Shown: in pieces, positions 1 to 64,000 of the stretch | Layout: each line of letters begins with the position of its first letter | How positions within the stretch are numbered: the first letter of the stretch is position 1 | NCBI GenBank assembly: GCA_963666215.2 | Contig: CAXWPL010000004.1 | Location: forward strand, 384,001-448,000 | Source of the DNA: Acidobacteriota bacterium | Lineage (GTDB): Bacteria; Acidobacteriota; UBA890; WLXD01 | Direction: 5' to 3' | Length of the DNA: 64,000 bases | The notes under the pieces: model-generated | Database searches by the model: none | Seen by the model: the letters and a program-made list of their open reading frames with translations, nothing else | What the model was told of the DNA's origin: nothing | Translations under genes and position numbers: made by a program

Positions 1-297
1 GAGATGTTGTTCCAGCTGATGCCCGCGTCTTGGGTCTGCCACACGCCGCCGCCCGAGTAACCGGCGAAGTAGGTCAACGGATCACCGGGCACCCCCGCCA
101 CGGCCGTCGAGCGGCCGCCGCGTTGAAAACCGGTGTGCCGATACTCGAGCCCCTCGAAGAACGTCGGATCGAGCGTGACGTTCGGGTCGTCTGTCGGCTT
201 CCTGCGCAGGAGCCGGGCCGGCGAGCACGAGGCCAATGAGGAGGTCGAGCAGGACAAGAAGATGTGGGTGGGTTCGCTTTTGCTGCAACGATTTCAC
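1..297 (-). CDS. Secreted BNR/VPS10 (sortilin-like) beta-propeller glycosyl hydrolase, 5' part only (runs off window), apparent frameshift after the signal peptide
   Basis: Minus strand reads DPNVTLDPTFFEGLEYRHTGFQRGGRSTAVAGVPGDPLTYFAGYSGGGVWQTQDAGISWNNIS; signal peptide (LLVLLDLLIGLVLAGPAPAQE) is in another frame; GTG at 297 with GGAGG RBS. Confidence 0.7.
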
Positions 298-388
298 GAC
301 GGGCCTCCAGGGGTCAGGCATTGAGCATTTGGACGCTCCGTACATTACATGGGGAGCTTCGCCCCGGGTCGCCCCGGTCAGGCAGTCT

Positions 389-2800
389 TCAAGCCCGTTC
401 CCGTAGCGCCACCAGCGGGTCGATGCGGACCGCGCGTCGAGCCGGGATGAGACTGGCGCTGAGCCCAGCGATCGCCAACACCAGGCCGGCCACGGCAAAC
501 GCGGTGAGATCGAACGTGCTCACGCCGTAGAGGATGCCGGCCATCGAGCGCGCCAGCAGAGCGGCGGCCACAAAGCCGATGCCGACGCCGGCGAGAATCA
601 GCAGCATGCTGTTTCGCACCACGAGGCCCACGGTCTCTCGGTCGTTGGCTCCGAGCGCCATCCGCAGGCCGATCTCACGTGTCCGTTGGGTCACGGAGTA
701 GGAGAACACCCCGTAGATGCCCAGGGCGGCGAGCAGCAGGGCGGCGCCGGCGAACAGCACCAGCAACGTCGTGCTCAGCCGCGGCAGAAACACCGCGCGC
801 GCCAGGATCTGGTCCATGGTGCTGAGGTCGTAGATGGGCTGTGCCGCGTCCACCGCCCAGATCTCGCGCTGGAAGGTGCGGGCAAACGCCATCGGATCGC
901 GCTCGGTGCGCGCCACCAGCGACATCGCGGGAACCGGGTTCTGGCGCAGCGGCAGGTACACCTGCTTCTTCGGTGCGCTATCGAGTCCCTGGTTGTGCAC
1001 GTCGGCGACCACTCCGACCACCTGATTGCGGCCGTGGGGGTTCTCGATGAACTCATCCACCGGGCTGCGGTCGGGGAAGAACAGGCGCGCCATGGTCTCG
1101 TTGATCACGGTGGTACGCGTCTCGCCGGCGCTGTCGCGCTCGTCGAGGAAGCGTCCCTCGAGCAGCGAGATCCTCATGGTCTCGAAGTAGCCGGGCGCAA
1201 CCATCCGCACATCCGCCCGCGGATCCTCGGTCTCGGGCGGCACCCGACCCAACACCGAGAACGGTAGGGCCGACGCCACCGCCACCGGCTGCATGGGCAG
1301 CGTTGAAACGGCCGAGGCGGCGGTCACACCAGGCGCTCCACGGAGGCGCCCAATGACGTCCTCGAAGAACTGCGCGATCTTCGGGCGCTGGTCGTACGTT
1401 GTGGTCGGCAGAAACACCCGCGCCGACACCACGTTGTCGGGCTCGAACCCTGGGTCCACCTGAAGCAGCTTCGTGAAGCTGCGAACCATCAGTCCGGCGC
1501 CCACGAGCAGCACCAGCGCCAGCGCCACCTCGACCACAACGAGGCTGCTCAGGGTGCGCCGTGCCGCGTAGCTCCCGGTGGCGCCAGTCCCCTCGGTGAG
1601 GTTCGCGCGCAGCTGCGAACGTGATGCCTGCAGGGCCGGCAACAAACCGAACGCGATGGCGACGAGAATCGACACCGCTGTCGTGAACAGCAGCACGCCC
1701 GCGTCCAGCGTCACCTCCTCCATCCGCGGCAGCCCGCCCTCGGGAATCGTGATGAGCAGGCGAAGCGAGACTATTGCAACAAGCAAGCCCAAGGCGGCAC
1801 CGCTCACCGACAACAGGATGCTTTCGGCGAGAATCGGCCGCGCCAGCTCCCAGCGCGAGGCGCCGAGCGCGCCGCGGACGGCGAGCTCCTGGCGCCGACC
1901 GGAGAGCCGTGCCAGCAACAGATTGGCCATGTTGGCGCAGACGATCAGCAGCAGAAACGCGACGGCGCCCATCAGAACCATCAGCGCCGGACGCGAGGCG
2001 CTCACGAGCTGTTCGTGCGCTGCGACCGCTCGTGCTCCCCAGCCATCGTTGCTGTTCTGAAACTCGGCCGCAATCCGCGCGGCCAGCACGTTCATCTCTT
2101 GCTGCGACTCGCCGACAGTCGCGTCGGGCGCCAACCGTCCCACAACAACGAGCGTCCGCGAACGACGCGACTGGCCGTGCCGATCGTTCGGGTCGAACGC
2201 CAGCGGAGTCCAGAGCTCCACATCGGTGCTCGTGGGGAACTCGAACCCGGGCGGCATGATGCCGACGATGCTGTACGGCTCCGCGTCGAGATCGATGGTC
2301 GTGCCGATCAGTCCTGCCTGTCCACCCAGTGTGCGCTGCCAGAAGCCGTGGCCCAGCACCGCCACGTGGTCATTGCCGATCACGCCCTCGTCGGCCACGA
2401 AGGTGCGGCCTGAAGCGGCCTCGGCCTCGAGCACGGCGAACAGCTCCGGCGTCGCTCGCACGGCCGACACATCGCGGGGGTCGCCGCTTCCGACAAACGT
2501 GTAGTTGACCAGCCGGTAGGCCGCCAGCGCCTCCAGGCTGCTCGCCTCGTCGCGCCAGTCTTCATAGGTCGGGATCGAGACCTGTTCCAGGCTGCCCTCG
2601 GGGTTGACCTCCCACAGGATCACGACCTCTTCCGGGTCCTGATACGGCAGCGGATTCAGCAGGACGGTCTTGATCACGCTGAAGATCGCGGTGTTCGCGC
2701 CAATGCTCAGCGTGAGCGTCAGCAGCGCAATAACCGTGAACGTCGGCTGGCGAGCCAGCGCACGGAACGCATAGCGAAAATCGGCAATCCAGTTGGCCAT
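389..2800 (-). CDS. ADOP-family duplicated ABC permease (MacB-PCD/FtsX x2), 803 aa
   Basis: DFRYAFRAL..PTFT, LSIGANTAIFS, LLLIVCANMANLLLAR, RTREIGLRMALGA, PARRAVRIDPLVALR. Confidence 0.92.
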   Translation of the reverse strand: MANWIADFRYAFRALARQPTFTVIALLTLTLSIGANTAIFSVIKTVLLNPLPYQDPEEVVILWEVNPEGSLEQVSIPTYEDWRDEASSLEALAAYRLVNYTFVGSGDPRDVSAVRATPELFAVLEAEAASGRTFVADEGVIGNDHVAVLGHGFWQRTLGGQAGLIGTTIDLDAEPYSIVGIMPPGFEFPTSTDVELWTPLAFDPNDRHGQSRRSRTLVVVGRLAPDATVGESQQEMNVLAARIAAEFQNSNDGWGARAVAAHEQLVSASRPALMVLMGAVAFLLLIVCANMANLLLARLSGRRQELAVRGALGASRWELARPILAESILLSVSGAALGLLVAIVSLRLLITIPEGGLPRMEEVTLDAGVLLFTTAVSILVAIAFGLLPALQASRSQLRANLTEGTGATGSYAARRTLSSLVVVEVALALVLLVGAGLMVRSFTKLLQVDPGFEPDNVVSARVFLPTTTYDQRPKIAQFFEDVIGRLRGAPGVTAASAVSTLPMQPVAVASALPFSVLGRVPPETEDPRADVRMVAPGYFETMRISLLEGRFLDERDSAGETRTTVINETMARLFFPDRSPVDEFIENPHGRNQVVGVVADVHNQGLDSAPKKQVYLPLRQNPVPAMSLVARTERDPMAFARTFQREIWAVDAAQPIYDLSTMDQILARAVFLPRLSTTLLVLFAGAALLLAALGIYGVFSYSVTQRTREIGLRMALGANDRETVGLVVRNSMLLILAGVGIGFVAAALLARSMAGILYGVSTFDLTAFAVAGLVLAIAGLSASLIPARRAVRIDPLVALRERA

Positions 2801-3108
2801 CGAGTCTCCACGTGGCTAGCACCGAGGTTGTTCGGTGCCACTCGCCCTCGGAGTTCTATCACGCCCGCATCTCGAGGCGGCCGTCCCGCTCCGTGGCGTG
2901 GGCCATGCCACAGGGCGAGCGCTCGAGTCCCTATGGGGCCATCACCTGTGTACCAGGCGACTGCCCCGACAACCTTCATTTTCTTCCTGCTATCCTCCGT
3001 AGCTGATTTGCAGTCGTCACGATCCCCTGGTCGCGGAACGCATGAGCACCCTGTACCTGGTCCCGGGGCGCAGTCGTGCCCGTGGTCTGAAAGGAAAGTG
3101 ACCGACCG

Positions 3109-5469
3109 GTGACGCGACCTCTGACGTACGGAACCTCCGCATCGCCGCGCCGACCGCGGGCGGTTCCGCCCGACTTCGCGAAAGCCCTGCACCGGGACGG
3201 ATTCACCCTCGGCCACTGGCGGGTCGAGCCGCGACGCAACCGCATCGTCGCCGACGACGCGGACAAGACCGTCGATCCCAGGCTGATCGACCTGATCGTG
3301 TGTCTCGCCTCCAGGCCTGGAGAGGTGGTCGGCAAAGACGAGTTGCTGGAGATCGTCTGGCAGGGCGTCTCGGTCACCGACAACACGCTGTCGCAGGCGA
3401 TCTCGCGGTTGCGCAAGGCTCTCGTCGACAGCCACCAGGAGCCGAGCTACATCGAGACGATCTCGAAATCGGGCTACAGGCTCGTTGCCGAAGTCCGCTG
3501 GCTCGGTGAGGACGCCGCGCCCCGCCCGGTTGTGGACATGCCGGCGGACCACGCCCACGGGACCGAGACACGGGACGAGCCTCACTCGGCTAATTCGGCT
3601 AATACGGTGAATCCGGTGAGCCCGACAAGCTGGACTCTCCGCCCGATCGGGCTGCTGGCGATCACCGCCGCGCTGCTGGTCGCGGCGGGCCTGGCCTGGA
3701 TGACGCTGCGATTTTCTGGGACGCCGGCGACACCAATGTCGTCGTTGCCAGCGCCGGAAGTATTCCCGGAGTCGACGCTGATCGGCAACCAGTTCGAGCC
3801 CTCGATCTCGCCCGACGGCGAGCGGCTGGTGTTCGCCTGGCTCGGACACGACCGATCGGGGTGGGACATCTGGATTCAGCAGGTCGGCGGAGACGGGCCG
3901 GTGCGCCTGACCGACGACGCAGCGAGCGAACGGGCCCCGGCATAGTCGCCCGACGGGCAGTCCGTCGCCTTCGCTCGCTTCTCGGAAGACGATGGCAGCT
4001 GCGGGATCTTCCGCATTGCCGCCGTCGGCGGAAGCGCCGACCGCATCGGCGACTGCATCGCCGGGATGCGCTCCCTGGACTGGTCGCCCGACGGGCGCAC
4101 ACTGGTTACGAGTGGGAACGACGGCGACGGCGATCAGGGCGGCGAGGCGGTGTTTCTGATCGACATCGAGACCGGCGCGGCGCGCAAGCTGACGAATCCT
4201 GCTGGCTCTTCCGATTCTTCAGATCTGGCCTACGGATTCGCCGCGGACCGCGGCCCGCGGTTCTCCCCAGATGGAAGCCACGTAGCGTTCTTGCGAGTCG
4301 TCACCGAGTCGCGCCACGACGTGATGATCACTTCGACGTCGGGGCCACCGGGCAGCGCCCGTGCGTTGAGCCACGACGCCTGGGGACAGGTTCGCGGCGT
4401 CGAGTGGACTCGGGACGGTGGGTCCGTGCTCTTCTCGTCCAATCGCATCGGACGGTTCACCCTCTGGCGGGTGGCGCTGGCTGGAGGCGACCCCGAGCGC
4501 GTTCCGATCCAGGACGACTGGGTCACCCAACCGAGCGTCGCCAACAACGCCAACCGCCTCATTTATCGGACGTTCCGCGACTCCGTAGACCTGTGGGAGC
4601 TTCCGCTCGACGCCGACGGGCAGGTGGCGGGCGAACCGAGTCGCCGAATGGGCTCGACCCGCAGCGAGCGCCAGCCGGTTTGGTCGGCCGACGGGGCGCG
4701 CATCGCGTTCCTGTCGGATCGAACGGGCTCGCTCGAGCTCTGGTCGGGCGCACCGAACGGCGACCAGCTCCTGCGTCACACCGAATTGAACGGACCGCTC
4801 CCAGGCTCACCGGCCTGGTCGCCCGACGGCACACAGCTGGTGTTCGACGCCGCGGTGCACGGGCACTCCGACCTGTGGGGCGTGGCGGCGGACAGTCGCA
4901 GGCCCGTGCGCCTGACGACCGATGCCTCCGAGGAACGGAACCCGACGTTCTCGCGGAACGGCCAGTCGATCTACTTCGGCTCGAATCGAAGTGGAGACTG
5001 GGAGGTGTGGCGCATGCCGGCCGCCGGCGGCGTTGCCGAGCGGGTGACCAGCGGCGGCGGATTCCTCGCCCATGAATCGGCCTCGTCCTCGTCCTCGTCC
5101 TCGTCTTCGTCACAGGGGCGGGATTCGTTGTTCTACGTGAAGCTCGATGAGCCCGGTATCTGGCGCATGCCGCTCGCCGGTGACGGTGGCCCGCCGGAGC
5201 TCGTGCTTGCAGGGCCAGGCATCGCGGACTGGGGCAGCTGGGTTGTTGACGATCGTGGTCTCTGGTTCGTGACCCATAACCCGACGACGATCTCCTTCCT
5301 GGATTTCGAATCGGACGCGGCCGAGCCGCGGGTTGTCTACACACCGTCCAAGCAGGTGCCCTACTTTGGTCGAGTGATCTCGCTGTCGAGCGACGGCCGG
5401 GCGTTGCTGTTCTCGATGATCGACCACAGCGACGACGAGATCATGCGAGTCGAGCTCGAGGGGATCTGA
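3109..5469 (+). pseudogene. Transmembrane one-component regulator: OmpR/CadC winged-HTH + TM + PD40/TolB beta-propeller; in-frame TAG at 3943-3945
   Basis: VVGKDELLEIVWQGVSVTDNTLSQAISRLRKAL..YIETISKSGYRL; repeated (W/F)SPDG; ORFs 3109-3945 and 4066-5469 share a frame, and RAPA*SPDG corresponds to AWSPDG. Confidence 0.85.
5077..5112 (+). repeat. (TCGTCC)n microsatellite encoding poly-Ser
   Basis: tcggcc tcgtcc tcgtcc tcgtcc tcgtct tcgtca. Confidence 0.8.
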
Positions 5470-5700
5470 TCCCTTCGGCCCGAAATCGGCCGGAGCAAGC
5501 TGGCAGCCTGCGCGAAGCGCCCTTCGGTGGCTCGCAAGACCAACGGTCGGTGGCGCCGCGTAGTGGTCGAGCGCGCCGATGACCGGCGCGCGATCTTCGG
5601 TCCCGTCGAGCTAGGCTATCTAGCAGTGACATCGCCATGCGTTGCCCGATTGACGACGGGATCCAGCGCGATTCAAGACCACGATCGAAAGGAGCGGACC

Positions 5701-5790
5701 GTGATACTTCCAGACAGATTCAAGCGCCCATTCCAGATCACTCTCGTGATTCTGGTGCTTGCAGTGCTTGCCTACAGATACTTCGGCTGA
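5701..5790 (+). CDS. Putative 29-aa single-TM small protein
   Basis: AAGGAG RBS 6 nt before GTG; MILPDRFKRPFQITLVILVLAVLAYRYFG. Confidence 0.5.
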   Translation: MILPDRFKRPFQITLVILVLAVLAYRYFG

Positions 5791-5834
5791 CCCTGATCTC
5801 AGCGCGGCACATGCTCGCGGGCTACGCCGACCCT

Positions 5835-6290
5835 TCATTCCCCGTGATCAGGGGCGAGCCAGTAGCGAGGCCCGGGTCCGGAGCGAGCCGCGCGGTCATC
5901 GGGGTTGGAGAAGCGGCAGCTCTCGAGCGACAGGCAGCCGCAACCGATGCACTGCGTGAGGCCGTCCTCGAGGCGCTCGAGCTCGGCGATGCGGGCGCGA
6001 ATCCTCGCCTTCCACGGGCCCATCAAACGCGACCAGTCGTCGCTCGTCGGCTCACGGCCATCCCGCCCATCCGGCAGCTTGGCGAGCTCGACGCCGATCT
6101 CGTCGAGCGTCAGCCCGACGCGCTGGGCGTAGACGATGAAGGCGATGCGCCGCAGTACGGCGCGCGGAAAGCGGCGATGACCGGTACCGCTACGTACCGA
6201 GGTAATGAGCCCGCGTTCCTCGTAGTAGCGCAGCGCTGATGCGGCCACGCCGCTGCGTCTAGCGACCTCACTGATGGTGACGAGTGCCAT
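5835..6290 (-). CDS. soxR: Redox-sensitive [2Fe-2S] transcriptional activator SoxR
   Basis: MerR HTH (ISEVARRSGVAASALRYYEERGLI) and CIGCGCLSLESC cluster motif. Confidence 0.95.
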   Translation of the reverse strand: MALVTISEVARRSGVAASALRYYEERGLITSVRSGTGHRRFPRAVLRRIAFIVYAQRVGLTLDEIGVELAKLPDGRDGREPTSDDWSRLMGPWKARIRARIAELERLEDGLTQCIGCGCLSLESCRFSNPDDRAARSGPGPRYWLAPDHGE

Positions 6291-6315
6291 GTCGACAATA
6301 GATCACATTTTCCTC

Positions 6316-6346
6316 TTGACTTCAAGTTCACTTTAACTTCTATTGT
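6316..6346 (+). promoter_or_regulatory. MerR-type promoter with 19-bp spacer containing a SoxR box
   Basis: -35 TTGACT (6316-6321), 19-bp spacer, -10 TATTGT (6341-6346); box CTTCAAGTTCACTTTAAC matches 13/18 of consensus CCTCAAGTTAACTTGAGG. Confidence 0.85.
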
Positions 6347-6411
6347 GGTCTCGAAGTCACCAACCCACCTGCGGCGGAGGCCGCCCGTCACATCAACCAG
6401 GAGTGAACGCC

Positions 6412-7137
6412 ATGACCGAGCGGACGATCGAACCCTCGAGCCTCGGCGGCCTGCGCGTCGTCGTTACCGGCGGCACCTCGGGCCTCGGGCTGGCGCTCGT
6501 TGAAGCGCTGTGCGGCCGTGGTGCAGAGGTCGCCTTTGTGGCGCGCAGCGAGCGCCGAGTGCAGGAGGTCGCGGCGCGGATACCGGGAGCGCACGGTATC
6601 GACGGAGACATCTCGCGAAAGGACGACACCCACGCCCTGGCGATGCGCATCACCGGCGTGCTCGGCGGGCTCGACGTCTTGATACACAACGCGTCGAGCC
6701 TCGGACCGGTGCCGCTGGCTCTGCTGGCCGACACCGAGTGCGAAGAGCTCGAGCTTGCCCTGGCCACCAATCTGGTCGGCCCGTTTCGGCTGACCAAAGC
6801 GTTGCTCGGCGCCCTCGCCGCCGCCGCGCGAGAAGGAAGGCCGGCGCTGGTGGTTCACATCACGAGCGATGCTGCCGTAACACCCTACCCAGGCTGGGGT
6901 GCGTACGGCGCGAGCAAGGCGGCCCTGCTCCACATGAGCCGCATCTGGAACGAGGAACTGCGCGAGCACGGCGTGGGCGTGGTCGATTTCGACCCTGGCG
7001 ACATGGACACGCCGCTGCACGAGCTCGCGGTCCCCGAAGCCAATCGCGCAACGCTCACGCAACCGAGCGAGTCGGCCGCGGAGCTCGTTGAGCTGATCTC
7101 CGTGGCGATCCGTGAATGTGACGAGGTGGCAGCGTGA
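6412..7137 (+). CDS. SDR family NAD(P)-dependent oxidoreductase
   Basis: TGGTSGLG, HNAS, YGASK. Confidence 0.92.
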   Translation: MTERTIEPSSLGGLRVVVTGGTSGLGLALVEALCGRGAEVAFVARSERRVQEVAARIPGAHGIDGDISRKDDTHALAMRITGVLGGLDVLIHNASSLGPVPLALLADTECEELELALATNLVGPFRLTKALLGALAAAAREGRPALVVHITSDAAVTPYPGWGAYGASKAALLHMSRIWNEELREHGVGVVDFDPGDMDTPLHELAVPEANRATLTQPSESAAELVELISVAIRECDEVAA

Positions 7138-8235
7138 TTGCCGCCACCTCGACCGCACATCGGCCGGCCGCCGCCAAGCTGCTGGTCGTCGACGCCAGCG
7201 GCGGGATGGTGCACACCGACCGCGAGGCGATTGTCGAGCACCTCCGCCCCGGCGATCTGTTGCTCGGCAACGACGCGGCAACGATCCCGGCCAGCCTCCG
7301 CGGCATCCACGAACCGAGCGGTGAAGAGATCGAGATCCGGCTCGCGGGCCGCCGCTCGCTCGCCTTCGACGACCTCCGCGAGGTCGCTGCCGTTGCCTTC
7401 GGCCGCGGCGACTACCGCACGCTCACCGAGCTCCGGCCGCTGCCGCCGGAGCTCGCTCCGGGCGACCGTCTGTTGCTCGGCCCCCTCAGCGCTACGGTCC
7501 TGCGATCGCTCGGGCATCCGCGGCTACTGGCGCTCGCCTTCGCCGGTACAGCCGAGCAGATCTGGGCCGGGATTGGTGTCCACGGACGACCGATTCAGTT
7601 ATGCCCACGTGCGCGAGCCCCTGGCGCTGTGGGATGTATGGACCCGGGTAGCGTCGCTGGTTGTTTCCTTCGAGCCGCCCTCGGCGGGGTTTCTTCTCGA
7701 CTGGAGACTGCTGGCCAGGTTGCGGCAGAAGGGAATCGGATTCGCCACACTGACGCACGCCGCTGGTCTGTCGTCCACCGGCGACGCCGCACTCGACCGC
7801 AGGCTGCCTTTGGACGAGCCTTACCGGATACCGGAGAGCACGGTGCGAGCCATTCAACGAATCCGGACCCAGACCGGCGCCGAGGCCGGGCGCGTCATCG
7901 CTCTCGGCACCACCGTGAGCCGCGCCGTGGAGCACGCGACTTCGGGTGGCGAGCTTCGAGCCGGCAGCGGCGTCGCCACGCAACGGATCGGTTCCACGAC
8001 CCGGCTTCGCGTCATCGACGCCATCGTCAGCGGCGTCCACCAGCCGGGCGAGAGCCACTACGAGCTTCTCCGCGCCTTCGCCAGCGACGCGGTCCTGCAG
8101 CAGATGAGCACAGCGGTTGAAGCGCACGACTACCGGACGCACGAGTTCGGCGATTCGGTCTTCCTGGAGCGCCAGCGGCCAAGATCGATACCACTTGCGC
8201 ATTCCCTCGCGACCTCGCTGGTCACGACGACCTAG
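7134..8235 (+). CDS. QueA-like S-adenosylmethionine:tRNA ribosyltransferase-isomerase family protein, frameshift near 7599
   Basis: LRPGDLLLGNDAATIPASL, PIQ/YAHV, EPPSAG, LTHAAGLSS, IALGTTVSRAVE, YRTHEFGDS; extra T in cagttatgcc. Confidence 0.85.
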
Positions 8236-8771
8236 CGTGCTGCTTCACGCAGCGATGCCGGAGCGGAGATCTCGCGCACATGCCCGTCGGTGATGTCGTA
8301 GACGTAGCCAGAAACAACGAGATCGTCGGGTAGAGTCGGCGCCGCTCGGAGCCGCTCGAGGTCCTCGGCCAACGCGGCCTGTGGGTCGGTGATGGCGAGC
8401 CTTTCGATCGGCGCCTCGCCGGTCCCCGCGACTCGACCCAGCCTCTGTCTCACCTCGGGGTTGGCGAAGCGGCTTGCCGCGCAACCAGTGTGATGGATAA
8501 CGACCACTTCCGGCGCAGCGCCCCCGACGACAACGGACAACGCTCGCATGATCGCGATGTGTTCGATGATCTCGTCGGTGACTCGCCCACCGATGCTGCG
8601 CATCACAACCGCGTCGCCGAGCTCGAGACCGAGAAAATGTGCCGGGTCCACTCGAGCGTCGAGGCAGGTCACGATCAGCATCGACAGACGCGGCAGGAAG
8701 GGCAAGTTTCCCTGGTTGAAGATGCTGGCGAAGTGCTGGTTGCGTTCGAGAAGGACTTGCATATTGGGCAT
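8232..8771 (-). CDS. Beta-class carbonic anhydrase
   Basis: TCLDARVDP and HHTGC zinc motifs; GYVYDITDG. Confidence 0.9.
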   Translation of the reverse strand: MPNMQVLLERNQHFASIFNQGNLPFLPRLSMLIVTCLDARVDPAHFLGLELGDAVVMRSIGGRVTDEIIEHIAIMRALSVVVGGAAPEVVVIHHTGCAASRFANPEVRQRLGRVAGTGEAPIERLAITDPQAALAEDLERLRAAPTLPDDLVVSGYVYDITDGHVREISAPASLREAAR

Positions 8772-8837
8772 TAGAAAGATCCCGGCTTCTGAGCCCATGG
8801 GCCGATGAGCTTCAGTTGTAACGAAACATCGCTGTAT

Positions 8838-10289
8838 TCAGAGGTGGAAACGCTGCTCATGCTCCGCGGAAACCCGCAGCGGCTTCTTGTCTATCGGAAG
8901 TCGACGTTCAGCGCTCGCGAGGACTTCAGATGTGTACTCGCCGCCGGGAGACGGCATATAGAAGAAGTACTCCAGAACGAAGTGGTGATACGGCGCCAGC
9001 GGGATGTCCTTCGACCAGTCGGGGCCTAACGAGCCAATCCTGGGGCCGAAGTAGGTCTCATCGGAGCGCGCGCGTGCGCCCTTCAACTGGCCGTGGGCGT
9101 CGATCGTCAGGTGGGTCTGGCGCGGCTCGAAGCCAGCCGAGTACGCCGGGAAGTCGTTCTTGGGCTGCATCATGTGGAGCTGATTGTCCCTGAGAATGAT
9201 CCCGGCCTCGGCAAACTTCTCTTCGTAGCTCTGAATGATCTCCCCCGCCGTGAGTCCGGCTCGGATCGTCTCTGCCAGGATCTTGTCGACCTTCAGGTAC
9301 TCGGCCCAGAGCTTCTTGATCTCGGCGGGCGGTTCCGTTTCGCCGTCGCGGAGCACGTACGCGTACATCCCCAGGTGTGGCACGGCAACGATGTCACCGC
9401 CCTCGAGGACAGCGTTTTCCCAGCCCGCGCTGCGTCCCCTCTGCGAGAGCCCGGTGCTCATGCGGCGGAAGACGGTGCCTTCCCAATTCTCCCGAGCCTT
9501 GGTTACGCCTGGGACCATCGCCGCGAACACCTTCTCCATGGCCGCGATCTCGTCGGCGCGCATCCTCTTCAGTAGCTCGACCTCTCTCGGGACCTTGTAG
9601 CGCGTGTAGTCCATGATCACGTACTCCGACGACACCAGCCGGCCGGCGTATTTCGGGCCGAGCTCCTCGCTCAGCAGGAGATAGTCGGTGTGCGAGATGC
9701 CGTCGGGGTCGCCTCTGTAGGTCACCCAGGGGCCGAGATTGCGTATGTAGTTGACGGCGATGCGCTGCGGATCGCGCGCCTCGACGAACTGTCGTAGGCC
9801 CTTGAAGCGGTAGTCGTATTCCGTCATCGGACCACCCACCGGCTCCTGCACACGAACCGGGTCGCCGATGATGTCGTAGGCGCCGCTCTCCTCGACGAGC
9901 CGGTAGTTCGAGCCTTCCCTCTCGCGCTGAGTGTCGCCCCAGCGACGCCCGAGAATCGCCCGCTCGATTCGGTCGCCTCCCCTATCGGTGAAGACGAACA
10001 CGCCGGAGGTGCTGCCCAGCTCCTGGGCGCCGAACGGATCGCGTATCGCATCTCGCATCTCGTGGATCCACATGTCGACTCCGCGCTCCCGCATCACCTG
10101 CGGCAGCACGATGTCGAACTTGTCGCGGCGGATCTGGTTGTTCTCCTCGGCGAACATCGAGGGGTTCGGGTGTTCTCCTTGCGCGTCGGCCGGGATGGGT
10201 AAGCCAGCAAGACACGCCAGCACGACCGCGCAGAGTAAGCCCCACCAAACCCTGTGGAAGCGGGAAGAACCGGAGCGAGCCTCGTTCAT
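8838..10289 (-). CDS. Secreted M24 (Xaa-Pro aminopeptidase-like) family protein, divergent; C-terminus looks replaced
   Basis: Signal peptide; VLPQVMRERGVDMWI, DPQRIAVN, DGISHTDY, AYVLRDGETEPP; paralog of 26936-28310. Confidence 0.7.
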   Translation of the reverse strand: MNEARSGSSRFHRVWWGLLCAVVLACLAGLPIPADAQGEHPNPSMFAEENNQIRRDKFDIVLPQVMRERGVDMWIHEMRDAIRDPFGAQELGSTSGVFVFTDRGGDRIERAILGRRWGDTQREREGSNYRLVEESGAYDIIGDPVRVQEPVGGPMTEYDYRFKGLRQFVEARDPQRIAVNYIRNLGPWVTYRGDPDGISHTDYLLLSEELGPKYAGRLVSSEYVIMDYTRYKVPREVELLKRMRADEIAAMEKVFAAMVPGVTKARENWEGTVFRRMSTGLSQRGRSAGWENAVLEGGDIVAVPHLGMYAYVLRDGETEPPAEIKKLWAEYLKVDKILAETIRAGLTAGEIIQSYEEKFAEAGIILRDNQLHMMQPKNDFPAYSAGFEPRQTHLTIDAHGQLKGARARSDETYFGPRIGSLGPDWSKDIPLAPYHHFVLEYFFYMPSPGGEYTSEVLASAERRLPIDKKPLRVSAEHEQRFHL

Positions 10290-10370
10290 GCTGACCTCCT
10301 GCTTGCGGAATCGACCCGGCAATCGTACGCGCGGATTCTCGAGAACGACAATCGCGGCTCCTGGTGACCG

Positions 10371-10841
10371 CTAGCGGCGCGTTCGCGACGACCAGTGGAT
10401 GGCCTTGATCTTCCAGGTGCCGTGCTCGCGCGCGAGCACCACGAGCTCGGCGCCCTGCGAGTTGATCTCGCGGTCGCCCATTTGGCCTTCGGTAACGCTG
10501 GTCGAGTGCGCCCACGCCACATCGCCCAACACGCTGACCTCAATCTCGCCACGCTCGCGGGGCACCGCCTGGGCAAAGCGCATGTCGCCAGCGAGGTGAC
10601 CCGACGCGTAGTGCTCCTTGTTCTCCACTCCGCCACTCTCGAGGATGGTCACGTCGTCGGCAAGATGGGCAAGAGCACCTTCAGCATCGCCTGCCGCGAG
10701 GGCGCCGTGGTAGGCATCGATCACCGCCACGACCTGTTCCTCACCACTCTGGTGGGTCTGCTGAGCGTCGGCACCTGCAGCCAGAAGGGTGATCAATACC
10801 CCACTCACCAGGGTCAGCGTTCGCTTGTATTTCGTTTTCAT
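10371..10841 (-). CDS. Secreted NTF2/SnoaL-like (DUF4440) protein
   Basis: AYHGALAAGDAEGALAHLADD..GDVAWA..WKIKAIHWSS. Confidence 0.85.
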   Translation of the reverse strand: MKTKYKRTLTLVSGVLITLLAAGADAQQTHQSGEEQVVAVIDAYHGALAAGDAEGALAHLADDVTILESGGVENKEHYASGHLAGDMRFAQAVPRERGEIEVSVLGDVAWAHSTSVTEGQMGDREINSQGAELVVLAREHGTWKIKAIHWSSRTRR

Positions 10842-10877
10842 GGACTCTCCTGCCAATGGACGACGTCGCTTGGTTCC

Positions 10878-11468
10878 CTAGTCTCCTGATGTCGGAGAGT
10901 CGTCAACCGGTGCTGCGGCTGGCTGTTCGTCCGCAGCGTCGACGGCGATGGACTCTTCTTGGGCCTCTTCCTTCGCGCGCGTTCTCGATGCAGCCGCCGA
11001 GCTCCTGAGAATCATGTCGAGGCACCCGGCAACCGTCACACCCAGAAGGAAGATGTGGAGGTTTTGCAGAGAGCCCTCGATGGTGGCGTGGAGGATAAAA
11101 GCAGCTACGCCCGACAGGAAGAGTGTGTAAATCGCCGCGCCGATCTCGACCTCCGCCCGAGCGAGCAAGCGACCGAGCTCGAGAATCAGAACGCCGACGA
11201 GCGCGCCCAGTAACAGCCTTATCGTCGGACTGAGGTCGGCGAACAACTGCTGGACGTCCGCGATGCCGATGTCTCCTGGTGCCAGAGCGAACACCAGGAG
11301 GAGAATCGGGAGCACCGCCGCGGCCGCTCGTCGAGCCCTCGCGTTCCCTCGTCCGCGCCATACCAAAACCACAACACGAACCGCGAGGTACAGAAAAACG
11401 CCAACGACTACAGCAGGATAAAAGAAAGCGACAAAAACTGCCCTGAGCTCGTTAGCTATCGTTTCCAC
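10878..11468 (-). CDS. Hypothetical multi-pass membrane protein
   Basis: 196-aa ORF with about 5 hydrophobic segments. Confidence 0.6.
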   Translation of the reverse strand: METIANELRAVFVAFFYPAVVVGVFLYLAVRVVVLVWRGRGNARARRAAAAVLPILLLVFALAPGDIGIADVQQLFADLSPTIRLLLGALVGVLILELGRLLARAEVEIGAAIYTLFLSGVAAFILHATIEGSLQNLHIFLLGVTVAGCLDMILRSSAAASRTRAKEEAQEESIAVDAADEQPAAAPVDDSPTSGD

Positions 11469-11658
11469 CGATCATCTCCCGTCCATGTAGGCGACCGACG
11501 CAGCAGCTTCACTGCCAGACTACTCGGCTCGCATGAGACCCGCCACAGGCCGACCCACCGAACGTCAGCCCAAGCGTCTCTGGACGAGACTCTCTATTGA
11601 CGATAAGAGGACTCGCATAGCAGACTAACGCGAGTCGAACGTTCGATCACCTTGCGCC

Positions 11659-12075
11659 CCGTTCAAAATGGTGCCGCTCGAGGGCAGTCTCGCCGACCCG
11701 GAGGTCTACGCGGCCCGGCCCCGGACCTGTGATCTCGGCTACCTGCGTACCGCGTACCGCATGGCCGACGGCGGCGTTGGCTTTCGCTGCCCGGGCGAGC
11801 CGGTGGACGACTACGTTCGCAAGGACGGCGACGCGGCAGACACCCTGGGTCGGCAGTGCCTGTGCAACGGGCTGGTGACGAACATCGGATTGGGCCAGAT
11901 CCGCCAAGACGGCTATCGAGAGCCACCCATCCTCACTTCCGGCGTTGATCTGTCGGTGCTGCTGCCCTATCTGGGCCGCTATCGAACCGACTACAGCGCC
12001 GCCGACGTTGTGCGCCGTCTATGCAACGGCCTGACTCGCGCCGGCGATCGGCCGTCACGGACGCGAACCGCGTGA
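11659..12075 (+). pseudogene. C-terminal fragment of a nitronate monooxygenase-family protein
   Basis: PFKMVPLEGSL..RPRTCDLGYLR..FRCPGEPVDDYVRK..RQCLCNGL..ILTSG; no N-terminal part upstream. Confidence 0.7.
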
Positions 12076-12144
12076 GATAGCGAGTGCATCTTGCGAAGAA
12101 CATCCTCCGAATCCCGGTCGCCTGTTGATCTCCGAAGTGAGTCC

Positions 12145-12822
12145 TTAGGCCGAGTAGCGCAGCACCGCGATGAAGTGACAGGTCGTGCCTGCGAGCACGA
12201 ACAGGTGCCAGACGAAGTGGCTGTATCGAACACGCTCGGCCGCGAAGAACGCCACTCCAACGGTGTAGGCGATGCCTCCCGACGCGAGCCAGAAAAGCCC
12301 GGCCGCAGGCATGAGCGTCCAGAGAGGCTTGATCGCGATGAGAGCGACCCAGCCCATGGCTAGATAAAGGGCCGTCGAGAGCTTTTGGTATTGGGCACCG
12401 TAGGTCGCCTTCAGGGCAACACCCAGGAATGCGATGCCCCAAACCAACCCGAGTAGGCTCCAGCCCCACGCGCCGCGGAGAACGCCGAGTGTGAATGGCG
12501 TGTACGTGCCGGCGATCATGAGGAAGATCGCGCCGTGGTCGAGCACATGAAACACACGCTTGGCGCGGTTCCGGGGAAGCGCGTGATAGAGCACGGACGC
12601 CGCGTACAGCAGCACGACCGTGGCGGCGAAGACGCTGGCGCCAACGATGCCCGGCGCCCCGCCCCGCCGCACGGCAGCAACGATGAGAACCGGGGCGGCA
12701 ACCAACGCCGCGAGCAGGCCCACGCCGTGGCTGACGCTGTTGGCGATCTCCTCGCCCAGCGATTGCACACGCTTCGTCGATGCCGCCGTCCGCAACACAG
12801 ATCTACGCTCCCGGCGCGGCAC
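12145..12822 (-). CDS. Hemolysin III / PAQR family membrane protein
   Basis: EEIANSVSHG, SVLYH, LDHGAIFLMIAGTYTPF, HFVWHLFVLAG. Confidence 0.93.
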   Translation of the reverse strand: MPRRERRSVLRTAASTKRVQSLGEEIANSVSHGVGLLAALVAAPVLIVAAVRRGGAPGIVGASVFAATVVLLYAASVLYHALPRNRAKRVFHVLDHGAIFLMIAGTYTPFTLGVLRGAWGWSLLGLVWGIAFLGVALKATYGAQYQKLSTALYLAMGWVALIAIKPLWTLMPAAGLFWLASGGIAYTVGVAFFAAERVRYSHFVWHLFVLAGTTCHFIAVLRYSA

Positions 12823-12843
12823 TCGTGTTCCACGCCAACGCGC

Positions 12844-13005
12844 TCACGATAGAAGGCGTTTGACCCCTTGCTGAGCGAGGTAAAGCCCGACGCCGCTGCC
12901 GATGGCGCTGACCATAAACGCGGTAAAGAAAGACACCTGCGCGCCGATGGCCCAGCCAACCCATCCGCCCACCGACATCCCGACGAGATTGAGGAAACCC
13001 TTCAT
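12844..13005 (-). CDS. Small 53-aa Gly-rich two-TM protein
   Basis: MKGFLNLVGMSVGGWVGWAIGAQVSFFTAFMVSAIGSGVGLYLAQQGVKRLLS. Confidence 0.6.
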   Translation of the reverse strand: MKGFLNLVGMSVGGWVGWAIGAQVSFFTAFMVSAIGSGVGLYLAQQGVKRLLS

Positions 13006-13066
13006 GGAGTATGCCCTCGGCAATGAGGCGTCTGTGGTCGCTGAGTAGCAGCCTAGCTCAACTGAG

Positions 13067-14164
13067 TCATAGATCGACTCCGAAACGACGCAAGCGGAGG
13101 GACGCGAAGGCCTGCCGTAGAACATGGATCGCTCGCGCCGCCGGGACCGGACCGAATCGCTTGATGAGCGACTGGATATCGAGGCCGTCGAGTAGCTCCA
13201 TGACGTAGTAGAAGGTCCCGTCCTGCGAGACCCCGAAGTCGAAGAGATCGATCGTGTGCGGCGAGCACAGCGACGCGGTTGCCTGAGCCTCGCGCTCGAA
13301 GCGTCGTCGGATTGTCGTCTGATCTGCGACGCTGGTCTCGCCCAGGGCCTCGGGGCGGATGAGCTTGATGGCCGCGGGCCGAGCGAGCATCCGGTGTTTT
13401 GCGCGCCAGACTTCGCCCATGCCACCGCGACCCAGGATGTCGATCAGGCGATAGCTTCCCAACTCCCGGGCGCGGCTCACCGCGGTGCCGAGGCGGTACA
13501 CAACACGAGCGCCGACGTGCGCCATCCCCACGCAAACGAGATACGGGAGAACAAGGACGAAGAAGAATTGGCCGGGCCCCACCGGGATCGTGGTGCCGGC
13601 GTATCTCATCGACAATCCGACGATGATGGCGGGCGCGAATGCCGATACGAACAACGAGAGCAGCGTCTTTGCCGGCCGGTTGGGGATGATGACCGAATAC
13701 GACAGCATCCAGACCGCCACCCACGACAGCCCAAACCAGTCGCTGTCTCGGTACGGCGCCTCCGAATAAGCGCCCCAGAACTCGGCCGTCGCAATGCCGA
13801 AGCTGCTCAGGGCCCCGAACGCGAGGCCGACATCCATGAGCTTCGACGGCGCCAGCCTCTGGCTCCTCGCGAGCGCATACACCAGCAGAGACACCAGCAT
13901 GGTCGCGGCGCCCGGTAGCCAGTTCGCGGGGCTCTGGAACCACTCGTCGAGACCGACAAGGGCATCGAGAATATGACTGAGGTAATTGGCCAGGAAGAAC
14001 GCCGAAGCGAGCAGGAGCGCGACGACCTGGAGACGCTTCGAGGCCTCCAGAAGAAGATCCGGAGGCAACTCTCGAGCCCGTGAGACCTGGGCTGCGCTCC
14101 GCGACGTCCCGGCCACCTTCGCGGGGGCGAGAAAAGTGTGCTGCGGGTCTTCGCCTACACTCAA
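13067..14164 (-). pseudogene. Membrane-anchored Ser/Thr protein kinase truncated after the N-lobe
   Basis: Multiple TMs, then LGRGGMGEVW, AAIK, RRFEREA, YYVMELLDG; no HRD or DFG motif. Confidence 0.85.
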
Positions 14165-14277
14165 TTCGGGATCACCGAACCCATCTCCTCCGCGGGGAGG
14201 AGCGTTGACACCATCGGGCGGGGAAACGTCAATCTAACCGCCCCACCTCTCGAAACGAAGCAACGGGAGTTTTCTTC

Positions 14278-15852
14278 ATGCCAAGCACCACGCCGCGAGC
14301 GACCACTATGCCCACAACGCTGCGCAAGACGACGCTAACGATGCTCGTCCTACTCGCCGCCGCTCTGCTGTCGGCAGCGCCGACACCGGCGATCACGCTC
14401 GCCCAGGAGGCTACCGATGGGCGCGAGCAGATGGCGCCCGAGCGGACCTTCCCGGTCGACACGCACGTCACCGGCGAGCACCAGCTCACAGTCAAGGGCG
14501 TGACCTTCCCCTACTCCGCTGAGGTCGGCATGCAACCGGTGTGGGACAACGACGGCAAGGTGATCGCCTCGCTGTTCTACACCTACTACAAGCGCACCGA
14601 CATCAGCGACGCCGGCCAGCGCCCGCTCGCCATCTCCTTCAATGGCGGGCCGGGCTCGGCGTCGGTGTGGATGCACATCGGCTATACGGGACCACGAAAG
14701 CTGCTCATCGATCCCGAGGGATTTCCGATTCAGCCCTACGGCGTGGTGGAGAACCCCGACACGATCCTCGATGTGACCGACATCGTCTATGTGAATCCGG
14801 TGAACGTGGCGTTCTCGCGCATCGTGGGCGACGCTGACCGGGCGCAGTTCTTCGGTGTTAACGAGGACATCAGTTATCTGTCGGACTGGCTAGGTACCTT
14901 CGTCAGCCGTCACGACCGCTGGCGCTCGCCGAAGTTCCTGATTGGCGAGAGCTACGGCACGACGCGGGTGTCGGGCCTGGCGCGTGAGCTGCAGAACAGC
15001 GAGTGGATGTACCTCAACGGCGTCATCCTGGTGTCGCCCACGGGGCTCGGCGTTGGCCGCGACGGCCCGGTGGGCGCGGCGATCGCGCTGCCCAACTACA
15101 CGGCCACAGCCTGGTTCCACGAGCGGCTCGACCCCGAGCTGCAAAGCCAGGACCTCGAAACGATCCTGTCGGAGGTCGAAGAGTTCGTTTTCGACGAGTA
15201 CTTGCCTGCCCTGGCGCGAGGCGGCTCGCTGCCGCCCGACAAGCGCCAGGAGATTGCACACGAGGTGGCGCTGTGGTCGGGCACCACGCCGGAGTGGGTG
15301 ATGAACCACAACCTGGCGCCACAGGTGGGCGAGTTCCGCAAGGAACTGCTGCGCGACCAGGGCCTCACCGTTGGCCGGCTCGATGCACGCTACCGCGGGC
15401 GCGACCGCGAGAACGCCGGCGAGTCGTACAACTACGACCCGGCCATGGCGGCCTGGAACCAGGCCTTCTCGCCTGCGATCAACGCCTACTTGCGCGAGGA
15501 GCTCGGCTGGAAAACCGACCTGCAATACTGGCTCTTCGGCCCCGTTCGCCCGTGGAATCGCGATGGCGACCAGACCGGAGAGGCCCTGCGTCAGGCCATG
15601 GCCGAGAACCCGTTCCTGCACTTGATGGTGCAGTCGGGCTACTACGACGGCGGCACCACCTACTTCGCCGCTAAGTACACGATGTGGAACCTCGACCCCG
15701 CCGGCGATGTGCTGGATCGCGCCTGGTGGAAGGGCTACCGCAGCGGCCACATGATGTATCTACGCGCCGAGGATCTGGTGACCTCGAACCAGGACATCCG
15801 CGACTTTATCGCCTGGTCAATGGACGCGGCGAGCGGGTCCGCCAGGCACTAG
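14278..15852 (+). CDS. S10 family serine carboxypeptidase, secreted
   Basis: FNGGPGSAS, GESYG, GYYD, GHMMY. Confidence 0.93.
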   Translation: MPSTTPRATTMPTTLRKTTLTMLVLLAAALLSAAPTPAITLAQEATDGREQMAPERTFPVDTHVTGEHQLTVKGVTFPYSAEVGMQPVWDNDGKVIASLFYTYYKRTDISDAGQRPLAISFNGGPGSASVWMHIGYTGPRKLLIDPEGFPIQPYGVVENPDTILDVTDIVYVNPVNVAFSRIVGDADRAQFFGVNEDISYLSDWLGTFVSRHDRWRSPKFLIGESYGTTRVSGLARELQNSEWMYLNGVILVSPTGLGVGRDGPVGAAIALPNYTATAWFHERLDPELQSQDLETILSEVEEFVFDEYLPALARGGSLPPDKRQEIAHEVALWSGTTPEWVMNHNLAPQVGEFRKELLRDQGLTVGRLDARYRGRDRENAGESYNYDPAMAAWNQAFSPAINAYLREELGWKTDLQYWLFGPVRPWNRDGDQTGEALRQAMAENPFLHLMVQSGYYDGGTTYFAAKYTMWNLDPAGDVLDRAWWKGYRSGHMMYLRAEDLVTSNQDIRDFIAWSMDAASGSARH

Positions 15853-15863
15853 CGCACAGCGTC

Positions 15864-17588
15864 CTACTTCGGCGCGCGAAACACATCCTTGGCAATCTCA
15901 CCGCCAATCGTGGTGTTGCGACGGATGACGTCGGAAAGCCTCGTGCGATCGATCTTCCTGAGCAAGTTGCCGGAGAAGCGGCGCTTGTAGAAGTTGGGGT
16001 CGCCGTCGCGGATGCGGCGGAACTGGTCGGCCATGATGGCAAGGAATGTCGGGCCGACCATGGCACCACGAACGTTGGACTCGGAGAGCCCGGCGGTCCA
16101 CAGGTCGACATCGTCGATATTGTGGTGCAACCGCTCGAGGCGCTTCTGGATTCTCTTCTCGCCGCCGAGCTGCGAGAACTTCGTCAGGCGGGCGAGGCCG
16201 TAGGCCGCGCGCACGCTGTTGTAGTCGGCGAGGCCGTGATCGCGGCCGCGCTGGATGTTGAGCGAAGCAAGGTCGAAGCCGCCCGAGCCTGGCGGGCCGA
16301 AGAGGAAGTTGCGCAGCGCGTCGACAATCATCGTGTCGATTCGCCAGGCCCGCTGGACGGCGACGCCGCGCAGGTAGGGCTCAATGCCGATGGCTGGAGT
16401 GAGCTCGTGCGGAGCGAAGAAGGCCCTGGCGAGCGGCAAGGGTCCGCCACCGGTCGGCTTGAGCGAACTGTCCAGGCGCTGCAGCCCAGGTGACACCATG
16501 CTGTGCCCGAAGCGGTAGGCGCCGGTGGAGAACTCCTGGCAAACGCCGGGGTCGACGCCGGATTTCCAGCCGCTGTACGCGGGGATCGCATTCTTGCCGA
16601 GGAGGCGCGGTAGGAACTCGTTGTAGGTGATTGCCTGCATCATGCCGACGACGAAGCCGCGGGCACGCGCGAAGACCTGGTCGTCGCTGAGCTTGGGCGA
16701 GGCGCCGTGAATCTGGCGTGCCAGGCGGTTGTGCTCACGCATCCAGAGGGTGTGCATGGAGGTGAGGGCGACGTTCTCGTTGGCGCGAATGTCACCGGCG
16801 ACGTAGAGCTTGCTGGAGGGTCCGCCGGCGTTGTCGAGACCACGCTCGTTGAACGGCAGGAGGTTGCCCTGGCTGGTGAGCAACTCGCCGCTGCCGTCGC
16901 GTTTGCGCAGTGCCTTCTCGCGGTCCGGGTCGGAGCCGTAGACGTTCGAGGCGTCGAGAAAGGCGGTGATCGAGTTGATCTGCGCGCGAGGATCGTTGGG
17001 TGAGTGGCCGCTGCCGTGGTCGTACGCCGAACGGTAGAGTTGAATGACCTGCTTGCCGGTACCGTCCGGGTCGAAGAAACGATCGCCCTTCGGAACCTTG
17101 ATGTCGAACGCGTCGAGAGGCTCGTCGGCGATCGTCAGGTCGATGTCGTGATCGACGAACTGACCCCACAGCCACATCATGTCGCTGGCGCGATTGCGGC
17201 TGAGCCGCTGGCGACCCTGATATGAAACGCGGTTGCTGATCTCACGCGCGCTCGGACGATTGGCCCCGGCAGGCTTACCCATCGAGTCTTCGTAGTCGGC
17301 GCGGGCAATCCGTAGAAGTCGAGATCCTGCCTCGCCGTTGCTCGCCGCCGCCGTGGCACTGGACTCACCACTCGGGATGCTTTCCGAGCCCGAGGCGCCG
17401 GCCAGGTACGCCCGGCCGCTCCGAACAGGTGTGCGCGCCGAGCGCGCGGCGCCGCGTGACTCTTTCTGAGCGGACGAACTGGAGGCCCCGGCGCTCTGGA
17501 ACGAGACGGCGGGGATGAGCAGCAGCGCGGCGAACGCCAGGCGAGAGAGCCTGACGACGGCTCCATGGCTACGGAGGTTGGTGAGCAT
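15864..17588 (-). CDS. Secreted animal-type heme peroxidase (peroxidase-cyclooxygenase superfamily)
   Basis: WGQFVDHDID, TAFLDASNVYGS, GDIRANEN, YRFGHS, NIQRGRDHG. Confidence 0.93.
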   Translation of the reverse strand: MLTNLRSHGAVVRLSRLAFAALLLIPAVSFQSAGASSSSAQKESRGAARSARTPVRSGRAYLAGASGSESIPSGESSATAAASNGEAGSRLLRIARADYEDSMGKPAGANRPSAREISNRVSYQGRQRLSRNRASDMMWLWGQFVDHDIDLTIADEPLDAFDIKVPKGDRFFDPDGTGKQVIQLYRSAYDHGSGHSPNDPRAQINSITAFLDASNVYGSDPDREKALRKRDGSGELLTSQGNLLPFNERGLDNAGGPSSKLYVAGDIRANENVALTSMHTLWMREHNRLARQIHGASPKLSDDQVFARARGFVVGMMQAITYNEFLPRLLGKNAIPAYSGWKSGVDPGVCQEFSTGAYRFGHSMVSPGLQRLDSSLKPTGGGPLPLARAFFAPHELTPAIGIEPYLRGVAVQRAWRIDTMIVDALRNFLFGPPGSGGFDLASLNIQRGRDHGLADYNSVRAAYGLARLTKFSQLGGEKRIQKRLERLHHNIDDVDLWTAGLSESNVRGAMVGPTFLAIMADQFRRIRDGDPNFYKRRFSGNLLRKIDRTRLSDVIRRNTTIGGEIAKDVFRAPK

Positions 17589-17876
17589 GGCGGCCTCGGT
17601 CTTGTGGTCGTCGGGTGTGAGTTGCGTCACACCAGAAGATACGGGCCGTCGCGCGAGACCCACATGCCACCAATCGAGGTCCCCGGGCAACAGAGGTCGT
17701 TTCTGGCCGCTCGCGGCCGTGTGGACGTCACCCCGAGATCAGCGACCACACCCGCCACGGTGATCCACACGATCGCCGATTTGCTCGAGTCGAGCCATGT
17801 CCAAGTTATTACGGCTACAGTAGCAAGACATGCTACAGTCGCTGGAATCATTCTGCGCGATTCCTCGGAGCCCATT

Positions 17877-18233
17877 TTGGATCGTCCACCCCTGACACCC
17901 GCCGTGTTTCACATCCTCCTGGCGCTTGCCGACGGGCCACGCCATGGGTACGCCGTCATGAAGGCCGCCGCGGAGACCGGAGTGGGTCTGAGCTGGGGTC
18001 CCGGTACGGTCTACGGCTCCCTGCAGCGAATGGAGGACCTGGGGTTGGTGCGCGTTGCCGACTCGGCAGCGATCGACGATTCGGAAACACTCGACGGACG
18101 CGGCCGCCAGCGCCGCTACTTCGTGCTCACCGAAGAGGGCACCGAGGCGCTGCGCACCGAGGCCGGTCGGCTCGAAGAGCTGGCCGCGCTAACTCACAGC
18201 AAGACGGCTCTCGAGAAGGAACCCGCTCGATGA
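17877..18233 (+). CDS. PadR family transcriptional regulator
   Basis: LTPAVFHILLALADGPRHGYAVM..GPGTVYGSLQRM..RRYFVLTEEG. Confidence 0.9.
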   Translation: MDRPPLTPAVFHILLALADGPRHGYAVMKAAAETGVGLSWGPGTVYGSLQRMEDLGLVRVADSAAIDDSETLDGRGRQRRYFVLTEEGTEALRTEAGRLEELAALTHSKTALEKEPAR

Positions 18234-18421
18234 ACCAGCGTGGTCGATGGGCGGAAGCCTTCTACAGAGTTGTGGTGAGCGCCTACCCGAGAGCCTTCCG
18301 TGACCGCTTCGGAGAGGAGCTGGCCCTGGCAGCTGGAGCGCTGCTCCTGGTGGTGCTCCTCGCGAGCATGCTGCCGGCCCGCAGAGCGTCGGCGATCGAT
18401 CCGATGGACGCGCTGCGTTAG
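18230..18421 (+). pseudogene. 63-aa mini-ADOP: N- and C-termini of an ADOP permease joined in frame
   Basis: FYRVVVSAYPRAFRDRFGEE directly followed by LLASMLPARRASAIDPMDALR; ATGA overlap with the PadR gene. Confidence 0.8.
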
Positions 18422-18444
18422 GCCAACAGACCAGCCCGCCGGCC

Positions 18445-19893
18445 TCAGCGACCGGGATTCGCGGTCAGCCAGGCGCGCCAGCGGGCGGTTGCCTCCGATC
18501 GCCGATCGGCTGAGGTCATGGCGTCGAACCCGAAGTCCTGACCGGTCGCTGCTTCTAGCGCCTCGTTGGCCTCGGCTCGCAGCAGCCCGGGAGTGTCGCC
18601 CTCCATGAGCTGCAGGAGCGCGTCGTCGCCGAGGGTGTCGGACCGGCGCACCAGGCCCTCGGCCGCTCGCAACCGGGCCCACGGATCGGGTGCGTGGAAG
18701 GCGATCTCGTGTAACACGCTGGCCGCGTCTTCTCCGGCTACCTCACGCAGCGCGGCAACGTCATCCTCGCTGAAGTTGACCCTGCCGGTGGCCATGAGCT
18801 CGTGGATGTCGACGCCGGAAACGAGGATGACATTGACGACCTCGGCAGCTGTGCTGTCGCCGCTGCGCAGCTCTTCGAGCGCCGCGGCGACCCGCGCGCC
18901 ACCCGTTGCTGGCAGCGCACCCGCCGACGGACTCTTAGGATCCCCGGCGACGCCTGTCTCGCCGATCTCGGCGGACGCCCAGTTACCGATGGGCGAGGCG
19001 CCCACAGCGGCCCAGCCGGCAACCGCCACCACCAGCGCTCCCGCTCCCACCCGCGCCAGAGCCGCCACCGGCCGTGCGGCCATGAACGTGTAACGAACAG
19101 CCGCCGCCAACGCCAACGTGATGCCGAACGTACCGACAACCGCCGGGCCACTCGGCAAGTCGTAGCCGTACGACAGCGCGAGGCCGATCAGGCTCACGAG
19201 CGTCCCGGTGCTCCAGCCAATCACCAGTCGGGTGCGGATGTGCGTGGAAAACAACATGGCGATCACAGAAGGGACCACCAGGAACGAAAACACCAGCAGC
19301 ACGCCGGCCATCGCAACGCTCGAGGTGATCACGAACCCGAACGACATATAGAAGAAGAAGTCCCACAGCCGTACGTTCCATCCGGCTGCCTCGGCCTCGG
19401 TCGGGCGCATCGACAGCGTCAGGAAACGATCGCGGTAGATCCAGTGAAAGACGCCGATCACGGCGTAGATGGCGGCGGTAAGGAGGATCTTGCTCCACGG
19501 GACCCAGAGCAGGTTGCCGGCGAGCATCGCCTGGACGAACTCGGCTCCTTCAGGAGCCCGGTCGGCAATCAGGAGGGTGGTGGCGCTAGCGACCGCGAAC
19601 GTGATGCCAATGATCGCCTCCTGCGGAACCCGTTGATCCTTGAGCCGCGACAGCGAGAAGATCGCGGCGCCGATAAACGCGAAGATCAGCGAGTACACGT
19701 AGCCTGCCGTGCCGTGGGCGTCGTATCCGAGGAGGAAGGCGAAGGTGGCGCCCAGAGCGGCGATCTGTGCCAGAGCGAGGTCGACGAAAATGACGCCGCG
19801 CGACACCACGTGCAGTCCGAGGTAGGTGTGGATTCCCGTCAGCACGAGGCACGCCACGAAAGGTGGCAGCAAGATCTCGAGCGCGAGCTCCAA
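18445..19893 (-). CDS. Zn/Mn-type metal ABC transporter permease with a C-terminal helical (HEAT-like) extension
   Basis: HTYLGLHVVSRGVIFVDLALAQIAALG, PQEAIIG, GVLLVFSFLVVP, DLPSGPAVV; about 200 extra C-terminal aa. Confidence 0.88.
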   Translation of the reverse strand: MELALEILLPPFVACLVLTGIHTYLGLHVVSRGVIFVDLALAQIAALGATFAFLLGYDAHGTAGYVYSLIFAFIGAAIFSLSRLKDQRVPQEAIIGITFAVASATTLLIADRAPEGAEFVQAMLAGNLLWVPWSKILLTAAIYAVIGVFHWIYRDRFLTLSMRPTEAEAAGWNVRLWDFFFYMSFGFVITSSVAMAGVLLVFSFLVVPSVIAMLFSTHIRTRLVIGWSTGTLVSLIGLALSYGYDLPSGPAVVGTFGITLALAAAVRYTFMAARPVAALARVGAGALVVAVAGWAAVGASPIGNWASAEIGETGVAGDPKSPSAGALPATGGARVAAALEELRSGDSTAAEVVNVILVSGVDIHELMATGRVNFSEDDVAALREVAGEDAASVLHEIAFHAPDPWARLRAAEGLVRRSDTLGDDALLQLMEGDTPGLLRAEANEALEAATGQDFGFDAMTSADRRSEATARWRAWLTANPGR

Positions 19894-19976
19894 CTTCTAT
19901 CTCCGGGAGTTGGGGATGCTGCGGGTCGTCGTGAGCCAACCAGCTTCTGGGCAAATCCAGACCACTGCGTACCTGT

Positions 19977-21068
19977 CTATCCCGCGCATGCCGGGGTGGC
20001 ACCGCGTAGCGTGCCGATCCACTCGTCGTACAGATCGAAAATGTCGCGCGACCCGGTGTCGGCTGCGGGATCCGGATAAAGAGGCACGATGAGCGCTGTG
20101 GCGCCCGTGCGCTCCGAGATGAGCTCGGGCACCTGACGATCAAAATAGTCCGCGACCCACAAGACGCCGATCTCCTCACGTCGCATCAGGTCGACGAGCT
20201 CGGCAACATGCGAGGCCGACGGCGGGATCCCTGGACGCCGCTCGACGTAGGAAGCAACCTCGATGCCGAACCGGTCCATGAGGTAGATCCAGTTCGTGTG
20301 GTACGCCACCACGCGCGTGCCCCGCAGGCACGAGGCGTCGGCCATCCAGCCGCCGAGTCGCTCCACGAGCGGACCGCCGCCAAGCGAAGTCGATTCCAGA
20401 AACGGCAGCAAGCGGTGGGCCATCTCGAGCTGCGCCAGCTTGTCGCCGCCAACAAGCTCAACGAGCTGGTCGCCGAAGAGGCGGCGGTGCAGCAGATCCT
20501 TGTAGGCCACGAAGCGCTGCTGGTACAGGCCAGCGTTATCGGGGTCGGCGCGTTGCAGCCCAACGCGGAGGTTGTCGGCAAGCATCACCGAGCGCAGGGG
20601 ATCGGTGTGAACGTGCGGGTTGCCGTAAATATGGATGTCCCCGCCCGCCCGGCTGGGGTCGTCGGGCACCTCGAGCATGGGCACGCCCTGGGCCATTGCC
20701 ACGAAGCCCGGTTCGCCCGGCCTCACTCGCGGGTTGCGCGACTTGTCGACCACTGGCGCCAGCCACAGCTCCATGTCGAGCCCGGTCGAGATCAGCAGGT
20801 CGGCGCGGCTGAGCTCGATCGAGTAACTCGGCTTCGCCTGCACGAAGTGCGCGTCCTGGTGGGCGCTGGCAATCGACATGATCGTAGCGTCGTCGGCCAG
20901 CAAATGCCGAGCGATGGCCTCGTAGGCCGTTAGCGTGGCGACAACCTTGATCCCCTGATAGGCCGCGTTGGCGACACCATGCGCACTCACCGCGCACAAA
21001 GTCACCGTGGCCAGTGCTACGACCATGAATCGAGATTGCCTGAATCCTCTGGGATGCATGGGCATCAA
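19977..21068 (-). CDS. ZnuA-like metal ABC substrate-binding protein
   Basis: QDAHFVQAKPS, GDIHIYGNPHVHTDP, AYH, RPGIPPSASH. Confidence 0.9.
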   Translation of the reverse strand: MMPMHPRGFRQSRFMVVALATVTLCAVSAHGVANAAYQGIKVVATLTAYEAIARHLLADDATIMSIASAHQDAHFVQAKPSYSIELSRADLLISTGLDMELWLAPVVDKSRNPRVRPGEPGFVAMAQGVPMLEVPDDPSRAGGDIHIYGNPHVHTDPLRSVMLADNLRVGLQRADPDNAGLYQQRFVAYKDLLHRRLFGDQLVELVGGDKLAQLEMAHRLLPFLESTSLGGGPLVERLGGWMADASCLRGTRVVAYHTNWIYLMDRFGIEVASYVERRPGIPPSASHVAELVDLMRREEIGVLWVADYFDRQVPELISERTGATALIVPLYPDPAADTGSRDIFDLYDEWIGTLRGATPACAG

Positions 21069-22603
21069 TACTTTTCGTGCTTATGAGGACCGAGGGCCCA
21101 AATCACCTGGAGAGAGAAACGGTTGTCGTGGTCGTCCTCCTCGAAACGTCGTGAACCATAAGAGTACTGGAAACGGAACTTCGCCCACTCGCTTTGCCAC
21201 CACTCCGCATACGGACTGACGCCCCACATGCTCTCGCCGGGCTCGCTCGGCAGCTCGGTGTAGTCACCCCGCACGCCGAGGCTCCAGCGCGGCCCGACCT
21301 TGCGTGTTCCATAGAGGTATCCGCCCCAACTGCCGAGGATGCCGCCCGGTCCGTCGCGGCGCTCGTACAGAACCTCACCGCGCAGCTCGAGTCCTTTATA
21401 AAGAGCCTCGGCCGGTGGCGACCAACCGAGGTTGATGTCGGCACCCATGACCCAGCTGCGGAAGTCGCCAGCGGCATCGTTAACGCCGGTCGCGGCCGAC
21501 AGGCCGAGCTCGAGGTAGGTCGCCTGCGACAGGTCCCAGTAGTTGGTCTCGTGCACCGTGATCACGGGCGCGTCGAAGCCGCGGCCCGAGAACGCGACGT
21601 CGTTGTCGTCGTTGGTGACCTGGATCCACAGCTCGTTGTAGTCGCCAAGGAAGGTAGGCGGCAGCCACGACAGCGAAACACCGAGGCCGGCCAAGCCGTC
21701 CTCGCCGAGGAACGCCTGATGCACCAGCGGGCGGCCAGTTTGCGGCAATGCGTGATGATGCCAGCGGTTCAACTTGCCGAAGTCGTTGCGAAAACGTCCG
21801 AACTTGACCCCAAGCCCGCCGGGGAGCGTCGTCCAGTCGATGTAGAGCTCCTCGACACCGAATTCGCCTTCCTCTTCTACAAGGAAGGCGCGCGCCTGAG
21901 AGTACGGATCGAGCGGCGCCTGCAAGGCCATCTCGAACTCGCCGAGCGTGAACTGGTTCACCTCCGGGTCACCCGTTCGATCGGCCCAGGCACCGAACAC
22001 GTCGCCAGTAACCGAGATCTCCGGATTGAGCTCACGCATGTTGCGCGACCTGTCGGTGAATCTTCGTTGGTCGGCAGGCGCTGGCTGTGCCGGCGCGACT
22101 CCCCCCTGCGGCTGGCTGTCGATGTTGGCGAGCGCGCGAGCAAGCTCGTCCCGCAAGGCCGCCTCGTCCGCGGCTTTCGCCTCCTCTGTGTGCTCCGACA
22201 GTGGGACAAGCTGCGGCGCCGGCTCCTCGCCATGCCGCTCGGCAGGCTCCGGTGACTCCTCTCGGCTGACCGCGAGCCGCCGCTCCAGCTCCTGGAGTCG
22301 GGCTTCGAAGCGTTCATTCAAACCCTGAAACGAGAGCTCCAGCGCAGCTACGCGCGCCTCGAGGGCGACGATACGCTCGGCGCGCTCGGTGTCATCTTGC
22401 TGCGCCGCCACGGTTGTCGGCTCTGCGACCGCCGTCCCCGGGCCAATCCCAATCCCGAGCCCGACCCCTAGAGCCAGCCCAAGTCTGACGAGGCCGATCA
22501 GCCGGCCGCCGCTGGCGGCGCGGCGCATTCGGCGTGTTCGGCGCCAGCGTGGTGCTGGCGTGCGCGGCTGACACGGTGTCCGATTCGGTGCCCAAAACAT
22601 CAT
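21065..22603 (-). CDS. Outer-membrane beta-barrel/porin associated with the metal import operon (start uncertain)
   Basis: Coiled coil, then NPEISV, LDPY, EELYI, FGKLNRWHHH, C-terminal LGPHKHEKY. Confidence 0.75.
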   Translation of the reverse strand: MMFWAPNRTPCQPRTPAPRWRRTRRMRRAASGGRLIGLVRLGLALGVGLGIGIGPGTAVAEPTTVAAQQDDTERAERIVALEARVAALELSFQGLNERFEARLQELERRLAVSREESPEPAERHGEEPAPQLVPLSEHTEEAKAADEAALRDELARALANIDSQPQGGVAPAQPAPADQRRFTDRSRNMRELNPEISVTGDVFGAWADRTGDPEVNQFTLGEFEMALQAPLDPYSQARAFLVEEEGEFGVEELYIDWTTLPGGLGVKFGRFRNDFGKLNRWHHHALPQTGRPLVHQAFLGEDGLAGLGVSLSWLPPTFLGDYNELWIQVTNDDNDVAFSGRGFDAPVITVHETNYWDLSQATYLELGLSAATGVNDAAGDFRSWVMGADINLGWSPPAEALYKGLELRGEVLYERRDGPGGILGSWGGYLYGTRKVGPRWSLGVRGDYTELPSEPGESMWGVSPYAEWWQSEWAKFRFQYSYGSRRFEEDDHDNRFSLQVIWALGPHKHEKY

Positions 22604-22819
22604 CGGGTCGACTCCTGCAAGGCAAGTGAAACGAAGATTTATCGTGAATTCTGATCATGGCACGCACACCCGTCTGCAACACGGTCGCTTATTGCCTGAA
22701 CCACGTCACAGCCACACAGCCGGCGGATGACAACAGCGTCGGCGACGCCCGGCTCGCGAGTCGATGACGATCGCGGCGGCGGCGACAATCACCAAAGCAC
22801 AGGCCACCGCGGGGCGGCC

Positions 22820-23085
22820 TCAGCGCAGGGGCAGGCTGCGGAAGCGCCGCACACCCACCAAGGTCGGAAACACCAGCCAAGCCGCCCAGCCCACGGCGAG
22901 GGGAAGCGTGCTGGATGCGCCGGCGTCGCCCACCGCAGCGGCGCCCCCGGTGTCAGCTCGCTCGGAAGTGCCGACACCGGGCGTCGCCGAAACCAACGCC
23001 GCCAGACGGAACAGATCCACCGGATCCAGCGCTAGGAGCCAGGCGGCGGATCGCTCGACGGTCACGCCACCGAAGCTCCACCTGC
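22820..23085 (-). pseudogene. Possible C-terminal fragment of a NosY-like ABC-2 permease
   Basis: WLLALDPVDLFRLAAL...AWLVFPTLVGVRRFR resembles ABC-2 permease C-termini. Confidence 0.35.
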
Positions 23086-23430
23086 CCCTGGGATCTGGCA
23101 TGGGCATGGGCATGGCCTCGGTGGGGACGGGACCAACTAAACAAGGATAATCGGACATAGGAGTAGGTTATTGTCAATCCGCATGGGCCATCTCTCACCG
23201 AAGATGTCGCCTACCTCCACGAGCTGACACACAGCTACGCTGATGCGGCCGACGTGCCGGTGCTGGCCGCGGCCAGCACCGGCGGCGGCTACTAGTGCAT
23301 CCAGGACGAGACAAACGGGCTCTGTGCCGGCCCAGCGCTGGCTCCTGGACCTCGACCAGCCCTAGCAGCCCGTGGTGGACCGGGGCATCCGCCGTGGGCT
23401 GAGATCTCGTCGGCCGGTCGGGGAACGTTG

Positions 23431-23700
23431 TTATCGCGTCGCGTTACCGCTGTCGTCCACCAACACGACGAGCCAGCGGCCAGCGTAGGAGCTCGGATCG
23501 ATATCCGAGATCCGCGCGGCCTTCCTTCCTTGCGGCGTCAGGACCGTGATCTCGACATCCACAAGGCCCTCCCGCGGGAGCCCGAAGTGAACGGGCATGG
23601 CGTTCTGAGAGTTGTAGCCGGAGCCGGTATCGACGATGCCCGTGCCCAACAGCTTGCCGCTCGCGTCGAACAGCCGCACTTCGGCCCCGGCGCGCCCTGC
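23431..23700 (-). pseudogene. C-terminal ASPIC/UnbV domain fragment (CRTAC1-like protein)
   Basis: GAEVRLFD..VDTGSGYNSQNAMPVHFGL. Confidence 0.75.
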
Positions 23701-23704
23701 GTAC

Positions 23705-23875
23705 CCGGACCGCGCCCGATGACCGGCGCCACATCGAGAACAGACAAGTAGCCGGCGCTCACCAACTCCGCCGCGACCTCACGCGGCTCGTCTCCGAAGT
23801 TGACAACCACCTGGTTGAAGCGGCGCGCGACCACTCCGTCGAACGTGTCGAGTGCCTCTCGAAGAATCGAGATCG
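23705..23875 (-). pseudogene. Internal fragment of an ADOP MacB-like periplasmic domain
   Basis: TFDGVVA..GDEPREVAAELVSAGYLSVLDVAPVIGRG; compare EWVTAGYFSFLGLAPTMGR in 42576-45317. Confidence 0.6.
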
Positions 23876-24297
23876 ACCTCACGGCGATAAACACGTACGC
23901 CTGTGTCCTCGTAGCTCAGCTCGGTGCTCCACTCGCTGTCGGCGCCGCCAGCCTGCGAGATGTGAACGCGCGCGTGGAAGCTCTCGAAGGCCCAGTCGCC
24001 GTCAATTTCCAGACTGTCGCTCTTGTACACGAACTGTGACTCGGCTTCGCGGAACAACGAGCGGTAGTACGCGGCGATGGCGCCAAGGTTGCGCAGCGGC
24101 TCGACCGAGTCGAGATGCAGTGCAGGGCCGGATGCGAACCCGGCCATGACTTCCGCCAGGTCTCCGTCGTTGAGGGCCTCGACCCATTCGCTGCTGAGCT
24201 CGATGATGCTCGCCCGATCGGGATCGGCCGCGGCATGAACGCCAGGAGTCGCGACGAGGGCTACTAGAAGGACGGCGGCCAGGAGGCTCTTCCGCAT
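23779..24297 (-). CDS. Secreted NTF2/SnoaL-like protein with its C-terminus replaced at a junction near 23875
   Basis: Signal peptide; EWVEALNDGDL..IDGDWAFE..GVRVYRRE, then unrelated sequence lacking the expected GSW.. end. Confidence 0.7.
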   Translation of the reverse strand: MRKSLLAAVLLVALVATPGVHAAADPDRASIIELSSEWVEALNDGDLAEVMAGFASGPALHLDSVEPLRNLGAIAAYYRSLFREAESQFVYKSDSLEIDGDWAFESFHARVHISQAGGADSEWSTELSYEDTGVRVYRREVDLDSSRGTRHVRRSGRAPLQPGGCQLRRRAA

Positions 24298-24385
24298 GAG
24301 GGTGTGCTCCACTGGGGATATACAGGGAGATCCGGACTGCGAGCCGCCTGGACACGGCGGCTCGCGAATGCCTTCCGTACCATCT

Positions 24386-24414
24386 ATGACGCGTCGAACC
24401 CTTTCCGGGTTTCC
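24386..24414 (-). promoter_or_regulatory. Putative ECF sigma promoter for the NTF2 gene
   Basis: Minus strand GGAAAC-N17-CGTCAT; a 10-bp perfect hairpin (24339-24365) lies in the leader. Confidence 0.4.
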
Positions 24415-24662
24415 GACAAATTTGCCTGCGGGTCCGCGGATCCGATCTTCTGAGCACTCATCGCGATCACACGCCGGCGCTGATCACGGTGCCCGCGCAG
24501 CCAGAGGCCGGGCGGGGCAGGCTTTCCGCCTGTTGCCCGAGCAGCTTTCGAAACCGTAGGTGACGCCGCCGTGAGAGCTTTTGCGTTCGATCTGCCGGGG
24601 ACCGAAGGAAGGGTCGAGGGCCGGAGGAAGAACCAGATCGCGGGGCAGGTAGCGCGTGATCT

Positions 24663-25451
24663 TCATCGAGCCGCCGCACCGATTGCGATCGGCCGCGTGG
24701 CAACGTTCGCCACCGCCGCGCGAGGAACGCGGCCGAATCTCCTTTGACGACTCGCGAGCTCGGTGAGTGCCGCCTCGAGATCGGGCTCGCCGAAGTCGGG
24801 CCACAGGGTGTCGACAAAGTGAAGCTCTGCGTAGGCGCACTCCCACAGCAGAAAATCGCTCAGCCGCTTCTCGCCGCTCGTGCGGACAAGGAGGTCGACT
24901 GGCGGCGCGCTGCCGAGCGGATGATTCACATGCTGAAGCGCGGCCTCGAGCTCTTCGGGGTTGCCGCTAACCACGAGGCGCGCGGCCTTGGCAAGTTGCT
25001 CCCTGGCTGAGTAGTCGACCGCCAGACGGAGGTTCATCCCGCGGCAGCCGGCAGTGGCGTTCTCGCAGGTCTCGATCGCGCGAATGACCTCGCGGCCCAA
25101 CCGATGGCGATGGCCGATTACCTGGACGCGCACGCCGTGGCGTAGACAGGTAGGAATCTCCTCCACCAGAAAACGTCGGAAGAGAGCCATCAGCGCGCGG
25201 ATCTCGGCCTTTGGCCGCTGCCAGTTGTCGCAAGAAAACGCGTAGAGAGTCAGCGTTCCCACGCCCTGTCGGGCGGCGCTCTCGACCACCCGTCGAACGG
25301 CTCTCGCTCCCTCCCGATGCCCGGCAGATCGAGCCAGTCCACGACTCTCGGCCCAGCGACCGTTGCCGTCCATGATCAGCGCGACATGCGGCAGTCTCGA
25401 CGTTTGAGAAGTACTTTTTATTGCAAAGTTATCATGCAAAAAAAGGGGCAC
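24663..25451 (-). CDS. uppS: Polyprenyl diphosphate synthase (cis-isoprenyl transferase); start uncertain
   Basis: HVALIMDGNGRWA, YAFSCDNWQRP, DLLVRTSGEKRLSDFLLWECAYAEL, RRFG. Confidence 0.93.
   Translation of the reverse strand: MPLFLHDNFAIKSTSQTSRLPHVALIMDGNGRWAESRGLARSAGHREGARAVRRVVESAARQGVGTLTLYAFSCDNWQRPKAEIRALMALFRRFLVEEIPTCLRHGVRVQVIGHRHRLGREVIRAIETCENATAGCRGMNLRLAVDYSAREQLAKAARLVVSGNPEELEAALQHVNHPLGSAPPVDLLVRTSGEKRLSDFLLWECAYAELHFVDTLWPDFGEPDLEAALTELASRQRRFGRVPRAAVANVATRPIAIGAAAR
25409..25430. promoter_or_regulatory. Putative operator, copy 1 (ACTTT-N7-AAAGT)
   Basis: aagtactttttattgcaaagtt; 18/22 identical to 26548-26569. Confidence 0.65.
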
Positions 25452-25467
25452 CGGAACCCGGGTGCTC
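25438..25467 (-). terminator. Intrinsic terminator-like hairpin between the regulator gene and uppS
   Basis: Minus strand GCACCCGGGTTCCGGTGC followed by CCC and T7. Confidence 0.5.
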
Positions 25468-25883
25468 TACTGCTCAGTTCGGGTGGCATCGATCAGCTTC
25501 TCCATGTGGTTGAGATATCGATCCAGGGCACGACGTCCTTTCGTCTCGATTCGATATTCGGTTTTCGGGCGTCTGCCCTCGAACGACTTGATACAACAGA
25601 TGAGTCCAGCCTTCTCCAACTTTCTGGCGTGAACACTGAGGTTCCCGTCGGTCGCTGCCAGCAGGGTCTTGAGCTCACCGAACGTCATCGACGGATGGAC
25701 GCAAAGGGCGCTCAGGATGCCCAGCCGTACGCGTCCTTGGATCAGACGGTCTTCGGGCTTCTCGCCGCGTCCCGCGGCGTAGCTGGCGACGCTTTTCAGG
25801 CGACTCGCGCTGCCCTGCTCGCTCTTCGTAGCCACTTCCGATTGAACCTTCCTTCTCGCCCTAGCCACCGTGGCGCCTCGCAA
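25467..25883 (-). CDS. Winged-helix (HTH_34, ArsR/MarR-like) transcriptional regulator
   Basis: RLGILSAL..MTFGELKTLL..TDGNLSVHARKLEKAG..KSFEGRRPKTEY. Confidence 0.9.
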   Translation of the reverse strand: MRGATVARARRKVQSEVATKSEQGSASRLKSVASYAAGRGEKPEDRLIQGRVRLGILSALCVHPSMTFGELKTLLAATDGNLSVHARKLEKAGLICCIKSFEGRRPKTEYRIETKGRRALDRYLNHMEKLIDATRTEQ

Positions 25884-26514
25884 TCCACAGTCCGAAGATC
25901 ACGTGGAGAGCGCCGAAGCCCAGGCCGAGGAGCCAACTCGCCCACGATGTGGGAGCTATCAACGCGATGGCGCCGAGAAACATGCACAGCCCACCCATGA
26001 TTGGCACAGAACGAACCGACGAGGTGCCGCCGGCAACGGTGCCAGCGCCGTAGAGCAGCAGCCACATCGCAGGCAACAGCGACATGGTGCTGGGGTCTGC
26101 CCGATACACAGCCGGTGTCATCAGCGCGCCCACGAGAATGGGGGGGAAGAGTCCGAAGAGAAGCCGGCGGCCGGCGTGCCCGGTGAGCGAGGTGCCTTGT
26201 CGCGTACATTTGCGCCACGCCGCCACTCCTCCGATCGGCACAGCCACACACGCCGCGACGAGCCAAATTCGGAGCCAAGCTGCGGGAGAACCGGGGGTGG
26301 CAGCCGCCGTCTCTAAATCCCCGGCCACCAACGCGGCTGTGACACCGACGATCCCCATGCCAACACCGCCCCAGCCCGGCACCGCGGTGAAAACACCCGC
26401 CGCCGCCATCGTTCCGCGAATGAAACTGAGGTTCCGCGCCGCGTGTTGATGCAGATGCGAGGGCGACTCATGGTCATCGAGTCGCTTGTCGGGTGCGTCG
26501 ACCGTCTGAAGCAT
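25861..26514 (-). CDS. Conserved membrane protein co-transcribed with the regulator
   Basis: NLSFIRGTM..FTAVPGWG..WLLLYG..GFGALHVIFG..IARRHGG. Confidence 0.8.
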   Translation of the reverse strand: MLQTVDAPDKRLDDHESPSHLHQHAARNLSFIRGTMAAAGVFTAVPGWGGVGMGIVGVTAALVAGDLETAAATPGSPAAWLRIWLVAACVAVPIGGVAAWRKCTRQGTSLTGHAGRRLLFGLFPPILVGALMTPAVYRADPSTMSLLPAMWLLLYGAGTVAGGTSSVRSVPIMGGLCMFLGAIALIAPTSWASWLLGLGFGALHVIFGLWIARRHGG

Positions 26515-26547
26515 GTGACAAGAATAGACGATCCTTCTGAAATATCA

Positions 26548-26569
26548 AAGTACTTCTCTTTACAAAGTT
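26548..26569. promoter_or_regulatory. Putative operator, copy 2, upstream of the membrane protein/regulator operon
   Basis: aagtacttctctttacaaagtt in an AT-rich patch. Confidence 0.65.
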
Positions 26570-26620
26570 TGAGGATCGGAGGGACCGCGGCAATCGACGG
26601 CCTGGCCGGACGCTCAGTGG

Positions 26621-26911
26621 AACCCGGAGGGAGCCTGGTATTCGTACGACGATGAGACGTGCGACTACGACTGCATGGGCTCGGAGTACATCTACTGGGC
26701 CTTCACGTCGTTCCTGGGCGCGCAGGACATTCCCGGCCGCCTCGAGCAGGTGGGACACGAGTGGAAGTTGACCACGCGAGCCCTGCTCGAGGAGCGCGAC
26801 CCCACGGTTTTCGAGATTTTCAGCCGTCCGGAATACAAGCTTCCGAGTGTGACGCCGGACGGCAGGTACAGCGGCCGGGAGCTCGTGATCGAGCCCTACA
26901 CTCATCGATAG
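26621..26911 (+). pseudogene. C-terminal fragment of a conserved hypothetical protein
   Basis: NPEGAWYSYDDETCDYDCMGSEYIYWAFTSFLGAQ..EWKLTT..LPSVTPDGRY; coding-like, no evident N-terminus. Confidence 0.5.
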
Positions 26912-26935
26912 AGGCTCCGTAGCCAAGGAAAAGCC

Positions 26936-28310
26936 ATGAGATTTCGAGGAAAGATCCTGCTGCCCTGCGTGATCCTCGCCCTGACGAGCGTGAGCTCGTA
27001 TGCAAGTACCCAGCAACTGCCACGGCGGACGGCGGATACCGACGCCGAGGCCGTCCGCCTGATGCGCAACGAGAAGCTCGACCTGATTCTGCCGGGGGCG
27101 TTACGCGACAACGGCGTGGACATGTGGATCCACGTCACCCGTGGCGACGACCCCGATCCTCTGGCGCTGCAGTTCGGTCGCACCGCGGGCTACTTGATCT
27201 TCACCGACCGTGGTGACCGCATCGAGCGCGCCGTGTTCGGCCGCGGCGGCGCCGTTGAGAAGATCGACGTGCGCGGCTCGGCCGAGCTCGGCCTGGCGAT
27301 CTCGGGCTACGACCACCCGCCCGGCGTCTACGGCGAGATCACGCGCTTCGTCGAGGAGCGAGATCCGCAGGTGATCGCGGTGAACACGTCGGAGATGGAA
27401 ACCGTTGCCGATGGCATCTCCCACTCCGAGTACCTGAAGCTCGAGCGCATCCTGGGTCCTAACTACAGTGCCCGCATCGTCTCGGCCGAAGGTGTGATTC
27501 GCGACTTCCTGCTGCGACGCACCGCCCGCGAGGTCGCCGCTCAGGTGGAGGTGCTGGCGCTCGCTCGCCAGCGTGCCAAGGAAAACCTCTCCAAGGTCGT
27601 CCCTGGCGTGACGACGATCGCCGACATCAACGCCCGCGTCTACTACTCGGCCGTCAACCCGCCCGAAGAGACAGTCCCGATCTCCACACCCGACGTCCGT
27701 TGGTTCATCCACAACCCCGACTACGTGCTGCAACGCGGTGACCTGTTCGTTGGCGGCGGCGAAGGTCCGGGCGGCGAGTACATGGGCTTCGGTGTCGACA
27801 CCAAGATCCACGCCTACATCCTGCGCGAGGGCGCGACCAAGGTCCCAGACTTCCTACAAGATGTGTACGAGAAGGCCATCACCGGGCAGTGGATTCTGCG
27901 CGACCACTTTGAAGGTCGGCATGACCGCCAAGGAATCCCTCGATGCGATGGTCGTCGCGATGGAGGCTGAGGGCTACGTCTACACACCCTTCCGAGATAT
28001 CGGCACGCAGGACTACGAAATGATCCAGGAGCCGCTAGCCGGCACCGACAAGCCCGGCTTCTCGATCGACAACCACGCCTTCGGCAACTACGGCGATATG
28101 GGGCCGTCGATGGCCGCGTTCCGCTCCAACACCCATGACCAGCGGATCCAGGACAACCACCTGTTCGCCTTCGAGTACATGGTGCACATGAACATCGCCG
28201 AGCGCCCCGGCTACCCGCTTGCCTTCAACATCTCGAACCCGCAGCTCATCACCAGCAAGGGCGTCGAGTTCATCCAGCCGCTCAACGAGGAGATCTTCCT
28301 GATTCACTGA
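26936..28310 (+). CDS. Secreted M24-like protein, frameshift near 27909
   Basis: ILPGALRDNGVDMWI, DPQVIAVN, DGISHSEY, HAYILREG; extra T in cactttgaag joins ORFs 26936-27970 and 27738-28310. Confidence 0.75.
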
Positions 28311-28404
28311 GCGGGCAGTTGCTTGGGAGCCGCGCCGGAAACTCGAATCAGCGTGCCTGTGGGCCGGCCCATCGCACTACAATTCGAGCCGAGGAGAGGA
28401 ACGG

Positions 28405-29184
28405 ATGATCACTCTCTACCATCTGGCGATTTCGCACTACTCCGAGAAAGTGCGCTGGGCGCTCGATATCAAGTTGGTGCCGCACGCGCGCGAGGCGCTG
28501 ATCCCAGGCCTGCACCGGTTGCAGATGCGGCGGGTTGCGGGAGAGAGAACGGCTCCCGCCCTGGTCGATACAGCCACCGACACGCGGCTGGGCGAGTCGT
28601 CGGCGATCCTCCAATGGCTCGACGAGAACTACCCGGTGCCGCTCCTGTACCCGCCGGACGGCGAGGCTCGCACGGATGTGGTCAACAAAGCGGCCTACTG
28701 CGACGAGAACGTTGGCGGCGCGGTCGCCGGTTACTCGTATGCGCACCTGATCGATTTCCCGAAGGCACTGAAGGCACGCTGGACCACCGGCCTCTCGGCG
28801 CGGCAGCGCCCTGTCCTGTCGCTGATGTTCCCGATCGTCCGACCGTTTCTACGCCGCGGGTTCGAACTGACGCCAGAGAACACCGCGCGCCGCGGCAATG
28901 AGATCCACGACGCCTGTGACCAGATCGAGAGGTGGCTGATGGCTTCGGGCACCGGCTACTTGGCTGGTGGGGACTTCACGGCCGCCGACTTGACGGCCGC
29001 GAGCCTCCTAGGACCCTTATTGCGCCCGGAAGGATCGCCGTGGGCGGCAACGGGCCACGCGGCGGTCATAGCCGCGGCGGCCGGCTTCCCTCCGCCCAGC
29101 TACGTCGAGTTTCGCGACGAGCTCATGCGACGCACCGCAGCGCAGTGGGCGCTCGGCATCTGGCGGCGCCACCGCCGCGCGTAG
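28405..29184 (+). CDS. Glutathione S-transferase family protein
   Basis: ISHYSEKVRWALD, ESSAILQWLD, YLAGGDFTAADLT. Confidence 0.92.
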   Translation: MITLYHLAISHYSEKVRWALDIKLVPHAREALIPGLHRLQMRRVAGERTAPALVDTATDTRLGESSAILQWLDENYPVPLLYPPDGEARTDVVNKAAYCDENVGGAVAGYSYAHLIDFPKALKARWTTGLSARQRPVLSLMFPIVRPFLRRGFELTPENTARRGNEIHDACDQIERWLMASGTGYLAGGDFTAADLTAASLLGPLLRPEGSPWAATGHAAVIAAAAGFPPPSYVEFRDELMRRTAAQWALGIWRRHRRA

Positions 29185-29267
29185 CTCGACGGCTTCGACC
29201 AGCTTCGCCCGTTGTACGCGCGACAACATCGGCACGGCGAGACAAGCCGACCTTGCCGGATCGCTAG

Positions 29268-29711
29268 CTAGCGCGGCAGGACGGTCCGAACGGGAAAGCG
29301 CCGGAAGCCACGATCGAAGGTCACGAGCTCGAGGTCGGTGGCCATGGCGTGCGCCGCGAGATAGGCGTCTGTCCAAAGTCCGGGAGTTACCGGCGCGGAC
29401 CCGCGCGCGCGCACGAGGTTCTTGAGGATGTCGTCGAGTTCGGGCGGCTCGGTGAAGAACTCGACTGGCCGTTGCTCGGCCAGCACCGAGTAGTCGTCCC
29501 AAGCCTCTGCGGCCGTCCGAATGGACCGACCCATCACATGGCGATTGCACAGAAGCCGCAGGAACCCCATCTGCGTGAGTCGGCAAAAACCGACGACAGC
29601 CTTGTCGGGCACGACCTCCTGCTCCCACCACGCGACGGCCCGATTGTGATGTGGATGCGGCTCGAGAACGGTGGCGAGCCAGACGTTGACGTCAGCTAGG
29701 ATCCGCCGCAT
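29268..29711 (-). CDS. VapC PIN-domain toxin
   Basis: LADVNVWLA, GFLRLL, WTDAYLAA, LVTFDRGF. Confidence 0.9.
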   Translation of the reverse strand: MRRILADVNVWLATVLEPHPHHNRAVAWWEQEVVPDKAVVGFCRLTQMGFLRLLCNRHVMGRSIRTAAEAWDDYSVLAEQRPVEFFTEPPELDDILKNLVRARGSAPVTPGLWTDAYLAAHAMATDLELVTFDRGFRRFPVRTVLPR

Positions 29712-30006
29712 GTGCTGCCGCTTGTGTTTCTTCCTTTTCGAGCAGCTCATGGACCCGCGCCGAAGTCAGATCACGAAGCGCACGACCGCCGGGGCCGCGC
29801 ACGATCGGAAAGAAGCAGCCGCCGCCCAGGTCCTGGCGCTCGTCGACGCCATACGCGGGCGCGCGCTCCGCCACCGTCATCAAGCCGCCGTCGAGGGCCG
29901 CGCGGACCGCCTCTGTGACGTAGTCCTTGAGCTTCATACCCCGCAGGGCCGCCTCGGACTTCGCTCGCCGAAGAATTTCTTCCGGAATGTCGATCGTCGT
30001 GCGCAT
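29692..30006 (-). CDS. VapB-like RHH antitoxin
   Basis: MRTTIDIPEEILRRAKSEAALRG; overlaps the toxin gene. Confidence 0.85.
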   Translation of the reverse strand: MRTTIDIPEEILRRAKSEAALRGMKLKDYVTEAVRAALDGGLMTVAERAPAYGVDERQDLGGGCFFPIVRGPGGRALRDLTSARVHELLEKEETQAAAHAADPS

Positions 30007-30014
30007 GGACACAT

Positions 30015-30039
30015 TTTGATGCGTTTGATGCTTTGATGC
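30015..30039. promoter_or_regulatory. Three direct repeats TTTGATGC, probable antitoxin operator
   Basis: tttgatgc g tttgatgc tttgatgc immediately upstream of the antitoxin ATG. Confidence 0.65.
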
Positions 30040-30163
30040 AACGACGAATCGTGGGGCCTCGGAGTATGGAGCGCCATCGTCGGGCGTCGTAGCCCGGCGT
30101 GTCGCATCTCGGAGTTCGCCATGGTCGCGCGCTCCCTGCCTCAACCAACTTCGCCCTTTCGCC

Positions 30164-32425
30164 CTATAGAATGCTGGGCTCCGTCGCGTACGACAGGCGC
30201 GCGATGGGTCGCAACTGATCGCGGTCGTGTTCAGAAGCGAGCGCCCGTTTTACAGCCTCCACGAGACCGCCCTCGCGCTGCTCCACTAGCTGCCTGGCTC
30301 GACGGATGTCTTCGTCGAAGGGTCGGTCGGTGAGCGCCGTTTCGATCTGCGCTTCGCGAATCGCCACGTAGGCCGCGCGCGTCCCGGGAGCGAGCTGCGC
30401 GATGCCGGCATCGCGGCACTCAGCCACCGCGCGTTCGAACAAGCGGGCCACAACCTTCGACTGGGCACGAAGACGGAGAACGCGATCGAGTGCAAGCTCG
30501 GCTGCGGTACCCGGCCGGTCTTCGATGAACGGGAACAAGGGCTGAGCGAGCGTGGCGAGGTTGTCGATGAACTTCTCTTTGGCAGCGGCCGCAGGCGTGG
30601 GGCGGCCCTTGGACTCACACTCGCGCACCCACGCGTCCCATGCGTCGGCTGCCCACGCTTCGAGATCCGACGGGCCCACGGCACCGACCAGGGTCCGCCA
30701 ATCAAGAGCCTGGGCGGCAACCATCAACTCGATCGCGATCACAGCCTGGACGTTCTCGAGCACGCTGCGGGCCTTGCGTCAGGCGATCGTTGCCATGGCA
30801 ACGTGGTCCTCGGTGTTGGCCGACGTCGGGATCGAATCGACCGACGCCGGATGCGCAAGGACCTTGTTCTCGGAAACCAGCCCGGCGGCGCAGTACTGCG
30901 CCAGCATGTAGCCCGAGTTCACACCAGCCTCGGGAATCAGATTTCCCGGCAGCCCGCGGTTGTGATTGCGATCGAGTAGGAGCTGCGTCCGGCGCTCCGA
31001 GATGTTGGCAAGCTCGGCGAGCGCGATCGCCAGGTAGTCGGCCGCCAACCCGACCGGCTGGCCGTGGAAATTGCCGGCCGAGAACGACTCCTTCTTGTGG
31101 CCTGCGTAGGCAACCTCGCCGCCACCGTCACGCGTCGGCTGCGTGGGCCAGTTGGCGTCGAATTCGGTGTCCCACTTCCTGCCGTCGCCGGTGACCACTC
31201 CGAGGCCCTCAAAGAAGAAGATTGGGTTGTCGATACCCGCTCGGATCTCCTGGTCGATCACCATGCGCGCGTACGAGATGGTGTCGCGGCTGGCGCCGTG
31301 GACCGCCGGGGCGCAACGGATCGAGTAGGGGTCTTGCACGGCGCCCGCTCGTTCCAGCAGCTTGCTGCCGTCGAGCACGGCGCGAACGTTCGCCGCGCAG
31401 TCGATTTGACCGCGCTGCCGTCGCAGTCGATGCACCTTCTCGTCGAAGGCACGGCCACAGCCGCACATCGCCTCGGCGGTCATGGCCAACGCGATGTCCG
31501 CCGCGCTGGCGAGCGTTTCCGCGTCGTGCACCGCGAGTGCAAGCAACGCCGCCGAGACCGTCGCACCGTTTGTCAGTGCGAGGCCTTCCTTGTAGCTGAG
31601 CGTTAGTAGCTTCGGGCTTGTTTGCGTCCGCCGAATCGGGTCGTCCTCGGCGGCGCGTTCCTTGGCCGCCTCCCACGCCAGGCTCAGGGCCCGCTGGAGA
31701 CACTCGGCGGAAAGCACGACGCGCTCGGGCAACTGGCGTTCGTCGATATCGGGACTGGATTCATCGAGGTGAGTCTCGAAGTCGGGGCCGGCAGCGATGG
31801 TTTCCGGCGTGGTGGCCAAGTAGAAGAATCCCGATCCAAGCAGCACTCCGAACAGATGGACGAGCGGCGCCAGGTCGCCACTCGAGCCCACCGAGCCGCG
31901 CGTGGGAACCAGCGGAACGACGCCGGCGTTGATCATCCGGCAGACGGTGTCGACAAGCTCCCACGAGGCCGCCGAGTGGCCCATCAGGAAGGTACTGAGG
32001 CGCAGCAACATCGTTGCCCGCACGACCTCCGCCGAGAAGTAGTTGCTCGGGGCCCTGAAGTCGGAAGTCTGTCCCACTCCAACGGCGTGACTGAGAAGGA
32101 TCTTGCGCTGCAGCTCCTCGAGCTCGTCGGGATCGATCGGGATGTTCTTGAACTCGCCGAACCCGGTGGTGACCCCGTAGTCGGTAGCCGGCGGCCGCTC
32201 TGCCCCGGCTTCATAATCGGATTTGCTCTTCTTGTAGGCCTCGACGCGCTTGACGAGCTCGGCGCGGACCGCTTCTACGCGCTCGCGCGCGGCAGGTGAG
32301 ATGCGGATCCGGCGCCCGCCTCGAGCTACCTCGACGAGCCGGTCGAGGTTGAGGTTCTCGCCCGTCAGCTCGAGCGAGTCATCCTTGGAGTGAGCGTGAT
32401 CGGGATTCGCCGGACCGTCGTTCAC
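30164..32425 (-). CDS. hutH: Histidine ammonia-lyase-like MIO enzyme, enlarged (about 753 codons), in-frame TGA at 30779-30781
   Basis: YGVTTGFG, LLSHAVG, GSVGSSGDLAPL, KEGLALTNG, QDPYSIRC, GNFHGQP, TSANTEDHVAM; downstream RKARSVLENV..ELMVAAQALD is in the same frame. Confidence 0.85.
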
Positions 32426-33864
32426 AGCCCGCTCTCGATGCGCCCCAGCAGTGCACCGAGGCGGCTCACGAGCTCGGCCCGCGGCGCCTCGAACTGGCCT
32501 GGGCGCTCTTTGATCCAGTCGGCGCGGTCCTTGAGCTCTTCCGCGCTCCTACGGCCGACGTCCATGTCCTTGATCTGGACCTGTCCCGACTCCTTCTCGC
32601 GCGTCCCGTAAATCACGGCAACCGGGATGTCGCAACGGTCGGCGTACTTGAGCTGCTTGCCGATACCCCGCTCGGTGCCGAGGTAGAGCTCGGTTCGGAT
32701 GCCGGCGCGGCGCAGCTCGTACGTCATCTCGAGGTAGTCGCTCGTGAGGCTCTCGTCCATGTTGATGACAAGCACCTGCGCGGTGGACCACTTGAGCTTC
32801 ACGGCGCCAATGTCGACCAGCGCGGCCAACAACCGATCGACGCCCATAGAGGCACCGGTTGCCGGAATCGCTTCGCCGGTGAAGCGCTGCACAAGCTCGT
32901 CGTAGCGGCCGCCGCCGAATACCGATCCGAAGCGTGGGGCGTCACGCAGGTACGCTTCGAAGACCGGGCCTGTGTAGTAGGCCAGGCCGCGAGCAATACT
33001 CAGATCGACAACCACGCGATCGTTGCCATACCCGAGAGCGGCCAGGTGGCCGGAGATGCGGTCGATGACGTCGATCTCGGCGCCGGCCTGAGCCAGGCCG
33101 GAAAACAGATCGCGTAGCTGGGCGATGACCTCGCCGCGCTCATCGGAACGAATCGCCAGAAAGAGCTCGATACGATCGACCTGTTCGCTCGTGAGGCCGA
33201 GCCCGGGGATCTGATCGCCCGATTCGTCTTTGTAGCCGGTCGTGAGCTCCAGGCGGACCTTGGCCGGCCCGATTTTCTCGAGCTTGTCGAGCACACGGAA
33301 AACGTCGGTGGACCTGTCGCGCGAGATTCCGGCGAAGTCGAGCAGCAGGTTGAGCACGCTCCGGCTCGAGAAACGAACGACGTAGTTGTCGACATCGAGC
33401 GCCGATAGCGTGTCGCACATGCCGGCGATGATCTCGGTGTCGGCAACCTCCGACGGAGCCCCCACCGAGTCAAGATCGAACTGGGTGAACTCGCGGTAGC
33501 GACCGGGGCCCGGCTTGTCGGCGCGCCAGACCGGCGAGACTTGGTAGCGGCGGAACGGCCGAGGCAAATCGACGTACTGGGAAACCACCCGCGCCAACGG
33601 CACCGTGAGGTCGAACCGCAATCCGAGCCCGCGCTCCTCTGGCTCGCGAGGATTGTCGACATGGAAGATCGACTGCTGCGCCTCATCGCCGCCGGTCCCC
33701 GAGAGCACATCGAGAAACTCGAACGCCGGCGTCTGTAACGGCACGAATCCGTAGAGCTCGTACACGCCACGAACCTTGGAGAGCATCCACTGCCGAGCCT
33801 GCATGTGATCGGGCAGTTGATCGCGAAGCCCGCGCGACAAGCCGGGAGTAACGAGATCTGACAT
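32422..33864 (-). CDS. hisS: Histidine--tRNA ligase, divergent KPGPGR type
   Basis: RGLRD, LRFDLTVPLAR, WRADKPGPGRYREFTQFDLD, RGLAYYTG, GGGRYDEL, GASMGVDRL, KQLKYADR. Confidence 0.96.
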   Translation of the reverse strand: MSDLVTPGLSRGLRDQLPDHMQARQWMLSKVRGVYELYGFVPLQTPAFEFLDVLSGTGGDEAQQSIFHVDNPREPEERGLGLRFDLTVPLARVVSQYVDLPRPFRRYQVSPVWRADKPGPGRYREFTQFDLDSVGAPSEVADTEIIAGMCDTLSALDVDNYVVRFSSRSVLNLLLDFAGISRDRSTDVFRVLDKLEKIGPAKVRLELTTGYKDESGDQIPGLGLTSEQVDRIELFLAIRSDERGEVIAQLRDLFSGLAQAGAEIDVIDRISGHLAALGYGNDRVVVDLSIARGLAYYTGPVFEAYLRDAPRFGSVFGGGRYDELVQRFTGEAIPATGASMGVDRLLAALVDIGAVKLKWSTAQVLVINMDESLTSDYLEMTYELRRAGIRTELYLGTERGIGKQLKYADRCDIPVAVIYGTREKESGQVQIKDMDVGRRSAEELKDRADWIKERPGQFEAPRAELVSRLGALLGRIESGL

Positions 33865-34054
33865 AGGTGGTTTGCCTGACTGAATGGCGGTCGTCAGGAC
33901 CGCGGCGCTCCGTGCGGCAGTGCAGTACCGCGCAGGACTGGAGCCGCTCGCGTCGGGGTACCGAGAGCGACGCGGCGGCGGTTGAAGCTCGAACAGAGTC
34001 AAGAATCGGTCACGCGTGCCCCGAGCATGAGCGGGACGCGGACCGAAGTTGGAG

Positions 34055-34127
34055 TACCGGCGACGGGACTTGAACCCATGACCTCCTGATCCACAATCAG
34101 GCGCTCTACCAGCTGAGCTACGCCGGC
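34055..34127 (-). tRNA. tRNA-His (GUG) with G1:U72 and A73
   Basis: GCCGGCG TA GCTC AGCTGGTA GAGC G CCTGA TT GTG GA TCAGG AGGTC ATGGG TTCAAGT CCCGT CGCCGGT A; full cloverleaf, anticodon at 34092-34094. Confidence 0.95.
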
Positions 34128-34250
34128 CCCAGGGCCAAACTACGGGCGCTAGTGTAGCGGTAAAACAAAGTCTCCGACGCGCCAATCACCCGGCGGATTG
34201 GCAGCGAGCATCGAGGCCTCGGGAAGTTGAACCACGTACAATGCGCAGCC

Positions 34251-34844
34251 ATGAAAATCATCCCGAACGCTCGTGCGTGCGCCCTCGTGGCGCTTCTGGT
34301 TTCGATCGGCTGCCAGCCGCAGCAGCAACCCGAGCCCGCTGCCGCGGCGGACCCGGTGACCACGGTGATCTACTTGATGCGTCACGCCGAGACGCTATTG
34401 CCGCCACCCGAGGACGCGCCGCGTGACCCGCCGCTCAACATCATGGGACAAGAACGCGCCGACGCGTTGGCGCGACTGCTGTCGAGCGAGCCCATCACGC
34501 AGATCTTCAGCACCGAGTTGCGGCGCACGCAGGAAACTGCGGCACCGCTCGCCGCCCGGCTCGGGATCGCGGTAGCCCCGTACGATCCGTCCGACCTGGA
34601 AACGTTCGCCGGGGTGCTCAAGGCAGCATCAGGCCGCGTTGTGGTATCCGGGCATAGCAACACCACGCCGGTGCTCGTCGGATTTCTCGGGGGAGAGCCC
34701 GGAGAGCCGATCGACGAGAGTGTGGAGTACGACCGGCTGTACACGGTGATCGTCCGCAACGGCGAGGTGGTGACGACGCTGCTTCAGCGCTACGGAGATC
34801 CGCTACCCGACAACTGGCAGGAGCTGGCTTCGACGCGACGTTGA
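34251..34844 (+). CDS. Histidine phosphatase (SixA/phosphoglycerate mutase-like) lipoprotein
   Basis: Lipobox-like SIGC; MRHAE, RTQETA, GHSNT. Confidence 0.85.
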   Translation: MKIIPNARACALVALLVSIGCQPQQQPEPAAAADPVTTVIYLMRHAETLLPPPEDAPRDPPLNIMGQERADALARLLSSEPITQIFSTELRRTQETAAPLAARLGIAVAPYDPSDLETFAGVLKAASGRVVVSGHSNTTPVLVGFLGGEPGEPIDESVEYDRLYTVIVRNGEVVTTLLQRYGDPLPDNWQELASTRR

Positions 34845-34853
34845 GTCAGGCAA

Positions 34854-35468
34854 TCACTCGGGGCGGGGCCGCTGCAGGATGCACACGATCTCGTCGCCAC
34901 CGAACGCCGTGTCGCCGACCGTCATGCCGAGCAACTCGAATCCCTCCGCGCCGGCCTCGGAGAGCTCTTTCTCCATCGTTGACGTTCGATTCGTGGCGAG
35001 CAGCAGGTACTCGTGCGGCACGGGCTCCGAGAACAGATCGAGCTCGACGATCACGGCGACCTCGTTGCCGCCCCAGAGGCTGTCGAAAACCGTCTGGCCT
35101 CGATAGCGGAAACCTTCGGCACCGACCTCATTGAGCTCCTTTTGCATGGTCGAGGTGCGCTGTGTGGCCTGGAGCTTGTACTCGTAGCGCCGCTCGTGGG
35201 GGGTGTCGGGCGATCGAACAACGGTTGCCACAACCTCATCCCCGCCGTGGGCAGTGTTGCCGCCCATCACGTTGGCGAGCCGAAACCCCTCGCCGGCCGC
35301 TTCGTTGAGCTCCTTCTCCAGAGTCGACGTCTTCGTTGTTGCGAGCAGGCGATACTCGTAGGCGGTCTCGACAGCCGCGACCGTCGGCGCGAGCGCTAGG
35401 GTGGATGCGGCACCGAACGAGCCGAGGGCCGAAACGAGCAAAACAGGAACCAGCAGCGCTACAGGCAT
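34854..35468 (-). CDS. Secreted protein with three internal repeats (DUF4177-like)
   Basis: Three copies of (Y/H)EY.L.AT..TST..KEL.E...EGF. Confidence 0.7.
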   Translation of the reverse strand: MPVALLVPVLLVSALGSFGAASTLALAPTVAAVETAYEYRLLATTKTSTLEKELNEAAGEGFRLANVMGGNTAHGGDEVVATVVRSPDTPHERRYEYKLQATQRTSTMQKELNEVGAEGFRYRGQTVFDSLWGGNEVAVIVELDLFSEPVPHEYLLLATNRTSTMEKELSEAGAEGFELLGMTVGDTAFGGDEIVCILQRPRPE

Positions 35469-35513
35469 GGAGTTCTCCCGGCGAAGCAAGGTCGGCGGAG
35501 CGGAGCAGAGGAC

Positions 35514-36287
35514 GTGAAAGAACAGTCTACCGGGGGAGCTGAGTCTCCCGCAGGTCCCCGAGCGCTCGGGACGCCGCCGGCGACCTCACGGACTTCGAAC
35601 GGCAACCGACTCGTCGGCATCTTGGCGCTGGCGGCCGTCGCTGCGGCAGTGGCGATAGCAGCGCAATCATGGGCTGCCGGCGGCCTGCTGGCGAACCTGT
35701 TGCGAGGCGATCTCGGCGCCTCGGCCAAGGTCAACCTGCTGCGCGCCGGTTTCCTGGAGTTCGGCCTCCTGGCTCCGCTCGTGTACGTCGCGTTCAGGAC
35801 CGTCGAGGTCGTCGTCGCGCCCATTCCCGGCACGCTTCTCTACGCGCCCGGCTGAGCGCTCTTCGGCGGCTTCTGGGGAGGGCTGCTATCGCTCGTGGGC
35901 AACGTGATCGGCGCCGGAGTGGCGTTTCTGGCCACGCGTCACCTGCTGGCGCCGCGTCTCATCGGCAACGAGGGCAAGCTCGCGAGCACCGCCGAACGCC
36001 TGTCGCGTCACGGTTTCTGGGTGGTGCTCTTGCTGCGCGTCAACCCGCTGACCTCATCGGACTTCGTCTCGTACGCCGCCGGCCTGACGTCGATGTCGCT
36101 GCCGAGGCTGCTCACAGCGACAGGTCTCGGGATGGCGCCGCTCTGCTTCGCCCAGGCATATCTCGCGGAGAGCTTGCTCGAATCGATGCCCTGGCTGCTG
36201 TACCCGCTGATCGTCGCCGGTGTCGCCTACGTGGTGTGGGCGGTCGTTGTGGTGAAGGCTCTCGTACGGCAGTCGCCGGACGACTGA
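35514..36287 (+). pseudogene. TVP38/TMEM64 (VTT, DedA superfamily) protein with in-frame TGA at 35853-35855
   Basis: VEVVVAPIPGTLLYAPG*ALFGGFWGG..LLRVNPLTSSDFVSYAAGL. Confidence 0.85.
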
Positions 36288-36289
36288 GG

Positions 36290-38185
36290 CTATTCCTCCG
36301 GTATGACTGGCAGGATCAGATGCGAGGGGTGCTCGGCCGAATGATGCACCGCGTTCCGGGCCACAACCCACTCGGTCTCATCAAAGTTGTTGCCGCCCGT
36401 GTTGAGGTTGCGCTCGTAGAGCGGGAAGTCGCTGCTCGACACCTGCAGCCGAATCCTGTGTCCCGCCGCGAAGTAGTTGCTGCTGGCGTCCAGATCGATC
36501 TGAATCTTGTAGACGCCGCCCTCTTCCATCCAGACCTTTCGATCAAAGCCGTCGCGATAACGCGCGCGGAGGACGCTGGTCTGGATGTTGTAGGCCGTGC
36601 CGTCGGGGTACACGTCAACGAGCTTGCTGGTGAAGTCGGTGTCCTTGGCCGACGACGAGACGTAGAGAACAGCCGTGATCGGGCCGGTCACCTCGATCCC
36701 TTCCTCGAGCGGCGGCGTTGTGTACACCAGCACGTCGTTGCGAATGTCGACGGTCGCCTGGTCGACCGCCCCCGACGACGTACCCCATGAGGTGCCCCTC
36801 TGACCTCCCACCGAGGGCACGGGACGCGCTGGGTCGTAGATGAAGGTGTCCGGCGGCCGGTCCCCCGGCGGATCAATAGAGAGACTGCCATCGCCATAGC
36901 GGCTGTTGGCGCTGCCGTCGCTGTGGAGGTAGAAGTTCGTGTACCGCGTCTCGGGCAACGGCCACGCATCCGCCGAGCCCCACTCGTTACGACCCATCGT
37001 GTAGTACTGGACCTTCGGCATGTCGGTAATACCGTTGTCCTTGCCCTTCAGCCAGTGCTCGAACCAGTCGATGTAGATGCGGTAGTACTCGAGCCGGGCA
37101 TCACCAACATCGCGATCGCCGACCATCGTGTGCGCCGTTGCCTGCTCATAGCTGCAATGTGTCGTCGGCGCGACGATCAGAAACTGGTTCTCGGCGGCCG
37201 TCTGCGACACCGCGTTCTCCCTGAACAGATTGAACTCGTAGATCGTCTCGGCGACGCTGATGTCGTACCAGGAGCTCACGTGCAGCGCCGGCACACTGAT
37301 CTTCTCGGTGCCGTCGTAGTAACCCATCACGTCGTGCCACCACGGATCGTCGAATCCGCGCTCAACCAGGTGGAGCCAATCGTTGGGCGGCGCTCCCGCC
37401 TTGTCCATGATGTCAACCAACGGCAGCGTCCAGACGAGCTTCTCCCAGTCTGGCTCCGGCGCCTCGGTAGCCTCGGGATCGTAGAGCTCGCGAATTCTGC
37501 GAACCTCGGCGTCGGACAGACCGGGCGGCGGCTTGAACGAGTACTTGTTGCCGGTTCGGAAGTACCACGGCAGCGTGACGGCGAAGTCGAGCACCCCACC
37601 CTTGAAGCCCGACCAGTAGCGGTAGCGACCGTTGGCGGCACCGATCATCGGACCGTTCCTCGGAATCATGGTCGTCAGGTTGGGGTGACGCAGAGGCGCG
37701 GTGGCGGCTTGTACCTCGGCGGGATACGAGCAGCCGTGCATCCCCACCCTGCCGTTCGACCACGGCTGCTTGGCGATCCAATCGACGGCGTCGTAGCCAT
37801 CGACGGCCTCGCTCCCGGCCGGCGGTGAGTAGATCCCCTCCGACTCGAACTTGCCGCGGCTGTCCTGGACGGCAACCACGAAGCCGTGCGACGCGAACAT
37901 GTACGCGTCGTCGTTCTTCGCGTCCCTGAAGGTGTTCTTGTTGTACGGCGTTCGGATGAGAACTACCGGGAGCTTGTCGTCCGGAATCTCGGGAAAGTAG
38001 GGATCGGTGGCCAAGCGCACACCGTCGCGCATCGGCACCATGTGGCTCTTCTCGAGCCGGACGTCGTTCATCGAACCGGGTCTTTGGATCGGTCCGGAGG
38101 AGTCCTGTGGCGCTGCCTGCTGGCGCGGCAGAAGGACGAGTAGAGGAACGACTGTCAGTAGCCACCAGCGCTTGCGCATGATCAT
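36290..38185 (-). CDS. CocE/NonD family hydrolase (S15), secreted
   Basis: PMRDGVRLATD, RTPY, QDSRGKFESEG, WSNGRVGMHGCSY, GHRIRLQVSSS. Confidence 0.93.
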   Translation of the reverse strand: MIMRKRWWLLTVVPLLVLLPRQQAAPQDSSGPIQRPGSMNDVRLEKSHMVPMRDGVRLATDPYFPEIPDDKLPVVLIRTPYNKNTFRDAKNDDAYMFASHGFVVAVQDSRGKFESEGIYSPPAGSEAVDGYDAVDWIAKQPWSNGRVGMHGCSYPAEVQAATAPLRHPNLTTMIPRNGPMIGAANGRYRYWSGFKGGVLDFAVTLPWYFRTGNKYSFKPPPGLSDAEVRRIRELYDPEATEAPEPDWEKLVWTLPLVDIMDKAGAPPNDWLHLVERGFDDPWWHDVMGYYDGTEKISVPALHVSSWYDISVAETIYEFNLFRENAVSQTAAENQFLIVAPTTHCSYEQATAHTMVGDRDVGDARLEYYRIYIDWFEHWLKGKDNGITDMPKVQYYTMGRNEWGSADAWPLPETRYTNFYLHSDGSANSRYGDGSLSIDPPGDRPPDTFIYDPARPVPSVGGQRGTSWGTSSGAVDQATVDIRNDVLVYTTPPLEEGIEVTGPITAVLYVSSSAKDTDFTSKLVDVYPDGTAYNIQTSVLRARYRDGFDRKVWMEEGGVYKIQIDLDASSNYFAAGHRIRLQVSSSDFPLYERNLNTGGNNFDETEWVVARNAVHHSAEHPSHLILPVIPEE

Positions 38186-38383
38186 CCTCCTGCGATGCGG
38201 GGGTCCGTTGCTGGCTGCGGAATCTAGCTCTTGCCCGCCACGGATACAACGGATGCAACGAGCTCGGTCACGACGAGCGGAATGAGCCGAGCGGCTGGTG
38301 CGCGCAGCGCGCGGTCGATCGACGGCGTCACTCCTGCCGCAAGGCGTCGACCGGGTCGGTGCGCAGCGCGCGCAGAGCGGGTC

Positions 38384-38764
38384 GTGGGTGCCGGCGTGGC
38401 GTTTCTAGCCACGCGTCAGCTGTTGGCGTCGCGCCTCATCGGCGATGAGAGCAAGCTTTCGAGCACCGCCGAGCGTCTTTCACGGCATGGTTTCTGGGTG
38501 GTGCTGTTGCTGCGCGTGAACCCGCTGACTTCGTCCGACCTCGTGTCGTACGCCGCCGGCCTGACATCGATGTCGCTGCGAACGTTGCTCACCGCCACCG
38601 GCCTCGGAATGGCACCGCTCTGCTTTGCCCAGGCGTATCTCGCCGAGAGCCTGCTCGAGTCGATGCTGTGGTTGCTGTACCCGCTAATCGTTGCGGGTAT
38701 CGGCTACGTGGTCTGGGCCGTCGTCGCTGTGAGGACCTTGGTAGGGAATTCGCAAGCTGACTGA
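38384..38764 (+). repeat. Diverged second copy of the 3' half of the VTT gene
   Basis: GAGVAFLATR..HGFWVVLLLRVNPLTSSD..GMAPLCFAQAYLAESLLESM nearly identical in protein to 35910-36287, with many synonymous changes. Confidence 0.9.
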
Positions 38765-38808
38765 CTTTCGTGCACCCGGACTTGCCGCCGCGGGCTCTCA
38801 GATATTAT

Positions 38809-38823
38809 TTTCCAATCTGGAAA
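38809..38823. promoter_or_regulatory. Palindrome upstream of a PadR-like gene
   Basis: TTTCCA ATC TGGAAA in an AT-rich patch. Confidence 0.55.
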
Positions 38824-38880
38824 TAAATTCCTGATTCCCACTGCCTACCTGGCAACTCCCGCCTGCACGAGAGTTCGCGC

Positions 38881-39230
38881 ATGAACATCACCGTCTTCAG
38901 GATTCTCGCCGCACTGACGCCGGCGGAGCTCGACGCGCCGGCGATTCTGACTGCCATCGGCCGGCTCGATCCTGGCGGCCGGCCCTCACATCGTTCTATC
39001 GGTCGCTCAACGCGGCTGTGGAAGCGGGCTGGATCGAGATCGTCCGCGCCGATCCCGACACGGAAACCCAAACCGCGAACGAGCCCAGCGGTCGAGGTCG
39101 ACCCAAGCAGGCATATCGCCTCACAGAGACCGGCCAGCACGCCACGCGAGCGGAAGCGGAACGGTTGGCGGCGCTGGCGGCAGCCGCCATCGACGCCCTA
39201 CCGGCCGGACGCTCGAGAGACTCGCGTTGA
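38881..39230 (+). pseudogene. PadR-like regulator, frameshifted near 38990
   Basis: MNITVFRILAAL.. / SFYRSL..EAGWIE..GRPKQAYRLTETG..EAERL. Confidence 0.7.
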
Positions 39231-41290
39231 CGACGTCGCCAGATCGACTCGCGCTGGGCGAACACATCTTTCGTGCGATCTGTGGCCTGTATCCGGCGAC
39301 CTTCCGCGAGCGTTTCGCCGACGACATGTTGGCGACGTTCCGCGAGCAAGCCACCCGTGCCGCCGCGAGCTCGCGAACGGCCGGCATGGCGGGTCGCGCG
39401 CAATTCGCCACGTTCGTAGTGGCGACGTGTTTTCGGGGATGCGTCGCTGCCGTTAGTGAGCACGCCAAGCGCTGGTCGCTGATCGCGTCGCCGGTCGCGG
39501 CCGTCCACGGTCTGCTGGCCGACCTGGGATTCGCTGCGCGCTCGCTGCGCAGCGACCCCGGATTCGTAGCGGTAGCGGTGCTCACGCTGGCGCTCGGTAT
39601 CGGCGCCAACACGACGATCTTCAGCGTGGTGCACGGAGTGCTGCTGAGGCCGCTTCCCTACCGCGACGCCGACACGCTCGTGCTCGTCGGACAAGAACGC
39701 GGAGAAGGCTCGGGCGCGCGAGGCCCTGTGTCGGACATCGAGTATCTCGCCTGGAACGATACCGATGCGTTCGAACAGTTGGCCTCGTACTTCGAACAGT
39801 TGGCCTCGTACATGGTCGACACCGCGCGAGTGAAGGTCGCGCAAGACGGCAGTGGTGTTCAAGTGCTGTCGTCACGCGGCACCTGGAACCTGCTCGAGCT
39901 TCTTGGGGCACCGCCAGTCGAGGGACGACTTCCCGCAGCAAGCGACGTCGCTACCGATGCGAACGCGGTGGTCATAGGGTTCGGGCTTTGGCAACGCCTA
40001 TTCAACGGTGACGTCGCGGCTGTCGGCCGAACGCTCCACGTCGACGGCGACGCACACCGCATCGTCGGTGTCATGGCGGAGGGCTTCGAGTTCCCGCTCG
40101 GCGTCGAGCTCTGGCGTGTACGGCGGCCGCTTGCCTCGGGCCCCGGCGCCGGCTGGAGCGCCAGCGAAGTCGTTGGTCGTTTGCCTGACAACGCCAACGT
40201 CCAGGCACTTCGAAGCCGGCTCGAAGCGATCGACGTGCGCGAAGTCAACGGTCCACGCTCCAAGGTTCTCGTCGAGCCGGTAACCAACGCGTTCGTTGGC
40301 GCAGCCAAGCCGATCCTGGTGTCGCTGGCCGGCGCCGTGAGCTTCGTCCTGCTCATCGCCTGCGCCAACGTCACCAACCTCTTGCTCGCGCGAAACGCCA
40401 GCCGCCGCCGCGAGGTGGCCACACGCGCCGCGCTCGGTGCCGGCCCGTCGGCGCTTATTGCAGCAGCTGTTCGGTGAGACCCTCATCTTGTCGCTGCTTG
40501 GCTGCGCGGCCGGACTCGGCCTCGCCAACGTCGGCGTGAGGCTCTTGCTCGCCTACGAGCCCGGCAGCATCCCGCGAACCGACGGCGTCAACCTGAATGT
40601 CTCGGTGCTACTCGCCACTCTGGCGGTCTCGGTGGCTACCGGGGTTCTCGTAGCAATCCCGGCGGCAGCGAAGGCCTTGTCCACCGACATTGCGGCAACC
40701 CTCAACAGTGGCGGTAACCCCGGCGCGCCATCCGGGGGCGAGAGGCCGCTTGCCCGGGCGCTCCGCAGAATCGGGCTGCCCGTCGCCATCAACGTGGGGC
40801 CGAACGGCCTTCTCGTGGTCGCCGAGATCGCGCTCGCCATGGTGCTGCTCGTGGGCGCCGGGCTGTTGCTGAACAGCTTTCTGCGCCTCGCCTGGCTCGA
40901 CCCGGGCTACGACGCTTCCCGCGTTGTCGCCATCACGCTGAGAGCCGACCCCGACGCCGCGCAGCCGCTGCACGAGGCCGCTCTCGACTAGTTCTGAGCT
41001 ATCGCGTGCGCCTGGCGCGACACGAGATCGGCGTACGCATGGCCCTGGGCGCTGGCCGCCGCCGCATTGTTGGCCACGTTGTGCGGCAAGGCATGACTCT
41101 CTCGGCAATCGGCGTAGCGCTGGGGCTGGGCGCTGCACTCGCGATTTCGCGCCTGCTACGCAGCCGTCTCTATGACATCTCGGCGACGGACCTGTCGACG
41201 TATGTCGCGGTCTCCGTCGTCCTCCTGCCTGGTCGCGTTGATCGCCTGCCACGTGCCGGCGCGCCGAGCCGCCGGTGCAGATCCGCGTGA
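39227..41290 (+). pseudogene. Decayed ADOP permease: 21-bp tandem duplication, frameshift near 40450, stop at 40989-40991 and deletion of most of the second half
   Basis: LYPATFRERFADDM, LALGIGANTTIFS, FEQLASY twice (39770-39811), LIACANVTNLLLAR, then EIGVRMALGA directly after 41000. Confidence 0.85.
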
Positions 41291-41385
41291 CGTGATGTAG
41301 GCGGCCGCGTCGACAGACTGTTCAACCAGGAGCGCGTTCCACCGACGACGCTTTGAAACTCATCCCTCGAGAAAGAAGATTCACG

Positions 41386-42093
41386 ATGCAAACCTCGCGC
41401 AACTCTCATCCACGCGGCGCCTGGGCCGCCAGCCTCGCTCTGCTGACGCTCGTAAGCCTCGTCCCGGCGGACTCGGTGGCTGCTCTTTCCACACAACAGC
41501 CGGAAACGCAGCAAGCTGGCTACGTTCTGGCTTTCGAGAATGGCGTCCTCATCCTGTCGAACCAGCCAGTAGCCGCGCCCGAGGGCCAAACCATCGAGCT
41601 CGAAGGGGGAGGCAGCTGGAGCTTCGACAACGCGGCAGACGCTGAAGCGTTCAAGAAGGCCAAGGCCGGAGCCGCAGAGCACGGCGCAGCTGGCAGCGCC
41701 GAGAACACGTCGACGGACGCGACGAAGAAGGCTGCCGAAGCGCCGAAGGTCGATGCCGGCGAGAAAATGGTCATGGTCAAACCGCGAGACGCGGGCGAAT
41801 CCAACGACGCCGCCGAGGGCGGCCCGAAGAAGTTCGCTTTCTCGACAGATGCCGGAGAGACATTCGTCGGCGATGTTGGCGACGACGGCTCGCTGAAGCC
41901 AACGATGAAGCTCGAAGGCATGGCCGGCGCCACGATCCTCGAGCTGTCGGAGTACGCGGTGTCCGACGCGACGGACGTCGACGGCCAGATCGTGGTCGGC
42001 GTAGCTGTCATCGTGGAGTTCGAGATCGACGGCGATCAACGACGCGCTGTCAGCATCAAGGTAGTGCCGGCGCTCGACTCCGAGACCCGGTAG
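41386..42093 (+). CDS. Hypothetical secreted acidic protein
   Basis: Signal peptide, coding-like composition, no recognisable motif. Confidence 0.6.
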   Translation: MQTSRNSHPRGAWAASLALLTLVSLVPADSVAALSTQQPETQQAGYVLAFENGVLILSNQPVAAPEGQTIELEGGGSWSFDNAADAEAFKKAKAGAAEHGAAGSAENTSTDATKKAAEAPKVDAGEKMVMVKPRDAGESNDAAEGGPKKFAFSTDAGETFVGDVGDDGSLKPTMKLEGMAGATILELSEYAVSDATDVDGQIVVGVAVIVEFEIDGDQRRAVSIKVVPALDSETR

Positions 42094-42157
42094 GGCCGCG
42101 GCAGGCCCCCGGACCGCGGCGGAGGCGGGCGAATAACAGCTGCTCTCGCTTGCGTTT

Positions 42158-42187
42158 TATCGAATTTGGATATATCTAAGTTGGATA
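42158..42187. promoter_or_regulatory. Two tandem TATC-N7-GATA palindromes, probable PadR operator
   Basis: TATCGAATTTGGATA TATCTAAGTTGGATA about 40 bp upstream of the PadR start. Confidence 0.65.
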
Positions 42188-42228
42188 TTAGCAATCGCCC
42201 CACGCGACGCCGAGCACTGGAGAGTTCT

Positions 42229-42576
42229 ATGACCTACGGCAAACCGCTCACCGAGACGCCGCTCAAGCCGGCCGTGTTTCACATCATGCTGGCGCTCAGC
42301 GCGGGCAAGAAGCACGGCTTGGGGATTGCCGACGCCGTGGCCCAAGAGACAGGCCACGAGATCAATCTGGGCCCTGGAACGCTTTACCGCGCGCTGCGCG
42401 ACATGACGGCGGCCTCGCTGGTGACCCCGGCAGCCGACCCCGGCGGCGACGATCCACGCCGCAAGTACTACGAGTTGACCGACGAGGGTTCCAACCTGCT
42501 GAAGGCCGAGGCAACACGGTTGGCCCGCCTCGTAAGCATCGCGCGCGATCGCGACGTGATCGCGGACGAGGTCTGA
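42229..42576 (+). CDS. PadR family transcriptional regulator
   Basis: PLKPAVFHIMLAL..HGLGI..LGPGTLYRAL..RRKYYELTDEG. Confidence 0.92.
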   Translation: MTYGKPLTETPLKPAVFHIMLALSAGKKHGLGIADAVAQETGHEINLGPGTLYRALRDMTAASLVTPAADPGGDDPRRKYYELTDEGSNLLKAEATRLARLVSIARDRDVIADEV

Positions 42577-45317
42577 TGCGTCTCCTGTATCGCGTTTTGC
42601 TGCTGGCGTATCCGCGCCGCTTTCGAGCCGAATACGGCGGCCTGATGTGGGAGATGTTCCGCATCCAATATCACCGCGCCAGCGCGGACCCCGGAGCGCT
42701 CGGCCGATTTCGTTTCTGGCTGTTCGCTATCGACGACTTGGCGCGCAACGCGCTCTCCGAGCGAGCCGGTCGGTGGTCACAAGGCCATCGCCCGCTCATT
42801 GCACCGCTGGCCAAGAGTCAGCGCTCCCGAACCCCACTCCCCTCTCCCTCTCTCTCTATTGGACTCGAAATGATTCAGGACCTGCTGACCGAAGCACGCC
42901 ACGCCGTTCGCCGCCTGGCGCAGTCACCGTCGTTTTCGCTGCTGGCGATTCTCATCACCGCGCTCGGCATCGGAGCCAACTCGGCGATGTTCAGCTTCGT
43001 CAACGCAATCCTGTTACGACCACCGGCATACGAGCGCGCCGATGAGGTAGTGGCGGTGTACCAGGACTCCGACGACGGCGAGCCGAACTCGAGCTCGTTC
43101 CCGGCTTTCCGCGACATCCAGTCGTACGACGAGATCTTCTCGGAGACGATTGCGCTTCTTCCGTTCGGCGCCAGCCTGGTGACCGACGACGGCGTCGAGC
43201 CGCTCGCCACCGAATGGGTGACGGCTGGCTACTTCTCGTTCCTCGGCCTGGCCCCGACAATGGGCCGCGACTTCGGCCCGCAAGACGACGTCGACGGAGG
43301 CGAGCCCGTGGCCGTCCTGAGCTACGCGATGTGGCAGGAGCGCTACGGCAGCGACCCCGACATTCTCGGGGAGCGGCTCAACGTGAACGGAGCCCCCGTC
43401 ACGATCGTTGGCGTTGGGCCGCAGGGCTACGGCGGCATTCTGCCCGGCTTCCAGCTCGACACATGGCTATCGATCTCGGCCATGCGCCCGGCGATGGGCG
43501 CTGGCGCGGCCGCCACCCTGGAACGACGCGCCGATCACTGGTTCCAGCTGCGGGCGCGGCTGGCCGACGGTGTGACGACGGCTCGCGCCCAGTCGGCCAT
43601 GGATCAACTCGCTGAGCGCCTCGCTGCCGACTATCCCGAATACAACGCGGGGCGTGAGATCACGGTGTTCGAGCCCGGCGGGATCCGCATCCATCCCGAC
43701 ATCGACGGTCAGCTCATGCCGCTCTCCGTCGGGCTGATGGTGGTTGTCGCGCTCGTTCTGTTCATTGCGTGCAGCAACCTCGCAAGCCTACTGCTGCTCC
43801 GTGGCTACGGGCGAGCGCAGGACGTGGCGATCCGACTGGCACTGGGTGCCTCGCGGATGCGGGTTGTTTGCCACGTGGTTACCGAAAGCGTGCTTCTTTC
43901 GGTGGCGGGAGGCGCGGTGGGCTTGGCACTCGCGATGTGGGCAACGCGTGCCTTCGCGTCGATCGACCTGTCGCTACCGCTTCCGGGGGCCGTCGATCTG
44001 CGCCTCGACTGGCGTGGCGTGGCGTTCACCATGGCTCTCTCGCTGCTGACCGGCGTGCTGTTCGGGCTTTTACCCGGCCTGCGAATCGCGCGATCCAACG
44101 CCATGGAACGGCTTCGCGACGACGCGGCCAGTATGTCTCTGCGTGGCAATCGATTCAACTTGCGCAACCTTCTGGTTGTGGGTCAGGTGGCGGTGTCGTT
44201 CGTCATCCTGGTGGCGGCGGGACTATTTCTACGGAGCCTGGGCAACGCGCAGCAAGCGCCTCTGGGCTTCGACTCGGGCCGGCTAGCGCTCATTTCGACG
44301 AACGCCGCGTTCTCTGAATACTCCGCCGAGGAAGGAGCCCCGTTGCTCGAGCAACTACGCGACCGTATTGCCGCGTTGCCGGGTGTGGAGGAAGCTGCGC
44401 TCACGGCGCAGCCCCCAGTGCGCGGCACCGGCGGATCCAGCACGCTCGTGGTCGAGGGCTACACGCCGCCCACCGGTACCGATGCGGTGGAGGTGATGCG
44501 TTCGTCAGTAGGACCACGCTACTTCAGCACCATCGGTGCACCGATTCTCCACGGACGTGCGTTCACCGGGGAGGACATCGAAGCGGACGCGCCGGTCGCG
44601 GTCGTGTCGGAGACCTTCGGCCTCACCTTCTTCGGCACCGCCGACGCCGTGGGCCGACGCTTCCGCGGCCAGGGCTCCGACGAGTGGGTCGACATCGTCG
44701 GTGTGGCTGCCGACGTGAAGATCCGCGACATGACGGAGGAGCCCGCGCCACTCTTCTACGGCGCCTTCAGGCCGGGGACGAGCGCCTACGTAATCGCCCG
44801 CACCAACGGCAACCCGCGTAGCTTGCTGCAGCCCATGCGGGCGGCCCTTGATGAGGTTGATCCGCTGTTGTCGGTATCGCGACTGCAGACGTTCGATCAG
44901 CATCTCGACGACCAGCTCGCGTCGTCGCGGCTCGGAGTGGTGCTGCTGTCGGGTTTCGGGCTCCTGGGATTGGGGCTCGCCGGGCTCGGGTTGTTCGCGG
45001 TGGTGGCGTTTACCGTGGAGCGACGCACCACGGAACTGGGTATCCGGATGGCCATCGGCGCCCAGCGGGGCAGTGTCGTGCAGCTCGTGCTGCGCGAGGT
45101 CATGACGATCGTCGGCGTAGCCGTGGCGCTGGGGTTGGCGCTGAGCTTGATCGCAGGACCCGTCGTTGCGGCGAGCCTGTATGGCGTATCGGGCAACGAC
45201 CCGATCACGTTGCTCGGCACGGCAGCGTTGCTGGCGCTGGCCGCAGCGTTGGCGGCATGGTTGCCTGCCCGCCGCGCAGCGAGCGTCGACCCGGTGCTGG
45301 CACTCCGGCACGACTGA
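42576..45317 (+). CDS. ADOP-family duplicated ABC permease, intact, 913 aa
   Basis: LYRVLLLAYPRRFRAEYG, LGIGANSAMFS, IACSNLASLLL, ELGIRMAIGA, PARRAASVDPVLALR. Confidence 0.93.
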   Translation: MRLLYRVLLLAYPRRFRAEYGGLMWEMFRIQYHRASADPGALGRFRFWLFAIDDLARNALSERAGRWSQGHRPLIAPLAKSQRSRTPLPSPSLSIGLEMIQDLLTEARHAVRRLAQSPSFSLLAILITALGIGANSAMFSFVNAILLRPPAYERADEVVAVYQDSDDGEPNSSSFPAFRDIQSYDEIFSETIALLPFGASLVTDDGVEPLATEWVTAGYFSFLGLAPTMGRDFGPQDDVDGGEPVAVLSYAMWQERYGSDPDILGERLNVNGAPVTIVGVGPQGYGGILPGFQLDTWLSISAMRPAMGAGAAATLERRADHWFQLRARLADGVTTARAQSAMDQLAERLAADYPEYNAGREITVFEPGGIRIHPDIDGQLMPLSVGLMVVVALVLFIACSNLASLLLLRGYGRAQDVAIRLALGASRMRVVCHVVTESVLLSVAGGAVGLALAMWATRAFASIDLSLPLPGAVDLRLDWRGVAFTMALSLLTGVLFGLLPGLRIARSNAMERLRDDAASMSLRGNRFNLRNLLVVGQVAVSFVILVAAGLFLRSLGNAQQAPLGFDSGRLALISTNAAFSEYSAEEGAPLLEQLRDRIAALPGVEEAALTAQPPVRGTGGSSTLVVEGYTPPTGTDAVEVMRSSVGPRYFSTIGAPILHGRAFTGEDIEADAPVAVVSETFGLTFFGTADAVGRRFRGQGSDEWVDIVGVAADVKIRDMTEEPAPLFYGAFRPGTSAYVIARTNGNPRSLLQPMRAALDEVDPLLSVSRLQTFDQHLDDQLASSRLGVVLLSGFGLLGLGLAGLGLFAVVAFTVERRTTELGIRMAIGAQRGSVVQLVLREVMTIVGVAVALGLALSLIAGPVVAASLYGVSGNDPITLLGTAALLALAAALAAWLPARRAASVDPVLALRHD

Positions 45318-45489
45318 GCTCGAACAAACGGAGGGCGATCGGAGAAGAATCAGCGTGGCGGGCACGCGGGCAAAACGCCGGCCGTCATGGCGGCCCAACT
45401 CTGCAGACGTGTCGATGCGAAGGGTCGCAGTAGAGTCGGGGCGACCGCAATCGATACCGTGCGCCGGAGGCCCTCGCGACAGGCTCTAG

Positions 45490-45748
45490 AAACCTCGCCG
45501 TTCTCCTCGCCGCATCCGCGATCATGGCCACCGCTCGAGTGGCCGCCCAGGAACAAGAGCCCAATCTCGCACCCGCGGTGGCGGCCAGTGCGGCCGATCA
45601 GGCGTTGCGCGGCGCCGAGCGGCTACGCGTGTACATCCAAAGCGGCATCACCTCGATACGCGACACCGGCTCACACGGCGACGTGCCGTTCCGTCTGAAG
45701 GAATGGGTGGCGCAGCACCGCATTCCCGGCCCGCGCGTGCCCTCGTAG
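45490..45748 (+). pseudogene. Amidohydrolase remnant (signal peptide joined to an internal fragment)
   Basis: LRGAERLRVYIQSGITSIRDTGS..IPGPRV, then a stop. Confidence 0.6.
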
Positions 45749-45968
45749 CTCATTCCTCGTACTGCCGACTGACCGACTTTTGGACGATCTTTTCGCAGGC
45801 CGGGTACAAGCCGAAGGACCTCGGCGTCATCGACTGACCTGGCAGCTTCGGCTAGCCCGACCTCCAACGGCCCGTCACGCGTCCACCGCAGCTCCGCCGC
45901 GGCCTGTTAGACTCGCCGCCGGTAGCCCATCAGGGCGACCCAGAGGCGCAAGCCAGGATGAGGCTCGC

Positions 45969-47132
45969 ATGATCGTCAGCGTACCGACGGAGGACTATCC
46001 AGGGGAACAACGGGTCGCGCTCATTCCGTCGGAGGCGGGTACGCTGCGCTCGGCCGGCTTCGAGGTGCACCTCCAGGCCGGCGCCGGAGCTGCGGCCGGC
46101 TTCAGCGACACCGATTACAAGACCAAGGGAGCGGTGATCGTCGTCGACCTGCCGGCGTTGCTGGCTGAGGCCGAGCTCCTCCTGTCGGTACGAGGGCCTC
46201 GCGACGCCGGGGCCCTGCGCTCGGGGCAGGTGCTTGTCGGCCTACTGGACCCGCTGGGACAGCCTGGGCGAGTGCGCTCGTTCGCCGACGCCGGGGTCAC
46301 CGCGTTCGCCCTCGAGCTCTTGCCCCGCATCAGCCGCGCGCAATCGATGGACGTGCTCAGCTCGATGGCCACAATCGCGGGCTACAAGGCCGTGCTGCTG
46401 GCGGCGGGAACGCTCGGGAAGCTCTACCCGATGATGATCACGGCGGCGGGCACCATTACCCCGGCGCGCACTCTCGTCGTGGGCGCCGGCGTAGCCGGGC
46501 TGCAGGCAATCGCGACCTCCCGGCGGCTCGGCTCGGTGGTTCGCGCCTACGACATTCGTCCCGACGTCAAGGAACAGGTCGAAAGCCTAGGCGCGACGTT
46601 CCTCGAGGTCGGACTCGAGGACGAAGGTGGCGAGGATGCCGGCGGCTACGCCCGCGCCATGGACGATGAGTTCTATCGCCGGCAGCGCGAGGCCATGACC
46701 GAAGCCGTGCGCGACAGCGATGTCGTCATCACGACAGCCGCGGTCCCCGGCAAGCCATCACCGGTTCTGGTCACGGCGGCCATGGTCGAGGCGATGCGCT
46801 CCGGCTCTGTAATCGTCGATCTGGCCGCCGCAGGTGGAGGCAACTGCGAGCTCACCGCACCCGGCGCTACGACCGAGCATCACGGTGTAACCATCCTCGC
46901 GCCCCTGAACCTGCCGTCGACGGTTCCGTACCACGCCTCTCAGATGTTCTCGCGCAACGCCGCCACCTTCTTGAAGAACCTCGTGGTTGATGGCCAGCTA
47001 CGGCCGGTCGACGAGGACGAGATCGTGCGCGAAACGCTCGTGGCACGTGACGGCGATGTGGCCAGCGCGCGCGTTCGCGAGCTACTCGATAGCCCCGCCG
47101 CTACCGCCAGTGGCGAAAGGAGCAGAGCCTGA
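45969..47132 (+). CDS. pntA: NAD(P) transhydrogenase subunit alpha part 1
   Basis: EQRVAL, PRISRAQSMDVLSSM, GAGVAGLQAIAT, VDLAAAGGGNC. Confidence 0.95.
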   Translation: MIVSVPTEDYPGEQRVALIPSEAGTLRSAGFEVHLQAGAGAAAGFSDTDYKTKGAVIVVDLPALLAEAELLLSVRGPRDAGALRSGQVLVGLLDPLGQPGRVRSFADAGVTAFALELLPRISRAQSMDVLSSMATIAGYKAVLLAAGTLGKLYPMMITAAGTITPARTLVVGAGVAGLQAIATSRRLGSVVRAYDIRPDVKEQVESLGATFLEVGLEDEGGEDAGGYARAMDDEFYRRQREAMTEAVRDSDVVITTAAVPGKPSPVLVTAAMVEAMRSGSVIVDLAAAGGGNCELTAPGATTEHHGVTILAPLNLPSTVPYHASQMFSRNAATFLKNLVVDGQLRPVDEDEIVRETLVARDGDVASARVRELLDSPAATASGERSRA

Positions 47133-47413
47133 TGGAGGTGTTCGTCGCGGCGCTGAGTATCTTCGTGCTGGCGCTGTTCGTTGGCGTCGAGATCATCAAC
47201 AAGGTTCCGCCGCTGCTCCACACGCCGCTGATGTCGGGCGCCAACGCGATCTCCGGCATCACGCTGGTGGGAACGCTGGTCACGTCGGGCGCGCAGCTCA
47301 CGACCTTCACGACGATCCTGGGCTTCGTCGCCGTCGCGCTGGCCACGGCCAACGTGGTCGGTGGCTTCCTGGTGACCCACCGGATGCTCGCGATGTTCCG
47401 AAAGGAAAGGTAG
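47132..47413 (+). CDS. NAD(P) transhydrogenase subunit alpha part 2
   Basis: KVPPLLHTPLMSGANAISG, NVVGGFLVTHRMLAMF. Confidence 0.95.
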   Translation: MEVFVAALSIFVLALFVGVEIINKVPPLLHTPLMSGANAISGITLVGTLVTSGAQLTTFTTILGFVAVALATANVVGGFLVTHRMLAMFRKER

Positions 47414-47420
47414 CGCCCCG

Positions 47421-48818
47421 TTGTCGAAGGCACTCATCGATCTCTTCTACCTGTTGGCGGCCGTCCTCTTCATCTTCGGCCTGAAGGGGCTCACTCACCC
47501 CAAGACCGCGGTGCGCGGCAACCTGCTGGGCTCGCTGGCGATGCTGATCGCCGTTGTGGTAACTCTGCTCGATCGGCGCATCGTCAGCTTCGAGATCATC
47601 GTGGCGGGCATGGTTGTCGGGGCGCTCGTCGGCGGGATCATGGCCTACAGGGTCGCCATGACGGACATGCCCCAGATCGTCGCGATCTTCAACGGCTTTG
47701 GCGGCGGTGCTTCGGCGCTGGCGGTAGGTGCGGCGCTCGAAGAGGCCCTCAAGGGAGGCTTCGTCGAGGAGATCTCGCTCCAGTTCACGACCGCGGCCGC
47801 GGGGTCGGCGCTGATCGGAGGCGTGGCCTTCACCGGCAGCGTGATCGCCTTCCTCAAGCTCCAACGGCTGATCACCGACAAGCCGGTTCTCCTGCCCGGT
47901 CGGCATGCGATGAACGCCCTGCTAGCGGCCATCTGCCTGGCGCTCGGCATCTGGCTGGTGCTGCAGCCCGACTCGTCGCTGCCTTTCTGGACGCTGATGG
48001 GATTCGCCTGCCTGCTTGGCGTCACGCTGGTCCTTCCGATCGGCGGCGCCGACATGCCCGTCGTGATCGCGTTGCTGAACTCCTACTCGGGCATCGCGGC
48101 AGCAGGTCACGGCTGGGTGCTGAACAACACCGTCCTGATCATCGCTGGCTCGCTGGTCGGTGCGGCAGGCTTCATTCTGACGGCGCTCATGTCGAAGGCG
48201 ATGAACCGCTCGCTGCCGAACATCATCTTCGCAGGCGTCGGCGCCGAGGTGGCGAGCGTCGAGGAGTCTGCCGACGTGTACGTGGGCGTCAAGGCCGCAT
48301 CCGCCGAGGAGGTGGCGATGCTCCTAGAGGCGGCGCGCAACGTTGTCGTGGTGCCCGGCTACGGAATGGCGGTGGCGCAGGCGCAGTACGCCGTCCAAGA
48401 CTTGACCGACGAGCTCGAATCGCGCGGCGTACAGGTGACGTTCGGCGTCCATCCAGTGGCCGGTCGAATGCCCGGACACATGAACGTGCTGCTCGCCGAG
48501 GCCAACGTCCCCTACGACAAGCTCAAGGACATGGACGAGGTCAACCCCACATTTCGCGAGGCGGACGTTGTGCTCGTGATCGGGGCCAACGACGTCGTCA
48601 ACCCGATGGCGCGCCAGAAGGACCCGTCGATCCCGATCGCCGGGATGCCGATTCTCGACGTCGACCAGGCGCGCGCCGTGGTGATCATCAAGCGCAGCCT
48701 CAGCGCGGGCTTCGCCGGCATCGCCAATCCACTATTTGCCGCCGACAACGCGCTCATGCTCTTCGCGGACGCCAAACAGGCCGCCGTGGACCTTTTGGCC
48801 GCGCTGAAGGAGACCTAG
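47421..48818 (+). CDS. pntB: NAD(P) transhydrogenase subunit beta
   Basis: IGGADMPVVIALLNSYSG, PGYGMAVAQAQ, HPVAGRMPGHMNVLLAEA, GANDVVNP. Confidence 0.96.
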   Translation: MSKALIDLFYLLAAVLFIFGLKGLTHPKTAVRGNLLGSLAMLIAVVVTLLDRRIVSFEIIVAGMVVGALVGGIMAYRVAMTDMPQIVAIFNGFGGGASALAVGAALEEALKGGFVEEISLQFTTAAAGSALIGGVAFTGSVIAFLKLQRLITDKPVLLPGRHAMNALLAAICLALGIWLVLQPDSSLPFWTLMGFACLLGVTLVLPIGGADMPVVIALLNSYSGIAAAGHGWVLNNTVLIIAGSLVGAAGFILTALMSKAMNRSLPNIIFAGVGAEVASVEESADVYVGVKAASAEEVAMLLEAARNVVVVPGYGMAVAQAQYAVQDLTDELESRGVQVTFGVHPVAGRMPGHMNVLLAEANVPYDKLKDMDEVNPTFREADVVLVIGANDVVNPMARQKDPSIPIAGMPILDVDQARAVVIIKRSLSAGFAGIANPLFAADNALMLFADAKQAAVDLLAALKET

Positions 48819-48992
48819 GCAGACAGATCCCCGCCCCTGGGCGGGCCAAACCGCCGCCGCTGTTTCTCAGTTGCCGCATCGGGCACGAGAAGCTGCGGCA
48901 CGGCTTGCGGGGAACGAGGCGGCGAAAACCCTACCAACTGTGCGATTCACTGACGCTGACATATAGGCTCTTGAGCTTATATGCTATGACAT

Positions 48993-49235
48993 ATGGCAAG
49001 AACGAGTCTGCGCCTCCGAGATGAGCTGCTCGAGCGTGCCAAGCGACAGGCCGCCGCCGATGGGCGCACGCTCACATCGCTGGTCGAGGAGGGACTGACC
49101 CTCGTACTGGCCGAGAGCGCTCGCGTCGCGCGGACTCCGGTGCGCCTTCCAATCTCGAAGGCGACGGGCGGAACGGTGCCGGGAGTCGACCTGAACGACT
49201 CACGCTCGCTCGAGGAGCGGATGGACGAGTCGTGA
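48993..49235 (+). CDS. RHH antitoxin (VapB-like)
   Basis: RTSLRLRDELLERAKRQAA; CATAT-type repeats upstream (48960-48995). Confidence 0.85.
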   Translation: MARTSLRLRDELLERAKRQAAADGRTLTSLVEEGLTLVLAESARVARTPVRLPISKATGGTVPGVDLNDSRSLEERMDES

Positions 49236-49660
49236 TCCTGGCAGACGTCAATGTGCTGGTCCACGCCTTCCGATCGGACTCGAGCGATCACCAGCTCAGC
49301 CGCGAGTGGCTCGAGAGTGTGCTCGAAGGGAGGGCGCGCTATGGCATGTCGCCGCAGGTGCTGAGCGGGGTGATGCGCGTTGTCACCCATCCCAAGGTGT
49401 TTCGCGAGCCCAGTGATGTGCTCGAGACCAGTGAGTACTGCGAGATCCTTCTGTCACAGCCCCACTGCGTCGTGATCCAACCCGGCGGACTTCACTGGTC
49501 GATCTTCGTCGACCTCTGTCGGGACGCCAACGCTCGCGGCAACCTGGTGCCGGACGCATGGTTCGCGGCGCTCGCCATCGAGTCGGGCTCGCGCTGGATC
49601 ACCCTCGACCGAGACTACGCGCGCTTCCCAGGTCTTGACTGGGAGATCCTCGGCGCCTGA
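49232..49660 (+). CDS. VapC PIN-domain toxin
   Basis: ILADVNVLVHA, NLVPDAWFAALAIE, ITLDRDYARF. Confidence 0.92.
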   Translation: MILADVNVLVHAFRSDSSDHQLSREWLESVLEGRARYGMSPQVLSGVMRVVTHPKVFREPSDVLETSEYCEILLSQPHCVVIQPGGLHWSIFVDLCRDANARGNLVPDAWFAALAIESGSRWITLDRDYARFPGLDWEILGA

Positions 49661-49679
49661 ATGGCCGTGTCACTAGCAG

Positions 49680-52538
49680 ATGCCCGACATGCCCCGATTC
49701 GTCGTCGACAACTCCCCGATCGAGTTCGAGGAGGGACAGACCGTGCTCGAGGCGATGCTGCGCGCCGGGCGTCGGCCCACCGGCGGCGGCTGCCTGTGTG
49801 CCGCGGGCGACTGCCCACATTGCCTGGCCACGGTCGACGGGGTGGCCTACGTGCGTACCTGCCAAACCCCGGCGCGCGCCGGCATGGTGGTCGCGAGCGA
49901 GCACGCGGACGGTGCTCCTCCGCCGCTACCCCTTGGCGAGCCGGCCAGCGAGCCTGACCCCGGGGGCGTGCCCGTGCGATACGTGCACTGCGACGTTGTT
50001 GTGGTGGGCCAGGGTGAGTCCGGCCGCGCGGCGGCGGCCGAAGTCGACGCGGAGCCGGGCGACAAGACTCTCCTGGCTTTCGACGCGCGCCGGGGAGAAG
50101 AAGTCATCGGCATCTATCCGGGTCCGCTGGTTGTCGTGCGGACACCGGGCGGCATGGTGCACGTGCATCCTGCCGATCCCGCGACACGGATGGAGATTGT
50201 CGTCGCCACCGGCGCTGCCGAGATCCAGCCAGTGGCGCCAGGCAACGAGCTCAACGGAATCGTCACCGCGCGCGCCGCCGAGCGCCTCGCTGCTGCCGGA
50301 GTCGACCTCGGCAGAATCGTCGCCATCGGGACGCCCCCCTCCGGCGTCGGCGCGACGGCCGTCACGGGAGAGCTCGTCCGGTTCGAGGGAAACGGCGGCA
50401 ACGGAAACAGTCGAGTCGACGCGGTTGTTGTCGCGAGCTCCAACGGCGTGGAGCGCCGCGTCGAGTGCGACACGGTGAGCGTCGGACTCGGACTCTACCC
50501 ACGCGACGCGCTGGCACGCATGGCGAACGGCATTGGCGGTCTCGAGGTGCGCGTGGTCGGCGACGCGGCGTTGCCGGCCTACGTTCCACCGTGCCCCAGG
50601 GAAGGCGTCGTATGCCCGTGCTCGGCGATCACCGTCGAGCACCTCGACCAGGTTTGGAGCCGCGGCTTCCGCGAGATGGAGCTGCTCAAGCGGGCGACGC
50701 TCGCCGGCACGGGCACGTGCCAGGGCTCGGTCTGCATCCCCTACCTGCGCAGCTTCCTCGCCGACCGGGGTGAGGAGCTACAGCCACCGTTTACCGCCAG
50801 ACCGCTCACCAAGCAGCGGACCATCGGCGAGATCGCCGCCGGGGCCTATCACCACGCCACGCCGCGCACCGCCCTGGACGGCGAACATCGTCGCCTTGGG
50901 GCGCAGATGGAACGCGCCGGCGGTTGGTACCGGCCGTGGAGCTACGGTTCGTTCGACGAGGAATATCAGGCGGTACGCCAGGCGGTGTCGATTGGTGACG
51001 TCAGCACGCTCGGCAAGATGCTGGTTTCGGGCCCCGACGCTCTGGAGTTCCTGGAACGCCTGTATCCAACGAAAGTAGCGACGCTGAAACCGGGGCGCTC
51101 GCGGTACGCACTGCTGCTCGACGAGCGCGGATACGTGTTCGACGACGGACTCGTGTGCCGCGACGAGTGCGCGCAGGGCGAGCTGCGCTTCCGTCTCACC
51201 TTCACCAGCGCCGGCGCCACGATGGCCGAGCTGTGGATGCGCTACTGGGCCGACCTGTGGGAGCTCGACGTGCGGCTCATGAACCAGACGATGTCGCTGG
51301 GCGCCATCAACGTCACCGGACCACGTGCCGCGGAGTTGCTGGAGAGAGCCCGGGCCACCACGCTGCCGGCCTTCGGGGCACACGAACGGGTGAGCGTTGC
51401 CGGGGTGGACTGCCGCGTCTATCGCCTGAGCTTCACCGGCGAGCTATCGTACGAGCTGCACCACGCGGCTGCCGACTCGGTGCGCCTGTGGCGGGCTCTG
51501 CTCGAGCTCGGTCGGGACCTCGGCTGCAAACCGCACGGGCTCGATGCGTTGTTCCGTTTGCGCCTGGAGAAGGGCCACATCATTGTCGGGCAAGACACCG
51601 ACTACGACTCGACGGCGCGGCGCCTGCACCATGACTGGGCTGTGAAGCTCGACAAGGACGACTTCGTCGGCAAGCTCTCGGTGCAGCGCACGAATCGCTT
51701 CGAGCTCGACCGCCAGCTCGTCGGCCTCGAGATGGAGAGCCCAGCGCCAATCGAGGGCGCGGTGATCTACGGCGGCACCGGATACGTCGGCAACGTGACG
51801 TCGAGCACATACTCGTTGGTGCTCGGCAAGGCCGTCATGTTGGGCTGGGTCAACACCCTCGATGAGGACGGCACGCTGCCAAAGGAGGTAACGATCGGCG
51901 GCCGACCCGCTCGCCTCGCGACGCTGCCCTTCTACGATCCTGAGGGCATGCGTGCACGCACCGACGTGCCGCCGATTCGGCGCTCCCCGTCGAGCACCGA
52001 GCGCAGTGGGGCCGCCGAGGGCGATGGGATCACAGAATCCGTCCCACCGCACGCCCCAACCACCCCTACGTCCATCGGCCAACGCACGTTCGAATCCGTC
52101 GTCTTCACGCGCGTGGTCGCCACCGAAACAGCGATCGATCAAGCGCTGGCAGCACTGGACCCCGAAATTCTGAGCCTACGAACTGCACCCGATGAAGCCC
52201 TCGTCGCCGCGGAGCTTCCTCCAGGACAGCTCGCCGACCGACACGCCATCGTCGAGCCCGAGACGAGCTTCGCCGCGGCCTGGTTCCCAGCCGACGAAGC
52301 GGCGGCGATTCTCGAGGCGACCTGCGAATGGTTGCGGCCAACCCAGCGTCCAGCGTTCGCTCAAGGGGCGGTAGCGGGACTTCCGGTGAGGCTGTGGCTC
52401 GAGGCGGACCGTGTGCTGTTCGTCGTTCCGACGGCGTACGTGCGCGATCTGGAGCAACGAATTGGCTTGCTGCCCGCGACGGGCTCGAGGCCACCCGCGA
52501 CGAGGTCCACCCCGGGAGAGGCGGGAGCGACCTCATGA
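49680..52538 (+). CDS. Sarcosine oxidase alpha-like subunit (2Fe-2S + BFD-like + GcvT domains) with a C-terminal gamma-like domain
   Basis: CLCAAGDCPHC..RTC; CPC..GTGTCQGSVC; DVSTLGK, DDG, RLSFTGELSYE, LRLEKGH; linker followed by about 140 extra aa. Confidence 0.85.
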   Translation: MPDMPRFVVDNSPIEFEEGQTVLEAMLRAGRRPTGGGCLCAAGDCPHCLATVDGVAYVRTCQTPARAGMVVASEHADGAPPPLPLGEPASEPDPGGVPVRYVHCDVVVVGQGESGRAAAAEVDAEPGDKTLLAFDARRGEEVIGIYPGPLVVVRTPGGMVHVHPADPATRMEIVVATGAAEIQPVAPGNELNGIVTARAAERLAAAGVDLGRIVAIGTPPSGVGATAVTGELVRFEGNGGNGNSRVDAVVVASSNGVERRVECDTVSVGLGLYPRDALARMANGIGGLEVRVVGDAALPAYVPPCPREGVVCPCSAITVEHLDQVWSRGFREMELLKRATLAGTGTCQGSVCIPYLRSFLADRGEELQPPFTARPLTKQRTIGEIAAGAYHHATPRTALDGEHRRLGAQMERAGGWYRPWSYGSFDEEYQAVRQAVSIGDVSTLGKMLVSGPDALEFLERLYPTKVATLKPGRSRYALLLDERGYVFDDGLVCRDECAQGELRFRLTFTSAGATMAELWMRYWADLWELDVRLMNQTMSLGAINVTGPRAAELLERARATTLPAFGAHERVSVAGVDCRVYRLSFTGELSYELHHAAADSVRLWRALLELGRDLGCKPHGLDALFRLRLEKGHIIVGQDTDYDSTARRLHHDWAVKLDKDDFVGKLSVQRTNRFELDRQLVGLEMESPAPIEGAVIYGGTGYVGNVTSSTYSLVLGKAVMLGWVNTLDEDGTLPKEVTIGGRPARLATLPFYDPEGMRARTDVPPIRRSPSSTERSGAAEGDGITESVPPHAPTTPTSIGQRTFESVVFTRVVATETAIDQALAALDPEILSLRTAPDEALVAAELPPGQLADRHAIVEPETSFAAAWFPADEAAAILEATCEWLRPTQRPAFAQGAVAGLPVRLWLEADRVLFVVPTAYVRDLEQRIGLLPATGSRPPATRSTPGEAGATS

Positions 52539-53743
52539 ACGAATACATGGAGCAGAAGGTCGAGCTTCGCTGGCACTCGCCGAAGAAGCGCTACGACGTC
52601 GTGATCATCGGCGGCGGCGGGCACGGCTTGGCCACCGCCTACTACCTCGCCACACGACACGGCATCACCAATGTTGCGGTTCTCGAGCGCAAGTACATTG
52701 GCGGCGGCAACTCGGGGCGCAACACGACGATCATCCGCGCCAACTACGGCATCCCCGAGGCCGTGCGGTTTTATCAGCGCAGCGTCGATCTCTATGCCGC
52801 GCTCAGCAGCGAGACCGACCGCCACCTGATGCACAAGCAGAAGGGCAACGTCTGGATCACACACAGCGAGCCTGGCGTGAGAGCCGAAAGAGCTCGCGCC
52901 GAGATCAACAACGCTTTCGGCGCCAAGACGGAGTACGTCACGCCCGAGGAGATCCAGAAGATTTGCCCGCAAATCGACCTCAGCGGCGGTGGCCACTGGC
53001 CGGTGATGGGCGGCAGCTACCATCCGGCTGCGGCGACTGCCCGCCACGATCGTGTGGTGTGGGCGCTGGCCGAGGGCGCCAACCGGCTGGGCGCTCACAT
53101 TCACCAGAGAACCGAGGTCACGGGCCTCACCGTCGAAGCGGGCCGCATCACCGGCGTCGAAACCAACACCGGCCCGATTGCCGCGGGCGCCGTGCTCTCG
53201 GCCGTGGGCGGCCACGTGACGAACATCGCCTCGATGGCCGGGTTGAGGATTCCAATCCACACGCATCCTCTGCAGGCGTTTGTCACCAACCACTACGCGC
53301 AGGGCTTCGATCCGATCGTCACTTCCACCGACCTGCTGTTCTACGTGTCTCAGACAGCGCGTGGCGAGATGCTGCTGGGCGCCGAGATCGATCGGCAGCC
53401 GAGCTACTCCTACCAGTCGGGGCACGCCTTCCTGCGCGATTGTGCGTTTCGGGCTCTCACCCTCTTGCCCTTCCTGCGCAATCTGAGAGTTCTCCGCCAG
53501 TGGACCGGCGTTTGCGACATGTCGCCCGACTACTCGCCGATCCTCGGAAAGACCGACGTCGAGGGTTTCTACCTGAGCACCGGCTGGGGAACCTGGGGCT
53601 TCAAGGCCATCCCGGCCAGCGGCGAGCAACTGGCCAAGCTGATCGCCGATGGGACGACACCTGAGCTCATCGCCCCCTTTGCCCTCGACCGCTTCGCTCG
53701 CGACCGCCTCATGGCCGATCGCGGCTCCGCCGGGACCCACTGA
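52535..53743 (+). CDS. soxB: Sarcosine oxidase beta-like FAD subunit
   Basis: IIGGGGHGLATAYYLA..HGITNVAVLE..GGGNSGRNTTIIRANY, GWGTWGFKA. Confidence 0.9.
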   Translation: MNEYMEQKVELRWHSPKKRYDVVIIGGGGHGLATAYYLATRHGITNVAVLERKYIGGGNSGRNTTIIRANYGIPEAVRFYQRSVDLYAALSSETDRHLMHKQKGNVWITHSEPGVRAERARAEINNAFGAKTEYVTPEEIQKICPQIDLSGGGHWPVMGGSYHPAAATARHDRVVWALAEGANRLGAHIHQRTEVTGLTVEAGRITGVETNTGPIAAGAVLSAVGGHVTNIASMAGLRIPIHTHPLQAFVTNHYAQGFDPIVTSTDLLFYVSQTARGEMLLGAEIDRQPSYSYQSGHAFLRDCAFRALTLLPFLRNLRVLRQWTGVCDMSPDYSPILGKTDVEGFYLSTGWGTWGFKAIPASGEQLAKLIADGTTPELIAPFALDRFARDRLMADRGSAGTH

Positions 53744-53795
53744 GAATGGGCCTTTCGAAGAACGCTCGCGAAAACACGGAAGTGCTGGCGCCTAG

Positions 53796-54032
53796 GTGAG
53801 CATCCAGATCCCCTGTCCGCATTGCGGCGTCCGTCCGCTCGAAGAGTTCCTGTACAAGGAGCTCCCCAACGTGCCCGAAACCATCACCAATCCGGAGGCC
53901 CGCGATTTCGACCGCGCCTTCATGCAGGCCAACCCGGAGGGACCGGTCCGCGAACGCTGGTTCCACGCCCACGGTTGCCGCCGCTGGGTCACGATCGGTC
54001 GCGACACGAGAGACGAGACGATCCTCGAGTGA
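53796..54032 (+). CDS. soxD: Sarcosine oxidase delta-like subunit
   Basis: IPCPHCG.R..EEF, NPEG..ERWFHAHGCRRW..RDT. Confidence 0.9.
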   Translation: MSIQIPCPHCGVRPLEEFLYKELPNVPETITNPEARDFDRAFMQANPEGPVRERWFHAHGCRRWVTIGRDTRDETILE

Positions 54033-54658
54033 TCGAGATTGAGGCGCCGTGCACAAACGGGTGCTCGCGCTTCGGCCGTTGATCTCGGCGGCGGTCGGCA
54101 AGGACCCCGGCTTCTGATCTCGAGTGCATCGGCGCCGCGGTACCACACTTCGGCCGGCCCGGAGGCGTCTTGCCCGGAATCTTGGGAATCGCGACGTCGG
54201 CGGACAAATAGTAACGCCGCAACATCTCCCAGCCTCTGGCAACGGCTTGGTCGCGGAAGGAGCTCGGCGATCGTCGAGCACCCCAATGTGGTCGTGGCGA
54301 CGCGACCCGCCGGGCCCGCGCATCCGCTACGGCGGACGTCCGCGCGAGCGTCGACCGCGGCCATGGCCGGCCTGGCGCGAGCGCAGCCCGCCATGAGTGG
54401 CCAGGCGCGCCCCACGGAGGTGACTCGCGGGGCCGCGAGGGGGGACAACGGCGGCCTCACAGAACCCCGAGAGCACGTCCCTGGTAGGCGGCGGACAGGT
54501 TGTCTGTTCTTGGGTAAGAGAGAACTAGTTTAACTGTGTTTATGTGCTTGCTCATATCCATCGAGATGTCGTCAAATGGGCTCAACCGTTCATTTCACAC
54601 AGCGCCAGGGTGGCTGGCTCGACGCTGATTTGTCGAAGCGGATGTCTAGGAGGCACCC

Positions 54659-56094
54659 ATGAAGAACTTCATCGATGGATCGGGAGAGCGCGGTACCGGG
54701 CTCTTGTTCGCTCTCATCGCCTCGGCCGTTGTTGCGGCCGTTGCTTTCAGCATGTCGACCTCGGGACTGCTCGACATGACGATTTCCGACAACTATCGGT
54801 CGCATACGGCGGCGTTCTACGTCGCCGACGCGGGCGTTGAGCAGACGCTCATCGACTTCAAGGTCGACACCGACTGGATCGGCGATCTGATCGACCTGGA
54901 GACGATGGAGTTGCAGGTGCCGGGGCCGACGACGATCAACGTCAACGGGAATGCGATTCAGATCCAGCTCGATACCGACGGGAACGTTGTGCCCATGTTC
55001 TACCCGATGGGTTCCGCTACAGCGCTAGGAGACGGGACCTACTCTCGTGAGGTCTACCTGCCTCCGGCCATCACTTTCCCGTGTGAAGGCCCGGACGAGG
55101 GATCGGGCTCCGGCTCAGGCTCCGGATCCGGCTCAGGTTCAGGCTCCGGCTCCGGATCGGCCGATGCGGCCGATGCCTCCGTTGCGGCCGTTGCCGACAA
55201 CGGGTCCTCCAGCGACAGCGGGTCCTCCAGCGGCAGCGGGTCATCCAGCGACAGCGGCAGTGGGTCGGGCTCGGGTAGTGGGAGCCCCTTCAATCCGTGT
55301 GTGGATCCTGGCAGTGGTTCGAGCTCCGGTAGTGGCGGTTCGAGCTCCGGCAGTGGCGGTTCGAGCTCCGGTAGTGGCGGTTCGAGCTCCGGCAGTGGCG
55401 GTTCGAGCTCCAGCAGTTGCGGTTCGAGCTCCAGCATGGCGGGAGCTCCAGACTACGTTCCGAGGAGCTCGTCGCTCGCGAGTCGCTCTCCCGGTTCCTC
55501 ATGGCCACGCCTCCCGAGAAGGCAAAGGTTTGCCACCTACCCGGTGGGGGCGCCAACGGCAAGACCATGAGCTTGAGCTCCGGCGCGGCCGCGATTCACC
55601 TCGTTAGGCACGCGAATGACCACGGCGGATCCTGCGGTTCGAGCTCCAGCAGTTGCGGTTCGAGCTCGGGTTCGAGCGAGGAGCTCGCCTTCCTGGAAGA
55701 CTACGCCGAGTCGCTCGCGTTCTCCCGGTTCCTCATGGCCACGCCTCCCGAGAAGGCAAAGGTTTGCCACCTACCCGGTGGGGGCGCCAACGGCAAGACC
55801 ATGAGCTTGAGCTCCGGCGCGGCCGCGATTCACCTCGTTAGGCACGCGAATGACCACGGCGGATCCTGCACCCACGTCGAGCTCGGCAGGAGCAGGTCTG
55901 GGCGTAGCAGCAGCGAGCCTGTGGATGGGAGCTGGGAAATGACTGTCCCTGCCCACGTCCAGCTTCTCGTGCGCAGCAGCGGCACGATCGGCGAATCCTC
56001 GACGCGAATCGAGGCCAACTTGATCTACGTGCTGAGCCCGATCGACCAGCAGGTCGAGGACATCATGGTTTCGAACTGGCGGCAAAGCCACTAG
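54659..56094 (+). CDS. PilX-like pilus assembly protein with Ser/Gly low-complexity region and duplicated His/Cys domain; frameshift near 55435-55480
   Basis: ERGTGLLFALI..AFYVADAGVE (PilX N-terminus); C-terminal VRSSG..RIEA..VSNWRQ lies in another frame. Confidence 0.7.
55316..55435 (+). repeat. 21-bp tandem repeat (about 5.7 copies) encoding GSSSGSG
   Basis: ggttcgagctccggyagtggc units. Confidence 0.9.
55487..55869 (+). repeat. Exact 149-bp direct repeat (55487-55635 and 55721-55869)
   Basis: Both encode SRFLMATPPEKAKVCHLPGGGANGKTMSLSSGAAAIHLVRHANDHGGSC. Confidence 0.92.
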
Positions 56095-56119
56095 GCCAGA
56101 CCGTACCGGAGTAAAGCAC

Positions 56120-56592
56120 ATGCCCTCGCATCGGAGTCGACGCCCAACTCGAGTATCGACGTCCGGGGTGGCTATCGCCGCCCCGGCCGGTCGACTCGGC
56201 CCGACCGCGCGAGCCAGCGATGGCTTCAGCCTGATCGAGGCGATGGTGGCGATGACGGTGTTGACGATCGTGGTGCTGGGGCTGGCACAGGTGGTCGGCG
56301 TGGGCATCGTCTCCGACAAGGCGTCCTACGACGTCACGGTCGCGACCGCCGAGGCCGCAGCGAAGCTCGAGGAGCTGCGCTCGAGCGAGTTCTGGGCGTT
56401 GATGCCGGGCGGCTCCCTCGACTCTGACGTGGCGGGTTACTCCGACAATATCGACACGAACGCCGACGGCGCCTCTGGCAGATCGCCAACATACTGGGAG
56501 GTAAACAACTGGAGGTCCGCGTGACCTCTTACCTGACAAGTGTCGGGCCACCCAAGAGCGCCTCGATGTCAACGGTGGTGGCCGAGCGATGA
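56120..56592 (+). CDS. PilV-like prepilin; frameshift or deletion near 56500
   Basis: GFSLIEAMVAM; alternative-frame tail EVRVTSYL..TVVAER ends at a TGA overlapping the next ATG. Confidence 0.75.
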
Positions 56593-57251
56593 GAGACGAA
56601 CGTGGCTTCTCGCTGATGGAGATGTTGGTTGCCTCGCTGGTCATGGCCCTGACAACGGCCGGGTTCCTGGCCTGGTTCGGCCAGAGCCTCGGGTTCTATG
56701 AGCGGCACACCGACAATTCCGCCCTGCGGCAAGAGGCTCGGATCGTGCTGTCCAGAATGGCAACAGAGTTCCGCGCCGCGGGCTACGAGATCGGCAATTT
56801 GACCGACGGCGTCACGATCGCGAGCTCGACCCAACTCCAGATCGTCGGCGACATCGACGACAGCGACCCGACGGGGCCCTGCGACGCCGCCGCGGAAGGC
56901 GCAACCAACGGTGGTGCCGAGCGCGTGACCTATGCGCTCGAGGGCACGATGTTGCGCCGCACCGTCGACTGCTGGACCGGGGCGGGTTGGCTGGTCGGCA
57001 TGCAGGACAACATCATGCTCACGAAGCTCGTTGCCGGAGAGAGGTTGTTCGACTACTACGACGCCTCCGGGACTTCTCTGCCCACCGACGCGGGCCCGCT
57101 AACCGGCATGATCGGCGACGTACGGTTGATCGAGACCACGCTCCATCTGATCGATACCGAAGCCACCGTCGTCGTCGGCGAGGGACCGCCTGAGTTCAAT
57201 CTGAGCCGTTTCGTGCGCCTCAATAATCTCGAAACGATTGACGACACATGA
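56589..57251 (+). CDS. PilW-like prepilin
   Basis: ERGFSLMEMLVA, EFRAAGY, ERVTYAL, VRLNN. Confidence 0.85.
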   Translation: MRDERGFSLMEMLVASLVMALTTAGFLAWFGQSLGFYERHTDNSALRQEARIVLSRMATEFRAAGYEIGNLTDGVTIASSTQLQIVGDIDDSDPTGPCDAAAEGATNGGAERVTYALEGTMLRRTVDCWTGAGWLVGMQDNIMLTKLVAGERLFDYYDASGTSLPTDAGPLTGMIGDVRLIETTLHLIDTEATVVVGEGPPEFNLSRFVRLNNLETIDDT

Positions 57252-58183
57252 AATCTCCGCGGCTTCTTCGATGCGACTGTGGACTCGTCGCCAAGATCAT
57301 CTTGATGATCTGCGTGAGCCTGGAGCTCCTGTTCTTCACACTCGACTACCACGTCAACTACGCGGGAGGCGCCGAGAGCTCCGCGATCCGTCGCCTCTTC
57401 GACACGGCACTGGAGAGCAGCCTGCCGGCGTGGTTCTCGATCATGCAGACGGCAATGGTGGCGTTGACCTTGTGGCTGGTCTACGTCGTCGTACGAGCGA
57501 CGCAGTCACGCGGCAAGCGCGCCGGATGGCTCGCTCGCGCCCTCTTCTTCAGCTACCTGGCCTTCGACGACGGCGCACACATCCACGAGAGAGTCGGTAC
57601 CGCCTACCACGAGATCTACTCGGCGAGTGCGGTGGCAGGCGGCTTCGGGGCGTGGACGCTCGATCTGTTTCCGAGCTACCGCTGGCAGATTGTCTTCATG
57701 CCGATCTTCGCCGCCATGGGGCTGTTCATGCTGGTATTCCTGCTGCGCGAGCTGCGCGGCCGCGGACCGAAGGTGGGATTGCTGGTCGCGCTCGGATGCC
57801 TCTCGACAGCCGTAGGACTGGATTTCTTGAAGGGACTCCAGCCGCAACATGCCCTCAACCCCTACACCGCGATCATGAACACATGGCACCTCGACTACTG
57901 GGTGGCGCGGACCTTCGAAAGCTCCACCTATTCGACTTTGCTTCACTTTTCGAGGTCGATCGAAGAGTGCATCGAGATGTTCGCCATGACCCTGCTGTGG
58001 TTCATCTTCGTGGGCCATTTGGGTCGAGTGTCGAAAGGCGTGTCGTTCGAGTTTGTCGAGGGAGGGCATGGCGAGCTCCACGCGGACGCGGTGCCAGCGC
58101 CCGAGACGGCCGAGTCCGTCAGGCAAGCTGTGGCACGCTCACTCAACAATGGACCGTCCGGGGTCGTCGTCAGCCCAGTCTGA
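57248..58183 (+). CDS. Hypothetical multi-pass membrane protein
   Basis: ESSLPAWFS, YLAFDDGAHIHER, IEECIEM; about 7 TMs. Confidence 0.7.
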   Translation: MKSPRLLRCDCGLVAKIILMICVSLELLFFTLDYHVNYAGGAESSAIRRLFDTALESSLPAWFSIMQTAMVALTLWLVYVVVRATQSRGKRAGWLARALFFSYLAFDDGAHIHERVGTAYHEIYSASAVAGGFGAWTLDLFPSYRWQIVFMPIFAAMGLFMLVFLLRELRGRGPKVGLLVALGCLSTAVGLDFLKGLQPQHALNPYTAIMNTWHLDYWVARTFESSTYSTLLHFSRSIEECIEMFAMTLLWFIFVGHLGRVSKGVSFEFVEGGHGELHADAVPAPETAESVRQAVARSLNNGPSGVVVSPV

Positions 58184-58269
58184 CAAAGGCGTTTCGACGC
58201 GCGTGGCACCGCAGCTCCAGGGCCAGAGCATTCGTTGCTGTCTCTCCGAGCACAGTTCCACAAGAGCTC

Positions 58270-58298
58270 TTGACATAACGTACGTTAATACGTACGCT
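58270..58298 (+). promoter_or_regulatory. Sigma70 promoter with YefM-type operator; probably leaderless mRNA
   Basis: TTGACA-N17-TACGCT; CGTACG palindromes at 58279 and 58291 (12-bp period); ATG 6 nt after the -10. Confidence 0.75.
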
Positions 58299-58304
58299 TA
58301 TGCA

Positions 58305-58547
58305 ATGAAGAACATCAACGCTACGGAAGCTCGCAAGCAGCTCTATCGCCTTCTCGATGAGGTCACCGTGAGCAGCGAGCCTGTGCAGATCACCGGCAAA
58401 CGCAGCAATGCGGTGCTCCTTTCCGAAGACGATTGGCTGGCCCTGCAGGAAACCGTCTATCTCCTGTCGATTCCAGGGATGCGCGAATCGATCAGGGAGA
58501 GTCTCGCAACCCAGCTCGAGGACTGTGCCGAAGAGCTCGATTGGTGA
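58305..58547 (+). CDS. Phd/YefM antitoxin
   Basis: INATEARKQLYRLLDEV..AVLLSEDDW..ETVYLLSIPGM. Confidence 0.92.
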   Translation: MKNINATEARKQLYRLLDEVTVSSEPVQITGKRSNAVLLSEDDWLALQETVYLLSIPGMRESIRESLATQLEDCAEELDW

Positions 58548-58810
58548 GGCCCTGGCGCCTGGTGTTCACCCATCAGGCGCAGAAAGACGCCCGGAAGTTG
58601 GCGCACTCCGGTCTGAAGCCGAAGGCGGAGTTCCTGCTTTCGATTCTGCGAGTCGATCCCCTCAGGACGCCGCCTCGGTTCGAGAAGCTGGTAGGCGATC
58701 TCGAAGGGGCCTATTCCAGAAGAATCAACGTGCAGCACAGGCTCGTCTACCAAGTGTTGGATGGAGAACGGACCGTCAAGATCTTGCGGCTGTGGACCCA
58801 CTACGAGTGA
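58544..58810 (+). CDS. Txe/YoeB toxin
   Basis: EKLVGDLEGAYSRRINVQHRLVY..LWTHYE. Confidence 0.93.
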   Translation: MRPWRLVFTHQAQKDARKLAHSGLKPKAEFLLSILRVDPLRTPPRFEKLVGDLEGAYSRRINVQHRLVYQVLDGERTVKILRLWTHYE

Positions 58811-59743
58811 TTCGCGGGCGAGTTCGCCGACACGTTCGGTCCGGGCAAGCACACGCTCATCACCGACAACATCCCGGTCCTGACCCGGCTCAAGTCGTGG
58901 AAGTACGGCCTCGTCTCGCCGTTCAAGGCCGACGTCTTTTTCGTGAACACGCGGCTCTTCACGGGCAACAAGTGGGGCACCTCCAACCCGATCATGATGC
59001 GCGACGAGGACTTCGGCATCGTGCTGGCGCGGGCGTTCGGCACCTACGATTTCCGTATCACCGACGTGAAGGCGTTCATCCGCGAGGTAGCGGGCGCCGA
59101 CCGCGACTTCCGGCTCGAAGAATTCAGCGACACGATGCGCTCCCGCGTTGTGAGTGTGTTCAGCGACGCGCTGGCCACGTCCGAGATCCCCGTTCTCGAC
59201 GCGTCGATGAAGTACACCGAGCTTGGCGACGCTCTGTTGCCGCTGATCAATCCGGTGGTGTCGTCGAAGTACGGACTCGAGCTCACGAGCTTTGTGGTGG
59301 AGAACGTCTCGCTGCCTCCGGAAGTGGAAGAGGCCATCGACAAGCGCTCCAGCATGGCCGCCGTCGGCAACCTCAACGACTACGTCAAGTTCCAGCTCGG
59401 CAAGGGCATGGAGGCTGGCGGCAGCTCGGGCGGCATGGCCACCGAAATGGCCGTTGGTTTCGCCATGGCGCAGCAGATCGTGCAGCAGCAGGGCGCGGGG
59501 CTTCTTGGTGGCGCGGCGCCTGCGACAGCAGCAAGCCCGGCGGCAGCAGCGAGTGGGACGGCTGTGGCGGCGGCCGTCACCATGCTTCCCGACCTGATGA
59601 AGCCGGACGACGTTGCGGCCGCTCTGGGAGTGAGCTTGGACGATGTCATGGCGATCCTGGGGTCGGGCGAGCTCAAGGCCAAGAAAATCGGCTCGACGTT
59701 CCGCATTCGTCGATCCGATCTCGACGCCTTTCTGGGGAGCTAG
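58811..59743 (+). pseudogene. SPFH-domain protein with C-terminal excisionase-like HTH; 5' end missing
   Basis: Reading frame FAGEFADTFGPGKHTL..SPFKADVFFVNTR..KWGT begins right after the yoeB stop with no start codon; C-terminal LKAKKIGSTFRIRR. Confidence 0.8.
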
Positions 59744-59758
59744 CAGGCCGAGCTCTCG

Positions 59759-60916
59759 ATGAGCGATCTGAGCCCATCATCACCGCCACCAGGAGCGGCG
59801 GGCCCTGGCGCGCCTCCGCAGCCCGACGATCGCCAGATCGCCGCGCTCGAGCGACACGGCTGCGCTGCGTGCGGCGCGCGAGCTGTTTGGAACCCTGGTA
59901 GGCAGGGCCTGATCTGCGAGTACTGCGGCACCGAGTCACCATACGAGATCGACATGGCCGGCGAGATCCACGAGCTCGATCTCGTCCGTGCGCTGCGCGA
60001 GATTCCCGAATCGCTGCGCGGCTGGCAAACGGAAACGCAGACGGTCAAGTGTCGAAGTTGTCACGCGGTGTCGGTATTCGCAGCCGGCCGAGTGGGCCAG
60101 AACTGCGAGTTCTGCGGCTCGCCCGAGCTTGTGGACTACGAGGAGCTCAAATCGCCTCTTCGCCCGCAAAGTCTGATGCCGTTCCAAGTGGACAAGGCCA
60201 AGGTCCGCCGCCTCATCAAGGGCTTCTACGCATCGAAGTGGCTGGCTCCCGGAGCCCTTCGAAAGAGCGCGGCGATCGAGAATGTTCGAGGAGTCTATAT
60301 CCCGTACTGGACGTTCGACGCTCGGGTCGATTGTCCCTGGACCGCAGACTCGGGCACCTACTACTACACCACCGAGACCTACCGCGACTCGGACGGTACG
60401 ACCAAGCAGCGGCAGGTTCGACACACACGGTGGCGACCCGCATCTGGGCGGGTCAGGGAGTTCTTCGACGACGAGCCTGTGCCCGGTACCCAGGGAGTCG
60501 ACCCGAAGCTCCTGCGACAAATCGAACCCTTTCCCAACCAGGAGCTCGTGGCCTACGACACGGCCTATCTTTCGGGCTTCATCGTCGAGCACTACCAAGT
60601 CGTCCTGCTCGACGCAGCCCGTCAGGCGCGCTCGTCGATCGAATCCAAGCTCCGACGACTGTGTGGCTCGGAAGTCCCCGGCGACACGCATCGGAATCTG
60701 GTGATCAATCCGACCTACCGAGATCAGACGTTCAAGCACATCCTCGTACCCGTCTGGTTGCTGAGCTACAACTTCAAGGGCACCAGCTACCAGGTGCTCG
60801 CCAACGGCTTCACCGGCGCCTTGGCAGGCCGCTACCCCAAGAGTCGCTGGAAGATCTTCTTCCTCGTGCTCTTCGCGGCCCTGGCACTTGGGGCGTTCGC
60901 GCTATTCGCCGGGTAA
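59759..60916 (+). CDS. Zinc-ribbon membrane protein typical of SPFH gene clusters
   Basis: Four CxxC pairs, GVYIPYWTFD, FKHILVPVW, NGFTG..P.S.WKI followed by a TM. Confidence 0.85.
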   Translation: MSDLSPSSPPPGAAGPGAPPQPDDRQIAALERHGCAACGARAVWNPGRQGLICEYCGTESPYEIDMAGEIHELDLVRALREIPESLRGWQTETQTVKCRSCHAVSVFAAGRVGQNCEFCGSPELVDYEELKSPLRPQSLMPFQVDKAKVRRLIKGFYASKWLAPGALRKSAAIENVRGVYIPYWTFDARVDCPWTADSGTYYYTTETYRDSDGTTKQRQVRHTRWRPASGRVREFFDDEPVPGTQGVDPKLLRQIEPFPNQELVAYDTAYLSGFIVEHYQVVLLDAARQARSSIESKLRRLCGSEVPGDTHRNLVINPTYRDQTFKHILVPVWLLSYNFKGTSYQVLANGFTGALAGRYPKSRWKIFFLVLFAALALGAFALFAG

Positions 60917-61056
60917 CCCTCTCGGCAACGGCGGCGGCTCGCTCGGTATCCGTGGGCTCAGTGCGATCTCCGCGTGAATTGAAACAGCAGACGTCTCGCG
61001 TGGCGCACGCTACTCGGCCGCGGTAGCTCCGGCTAGCTGACGCTCACCGGTGCGCC

Positions 61057-61437
61057 CTAGGCGGAACGATAAAGGCGCAGCTCCTCAATGTCATCGAAGT
61101 CGCGAGTATTGAGCGTCCACAGCGCCGCATCGGCCAGTAGGGTGGTGGCTGCAATGCCGAGATCGATCTCTCGCCTTCTCGGGGTGGGCACGCTGCGGTA
61201 GAGGTCGGCAGCCAAGGCCGCGGTCGCGTCATCGAAAGCAAGCGTTTCGCTGCGCGGAAAGAGCGTCTCTTGGGCGAGCAACTCCTCGCGTAGCCGGGGG
61301 CCTCGCAGCCACTCGTAAAGAACCAGGGATGGGAGAAGCAGCCTCTGCCCGTCTTCCAGGGCGCTCCGCAACTGCGGCGCAGAGCGACGCGGGCCGGTAA
61401 GCGCGTCGACCAGGAGCGATGTATCCAGAACGATCAC
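61057..61437 (-). CDS. VapC PIN-domain toxin
   Basis: IVLDTSLLVD, YEWLRG, EIDLGIAA, LWTLNTRDF. Confidence 0.9.
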   Translation of the reverse strand: MIVLDTSLLVDALTGPRRSAPQLRSALEDGQRLLLPSLVLYEWLRGPRLREELLAQETLFPRSETLAFDDATAALAADLYRSVPTPRRREIDLGIAATTLLADAALWTLNTRDFDDIEELRLYRSA

Positions 61438-61778
61438 GCTGGGTTTTCTTGGCGCTTGGCCGCGGTCACGCCCTTCGTCGTCTCGACAGTTGGCGACTCT
61501 GCCGAGCGTCGACCACCCGCCCGCCGCGCTTCACGAATCTCGCTGAGCTCGCGATCGACTTCGGCCACCGGCCGCTGCGGAATCCGCGGCACAAGCTCGT
61601 CGAAGGCCGCCAATCGGCGCAACCGCTCAGCCTCGCTCAGTCACCCGACGCGGGCGGCGTAATCGACGATCGCCTCACGCACCACCATGCTCTTGGGCTT
61701 GCCGAGCCGTGCGGCCGCAAGGGTGAGCTTCTGGACCGTTGACTCATCGAGCGTGAACGTAACTTTGCGTTTTACCAT
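61434..61778 (-). pseudogene. RHH (CopG-like) antitoxin with in-frame TGA at 61641-61643
   Basis: MVKRKVTFTLDE..KSMVVREAIVDYAARVG*LSEAERLRRL; CCAT repeats at 61775-61806. Confidence 0.8.
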
Positions 61779-61978
61779 ATCGTTACCATACTGCCATGTA
61801 CACCATGAGATCTATCCCCGCGTCAACGATCCGCCGGTGTCGTGCGCGCGATCGAACCTGAGTCATCGGTGTTGTCATGCCGTCAGTCGGCGAGATGCCC
61901 CCCGGCTCGCCTCCGCGCGTCTGAAACGCACCCCACCCCCACCGCACCCATTCCGAGCCTAGGAGGCGGCGTCTGAAG

Positions 61979-64000
61979 CTAGCCGGCCGCCTCGGGATAC
62001 GTCCCCGCAAGATCGGGTGTCTCGGACTCGACGCGGCGACTTGCACGGGACTCGCCGCGTTTGAACGACCACTCCTCGATCATCGTCCAGATCGTGGGGA
62101 TGAAGATGAGGGTGATTAGCGTCGACGTCAGCAGGCCAGCGATCACGACGCGCGCCATCGGGGCCTGCATCTCGCCGCCCTCGCCGAGGCCGAGCGCCAT
62201 CGGCACCATCGCCAGCACGGTGGTGAGGGTGGTCATCAGAATCGGGCGCAGCCTACGGCGACCGGCCGTTTCGACCGCCTCGCGCAGGGGCATGCGATCG
62301 CGACGACGCAACAGGTTGATGTAGTCACCGAGCACGATGGCGTTATTGACCACAATGCCCGCCAGCATGATGACGCCAATGAACGCCTGAATATTGAAGG
62401 TCGTGCCCGTCAAGAACAGCATGAGCACGATACCGATGGCGGCCAGCGGAATCGAGAACAGGATAATGAACGGATCGCGGAGCGACTCGAACTGAGACGC
62501 CATGACCGCGTAGACGAGGATAATCGCCAGCGCCAGCACCAGCATCAGATCGTTGAAGGCACGCTGTTGCTCGAGGTACTCGTCGCCGAGAAGAATCGCG
62601 AACTGCGGCGGGATATCCATCCTGCGAACGCCGTCCTGGATATCGGCCATCACGCTCCCCATGTCGCGACCTTCGACATCGGCCGACACGGTGATGATGC
62701 GCTCCTGGTCCTTGCGGGTAATGCTCACCGGGCCCTCTCGACGCTCGAGTGTCACGATGCTCGAGGCGGCGATGCGGCGCCCCGTCGGCGTGATGATGGG
62801 CACGCGGTCGAGCTGACTGAGGTTCTGCCGATCGGCTTCTCGTAGTCGTACGAGGACATCGAACTCACGGCCGGAATCACGGAAACGCGTCGCCACGCGC
62901 CCGCCGATCGCGGTCCGCAGCGTGCTCGCGGTATCGGAAAGATTGAGACCGAGCGTCGCCGCTTTTTCGCGATCGAGAACGACACGTAGCTCGGGTACTC
63001 CGGGCTGCCGACTGACACGCGGGTCAACAATGCCGTCGATCGCGCTCATGGTGTCTTGCAGCTCCTCGGCGAGACGCTCGGCGGTCGCCAAGTCATAGCC
63101 GCGGATCTCGACGCTGAGACGCTCGCCTTCGCCGCCCGCGCCGCGGAACAGCCAGTTGTTGCTGCCCGGACGCGCGAACGCGATCATTCCGGGCCGTCGT
63201 ACCAGGTGCGGACGCAAGGCCGCGGCCACCTCGGCACTGGAGCGCGTCCGCTGGTTCAGGTCGACGAGCGACACCCGGAGGTTGCCTTTGTGTGTGGCCG
63301 ACTCACGCCAACCCCCGCCGCCAACCTCGGCGAGCACGTGCAGCGCCTCGGGCACCTGCTCGGCGATCACCTGCTCGAGCTCAGCGATGACCTTGTCGGT
63401 AACACCAACGCGTGTTCCGGCGGGCAGCTCGATGTTGATCCGCACCTCACCTTCGTCGGTTTCGGGCATCAGCTCGAAACCGATGAACGGCACCAGCATC
63501 ATGGTGCCGACGAACAGCGCAGTCGTGCCCCAGACGACAGTCCAGCGATGCCCTAGCGCCCAATGGATGGCGCCCTCGTAGGCCTCGTCGAGCGAACGCA
63601 GCATGCTGCCCGAGCGCATCACCAGCTGATTGATGATCGGATGATGCTCGGCGTCAGGGGGACGCACCTGCAGAAATCGGTGGCAAAGCACGGGAATGAT
63701 GGTCAACGCCACAAGCAGCGAGCAGGTGAGCGCGAAAGCGACCACCAAAGAGAGCTGCTGGAACATGATTCCGGCCATGCCGGTGAGGAAAACGAGCGGC
63801 ACGAAAACGGCGAGCGTCGTAAGCGTCGAGGCGATGATGGCCGTCGAGACCTCGGCGCTCCCCTCGATCGCGGCGTACTCCTTGGTTTGACCCGCCTCGC
63901 GATGCCGGAAGATGTTCTCGAGCACCACGATGGCGTTGTCGACCAGCATGCCCACACCCAGCGCCAGGCCACCAAACGACATCGTGTTGAGCGTGAAGTC
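61979..64000 (-). CDS. RND efflux permease (AcrB/AcrD/AcrF family), 5' part outside window
   Basis: GMLVDNAIVVLENI, STLTT, GIVVNNAIVL, RLRPILMTTLTT. Confidence 0.95.
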   Translation of the reverse strand, partial: DFTLNTMSFGGLALGVGMLVDNAIVVLENIFRHREAGQTKEYAAIEGSAEVSTAIIASTLTTLAVFVPLVFLTGMAGIMFQQLSLVVAFALTCSLLVALTIIPVLCHRFLQVRPPDAEHHPIINQLVMRSGSMLRSLDEAYEGAIHWALGHRWTVVWGTTALFVGTMMLVPFIGFELMPETDEGEVRINIELPAGTRVGVTDKVIAELEQVIAEQVPEALHVLAEVGGGGWRESATHKGNLRVSLVDLNQRTRSSAEVAAALRPHLVRRPGMIAFARPGSNNWLFRGAGGEGERLSVEIRGYDLATAERLAEELQDTMSAIDGIVDPRVSRQPGVPELRVVLDREKAATLGLNLSDTASTLRTAIGGRVATRFRDSGREFDVLVRLREADRQNLSQLDRVPIITPTGRRIAASSIVTLERREGPVSITRKDQERIITVSADVEGRDMGSVMADIQDGVRRMDIPPQFAILLGDEYLEQQRAFNDLMLVLALAIILVYAVMASQFESLRDPFIILFSIPLAAIGIVLMLFLTGTTFNIQAFIGVIMLAGIVVNNAIVLGDYINLLRRRDRMPLREAVETAGRRRLRPILMTTLTTVLAMVPMALGLGEGGEMQAPMARVVIAGLLTSTLITLIFIPTIWTMIEEWSFKRGESRASRRVESETPDLAGTYPEAAG

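Follow-up and report, generated by a model that had tools for sequence, protein, structure and literature searches.

The guanosine at position -1 (G-1) of tRNA-His is among the most universal of tRNA identity marks. The 64,000-nt stretch of an acidobacterial genome analysed here (the window) encodes a tRNA-His with G1:U72 and A73 beside a histidyl-tRNA synthetase (HisRS) gene, which raises the question of whether this bacterium charges histidine without G-1 and, if so, how it came by the machinery. As far as the accessible literature goes, bacterial loss of G-1 has been described for one alphaproteobacterial clade only: the accessible part of the review by Giege and Eriani (2023) names Alphaproteobacteria as the sole group, and published work regards the trait (delta-G-1) as a synapomorphy of the RRCH Alphaproteobacteria. 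The pair has been characterised in Caulobacter crescentus, whose enzyme selects its tRNA via the GUG anticodon and U72/A73, with U72 a major determinant; the Caulobacter and E. coli pairs did not cross-charge when tested, addition of G-1 cut the efficiency of the Caulobacter enzyme fivefold, removal of U20a from the tRNA cost just twofold, an insertion in the anticodon-binding domain proved unique among class IIa synthetases, and the source of the system was left open (Yuan et al. 2011, PMC3064791). In this G-1-less clade a motif-2 glycine ('Gly123', in KPGPGR) replaces the glutamine that reads G-1:C73, according to Amrine 2014 (PMC3937112).

A sequence-only reading of the window had described a tRNA-His with G1:U72 and A73, followed after about 190 bp by hisS with the corresponding motif 2 and a GxxDxSGD insertion, and all of these elements were recovered (Table 1). 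The only tRNA that ARAGORN called in the window is a minus-strand tRNA-His(gtg) at 34054..34127, and the Rfam tRNA model RF00005 scored 71.6 bits (gathering score 29) over 34055..34127. On the minus strand the acceptor stem reads GCCGGCG/CGCCGGU, giving G1:U72, C3:G70 and discriminator A73; CUCCA follows A73, so CCA is not encoded in register. The D-loop, AGCUGGUA, has 8 nt and hence no U20a. Genomic positions -1, -2 and -3 are all G, and sequence alone leaves room for a templated G-1. The hisS ATG lies 190 nt past A73. No Rfam family besides tRNA was detected in 33000-35000 (E up to 1), and a promoter search of 29900-34500 gave no sigma-70-like hit.

Table 1 Features of the histidine cassette and its immediate neighbours (window coordinates).
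Feature	Position	Strand	Evidence
tRNA-His(GUG), 73 nt to A73	34055..34127	-	ARAGORN; Rfam RF00005; sequence read
tRNA-hisS spacer, 190 nt	33865..34054	-	Sequence; compared with related cassettes
hisS, 480 aa (P0001), delta-G-1 type	32422..33864	-	Translation; TIGR00442; PF13393 + PF03129; alignments; tree
Histidine-ammonia-lyase-like (HAL-like) gene	30164..32425	-	PF00221 at 457 bits
PIN-domain toxin ORF + overlapping antitoxin-like ORF	29268..30144	-	PF01850, 50.5 bits; ParD-like below cut-off

The hisS product, P0001, exceeded the TIGR00442 hisS cut-off (346.6 versus 286.75 bits), matched PF13393 and contains an HGTP_anticodon domain (PF03129, 54.9 bits), which together mark it as a synthetase and not HisZ; that identity was rejected, with TIGR00443 at 185.9 bits against a cut-off of 271.65. 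Both WRADKPGPGRYREF and TTGYKDESGDQIPGLGL are present in the translation. The motif-2 loop reads DKPGPGR, so that Gly takes the place of the Gln with which canonical enzymes recognise G-1:C73, and alignment places a 12-aa insertion in the TGYKDESGDQIPGLGL region and ~19 extra residues in the anticodon-binding domain. The latter insertion is common to Ruegeria, Sinorhizobium and Methylobacterium and missing from type-B (see below) and canonical enzymes; hisS of the same three genera also carries KPGPGR and GxxDxSGD, bearing out their use as delta-G-1 marks. The canonical bacterial system (G-1:C73, ERPQKGR) shares the reaction and domain plan, but its enzymes are 25-30% identical to P0001 with a different motif-2 loop, and its tRNA differs from the cassette tRNA at -1, 72 and 73. 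A canonical histidine identity was likewise rejected, as the cassette is without the C73, G1:C72 and ERPQKGR seen in the host's relatives.

Similar cassettes are found in many other genomes. The 80 best related loci comprise 71 from Acidobacteriota (47 labelled Thermoanaerobaculia), 7 from Planctomycetota and 2 unlabelled, with HisRS identities to P0001 of 62-71%; the closest are Thermoanaerobaculia-like cassettes (HisRS 71%, tRNA 93% identical). Among these 80, tRNA-His lies upstream of hisS on the same strand in 66 of the 74 loci with at least 400 nt of flank, and the spacer has a median of 56 nt across the 69 cassettes with an upstream tRNA. A script scored G1:U72 in 66 of these 69 tRNAs; ARAGORN had started the other three one base early, and by eye they too have G1:U72. 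Position 73 was scored as A in 62, G in 6 and T in 1, of which G73 is real by eye in 4 loci, while the 2 other G calls and the T come from early-called genes that really have A73. Position -1 was scored as T in 46, G in 16, A in 5 and C in 2, and so is not conserved in the cassette clade. Many of the related tRNAs have a 9-nt D-loop, AGTTGGTTA. In a sample of 401 genomes from the phylum, 15, the host among them, have the delta-G-1 type, which is present in several other classes. The same cassette thus appears, by sequence, to be common in Acidobacteriota and Planctomycetota, outside the clade to which it was thought unique, and the earlier suggestion of an unrecognised lineage with this system holds for these phyla.

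The HAL-like gene is the third conserved cassette member in other genomes, lying downstream of hisS in 63 of the 73 related loci with enough flank. In the window the hisS stop and the start of this gene overlap, and the read-through translation is broken by an in-frame TGA (30779-30781) into 548 aa and then 199 aa; Ala occupies this position in 56 of the 63 loci with HAL-like homologues, and the TGA is present in the contigs of four sequencing runs. Scores of the hutH models on this gene were under their cut-offs. The PIN toxin and antitoxin-like ORFs directly adjoin the cassette and are treated here as neighbours, not members.

The relationship of the cassette to the alphaproteobacterial system was examined with a quick HisRS tree. 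Host HisRS falls within a 30-row clade of Thermoanaerobaculia, Holophagales and unclassified Acidobacteria (SH-aLRT 97), and a 51-row clade (SH-aLRT 100) joins the cassette enzymes with the alphaproteobacterial delta-G-1 enzymes, so the phylogeny, proposed earlier as a check, places P0001 with these and not with canonical HisRS. What had been put forward as possibly a new orthogonal pair is not a new kind, but a member of the known delta-G-1 family. The two systems have in common the tRNA elements G1:U72, C3:G70 and A73, KPGPGR with Gly for the canonical Gln, the 12-aa GxxDxSGDxxxGxGL insertion and the anticodon-binding-domain insertion. They also differ considerably: the best named matches of P0001, hisS of Rhodobacterales and Rhizobiales, reach 41-44% identity, the cassette enzymes form a sister clade and are not nested, and the alphaproteobacterial inserts LGKFLPDxDRP and TFExxxEKG are missing from P0001. 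The Caulobacter-type tRNA has a 9-nt D-loop with U20a, unlike the 8-nt loop of the host tRNA. Whereas the cassette links tRNA, hisS and HAL-like gene, neither partner occurs within 4 kb in three alphaproteobacterial loci, and Ruegeria has the different arrangement hisS-hisZ-hisG.

Immediately outside the delta-G-1 clade in the quick tree are eukaryote/archaea-like bacterial enzymes (type B; RADRPQ.RGR..EFYQCD), which are 35-43% identical and, judged by identity band, occur commonly in this phylum, in 71 of the 401 genomes sampled. P0001 and type B both belong to the broad eukaryote/archaea-like branch that includes the solved structures nearest to P0001, 3net and 6nhi. Type-B enzymes are without the 12-aa and anticodon-binding-domain insertions and keep Gln or an equivalent in motif 2, tRNA-His was canonical (G-1, C73) in the three type-B genomes examined (G032, G035 and G037), and at 16 type-B loci hisS had a HAL-like neighbour in 2 and an adjacent tRNA in none.

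The host genome (4.65 Mb, 91.7% complete) belongs to Acidobacteriota, in agreement with the earlier view that it was probably not alphaproteobacterial: the locus of a same-phylum genome is 100% identical over 4,422 nt to a named Acidobacteria locus, and the host tmRNA is one-piece. This is the one histidine pair of the genome and does not supplement another. There is 1 tRNA-His among 50 tRNA genes, the single PF13393 match is P0001, and the search proposed earlier for a second canonical hisS, tRNA-His or Thg1 turned up none in the assembled 91.7%, with no match to Thg1 (PF04446) at E ≤ 1. As rpoB was also not found at this completeness, the missing DNA could, strictly, still hold a second pair.

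We compared the host with 25 other genomes of its class (10 from the family, 15 from the order), none of which has a match to P0001 at E ≤ 1e-60; their matches are weak, at 25-35% identity, and the ERPQKGR motif is present in all seven aligned relatives (G001, G003, G006, G007, G010, G012 and G018). The tRNA-His of all 10 family genomes and of 9 of the 15 order genomes has G-1, G1:C72 and C73; the remaining six order genomes (55-86% complete) gave no tRNA-His match at E ≤ 1e-9. Identity of host tRNA-His to the 25 canonical tRNA-His of relatives does not exceed 75%, and to cassette tRNAs of other Acidobacteriota it reaches 93%. Both ancestral slots in the host are empty, with colinear flanks. 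The family genomes G001, G003 and G006 have the order valS-birA-hisS-aspS with an ERPQKGR-type hisS; host contig C5 has valS-birA-aspS, with ~30-110 nt between birA and aspS and no hisS. Likewise, a promoter is followed by tRNA-His, Arg(CCG) and onward in G001 and G003, and by tRNA-His and the start of the Arg gene, where the locus ends, in G007; in the host, on the same contig as the cassette, the promoter is followed by a 76-nt spacer and then Arg-Lys-Leu. This spacer does not significantly resemble the lost tRNA-His (p 0.2-0.4) and so gives no sign of decay in place. The flanks of the cassette insertion point are not colinear with relatives. The absence of the pair from all 25 genomes, together with the two empty slots, supports the co-transfer that had been one of two origins suggested earlier.

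We consider it probable that the sole histidylation system of this genome is a delta-G-1 cassette acquired laterally from a Thermoanaerobaculia/Holophagae-like acidobacterium, that the canonical pair was then deleted, and that charging is independent of G-1. The linked transfer would have brought tRNA-His, hisS and the HAL-like gene. The arriving synthetase and its own tRNA would have been functional at once and could have coexisted with the resident pair (G-1:C73 tRNA and ERPQKGR synthetase) until one was lost, here the resident; the failure of the Caulobacter and E. coli pairs to cross-charge suggests how such displacement would be possible, and a similar orthogonality is predicted for this pair. 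Shifted RNase P cleavage of tRNA-His depends on the G-1:C73 pair. An ordinary type-A RNase P, whose RNA was found in the genome (273 bits), would cut the precursor at +1 because A73 cannot pair with the base at -1, and with no Thg1 to add a G the mature tRNA would begin at G1. CCA would be added post-transcriptionally, a step that 38 of the 50 tRNA genes require, and two PF01743 genes are present. Given the motif-2 Gly and the extra anticodon-domain insertion, the synthetase would pick its tRNA via the GUG anticodon and U72/A73, like the Caulobacter enzyme; at 41-44% identity and with two alpha-specific inserts missing, this carry-over of identity rules from Caulobacter is an extrapolation.

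An artefact, namely a chimeric contig or contamination of the metagenome-assembled genome, could be argued from the contamination estimate of 2.97%, but is exceedingly improbable. The cassette is inside a 1.06-Mb contig that also holds the His-less tRNA cluster shared in synteny with relatives of the host, the genome contains no second HisRS or tRNA-His, and contigs from four public runs of four studies have 0 differing letters over 30100-34300. This interval is spanned by one contig each (8.9-10.2 kb) in runs X2 and X6, both of which possibly include the source, and is covered by two contigs in run X8 and in pieces in run X13 (2 of 30 bins uncovered, the listed pieces stopping short of the tRNA). 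The cassette is genuine, not an assembly error. Transfer of hisS alone, with the resident tRNA-His adapting in place, follows the published model of Ardell and Andersson for Alphaproteobacteria, as quoted by other authors, and would fit the three alphaproteobacterial loci with no tRNA-His within 4 kb of hisS. We find it very unlikely for this genome, where the tRNA adjoins hisS as in 66 of 74 related loci and resembles cassette tRNAs far more closely than those of the host family, and where the host's own tRNA-His position in the His-Arg-Lys-Leu cluster is vacant. There is a similarly slim chance that the pair was inherited vertically from the ancestor of the class and the canonical system regained by relatives. 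Its occurrence in several other classes of the phylum (15 of 401 genomes) would suit such a history, but 0 of 25 other class genomes have the pair, canonical hisS sits in one conserved context in G001, G003 and G006, and a conserved cluster begins with canonical tRNA-His in G001, G003 and G007, so that many independent regains at the same sites would be needed, and host HisRS nests among Thermoanaerobaculia-like sequences in the quick tree.

Another reading is a eukaryote-like identity: as in eukaryotic cytoplasmic tRNA-His, an encoded G-1 might be kept, or a G added, opposite A73 and read by the enzyme. The three G residues preceding the host tRNA are compatible with this, as is the placement of P0001 in the eukaryote/archaea-like HisRS branch, where human cytoplasmic HisRS is the next nearest structure after 3net and 6nhi. 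We nevertheless judge it unlikely, as G at -1 is a minority state in the cassette tRNAs (16 of 69, versus T in 46), Thg1 was not found (PF04446, E ≤ 1) and shifted RNase P cleavage needs the G-1:C73 pair. Moreover, Gly replaces the G-1:C73-reading Gln exactly as in the alphaproteobacterial clade, as described in PMC3937112, and added G-1 lowers rather than raises the efficiency of the Caulobacter enzyme (PMC3064791). Histidylation without G-1 also has parallels in the HisRS of Acanthamoeba and Trypanosoma, which are eukaryotic and of independent origin (PMC3561963, PMC4338351).

Displacement of the whole pair thus remains our preferred account, and the host would be an acidobacterium that obtained by transfer what is regarded as a clade synapomorphy in RRCH Alphaproteobacteria. 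More tentatively, the linked cassette may possibly be the original mobile form of the system, having arisen from a type-B HisRS in Acidobacteriota or neighbours and spread repeatedly, including to Planctomycetota, the host class and perhaps an RRCH ancestor. If so, the alphaproteobacterial trait would be an import whose genes were later unlinked, rather than a unique in-situ invention, and the exchange of an identity rule by displacing the whole pair would be something that happens repeatedly in nature. Phylogeny can now directly test where the alphaproteobacterial system came from.

Together, these results indicate that the delta-G-1 signatures of enzyme and tRNA are spread widely through Acidobacteriota and also occur in Planctomycetota, with the genes physically linked there. 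The conserved HAL-like neighbour is an unexplained tie of histidine charging to histidine breakdown, and the related cassettes may give code engineering a large natural stock of His pairs that are candidates for orthogonality. The host genome itself probably represents a clean natural swap of the whole pair, with both old genes excised, and such a swap would let an otherwise frozen identity rule change with no lethal step in between.

The sequence-only reading had placed a tRNA-His with G1:U72 and A73 about 190 bp upstream of a KPGPGR-type hisS, an arrangement confirmed by ARAGORN, Rfam and translation. The tRNA matched the Rfam tRNA model at 71.6 bits over 34055..34127 (gathering score, 29). 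Read on the minus strand, its acceptor stem is GCCGGCG / CGCCGGU, with G1:U72 as the top pair and C3:G70 as the third, and discriminator A73 is followed by the letters CUCCA, so that CCA is not encoded. As CCA is encoded by only 12 of the 50 tRNA genes in the ARAGORN set of this genome (G000), a tRNA-His without it follows the habit of the genome. All three genomic bases 5' of G1 are G, and the D-loop has 8 nt. The downstream product, the histidyl-tRNA synthetase (HisRS) P0001, scored above the NCBIfam hisS equivalog cut-off (346.6 versus 286.75 bits) and below that of the hisZ model (185.9 versus 271.65 bits), and includes a class IIa anticodon-binding domain. Translation also bore out the motif-2 stretch WRADKPGPGRYREF and the insertion stretch TTGYKDESGDQIPGLGL that had been read from this protein. 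A scan of 29900-34500, a region that takes in the cassette formed by these two genes and a histidine-ammonia-lyase-like (HAL-like) gene, revealed no sigma-70-like promoter and five terminator-like sites, which were not above shuffles (mean, 2.7; s.d., 2.0).

Features of the histidine cassette and the adjoining genes
Feature	Position	Strand	Remarks
tRNA-His(gtg)	34054..34127	minus	ARAGORN; sole tRNA gene within the window
hisS (P0001, 480 aa)	ATG at 33864, end 32422	minus	190-nt spacer after tRNA-His
HAL-like gene	30164-32425	minus	divergent aromatic-amino-acid-lyase, nearest to histidine ammonia-lyase; follows hisS
PIN-domain ORF and overlapping antitoxin-like ORF, VapBC-like pair	29268-30144	minus	PF01850, 50.5 bits; adjoins the cassette

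Contigs assembled from four public sequencing runs, each from a different study, reproduced 30100-34300 without a differing letter. Two of these runs, which may include the source of the window, held the stretch entire in one contig, while a third held it in two contigs and the fourth in pieces, with 2 of 30 bins uncovered and the listed pieces short of the tRNA. Neither C72 nor C73 appeared in these contigs, which reach the tRNA in three of the four runs. An identical stretch was present in runs of 11 studies, one of the four compared runs (X13) is labelled seawater metagenome, and the RNA run X20 contained 0.05 of the sampled words of the stretch.

This tRNA and P0001 are the only histidine pair of G000. 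The window lies on a 1.06-Mb contig in an assembly of 5 contigs and 4.65 Mb (91.7% completeness, 2.97% contamination), across which the Pfam HisRS family (PF13393) matched once, tRNA-His was 1 of the 50 tRNA genes called by ARAGORN and Thg1 (PF04446) had no match at E up to 1. A second canonical hisS, tRNA-His or Thg1 gene was thus sought throughout the assembly and none was found. An RNase P RNA of type A (273 bits) and two members of the tRNA nucleotidyltransferase family are present as well. The suspicion that the host is not alphaproteobacterial proved right: its phylum is taken to be Acidobacteriota, and it has a one-piece tmRNA (tag, ANTPVALAA), whereas Alphaproteobacteria typically have two-piece tmRNAs. 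A locus of G107, a genome of the same phylum, matches a named acidobacterial locus at 100% identity over 4422 nt; this was held to outweigh a language-model comparison of GyrB, whose nearest clusters were most often of Pseudomonadota. A tRNA-SeC is also present, and the rpoB model TIGR02013 had no match, though the assembly is rated 91.7% complete.

In both tRNA and enzyme anatomy, the pair is homologous to the system without G-1 (delta-G-1) characterised in Caulobacter crescentus. The best named tblastn matches of P0001 in a plasmid and chromid collection were from Rhodobacterales and Rhizobiales (Ruegeria, Rhodobacter, Paracoccus and Cereibacter; Sinorhizobium, Shinella and Methylobacterium), at 41-44% identity over 95-99% of its length, with the next group at 34%. 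Alignments revealed a KPGPGR motif-2 loop, a 12-residue insertion (GxxDxSGDxxxGxGL) and an anticodon-binding domain longer by about 19 residues, all of which the entire cassette group shares with the alphaproteobacterial enzymes but which are missing from canonical enzymes and from eukaryote/archaea-like bacterial HisRS (type B). The passages of Amrine et al. 2014 (PMC3937112) on this loop describe its first Gly as 'Gly123', replacing the Gln that reads G-1:C73, and the insert in the anticodon-binding domain is the likely basis of anticodon discrimination (Yuan et al. 2011, PMC3064791). The alphaproteobacterial sequences have two more inserts, which otherwise occur only in G281, an acidobacterial genome.

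A maximum-likelihood tree of 69 rows (quick search, LG+C20+F+G4) united all 51 delta-G-1-type rows with an SH-aLRT of 100 and had type B as their nearest outgroup. The first split within this clade set G281 and three alphaproteobacterial rows (SH-aLRT 100) apart from the remaining 47, and P0001 belonged to a clade of 30 rows made up of Thermoanaerobaculia, Holophagales and unclassified Acidobacteria (SH-aLRT 97). The phylogeny therefore groups P0001 with the alphaproteobacterial rows and not with canonical enzymes, as its motifs had led the sequence-only reading to suppose. The HisRS of G281 (L168, G281:C77) has all of the alphaproteobacterial inserts, was found in 1 of 5 sampled genomes of its family and is encoded directly downstream of a U72/A73 tRNA-His; either it came by transfer from Alphaproteobacteria or it is related to their source.

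Relatives of the cassette were sought by scanning one genome of each prokaryotic species for two peptide motifs of the cassette-type HisRS that are missing from the alphaproteobacterial enzymes examined. The scan returned at least 591 stretches, with at least 566 confirmed, and the best 80 of those were analysed. These were 62-71% identical to P0001 and were labelled as Acidobacteriota (71), Planctomycetota (7) or unlabelled (2), the Acidobacteriota comprising 47 Thermoanaerobaculia, 3 Holophagales, 3 Vicinamibacteria, 1 Bryobacterales and 17 unclassified. Among the best 80 loci, a same-strand tRNA-His occurred within 400 nt upstream of hisS in 66 of the 74 with at least 400 nt upstream, and a HAL-like gene started within 400 nt downstream in 63 of the 73 with at least 1 kb downstream. 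By script, 66 of 69 upstream tRNAs at these loci had G1:U72; the other three, whose start ARAGORN placed one base early, have G1:U72 by eye. Position 73 was scored in the same way as A (62), G (6) or T (1), with G73 real by eye in four loci and the remaining two G and the T belonging to early-called genes that actually have A73, so the discriminator is not fixed within the family. Position -1 was scored as T (46), G (16), A (5) or C (2), and CCA was encoded in 64 cassette tRNAs of the best 80 loci.

Several loci depart from the common form. G73 occurs with U72 kept at L116, L118, L127, L129 and L162; two tandem U72/A73 tRNA-His copies precede hisS at L079 and L159; and the deep-branching enzymes of L163, L165 and L167, whose close relative L166 was left out of the alignment, have KPDPGR in place of KPGPGR. 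Among 401 genomes sampled evenly across the phylum, there was cassette-type HisRS (identity, ≥46%) in 15, including G000. The enzymes of the other 14 all fell inside the 51-row delta-G-1 clade, and a U72 tRNA adjoined hisS in 11 of them. Type-B enzymes (35-43% identical to P0001) were found in a further 71 of the 401 genomes, and none of 16 type-B loci examined had a tRNA beside hisS. Further PF13393 matches, to hisZ or a second hisS, were present in four of five named cassette genomes.

The G000 pair is of foreign origin. Its class is represented in the genome collection by 26 species genomes from one order and two families, and none of the other 25 matched P0001 at E≤1e-60, with weak matches only (25-35% identity) and an ERPQKGR motif 2 in all seven aligned HisRS from these relatives. 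All 10 family genomes and 9 of the 15 order genomes have a canonical tRNA-His (G at -1, G1:C72, C73); the remaining six, which are 55-86% complete, had no tRNA-His match at E≤1e-9. The G000 tRNA-His is up to 93% identical to cassette tRNAs (median, 82%; n = 71) versus at most 75% to 25 canonical tRNA-His of relatives (median, 69%).

The slots of the canonical genes are empty in G000. In three family genomes, birA and aspS flank the canonical hisS, with valS adjoining; on G000 contig C5, valS, birA and aspS are colinear with these genomes (41-69% protein identity), and the birA-aspS gap of about 30-110 nt holds no HisRS-like remnant. For the tRNA, a conserved promoter-like stretch is followed in the family genomes G001 and G003 by tRNA-His and then tRNA-Arg(CCG), with Lys(CTT) and Leu(TAG) next in G001, and in G007 by tRNA-His and the first part of another gene, where the locus ends. 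In G000, 76 nt separate the same stretch from an Arg-Lys-Leu cluster without His, which shares the contig of the cassette at a distance of 225 kb; local alignments of the lost tRNA-His to the 76-nt spacer scored 14-15, not above shuffles (p 0.20-0.43). A 20-kb query around the cassette gave scattered paralogue matches and no colinear region in five family genomes. Of the two explanations offered from the sequence, co-transfer and an unrecognised lineage with this system, both apply: none of the 25 class relatives has the pair and the old slots are empty, and whole lineages of Acidobacteriota, along with some Planctomycetota, have the system.

The third member of the cassette is the only PF00221 gene in G000, and a related gene is found at L062:4434-6233 and in most of L062-L141. 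Its protein scored 512 and 480 bits with hutH models, just below the cut-offs of 524 and 539, reads GSVGSSGDLAPL at the position of the Ala-Ser-Gly triad of HAL, and has extra segments and a C-terminal extension. An in-frame TGA interrupts the G000 gene at 30779-30781 and is reproduced in contigs of the four runs. A selenocysteine reading of this TGA was rejected, since the residue at this position in 63 homologues is Ala in 56, Gly in 5, Ser in 1 and Cys in only 1. Two type-B genomes of this phylum (L004, G035:C144; L005, G036:C63) have a HAL-like gene directly upstream of hisS, and in G035 the two share one open frame of 944-1009 aa, possibly a HAL-HisRS fusion. With a HAL-like gene beside type-B hisS, the HAL-hisS linkage may be older than the delta-G-1 type.

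In its established role, the G-1:C73 pair shifts RNase P cleavage (reviewed in Yuan et al. 2011, PMC3064791). By analogy with the Caulobacter system, RNase P would cut the G000 tRNA-His at +1, because A73 would be unable to pair with position -1; no G would be added, the mature tRNA would start at G1 and its CCA end would be added enzymatically. P0001 would likewise be expected to read GUG together with U72/A73, and not G-1. In Caulobacter, losses were 91-fold for U72C, 91-1000-fold for anticodon changes and 5-fold for an added G-1, and the Caulobacter enzyme used E. coli tRNA-His 250-fold less well (Yuan et al. 2011, PMC3064791). The HisRS identity of 41-44%, the missing U20a of the G000 tRNA and its G at -1 argue against a plain carry-over of these rules. 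If the two systems were mutually blind in the G000 lineage too, a synthetase arriving with its own tRNA would be self-sufficient; incoming and resident pairs could then coexist until either was lost. We read the two clean deletions in G000 as loss of the resident pair after such coexistence.

The kind of system is already known, as indicated by the shared family signatures and the sister-clade position. On its hosts, the relevant passage of the 2023 identity review (Giege and Eriani) names only 'some groups of alpha-Proteobacteria', and Mukai et al. 2017 mentioned only Alphaproteobacteria and their phages. The literature searched yielded no report of the trait outside Alphaproteobacteria, although primary papers or supplements may hold an earlier mention, and as far as could be checked the distribution, the cassette form and the displacement event are unreported. 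Together, these results support the interpretation reached from the sequence, in which G-1-independent charging and orthogonality are predicted, and what they add is a new host range, a linked, transferable gene arrangement and one documented displacement of a whole histidine pair.

Follow-up and report, generated by a model that had tools for sequence, protein, structure and literature searches.

A tRNA-His, hisS and histidine ammonia-lyase cassette in Acidobacteriota and its probable lateral acquisition by one genome

Introduction

The question raised by this locus is why a gene for histidine charging should be joined, stop codon to start codon, to a gene for histidine deamination. The window (i.e., the whole 64,000-nt stretch of DNA that was analysed) lies on contig C4 of an Acidobacteriota genome, here called G000; about 8% of this genome is unassembled, and every "only copy" count given below covers the assembled part. 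In the window, three genes follow one another on one strand, in the order tRNA-His(GTG), hisS (histidyl-tRNA synthetase, HisRS) and a HutH-type histidine ammonia-lyase (HAL). The sequence-only reading of this DNA had rightly picked out the hisS–lyase pair, but it overlooked the tRNA-His(GTG) gene at 34054-34127. It is likely, in our judgement, that these genes form a cassette that was acquired laterally, would be transcribed together, encodes a HAL acting on the free-histidine pool, and in this genome now ends in a lyase pseudogene.

Organization of the cassette

The features of the locus, all on the minus strand, are as follows:

34054..34127, minus strand: tRNA-His(GTG) gene (ARAGORN; Rfam tRNA, 71.6 bits; sequence and cloverleaf)
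33865..34053, minus strand: spacer of 189 nt between tRNA-His and hisS
32422..33864, minus strand: hisS, from ATG at 33864 to TGA at 32424-32422, 480 aa; Pfam PF13393 (2.6e-47) and PF03129
32422..32425, minus strand: GTGA overlap, in which the lyase start GTG (32425-32423) overlaps the hisS stop TGA
30782..32425, minus strand: N-terminal part of the lyase, codons 1-548; Pfam PF00221 (6.7e-137), translation and alignment
32087-32092, minus strand: SH motif of the lyase, in LLSHAVG
31877-31885, minus strand: MIO triad SSG of the lyase, in GSVGSSGDL, residues 177-185 (S181-S182-G183)
30803-30814, minus strand: TEDH of the lyase, in SANTEDH
30779..30781, minus strand: in-frame TGA, codon 549 of 754
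30164..30778, minus strand: C-terminal part of the lyase in the same frame, codons 550-753 plus TAG
30761-30763, minus strand: possible restart GTG, with AAGG 9 nt upstream

HisRS consists of the Pfam domains tRNA-synt_His and HGTP_anticodon, and it is encoded separately from the lyase, that is, in two ORFs with overlapping stop and start rather than in one polypeptide. The overlap GTGA at 32422-32425, which had been reported earlier, is borne out by the sequence. hisS begins 189 nt downstream of tRNA-His on the same strand, and no promoter-like site, terminator-like site or Rfam family was found in the spacer between them (33865..34053). In related metagenome loci (from the 80 best of at least 577 lyase matches in contigs), tRNA-His and hisS are separated by a median of 41 nt, and in 29 of 45 loci by no more than 60 nt; these short distances argue for co-transcription.

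Conservation of the cassette

A search for tRNA-His–hisS–HAL synteny found the adjacency well beyond G000. Among the 30 best HisRS loci of the phylum sample that were examined for an adjoining HAL, 12 have one. Nine genomes of the phylum sample (G000 included) have a HisRS that shares 48% or more identity with that of the window; in all nine the lyase lies directly downstream of hisS, and in eight of these nine loci tRNA-His lies directly upstream of hisS; three more genomes (G035, G036 and G140) carry the two protein genes in the reverse order, HAL→hisS. The linkage is kept down to a HisRS identity of 48% and down to a lyase identity of about 37% (tblastn). In the metagenome sample, again the 80 best of at least 577 lyase matches, hisS ends at most 400 nt upstream on the same strand in 62 of the 64 loci with at least 600 nt of upstream sequence, tRNA-His is present in 44 of the 49 loci with at least 1800 nt, and in 52 of 66 loci the hisS stop forms part of an ATGA, GTGA or TTGA. 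Among the species-representative genomes, ATGA or GTGA is found at this position in 6 of 9. Since both adjacency and overlap are conserved elsewhere, the arrangement is not unique to this genome, so that the refutation which the sequence-only reading had set for itself on this point fails; judged from these sequences, several families of the phylum and many metagenome contigs have the same arrangement. No description of a hisS–hutH operon was found in the open-access literature.

Type of the tRNA-His and HisRS

By sequence signature, the tRNA-His and HisRS of the cassette are of the G-1-independent kind. The ΔG-1 group of tRNA-His is defined, as given in PMC3064791, by A73, G1-U72 and U20a, and in the accounts of PMC4338351 and PMC9976931 the G-1-less tRNA-His with a divergent HisRS occurs, among bacteria, in one α-proteobacterial clade only. 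The tRNA-His of the window has G1·U72 and the discriminator A73, without encoded CCA. Two points of its sequence do not fit the ΔG-1 definition: there is a G at -1, which stands opposite A73, and the D-loop, AGCTGGTA, has 8 nt instead of the 9 nt with U20a. Most other copies of the cassette resemble the α-proteobacterial type in these two points as well, with no encoded G-1 and a 9-nt D-loop. That is to say, all 45 metagenome tRNA-His genes (from the 80 best of at least 577 lyase matches) have G1/T72; at N73, 41 of them carry A and 4 carry G; at -1, T is found in 34 and G in 8; and the D-loop is 9 nt long in 36, as it is in the other representative genomes. In addition, T stands at -1 in all nine module tRNA genes read from the eight other representative genomes, including an unlinked copy of G187 on another contig.

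The synthetase gives the same picture. The motif-2 loop of the window HisRS is WRADKPGPGRYREF, which lacks the Gln of canonical HisRS in the loop alignment; this Gln is absent from 51 of 51 readable loops, with 3 further loops of the 54 unparsed. The corresponding loop of Ruegeria HisRS is WRNEKPGPGRYRQF, and Cereibacter and Sinorhizobium have the same loop type. In the HisRS tree (30 rows, midpoint root), nine module HisRS and the three α-proteobacterial HisRS of Ruegeria, Cereibacter and Sinorhizobium form one clade (UFboot 100, SH-aLRT 100), within which the HisRS of G000 is sister to the f32 group (95/86). Among the structures of the PDB, the module HisRS is matched far better by human cytoplasmic and other non-E. 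coli-type HisRS than by those of E. coli, S. aureus and T. thermophilus.

The cassette shares with the α-proteobacterial ΔG-1 type A73, G1-U72, a motif-2 loop KPGPGR without Gln, and the fully supported HisRS clade (100/100). It differs in that tRNA gene, hisS and lyase gene are physically linked, that the window copy has the G at -1 and the 8-nt D-loop, that its mode of charging is predicted from sequence, and that the nearest named homologs of the G000 system are Thermoanaerobaculia/Acidobacteriota MAGs, i.e., members of a non-proteobacterial phylum. In the Ruegeria and Cereibacter records, representing Rhodobacterales, a hisS of the same clade is likewise followed, in the same orientation and at tight spacing, by a gene of histidine metabolism; the partner there is biosynthetic rather than catabolic, being annotated as the regulatory subunit of ATP phosphoribosyltransferase and followed by hisG in the Ruegeria record, and no tRNA-His gene was seen in the listed 2.5-kb flank of hisS in either. 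No ΔG-1-type tRNA-His outside α-proteobacteria was found described in the open-access literature. The ΔG-1 sequence signature is now found in another phylum, sister to the α-proteobacterial enzymes and packaged with its tRNA. Transfer between α-proteobacteria and the cassette group may have run in either direction, the tree being midpoint-rooted and having three α-proteobacterial rows among its 30.

Probable replacement of the native histidine set

In the assembled part of G000, the tRNA-His at 34054-34127 is the only tRNA-His and hisS encodes the sole histidyl-tRNA synthetase (a single PF13393 match in the genome); judged from this sequence, the two remain its only histidine-charging pair. 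The relatives of G000 within its family are equipped differently, with an E. coli-type HisRS that has ERPQKGR, its motif-2 loop being FRYERPQKGRYRQF, and an ordinary HAL. In the relatives G003, G007, G001 and G021, a tRNA-His with g-1, G1-C72 and C73 heads a His-Arg-Lys-Leu tRNA cluster. The cluster of G000 reads Arg-Lys-Leu; its promoter-like hexamers are kept, and about 76 nt of non-tRNA sequence occupy the His slot. Similarly, the purA-HAL-HEAT-orf12 slot of G003 has its counterpart in G000 without the HAL, and in the lyase tree G000 groups with the module-type lyases and apart from the HAL found in its family.

Because the relatives carry a canonical tRNA-His, an E. coli-type HisRS and an ordinary HAL, and because these slots are empty in G000, the cassette was probably acquired laterally by the G000 lineage. 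The donor would have been Thermoanaerobaculia-like, and the incoming cassette would have replaced the native tRNA-His, hisS and hutH. With the slots of the canonical tRNA, the synthetase and the HAL all emptied, G000 would offer a concrete case of the swapping of a whole identity set by gene transfer.

Identity and possible role of the lyase

The Ser-Ser-Gly MIO motif, the SH motif and TEDH, as listed above, were all found in the translation and alignment of the lyase, as had been claimed. LLSHAVG and SANTEDH are conserved across the lyase subfamily, and we take the SH and xEDH motifs to be HAL-type substrate residues (the Ser-His switch and the Glu of xEDH) that are tied to histidine specificity. 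At the MIO triad, 14 of 70 lyase relatives have SSG and 53 have ASG. The AlphaFold model of the lyase (pTM 0.83) finds its best Foldseek matches in the HALs 6v6h, 1gk2, 1b8f and 7tqr, with target-normalised TM-scores of 0.75-0.87. The lyase is the only PF00221 gene in the assembled genome and hence its sole HAL. Earlier it had been noted that the window contains no hutU or hutI, and this holds: a hutU with three urocanase domains adjoins hutI (422.9 bits against a 298-bit cutoff) on contig C2, where the only above-cutoff urocanase and hutI matches of G000 lie. In 10 of 10 cassette genomes tested, urocanase is on a different contig from the cassette.

With its full HAL motifs, its position as the only PF00221 gene, and hutU-hutI elsewhere, the lyase when intact looks like the organism's HutH by sequence, rather than like an enzyme of the tRNA-dependent pathway that had been proposed. 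Compared with HutH of Pseudomonas putida (PDB 1B8F/1GKM), it shares the Lyase_aromatic domain, the X-Ser-Gly MIO triad, the closest fold, the motifs SH, xEDH, YGVTTGFG, LALTNG, QDxYSxRC and NFHG, and the state of being the sole HAL of a genome with hutU-hutI. It has SSG where HutH has ASG, and T in place of Q before EDH; its loops and C-terminal region contain about 240 additional residues; its gene follows tRNA-His and hisS and is not part of a hut operon; and in G000 this gene is interrupted by TGA.

As for expression, all three genes may be transcribed from the tRNA promoter, and translation of the lyase may be coupled to that of hisS through the ATGA/GTGA overlap, in which case HAL would be made in fixed proportion to HisRS. 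It is proposed that HAL would then serve as a constitutive overflow valve, or as a urocanate generator, for the free-histidine pool, and that its product would feed the hutU-hutI pair encoded elsewhere.

Another account is that the linkage has nothing to do with charging: hutH came to lie beside hisS by chance in an ancestor and was kept there by tight spacing. The ordinary HAL motifs of a sole HAL, with hutU-hutI elsewhere, agree with such hitch-hiking; moreover, the same-type hisS of α-proteobacteria adjoins the annotated ATP phosphoribosyltransferase regulatory subunit (then hisG in Ruegeria), so that the neighbour of hisS varies. However, the linkage persists down to 48% HisRS and about 37% lyase identity, in two gene orders and with a conserved overlap, and plants have independently joined the two protein families. 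Hitch-hiking is therefore given a minority chance, though a sizeable one, and a HAL expressed together with HisRS remains the preferred reading.

Possible relation to the plant HAL-like–HisRS fusion

The eukaryotic HisRS with a fused lyase-like domain to which the sequence-only reading had pointed in plants does exist according to PMC7564348. As described there, plant cytosolic HisRS, for example Arabidopsis At3g02760, has an N-terminal HAL-like domain of about 400 residues without the MIO triad, which is 15-20% identical to HAL and presumed non-catalytic, and whose role that source, the one paper found on this domain, calls unknown. Since the plant fusion is real, the hisS–lyase operon is, by analogy, a possible split counterpart of it. 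The two are alike in joining a HAL-family module to HisRS, and the domain order of the plant protein is that of HAL→hisS in G035, G036 and G140. They are unlike in that one is a fusion and the other an operon, and in that the plant domain, as portrayed in PMC7564348, is without the MIO triad and presumed non-catalytic; its kinship to the bacterial lyases is putative.

On this basis, HisRS might bind the lyase, which would then have a role at the synthetase (histidine sensing or structural) beyond catabolism. Besides the fusion documented in PMC7564348, the strongly conserved adjacency, the stop and start that overlap in 52 of the 66 metagenome loci (from the 80 best of at least 577 matches), the occurrence of both gene orders, one of them matching the plant domain order, and the much closer PDB match of the module HisRS to human cytoplasmic HisRS and others not of the E. 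coli type are consistent with such binding. Against it, PF00221 was found in 0 of 6 long HisRS relatives, which is weak evidence on bacterial HAL–HisRS fusions, and the bacterial lyase keeps all the catalytic motifs, whereas the plant domain, on the description in PMC7564348, is without the MIO triad and only 15-20% identical to HAL. Binding appears unlikely. More doubtful still is the widest version, in which HisRS and the HAL-type lyase would be one physical and functional unit, the operon would be the split counterpart and possibly the evolutionary source of the plant domain, and the cassette, as a transferable "histidine identity set", could overwrite the canonical G-1/C73 system of a host. 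Whichever way this falls out, the conserved hisS–HAL pair provides a bacterial system for probing the function of the plant HAL-like domain, and the catabolic HutH-type enzyme is the reading retained here.

Interruption of the lyase gene by TGA

The lyase had been described as an enlarged protein of about 750 aa. If the TGA is read through, its insertions are real, and comparison with subfamily members of 560-617 aa places them behind the MIO loop, ahead of the NFHG motif and within the C-terminal region; the single ORF is not real, for a TGA at codon 549 had gone unmentioned. Under table 11 the gene falls into ORFs of 548 aa (32425-30779) and 199 aa (30763-30164). The Pfam Lyase_aromatic match ends at profile position 418 (residue 548) and picks up at 420 directly after the TGA; the C-terminal part taken alone covers profile positions 420-448 with its residues 1-29 and reaches 22.6 bits, below the 27.3-bit cutoff. 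In the AlphaFold model, residue 549 lies in a three-residue turn between two helices, immediately before the core helix 551-581 (pLDDT about 96), which belongs to the C-terminal part together with the C-terminal helices. Truncation at the TGA thus removes the core helix and the C-terminal quarter of the lyase.

Contigs of the runs X2, X6 and X9, which come from three studies, contain the TGA and show 0 differences over 30100-34200, although one of these runs may be the source sample. In the codon-549 column, 59 of 70 relatives have Ala, 6 have Gly, 1 has Asn and 1 has Cys, with 3 unread, and 69 of the 70 are uninterrupted. A sister strain (the X11 contig and P0003) has TGC (Cys) at codon 549; it also carries an AG inserted behind 31941 and, internally, a stretch that is deleted or garbled, and the internal lesion of P0003 differs from that of the X11 contig; these lesions rest on one contig of depth 4, where error is possible, and on P0003, which may not be independent. 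Because the TGA recurs in three studies, the sister strain with TGC bears a frameshift and no interruption is seen in 69 of 70 relatives, the lyase of G000 is most likely a recent pseudogene, probably non-functional or decaying.

It has to be considered whether the TGA is decoded, as selenocysteine (Sec) or by read-through, so that the cell makes a full-length lyase of 753 aa. G000 has Sec machinery (tRNA-SeC, selB and selA) and apparently uses Sec for a candidate FdhA-like gene with the motif NQARTUHSSTVPG; the Cys codon of a near-identical strain at the same place is the usual Sec/Cys pattern; the UGA precedes C, a weak stop context; and the catalytic motifs and near-invariant columns are largely intact. 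On the other hand, 65 of 70 relatives have Ala or Gly in this column, which is therefore not a redox or catalytic site, and the strain with TGC bears other lesions. Nor does the RNA fit: in the 40-60 nt after the UGA, 24-64% of windows from the same gene are at least as stable, the fold (z = -0.27 against shuffles) falls short of a SECIS hairpin, and no Rfam SECIS family matches after the UGA. Decoding is thus very unlikely.

Equally improbable is an active lyase assembled from pieces of 548 aa and 199 aa, with a stop at UGA549 and a restart at GTG 30763: the break in a three-residue turn of the model and the GTG 16 nt downstream of the TGA, with AAGG 9 nt before it, make a two-piece enzyme conceivable, and the downstream frame is open for 199 codons with its conserved motifs kept, yet no other subfamily member is split (69 of 70 being uninterrupted), the restart would lose five residues at the start of the core helix, and an open downstream frame is equally expected after a recent nonsense mutation. 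Returning to the pseudogene, only 6 of 140 near-invariant columns are changed in the lyase, a number that some intact relatives reach or exceed, so that any decay is very recent, or the gene is still used.

Organisation of the Cassette

Judged by its sequence, the locus is a conserved cassette in which tRNA-His(GTG), hisS and a HutH-type lyase (HAL) gene follow one another on the minus strand, and it belongs to a G-1-independent identity type. In this genome (G000) the cassette was probably acquired laterally, and the lyase is interrupted in this species. The features are as follows.

34251-34844, plus strand: histidine-phosphatase-superfamily gene with a signal-peptide-like N-terminus, divergent from tRNA-His; upstream bound of the cassette
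34054-34127, minus strand: tRNA-His(GTG), Rfam 71.6 bits
ATG 33864 to TGA 32424-32422, minus strand: hisS, 480 aa, Pfam tRNA-synt_His and HGTP_anticodon
32425, minus strand: GTG start of the lyase, overlapping the hisS stop as GTGA
30781-30779, minus strand: TGA inside the lyase frame, codon 549, read from the sequence
29692-30144, minus strand: weak ParD/RHH-like ORF (E 6.6e-4, under the Pfam cutoff), directly 3' of the lyase stop
29268-29750, minus strand: PIN-domain ORF (E 3.9e-13), downstream of the lyase

The sequence-only reading had described an enlarged lyase coupled to hisS, and the tRNA-His gene was absent from it. The coupling through the GTGA overlap stands, as do the motifs it claimed (S181-S182-G183 in GSVGSSGDL, LLSHAVG and SANTEDH, all found), while the single frame of about 750 codons does not, the TGA at codon 549 having been read through unremarked. 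The Pfam Lyase_aromatic profile is continuous across this TGA, residue 548 aligning with position 418 and the first residue past the stop with position 420, so that this is one gene, cut within its core domain. The lyase is the sole PF00221 gene of the genome, hisS is the sole PF13393 gene, and the tRNA-His is the only one. The observation that no hut genes are near was also upheld, that is, none lies within the window; urocanase and hutI, the sole above-cutoff matches of the genome, adjoin each other on contig C2. A search of 30100-34400 against Rfam at permissive thresholds found the tRNA alone, the promoter scan returned no sites, and none of the six terminator-like sites found lies between cassette genes.

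Conservation of the Gene Order

The adjacency of hisS and the lyase is strongly conserved. In the phylum sample of 201 genomes (the tallies count two unpublished genomes, G166 and G047, which underlie none of the specific claims), HAL is present in 175, and a HisRS matching that of the window at E ≤ 1e-40 in 47. Among the best 30 HisRS loci, the lyase lies directly 3' of hisS in all nine with at least 48% HisRS identity (G000, G090, G102, G077, G062, G187, G134, G186 and G027, from five GTDB families), and tRNA-His directly 5' of hisS in eight of these nine. Three others (G035, G036 and G140) have the reversed order HAL→hisS, and in the remaining 18 HAL was not found in the 1.5-kb flanks. For the 17 further HisRS matches, the contig differs from the HAL contig wherever both are listed, two being uncheckable. 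The hisS-lyase junction is ATGA in G102, G062, G186 and G027 and GTGA in G000 and G134; G090, G077 and G187 have a gap of about 45-120 nt and no overlap. A single-protein search of genome contigs gave three related loci, one of them a Thermoanaerobaculia MAG with hisS→lyase. One locus, G062:C101 (L047/L121), has upstream of hisS a tandem pair of A73/U72-type tRNA-His genes in place of a single one.

The same order was found in a metagenome sample, independent of and wider than the genome sample, consisting of the best 80 of at least 577 lyase matches. Where 600 nt or more are available upstream (64 loci), a same-strand hisS ends no more than 400 nt before the lyase in 62; where 1800 nt or more are available (49 loci), tRNA-His is present in 44. 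The hisS stop context in 66 loci is ATGA (35), GTGA (14), TTGA (3) or other (14). Between tRNA and hisS the median distance is 41 nt, and it is 60 nt or less in 29 of 45 loci. With such short spacers and overlaps, most loci could not accommodate a promoter or terminator between the genes; co-transcription and translational coupling, both of which we infer, would be the natural reading.

Identity Type of tRNA-His and HisRS

The rare α-proteobacterial tRNA-His that lacks G-1 (ΔG-1 type) is defined by A73, G1-U72 and U20a, and the Caulobacter HisRS reads the anticodon, U72 and A73 instead of G-1, according to the relevant passages of Yuan et al. (PMC3064791). The cassette tRNAs have G1·U72 and A73, and in the other representative genomes they also have T at -1, a D-loop of 9 nt and a CCA end in the gene. 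The window tRNA-His has G1·U72 and A73, yet its position -1 is G, its D-loop has 8 nt and CCA is not encoded; because of this G and D-loop, it agrees with the ΔG-1 definition only in part. In 45 metagenome tRNA-His genes, G1/T72 is constant, and 41 have A73 against 4 with G73. At position -1, T (34 genes) is the commonest base, ahead of G (8), C (2) and A (1). The identity set within the group may thus be non-uniform, with G73 in 4/45 and, as in the window, G at -1 in 8/45.

The synthetase, like the tRNA, is of an uncommon type. The motif-2 loop of the window HisRS is WRADKPGPGRYREF, and WRNEKPGPGR, a loop of the same type, occurs in the HisRS of Ruegeria, Cereibacter and Sinorhizobium, which are the best matches in a plasmid/chromid collection (41-44% identity). 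Of 54 metagenome loops, three were unparsed; among the 51 readable ones, 50 are of the form KPD/G..GR, one is DNPYEKRGR, and none has the motif-2 Gln. Family and order relatives have the E. coli-like motif-2 FRYERPQKGRYRQF. In a maximum-likelihood tree of 30 rows, rooted at the midpoint and with three α-proteobacterial rows only, the nine cassette HisRS and these three form one clade (ultrafast bootstrap 100, SH-aLRT 100), within which the window HisRS is sister to one group, f32 (95/86). Rao and Jackman (PMC4338351), in the part that treats this point, give the α-proteobacterial clade as the sole bacterial exception known to 2015, and the corresponding part of a 2023 review (PMC9976931) names no other. 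A literature search on G-1 of tRNAHis in Acidobacteria turned up papers on other unusual features of tRNAs only.

In the records of the Rhodobacterales Ruegeria and Cereibacter (L115, L116), the gene immediately 3' of this clade's hisS is annotated as the ATP phosphoribosyltransferase regulatory subunit, and Ruegeria has hisG after it. One synthetase type is thus linked to the synthesis of histidine in those records and to its degradation in the cassette.

Probable Lateral Acquisition and Native Slots

A HisRS like that of the window was found, at E ≤ 1e-20, in none of ten same-family and none of 15 same-order genomes. In the relatives G003, G007, G001 and G021, a canonical tRNA-His (g at -1, G1-C72, C73) heads a His-Arg or His-Arg-Lys-Leu tRNA cluster. 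This genome, at C4:643508-643823 (region 643250-643823, outside the window), has the cluster Arg(ccg)-Lys(ctt)-Leu(tag); the promoter-like TTGACG…TACGAT is retained, and about 76 nt of non-tRNA sequence occupy the His slot. In G003, HAL has purA on one side and a HEAT-repeat gene on the other; at C2:431950-434768 of G000, also outside the window, about 630 bp lie between purA and the orf12 homolog with no HAL, so the native hutH slot is empty.

The lyase of the window has 36% identity with the G003 HAL and groups in a quick tree (SH-aLRT 100) with cassette and MAG lyases whose source names are mostly Thermoanaerobaculia/Acidobacteriota. The HisRS of the window is 66-71% identical to proteins under the same source names, and the Thermoanaerobaculia MAG contig carries hisS (67%) and then the lyase (54%). 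From these comparisons we infer that the cassette came in laterally and that the native tRNA-His, hisS and hutH were then lost, in a genome that is 91.7% complete, so that a native copy could be missed. Together, the ParD/RHH-like and PIN ORFs resemble a toxin-antitoxin pair of the vapBC type, as might be expected if the region was gained by transfer.

Putative Function of the Lyase

The HAL-type motifs YGVTTGFG, SH, xSG, LALTNG, QDxYSxRC, NFHG and xEDH are kept across the subfamily. The best sequence matches among solved structures are HALs (7tqr, 1.6e-79; 1gkm, 1.6e-78), as are the best fold matches (6v6h, 1gk2, 1b8f and 7tqr; model pLDDT 75.7, pTM 0.83). Urocanase is on a different contig in all ten cassette or HAL-hisS genomes tested, and a phylum scan gave one lyase gene in each of the eight other tRNA-His→hisS→lyase genomes, that of G134 as two matched stretches. 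Motifs, fold, the separate urocanase and the single lyase gene make HutH the simplest candidate function, sited in a housekeeping operon and not in a hut operon. We propose that a HAL made in fixed ratio to HisRS would skim only excess histidine, since HAL and HisRS differ in affinity, and would also provide urocanate for the separately encoded hutU-hutI.

Compared with the 560-617-aa cassette lyases, the extra length of the window lyase consists of three loop/C-terminal insertions and a tail; the C-terminal insertion (residues about 585-670) is predicted as extra helices (model m98347d8127fb). Query-normalised TM-scores of the lyase model are higher for eukaryotic PALs (0.60-0.64) than for HALs (0.51-0.57). 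Eukaryotic PALs carry an inserted multi-helix domain.

The proposal that the operon could be a split counterpart of a plant fusion is part of an interpretation that is supported overall only in part. An N-terminal domain of about 400 residues is described by Saga et al. 2020 (PMC7564348), in the section concerned, as found in plant cytosolic HisRS alone, with weak HAL homology, without the Ala-Ser-Gly triad and with no known role; this was the sole paper found for a 'HAL-like domain' with HisRS. What is fused in plants is joined in bacteria, as the same two families, in a conserved operon with both gene orders, and this is the classic gene-fusion/gene-neighbourhood pattern of functionally linked proteins. 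A link between operon and plant fusion may be hypothesised, although we consider it unlikely. Candidate bacterial HAL-HisRS fusions were rejected: those of G011, G059, G143, G164 and G144 are long open frames with no window-type HisRS adjoining HAL, and the 1009-aa open frame of G035 is hisS, in a frame different from HAL. A search for long HisRS gave six proteins, none with a lyase domain; one (P0244) has a 384-aa N-terminal extension without Pfam match, which looks like a mis-called start.

The TGA at Codon 549

Contigs from three studies (runs X2, X6 and X9) show no differences over 30100-34200, TGA included. X2 and X6 each span the TGA in a single record; as one or the other may be the source sample, the independent studies number at least two. 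In a fourth run (X11), 13 positions differ, one of them being 30779 T>G on the plus strand (TGA to TGC, Cys); the X11 sequence also has AG inserted behind 31941 and lacks 31293-31520. All of this is on one contig of depth 4.1, and differences on a single contig of depth under 5 may be errors. The protein P0003 has the substitutions of the X11 strain, Cys at the TGA column and Met164 as first residue; it is garbled around residues 336-383, an internal lesion different from that of the X11 contig. Among 70 near-full-length relatives the lyase is uninterrupted in 69. At the TGA column, 59 of the 70 carry Ala and 6 carry Gly; Asn and Cys occur once each, and three are unread.

We therefore regard the lyase of this genome as quite likely a recent pseudogene. 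Decay is opposed by the near-invariant columns, of which only 6/140 are changed, a number no greater than in some intact relatives. It is very unlikely that UGA549 is decoded, as selenocysteine for example: tRNA-SeC, selB and selA are present in the genome, as is an FdhA-like gene bearing the classic …ARTUH… site, but the stretch past the lyase UGA shows no unusual degree of structure and the column is non-catalytic. Residue 549 lies in a predicted three-residue turn just before core helix 551-581, and a 548-aa product would lack this helix and the C-terminal quarter; an enzyme working in two pieces has an equally slim chance. An alternative code with TGA as sense is rejected on the evidence of this locus, where hisS itself stops at TGA at the point where its 474-489-aa homologs end.

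Outside the window, a molybdopterin oxidoreductase gene (C4, about 69000-71000, minus strand) contains a TGA within its frame, in the motif …NQARTUHSSTVPG…, and a -18.7 kcal/mol hairpin comes after it. From its sequence it is likely an FdhA-type selenoprotein and a customer for tRNA-Sec, selA and selB. Two further molybdopterin-domain matches (C1:77537-78766 and C3:422477-423706) have equal scores and both lie in 743-aa open frames; they may be a true duplication or one region assembled twice.
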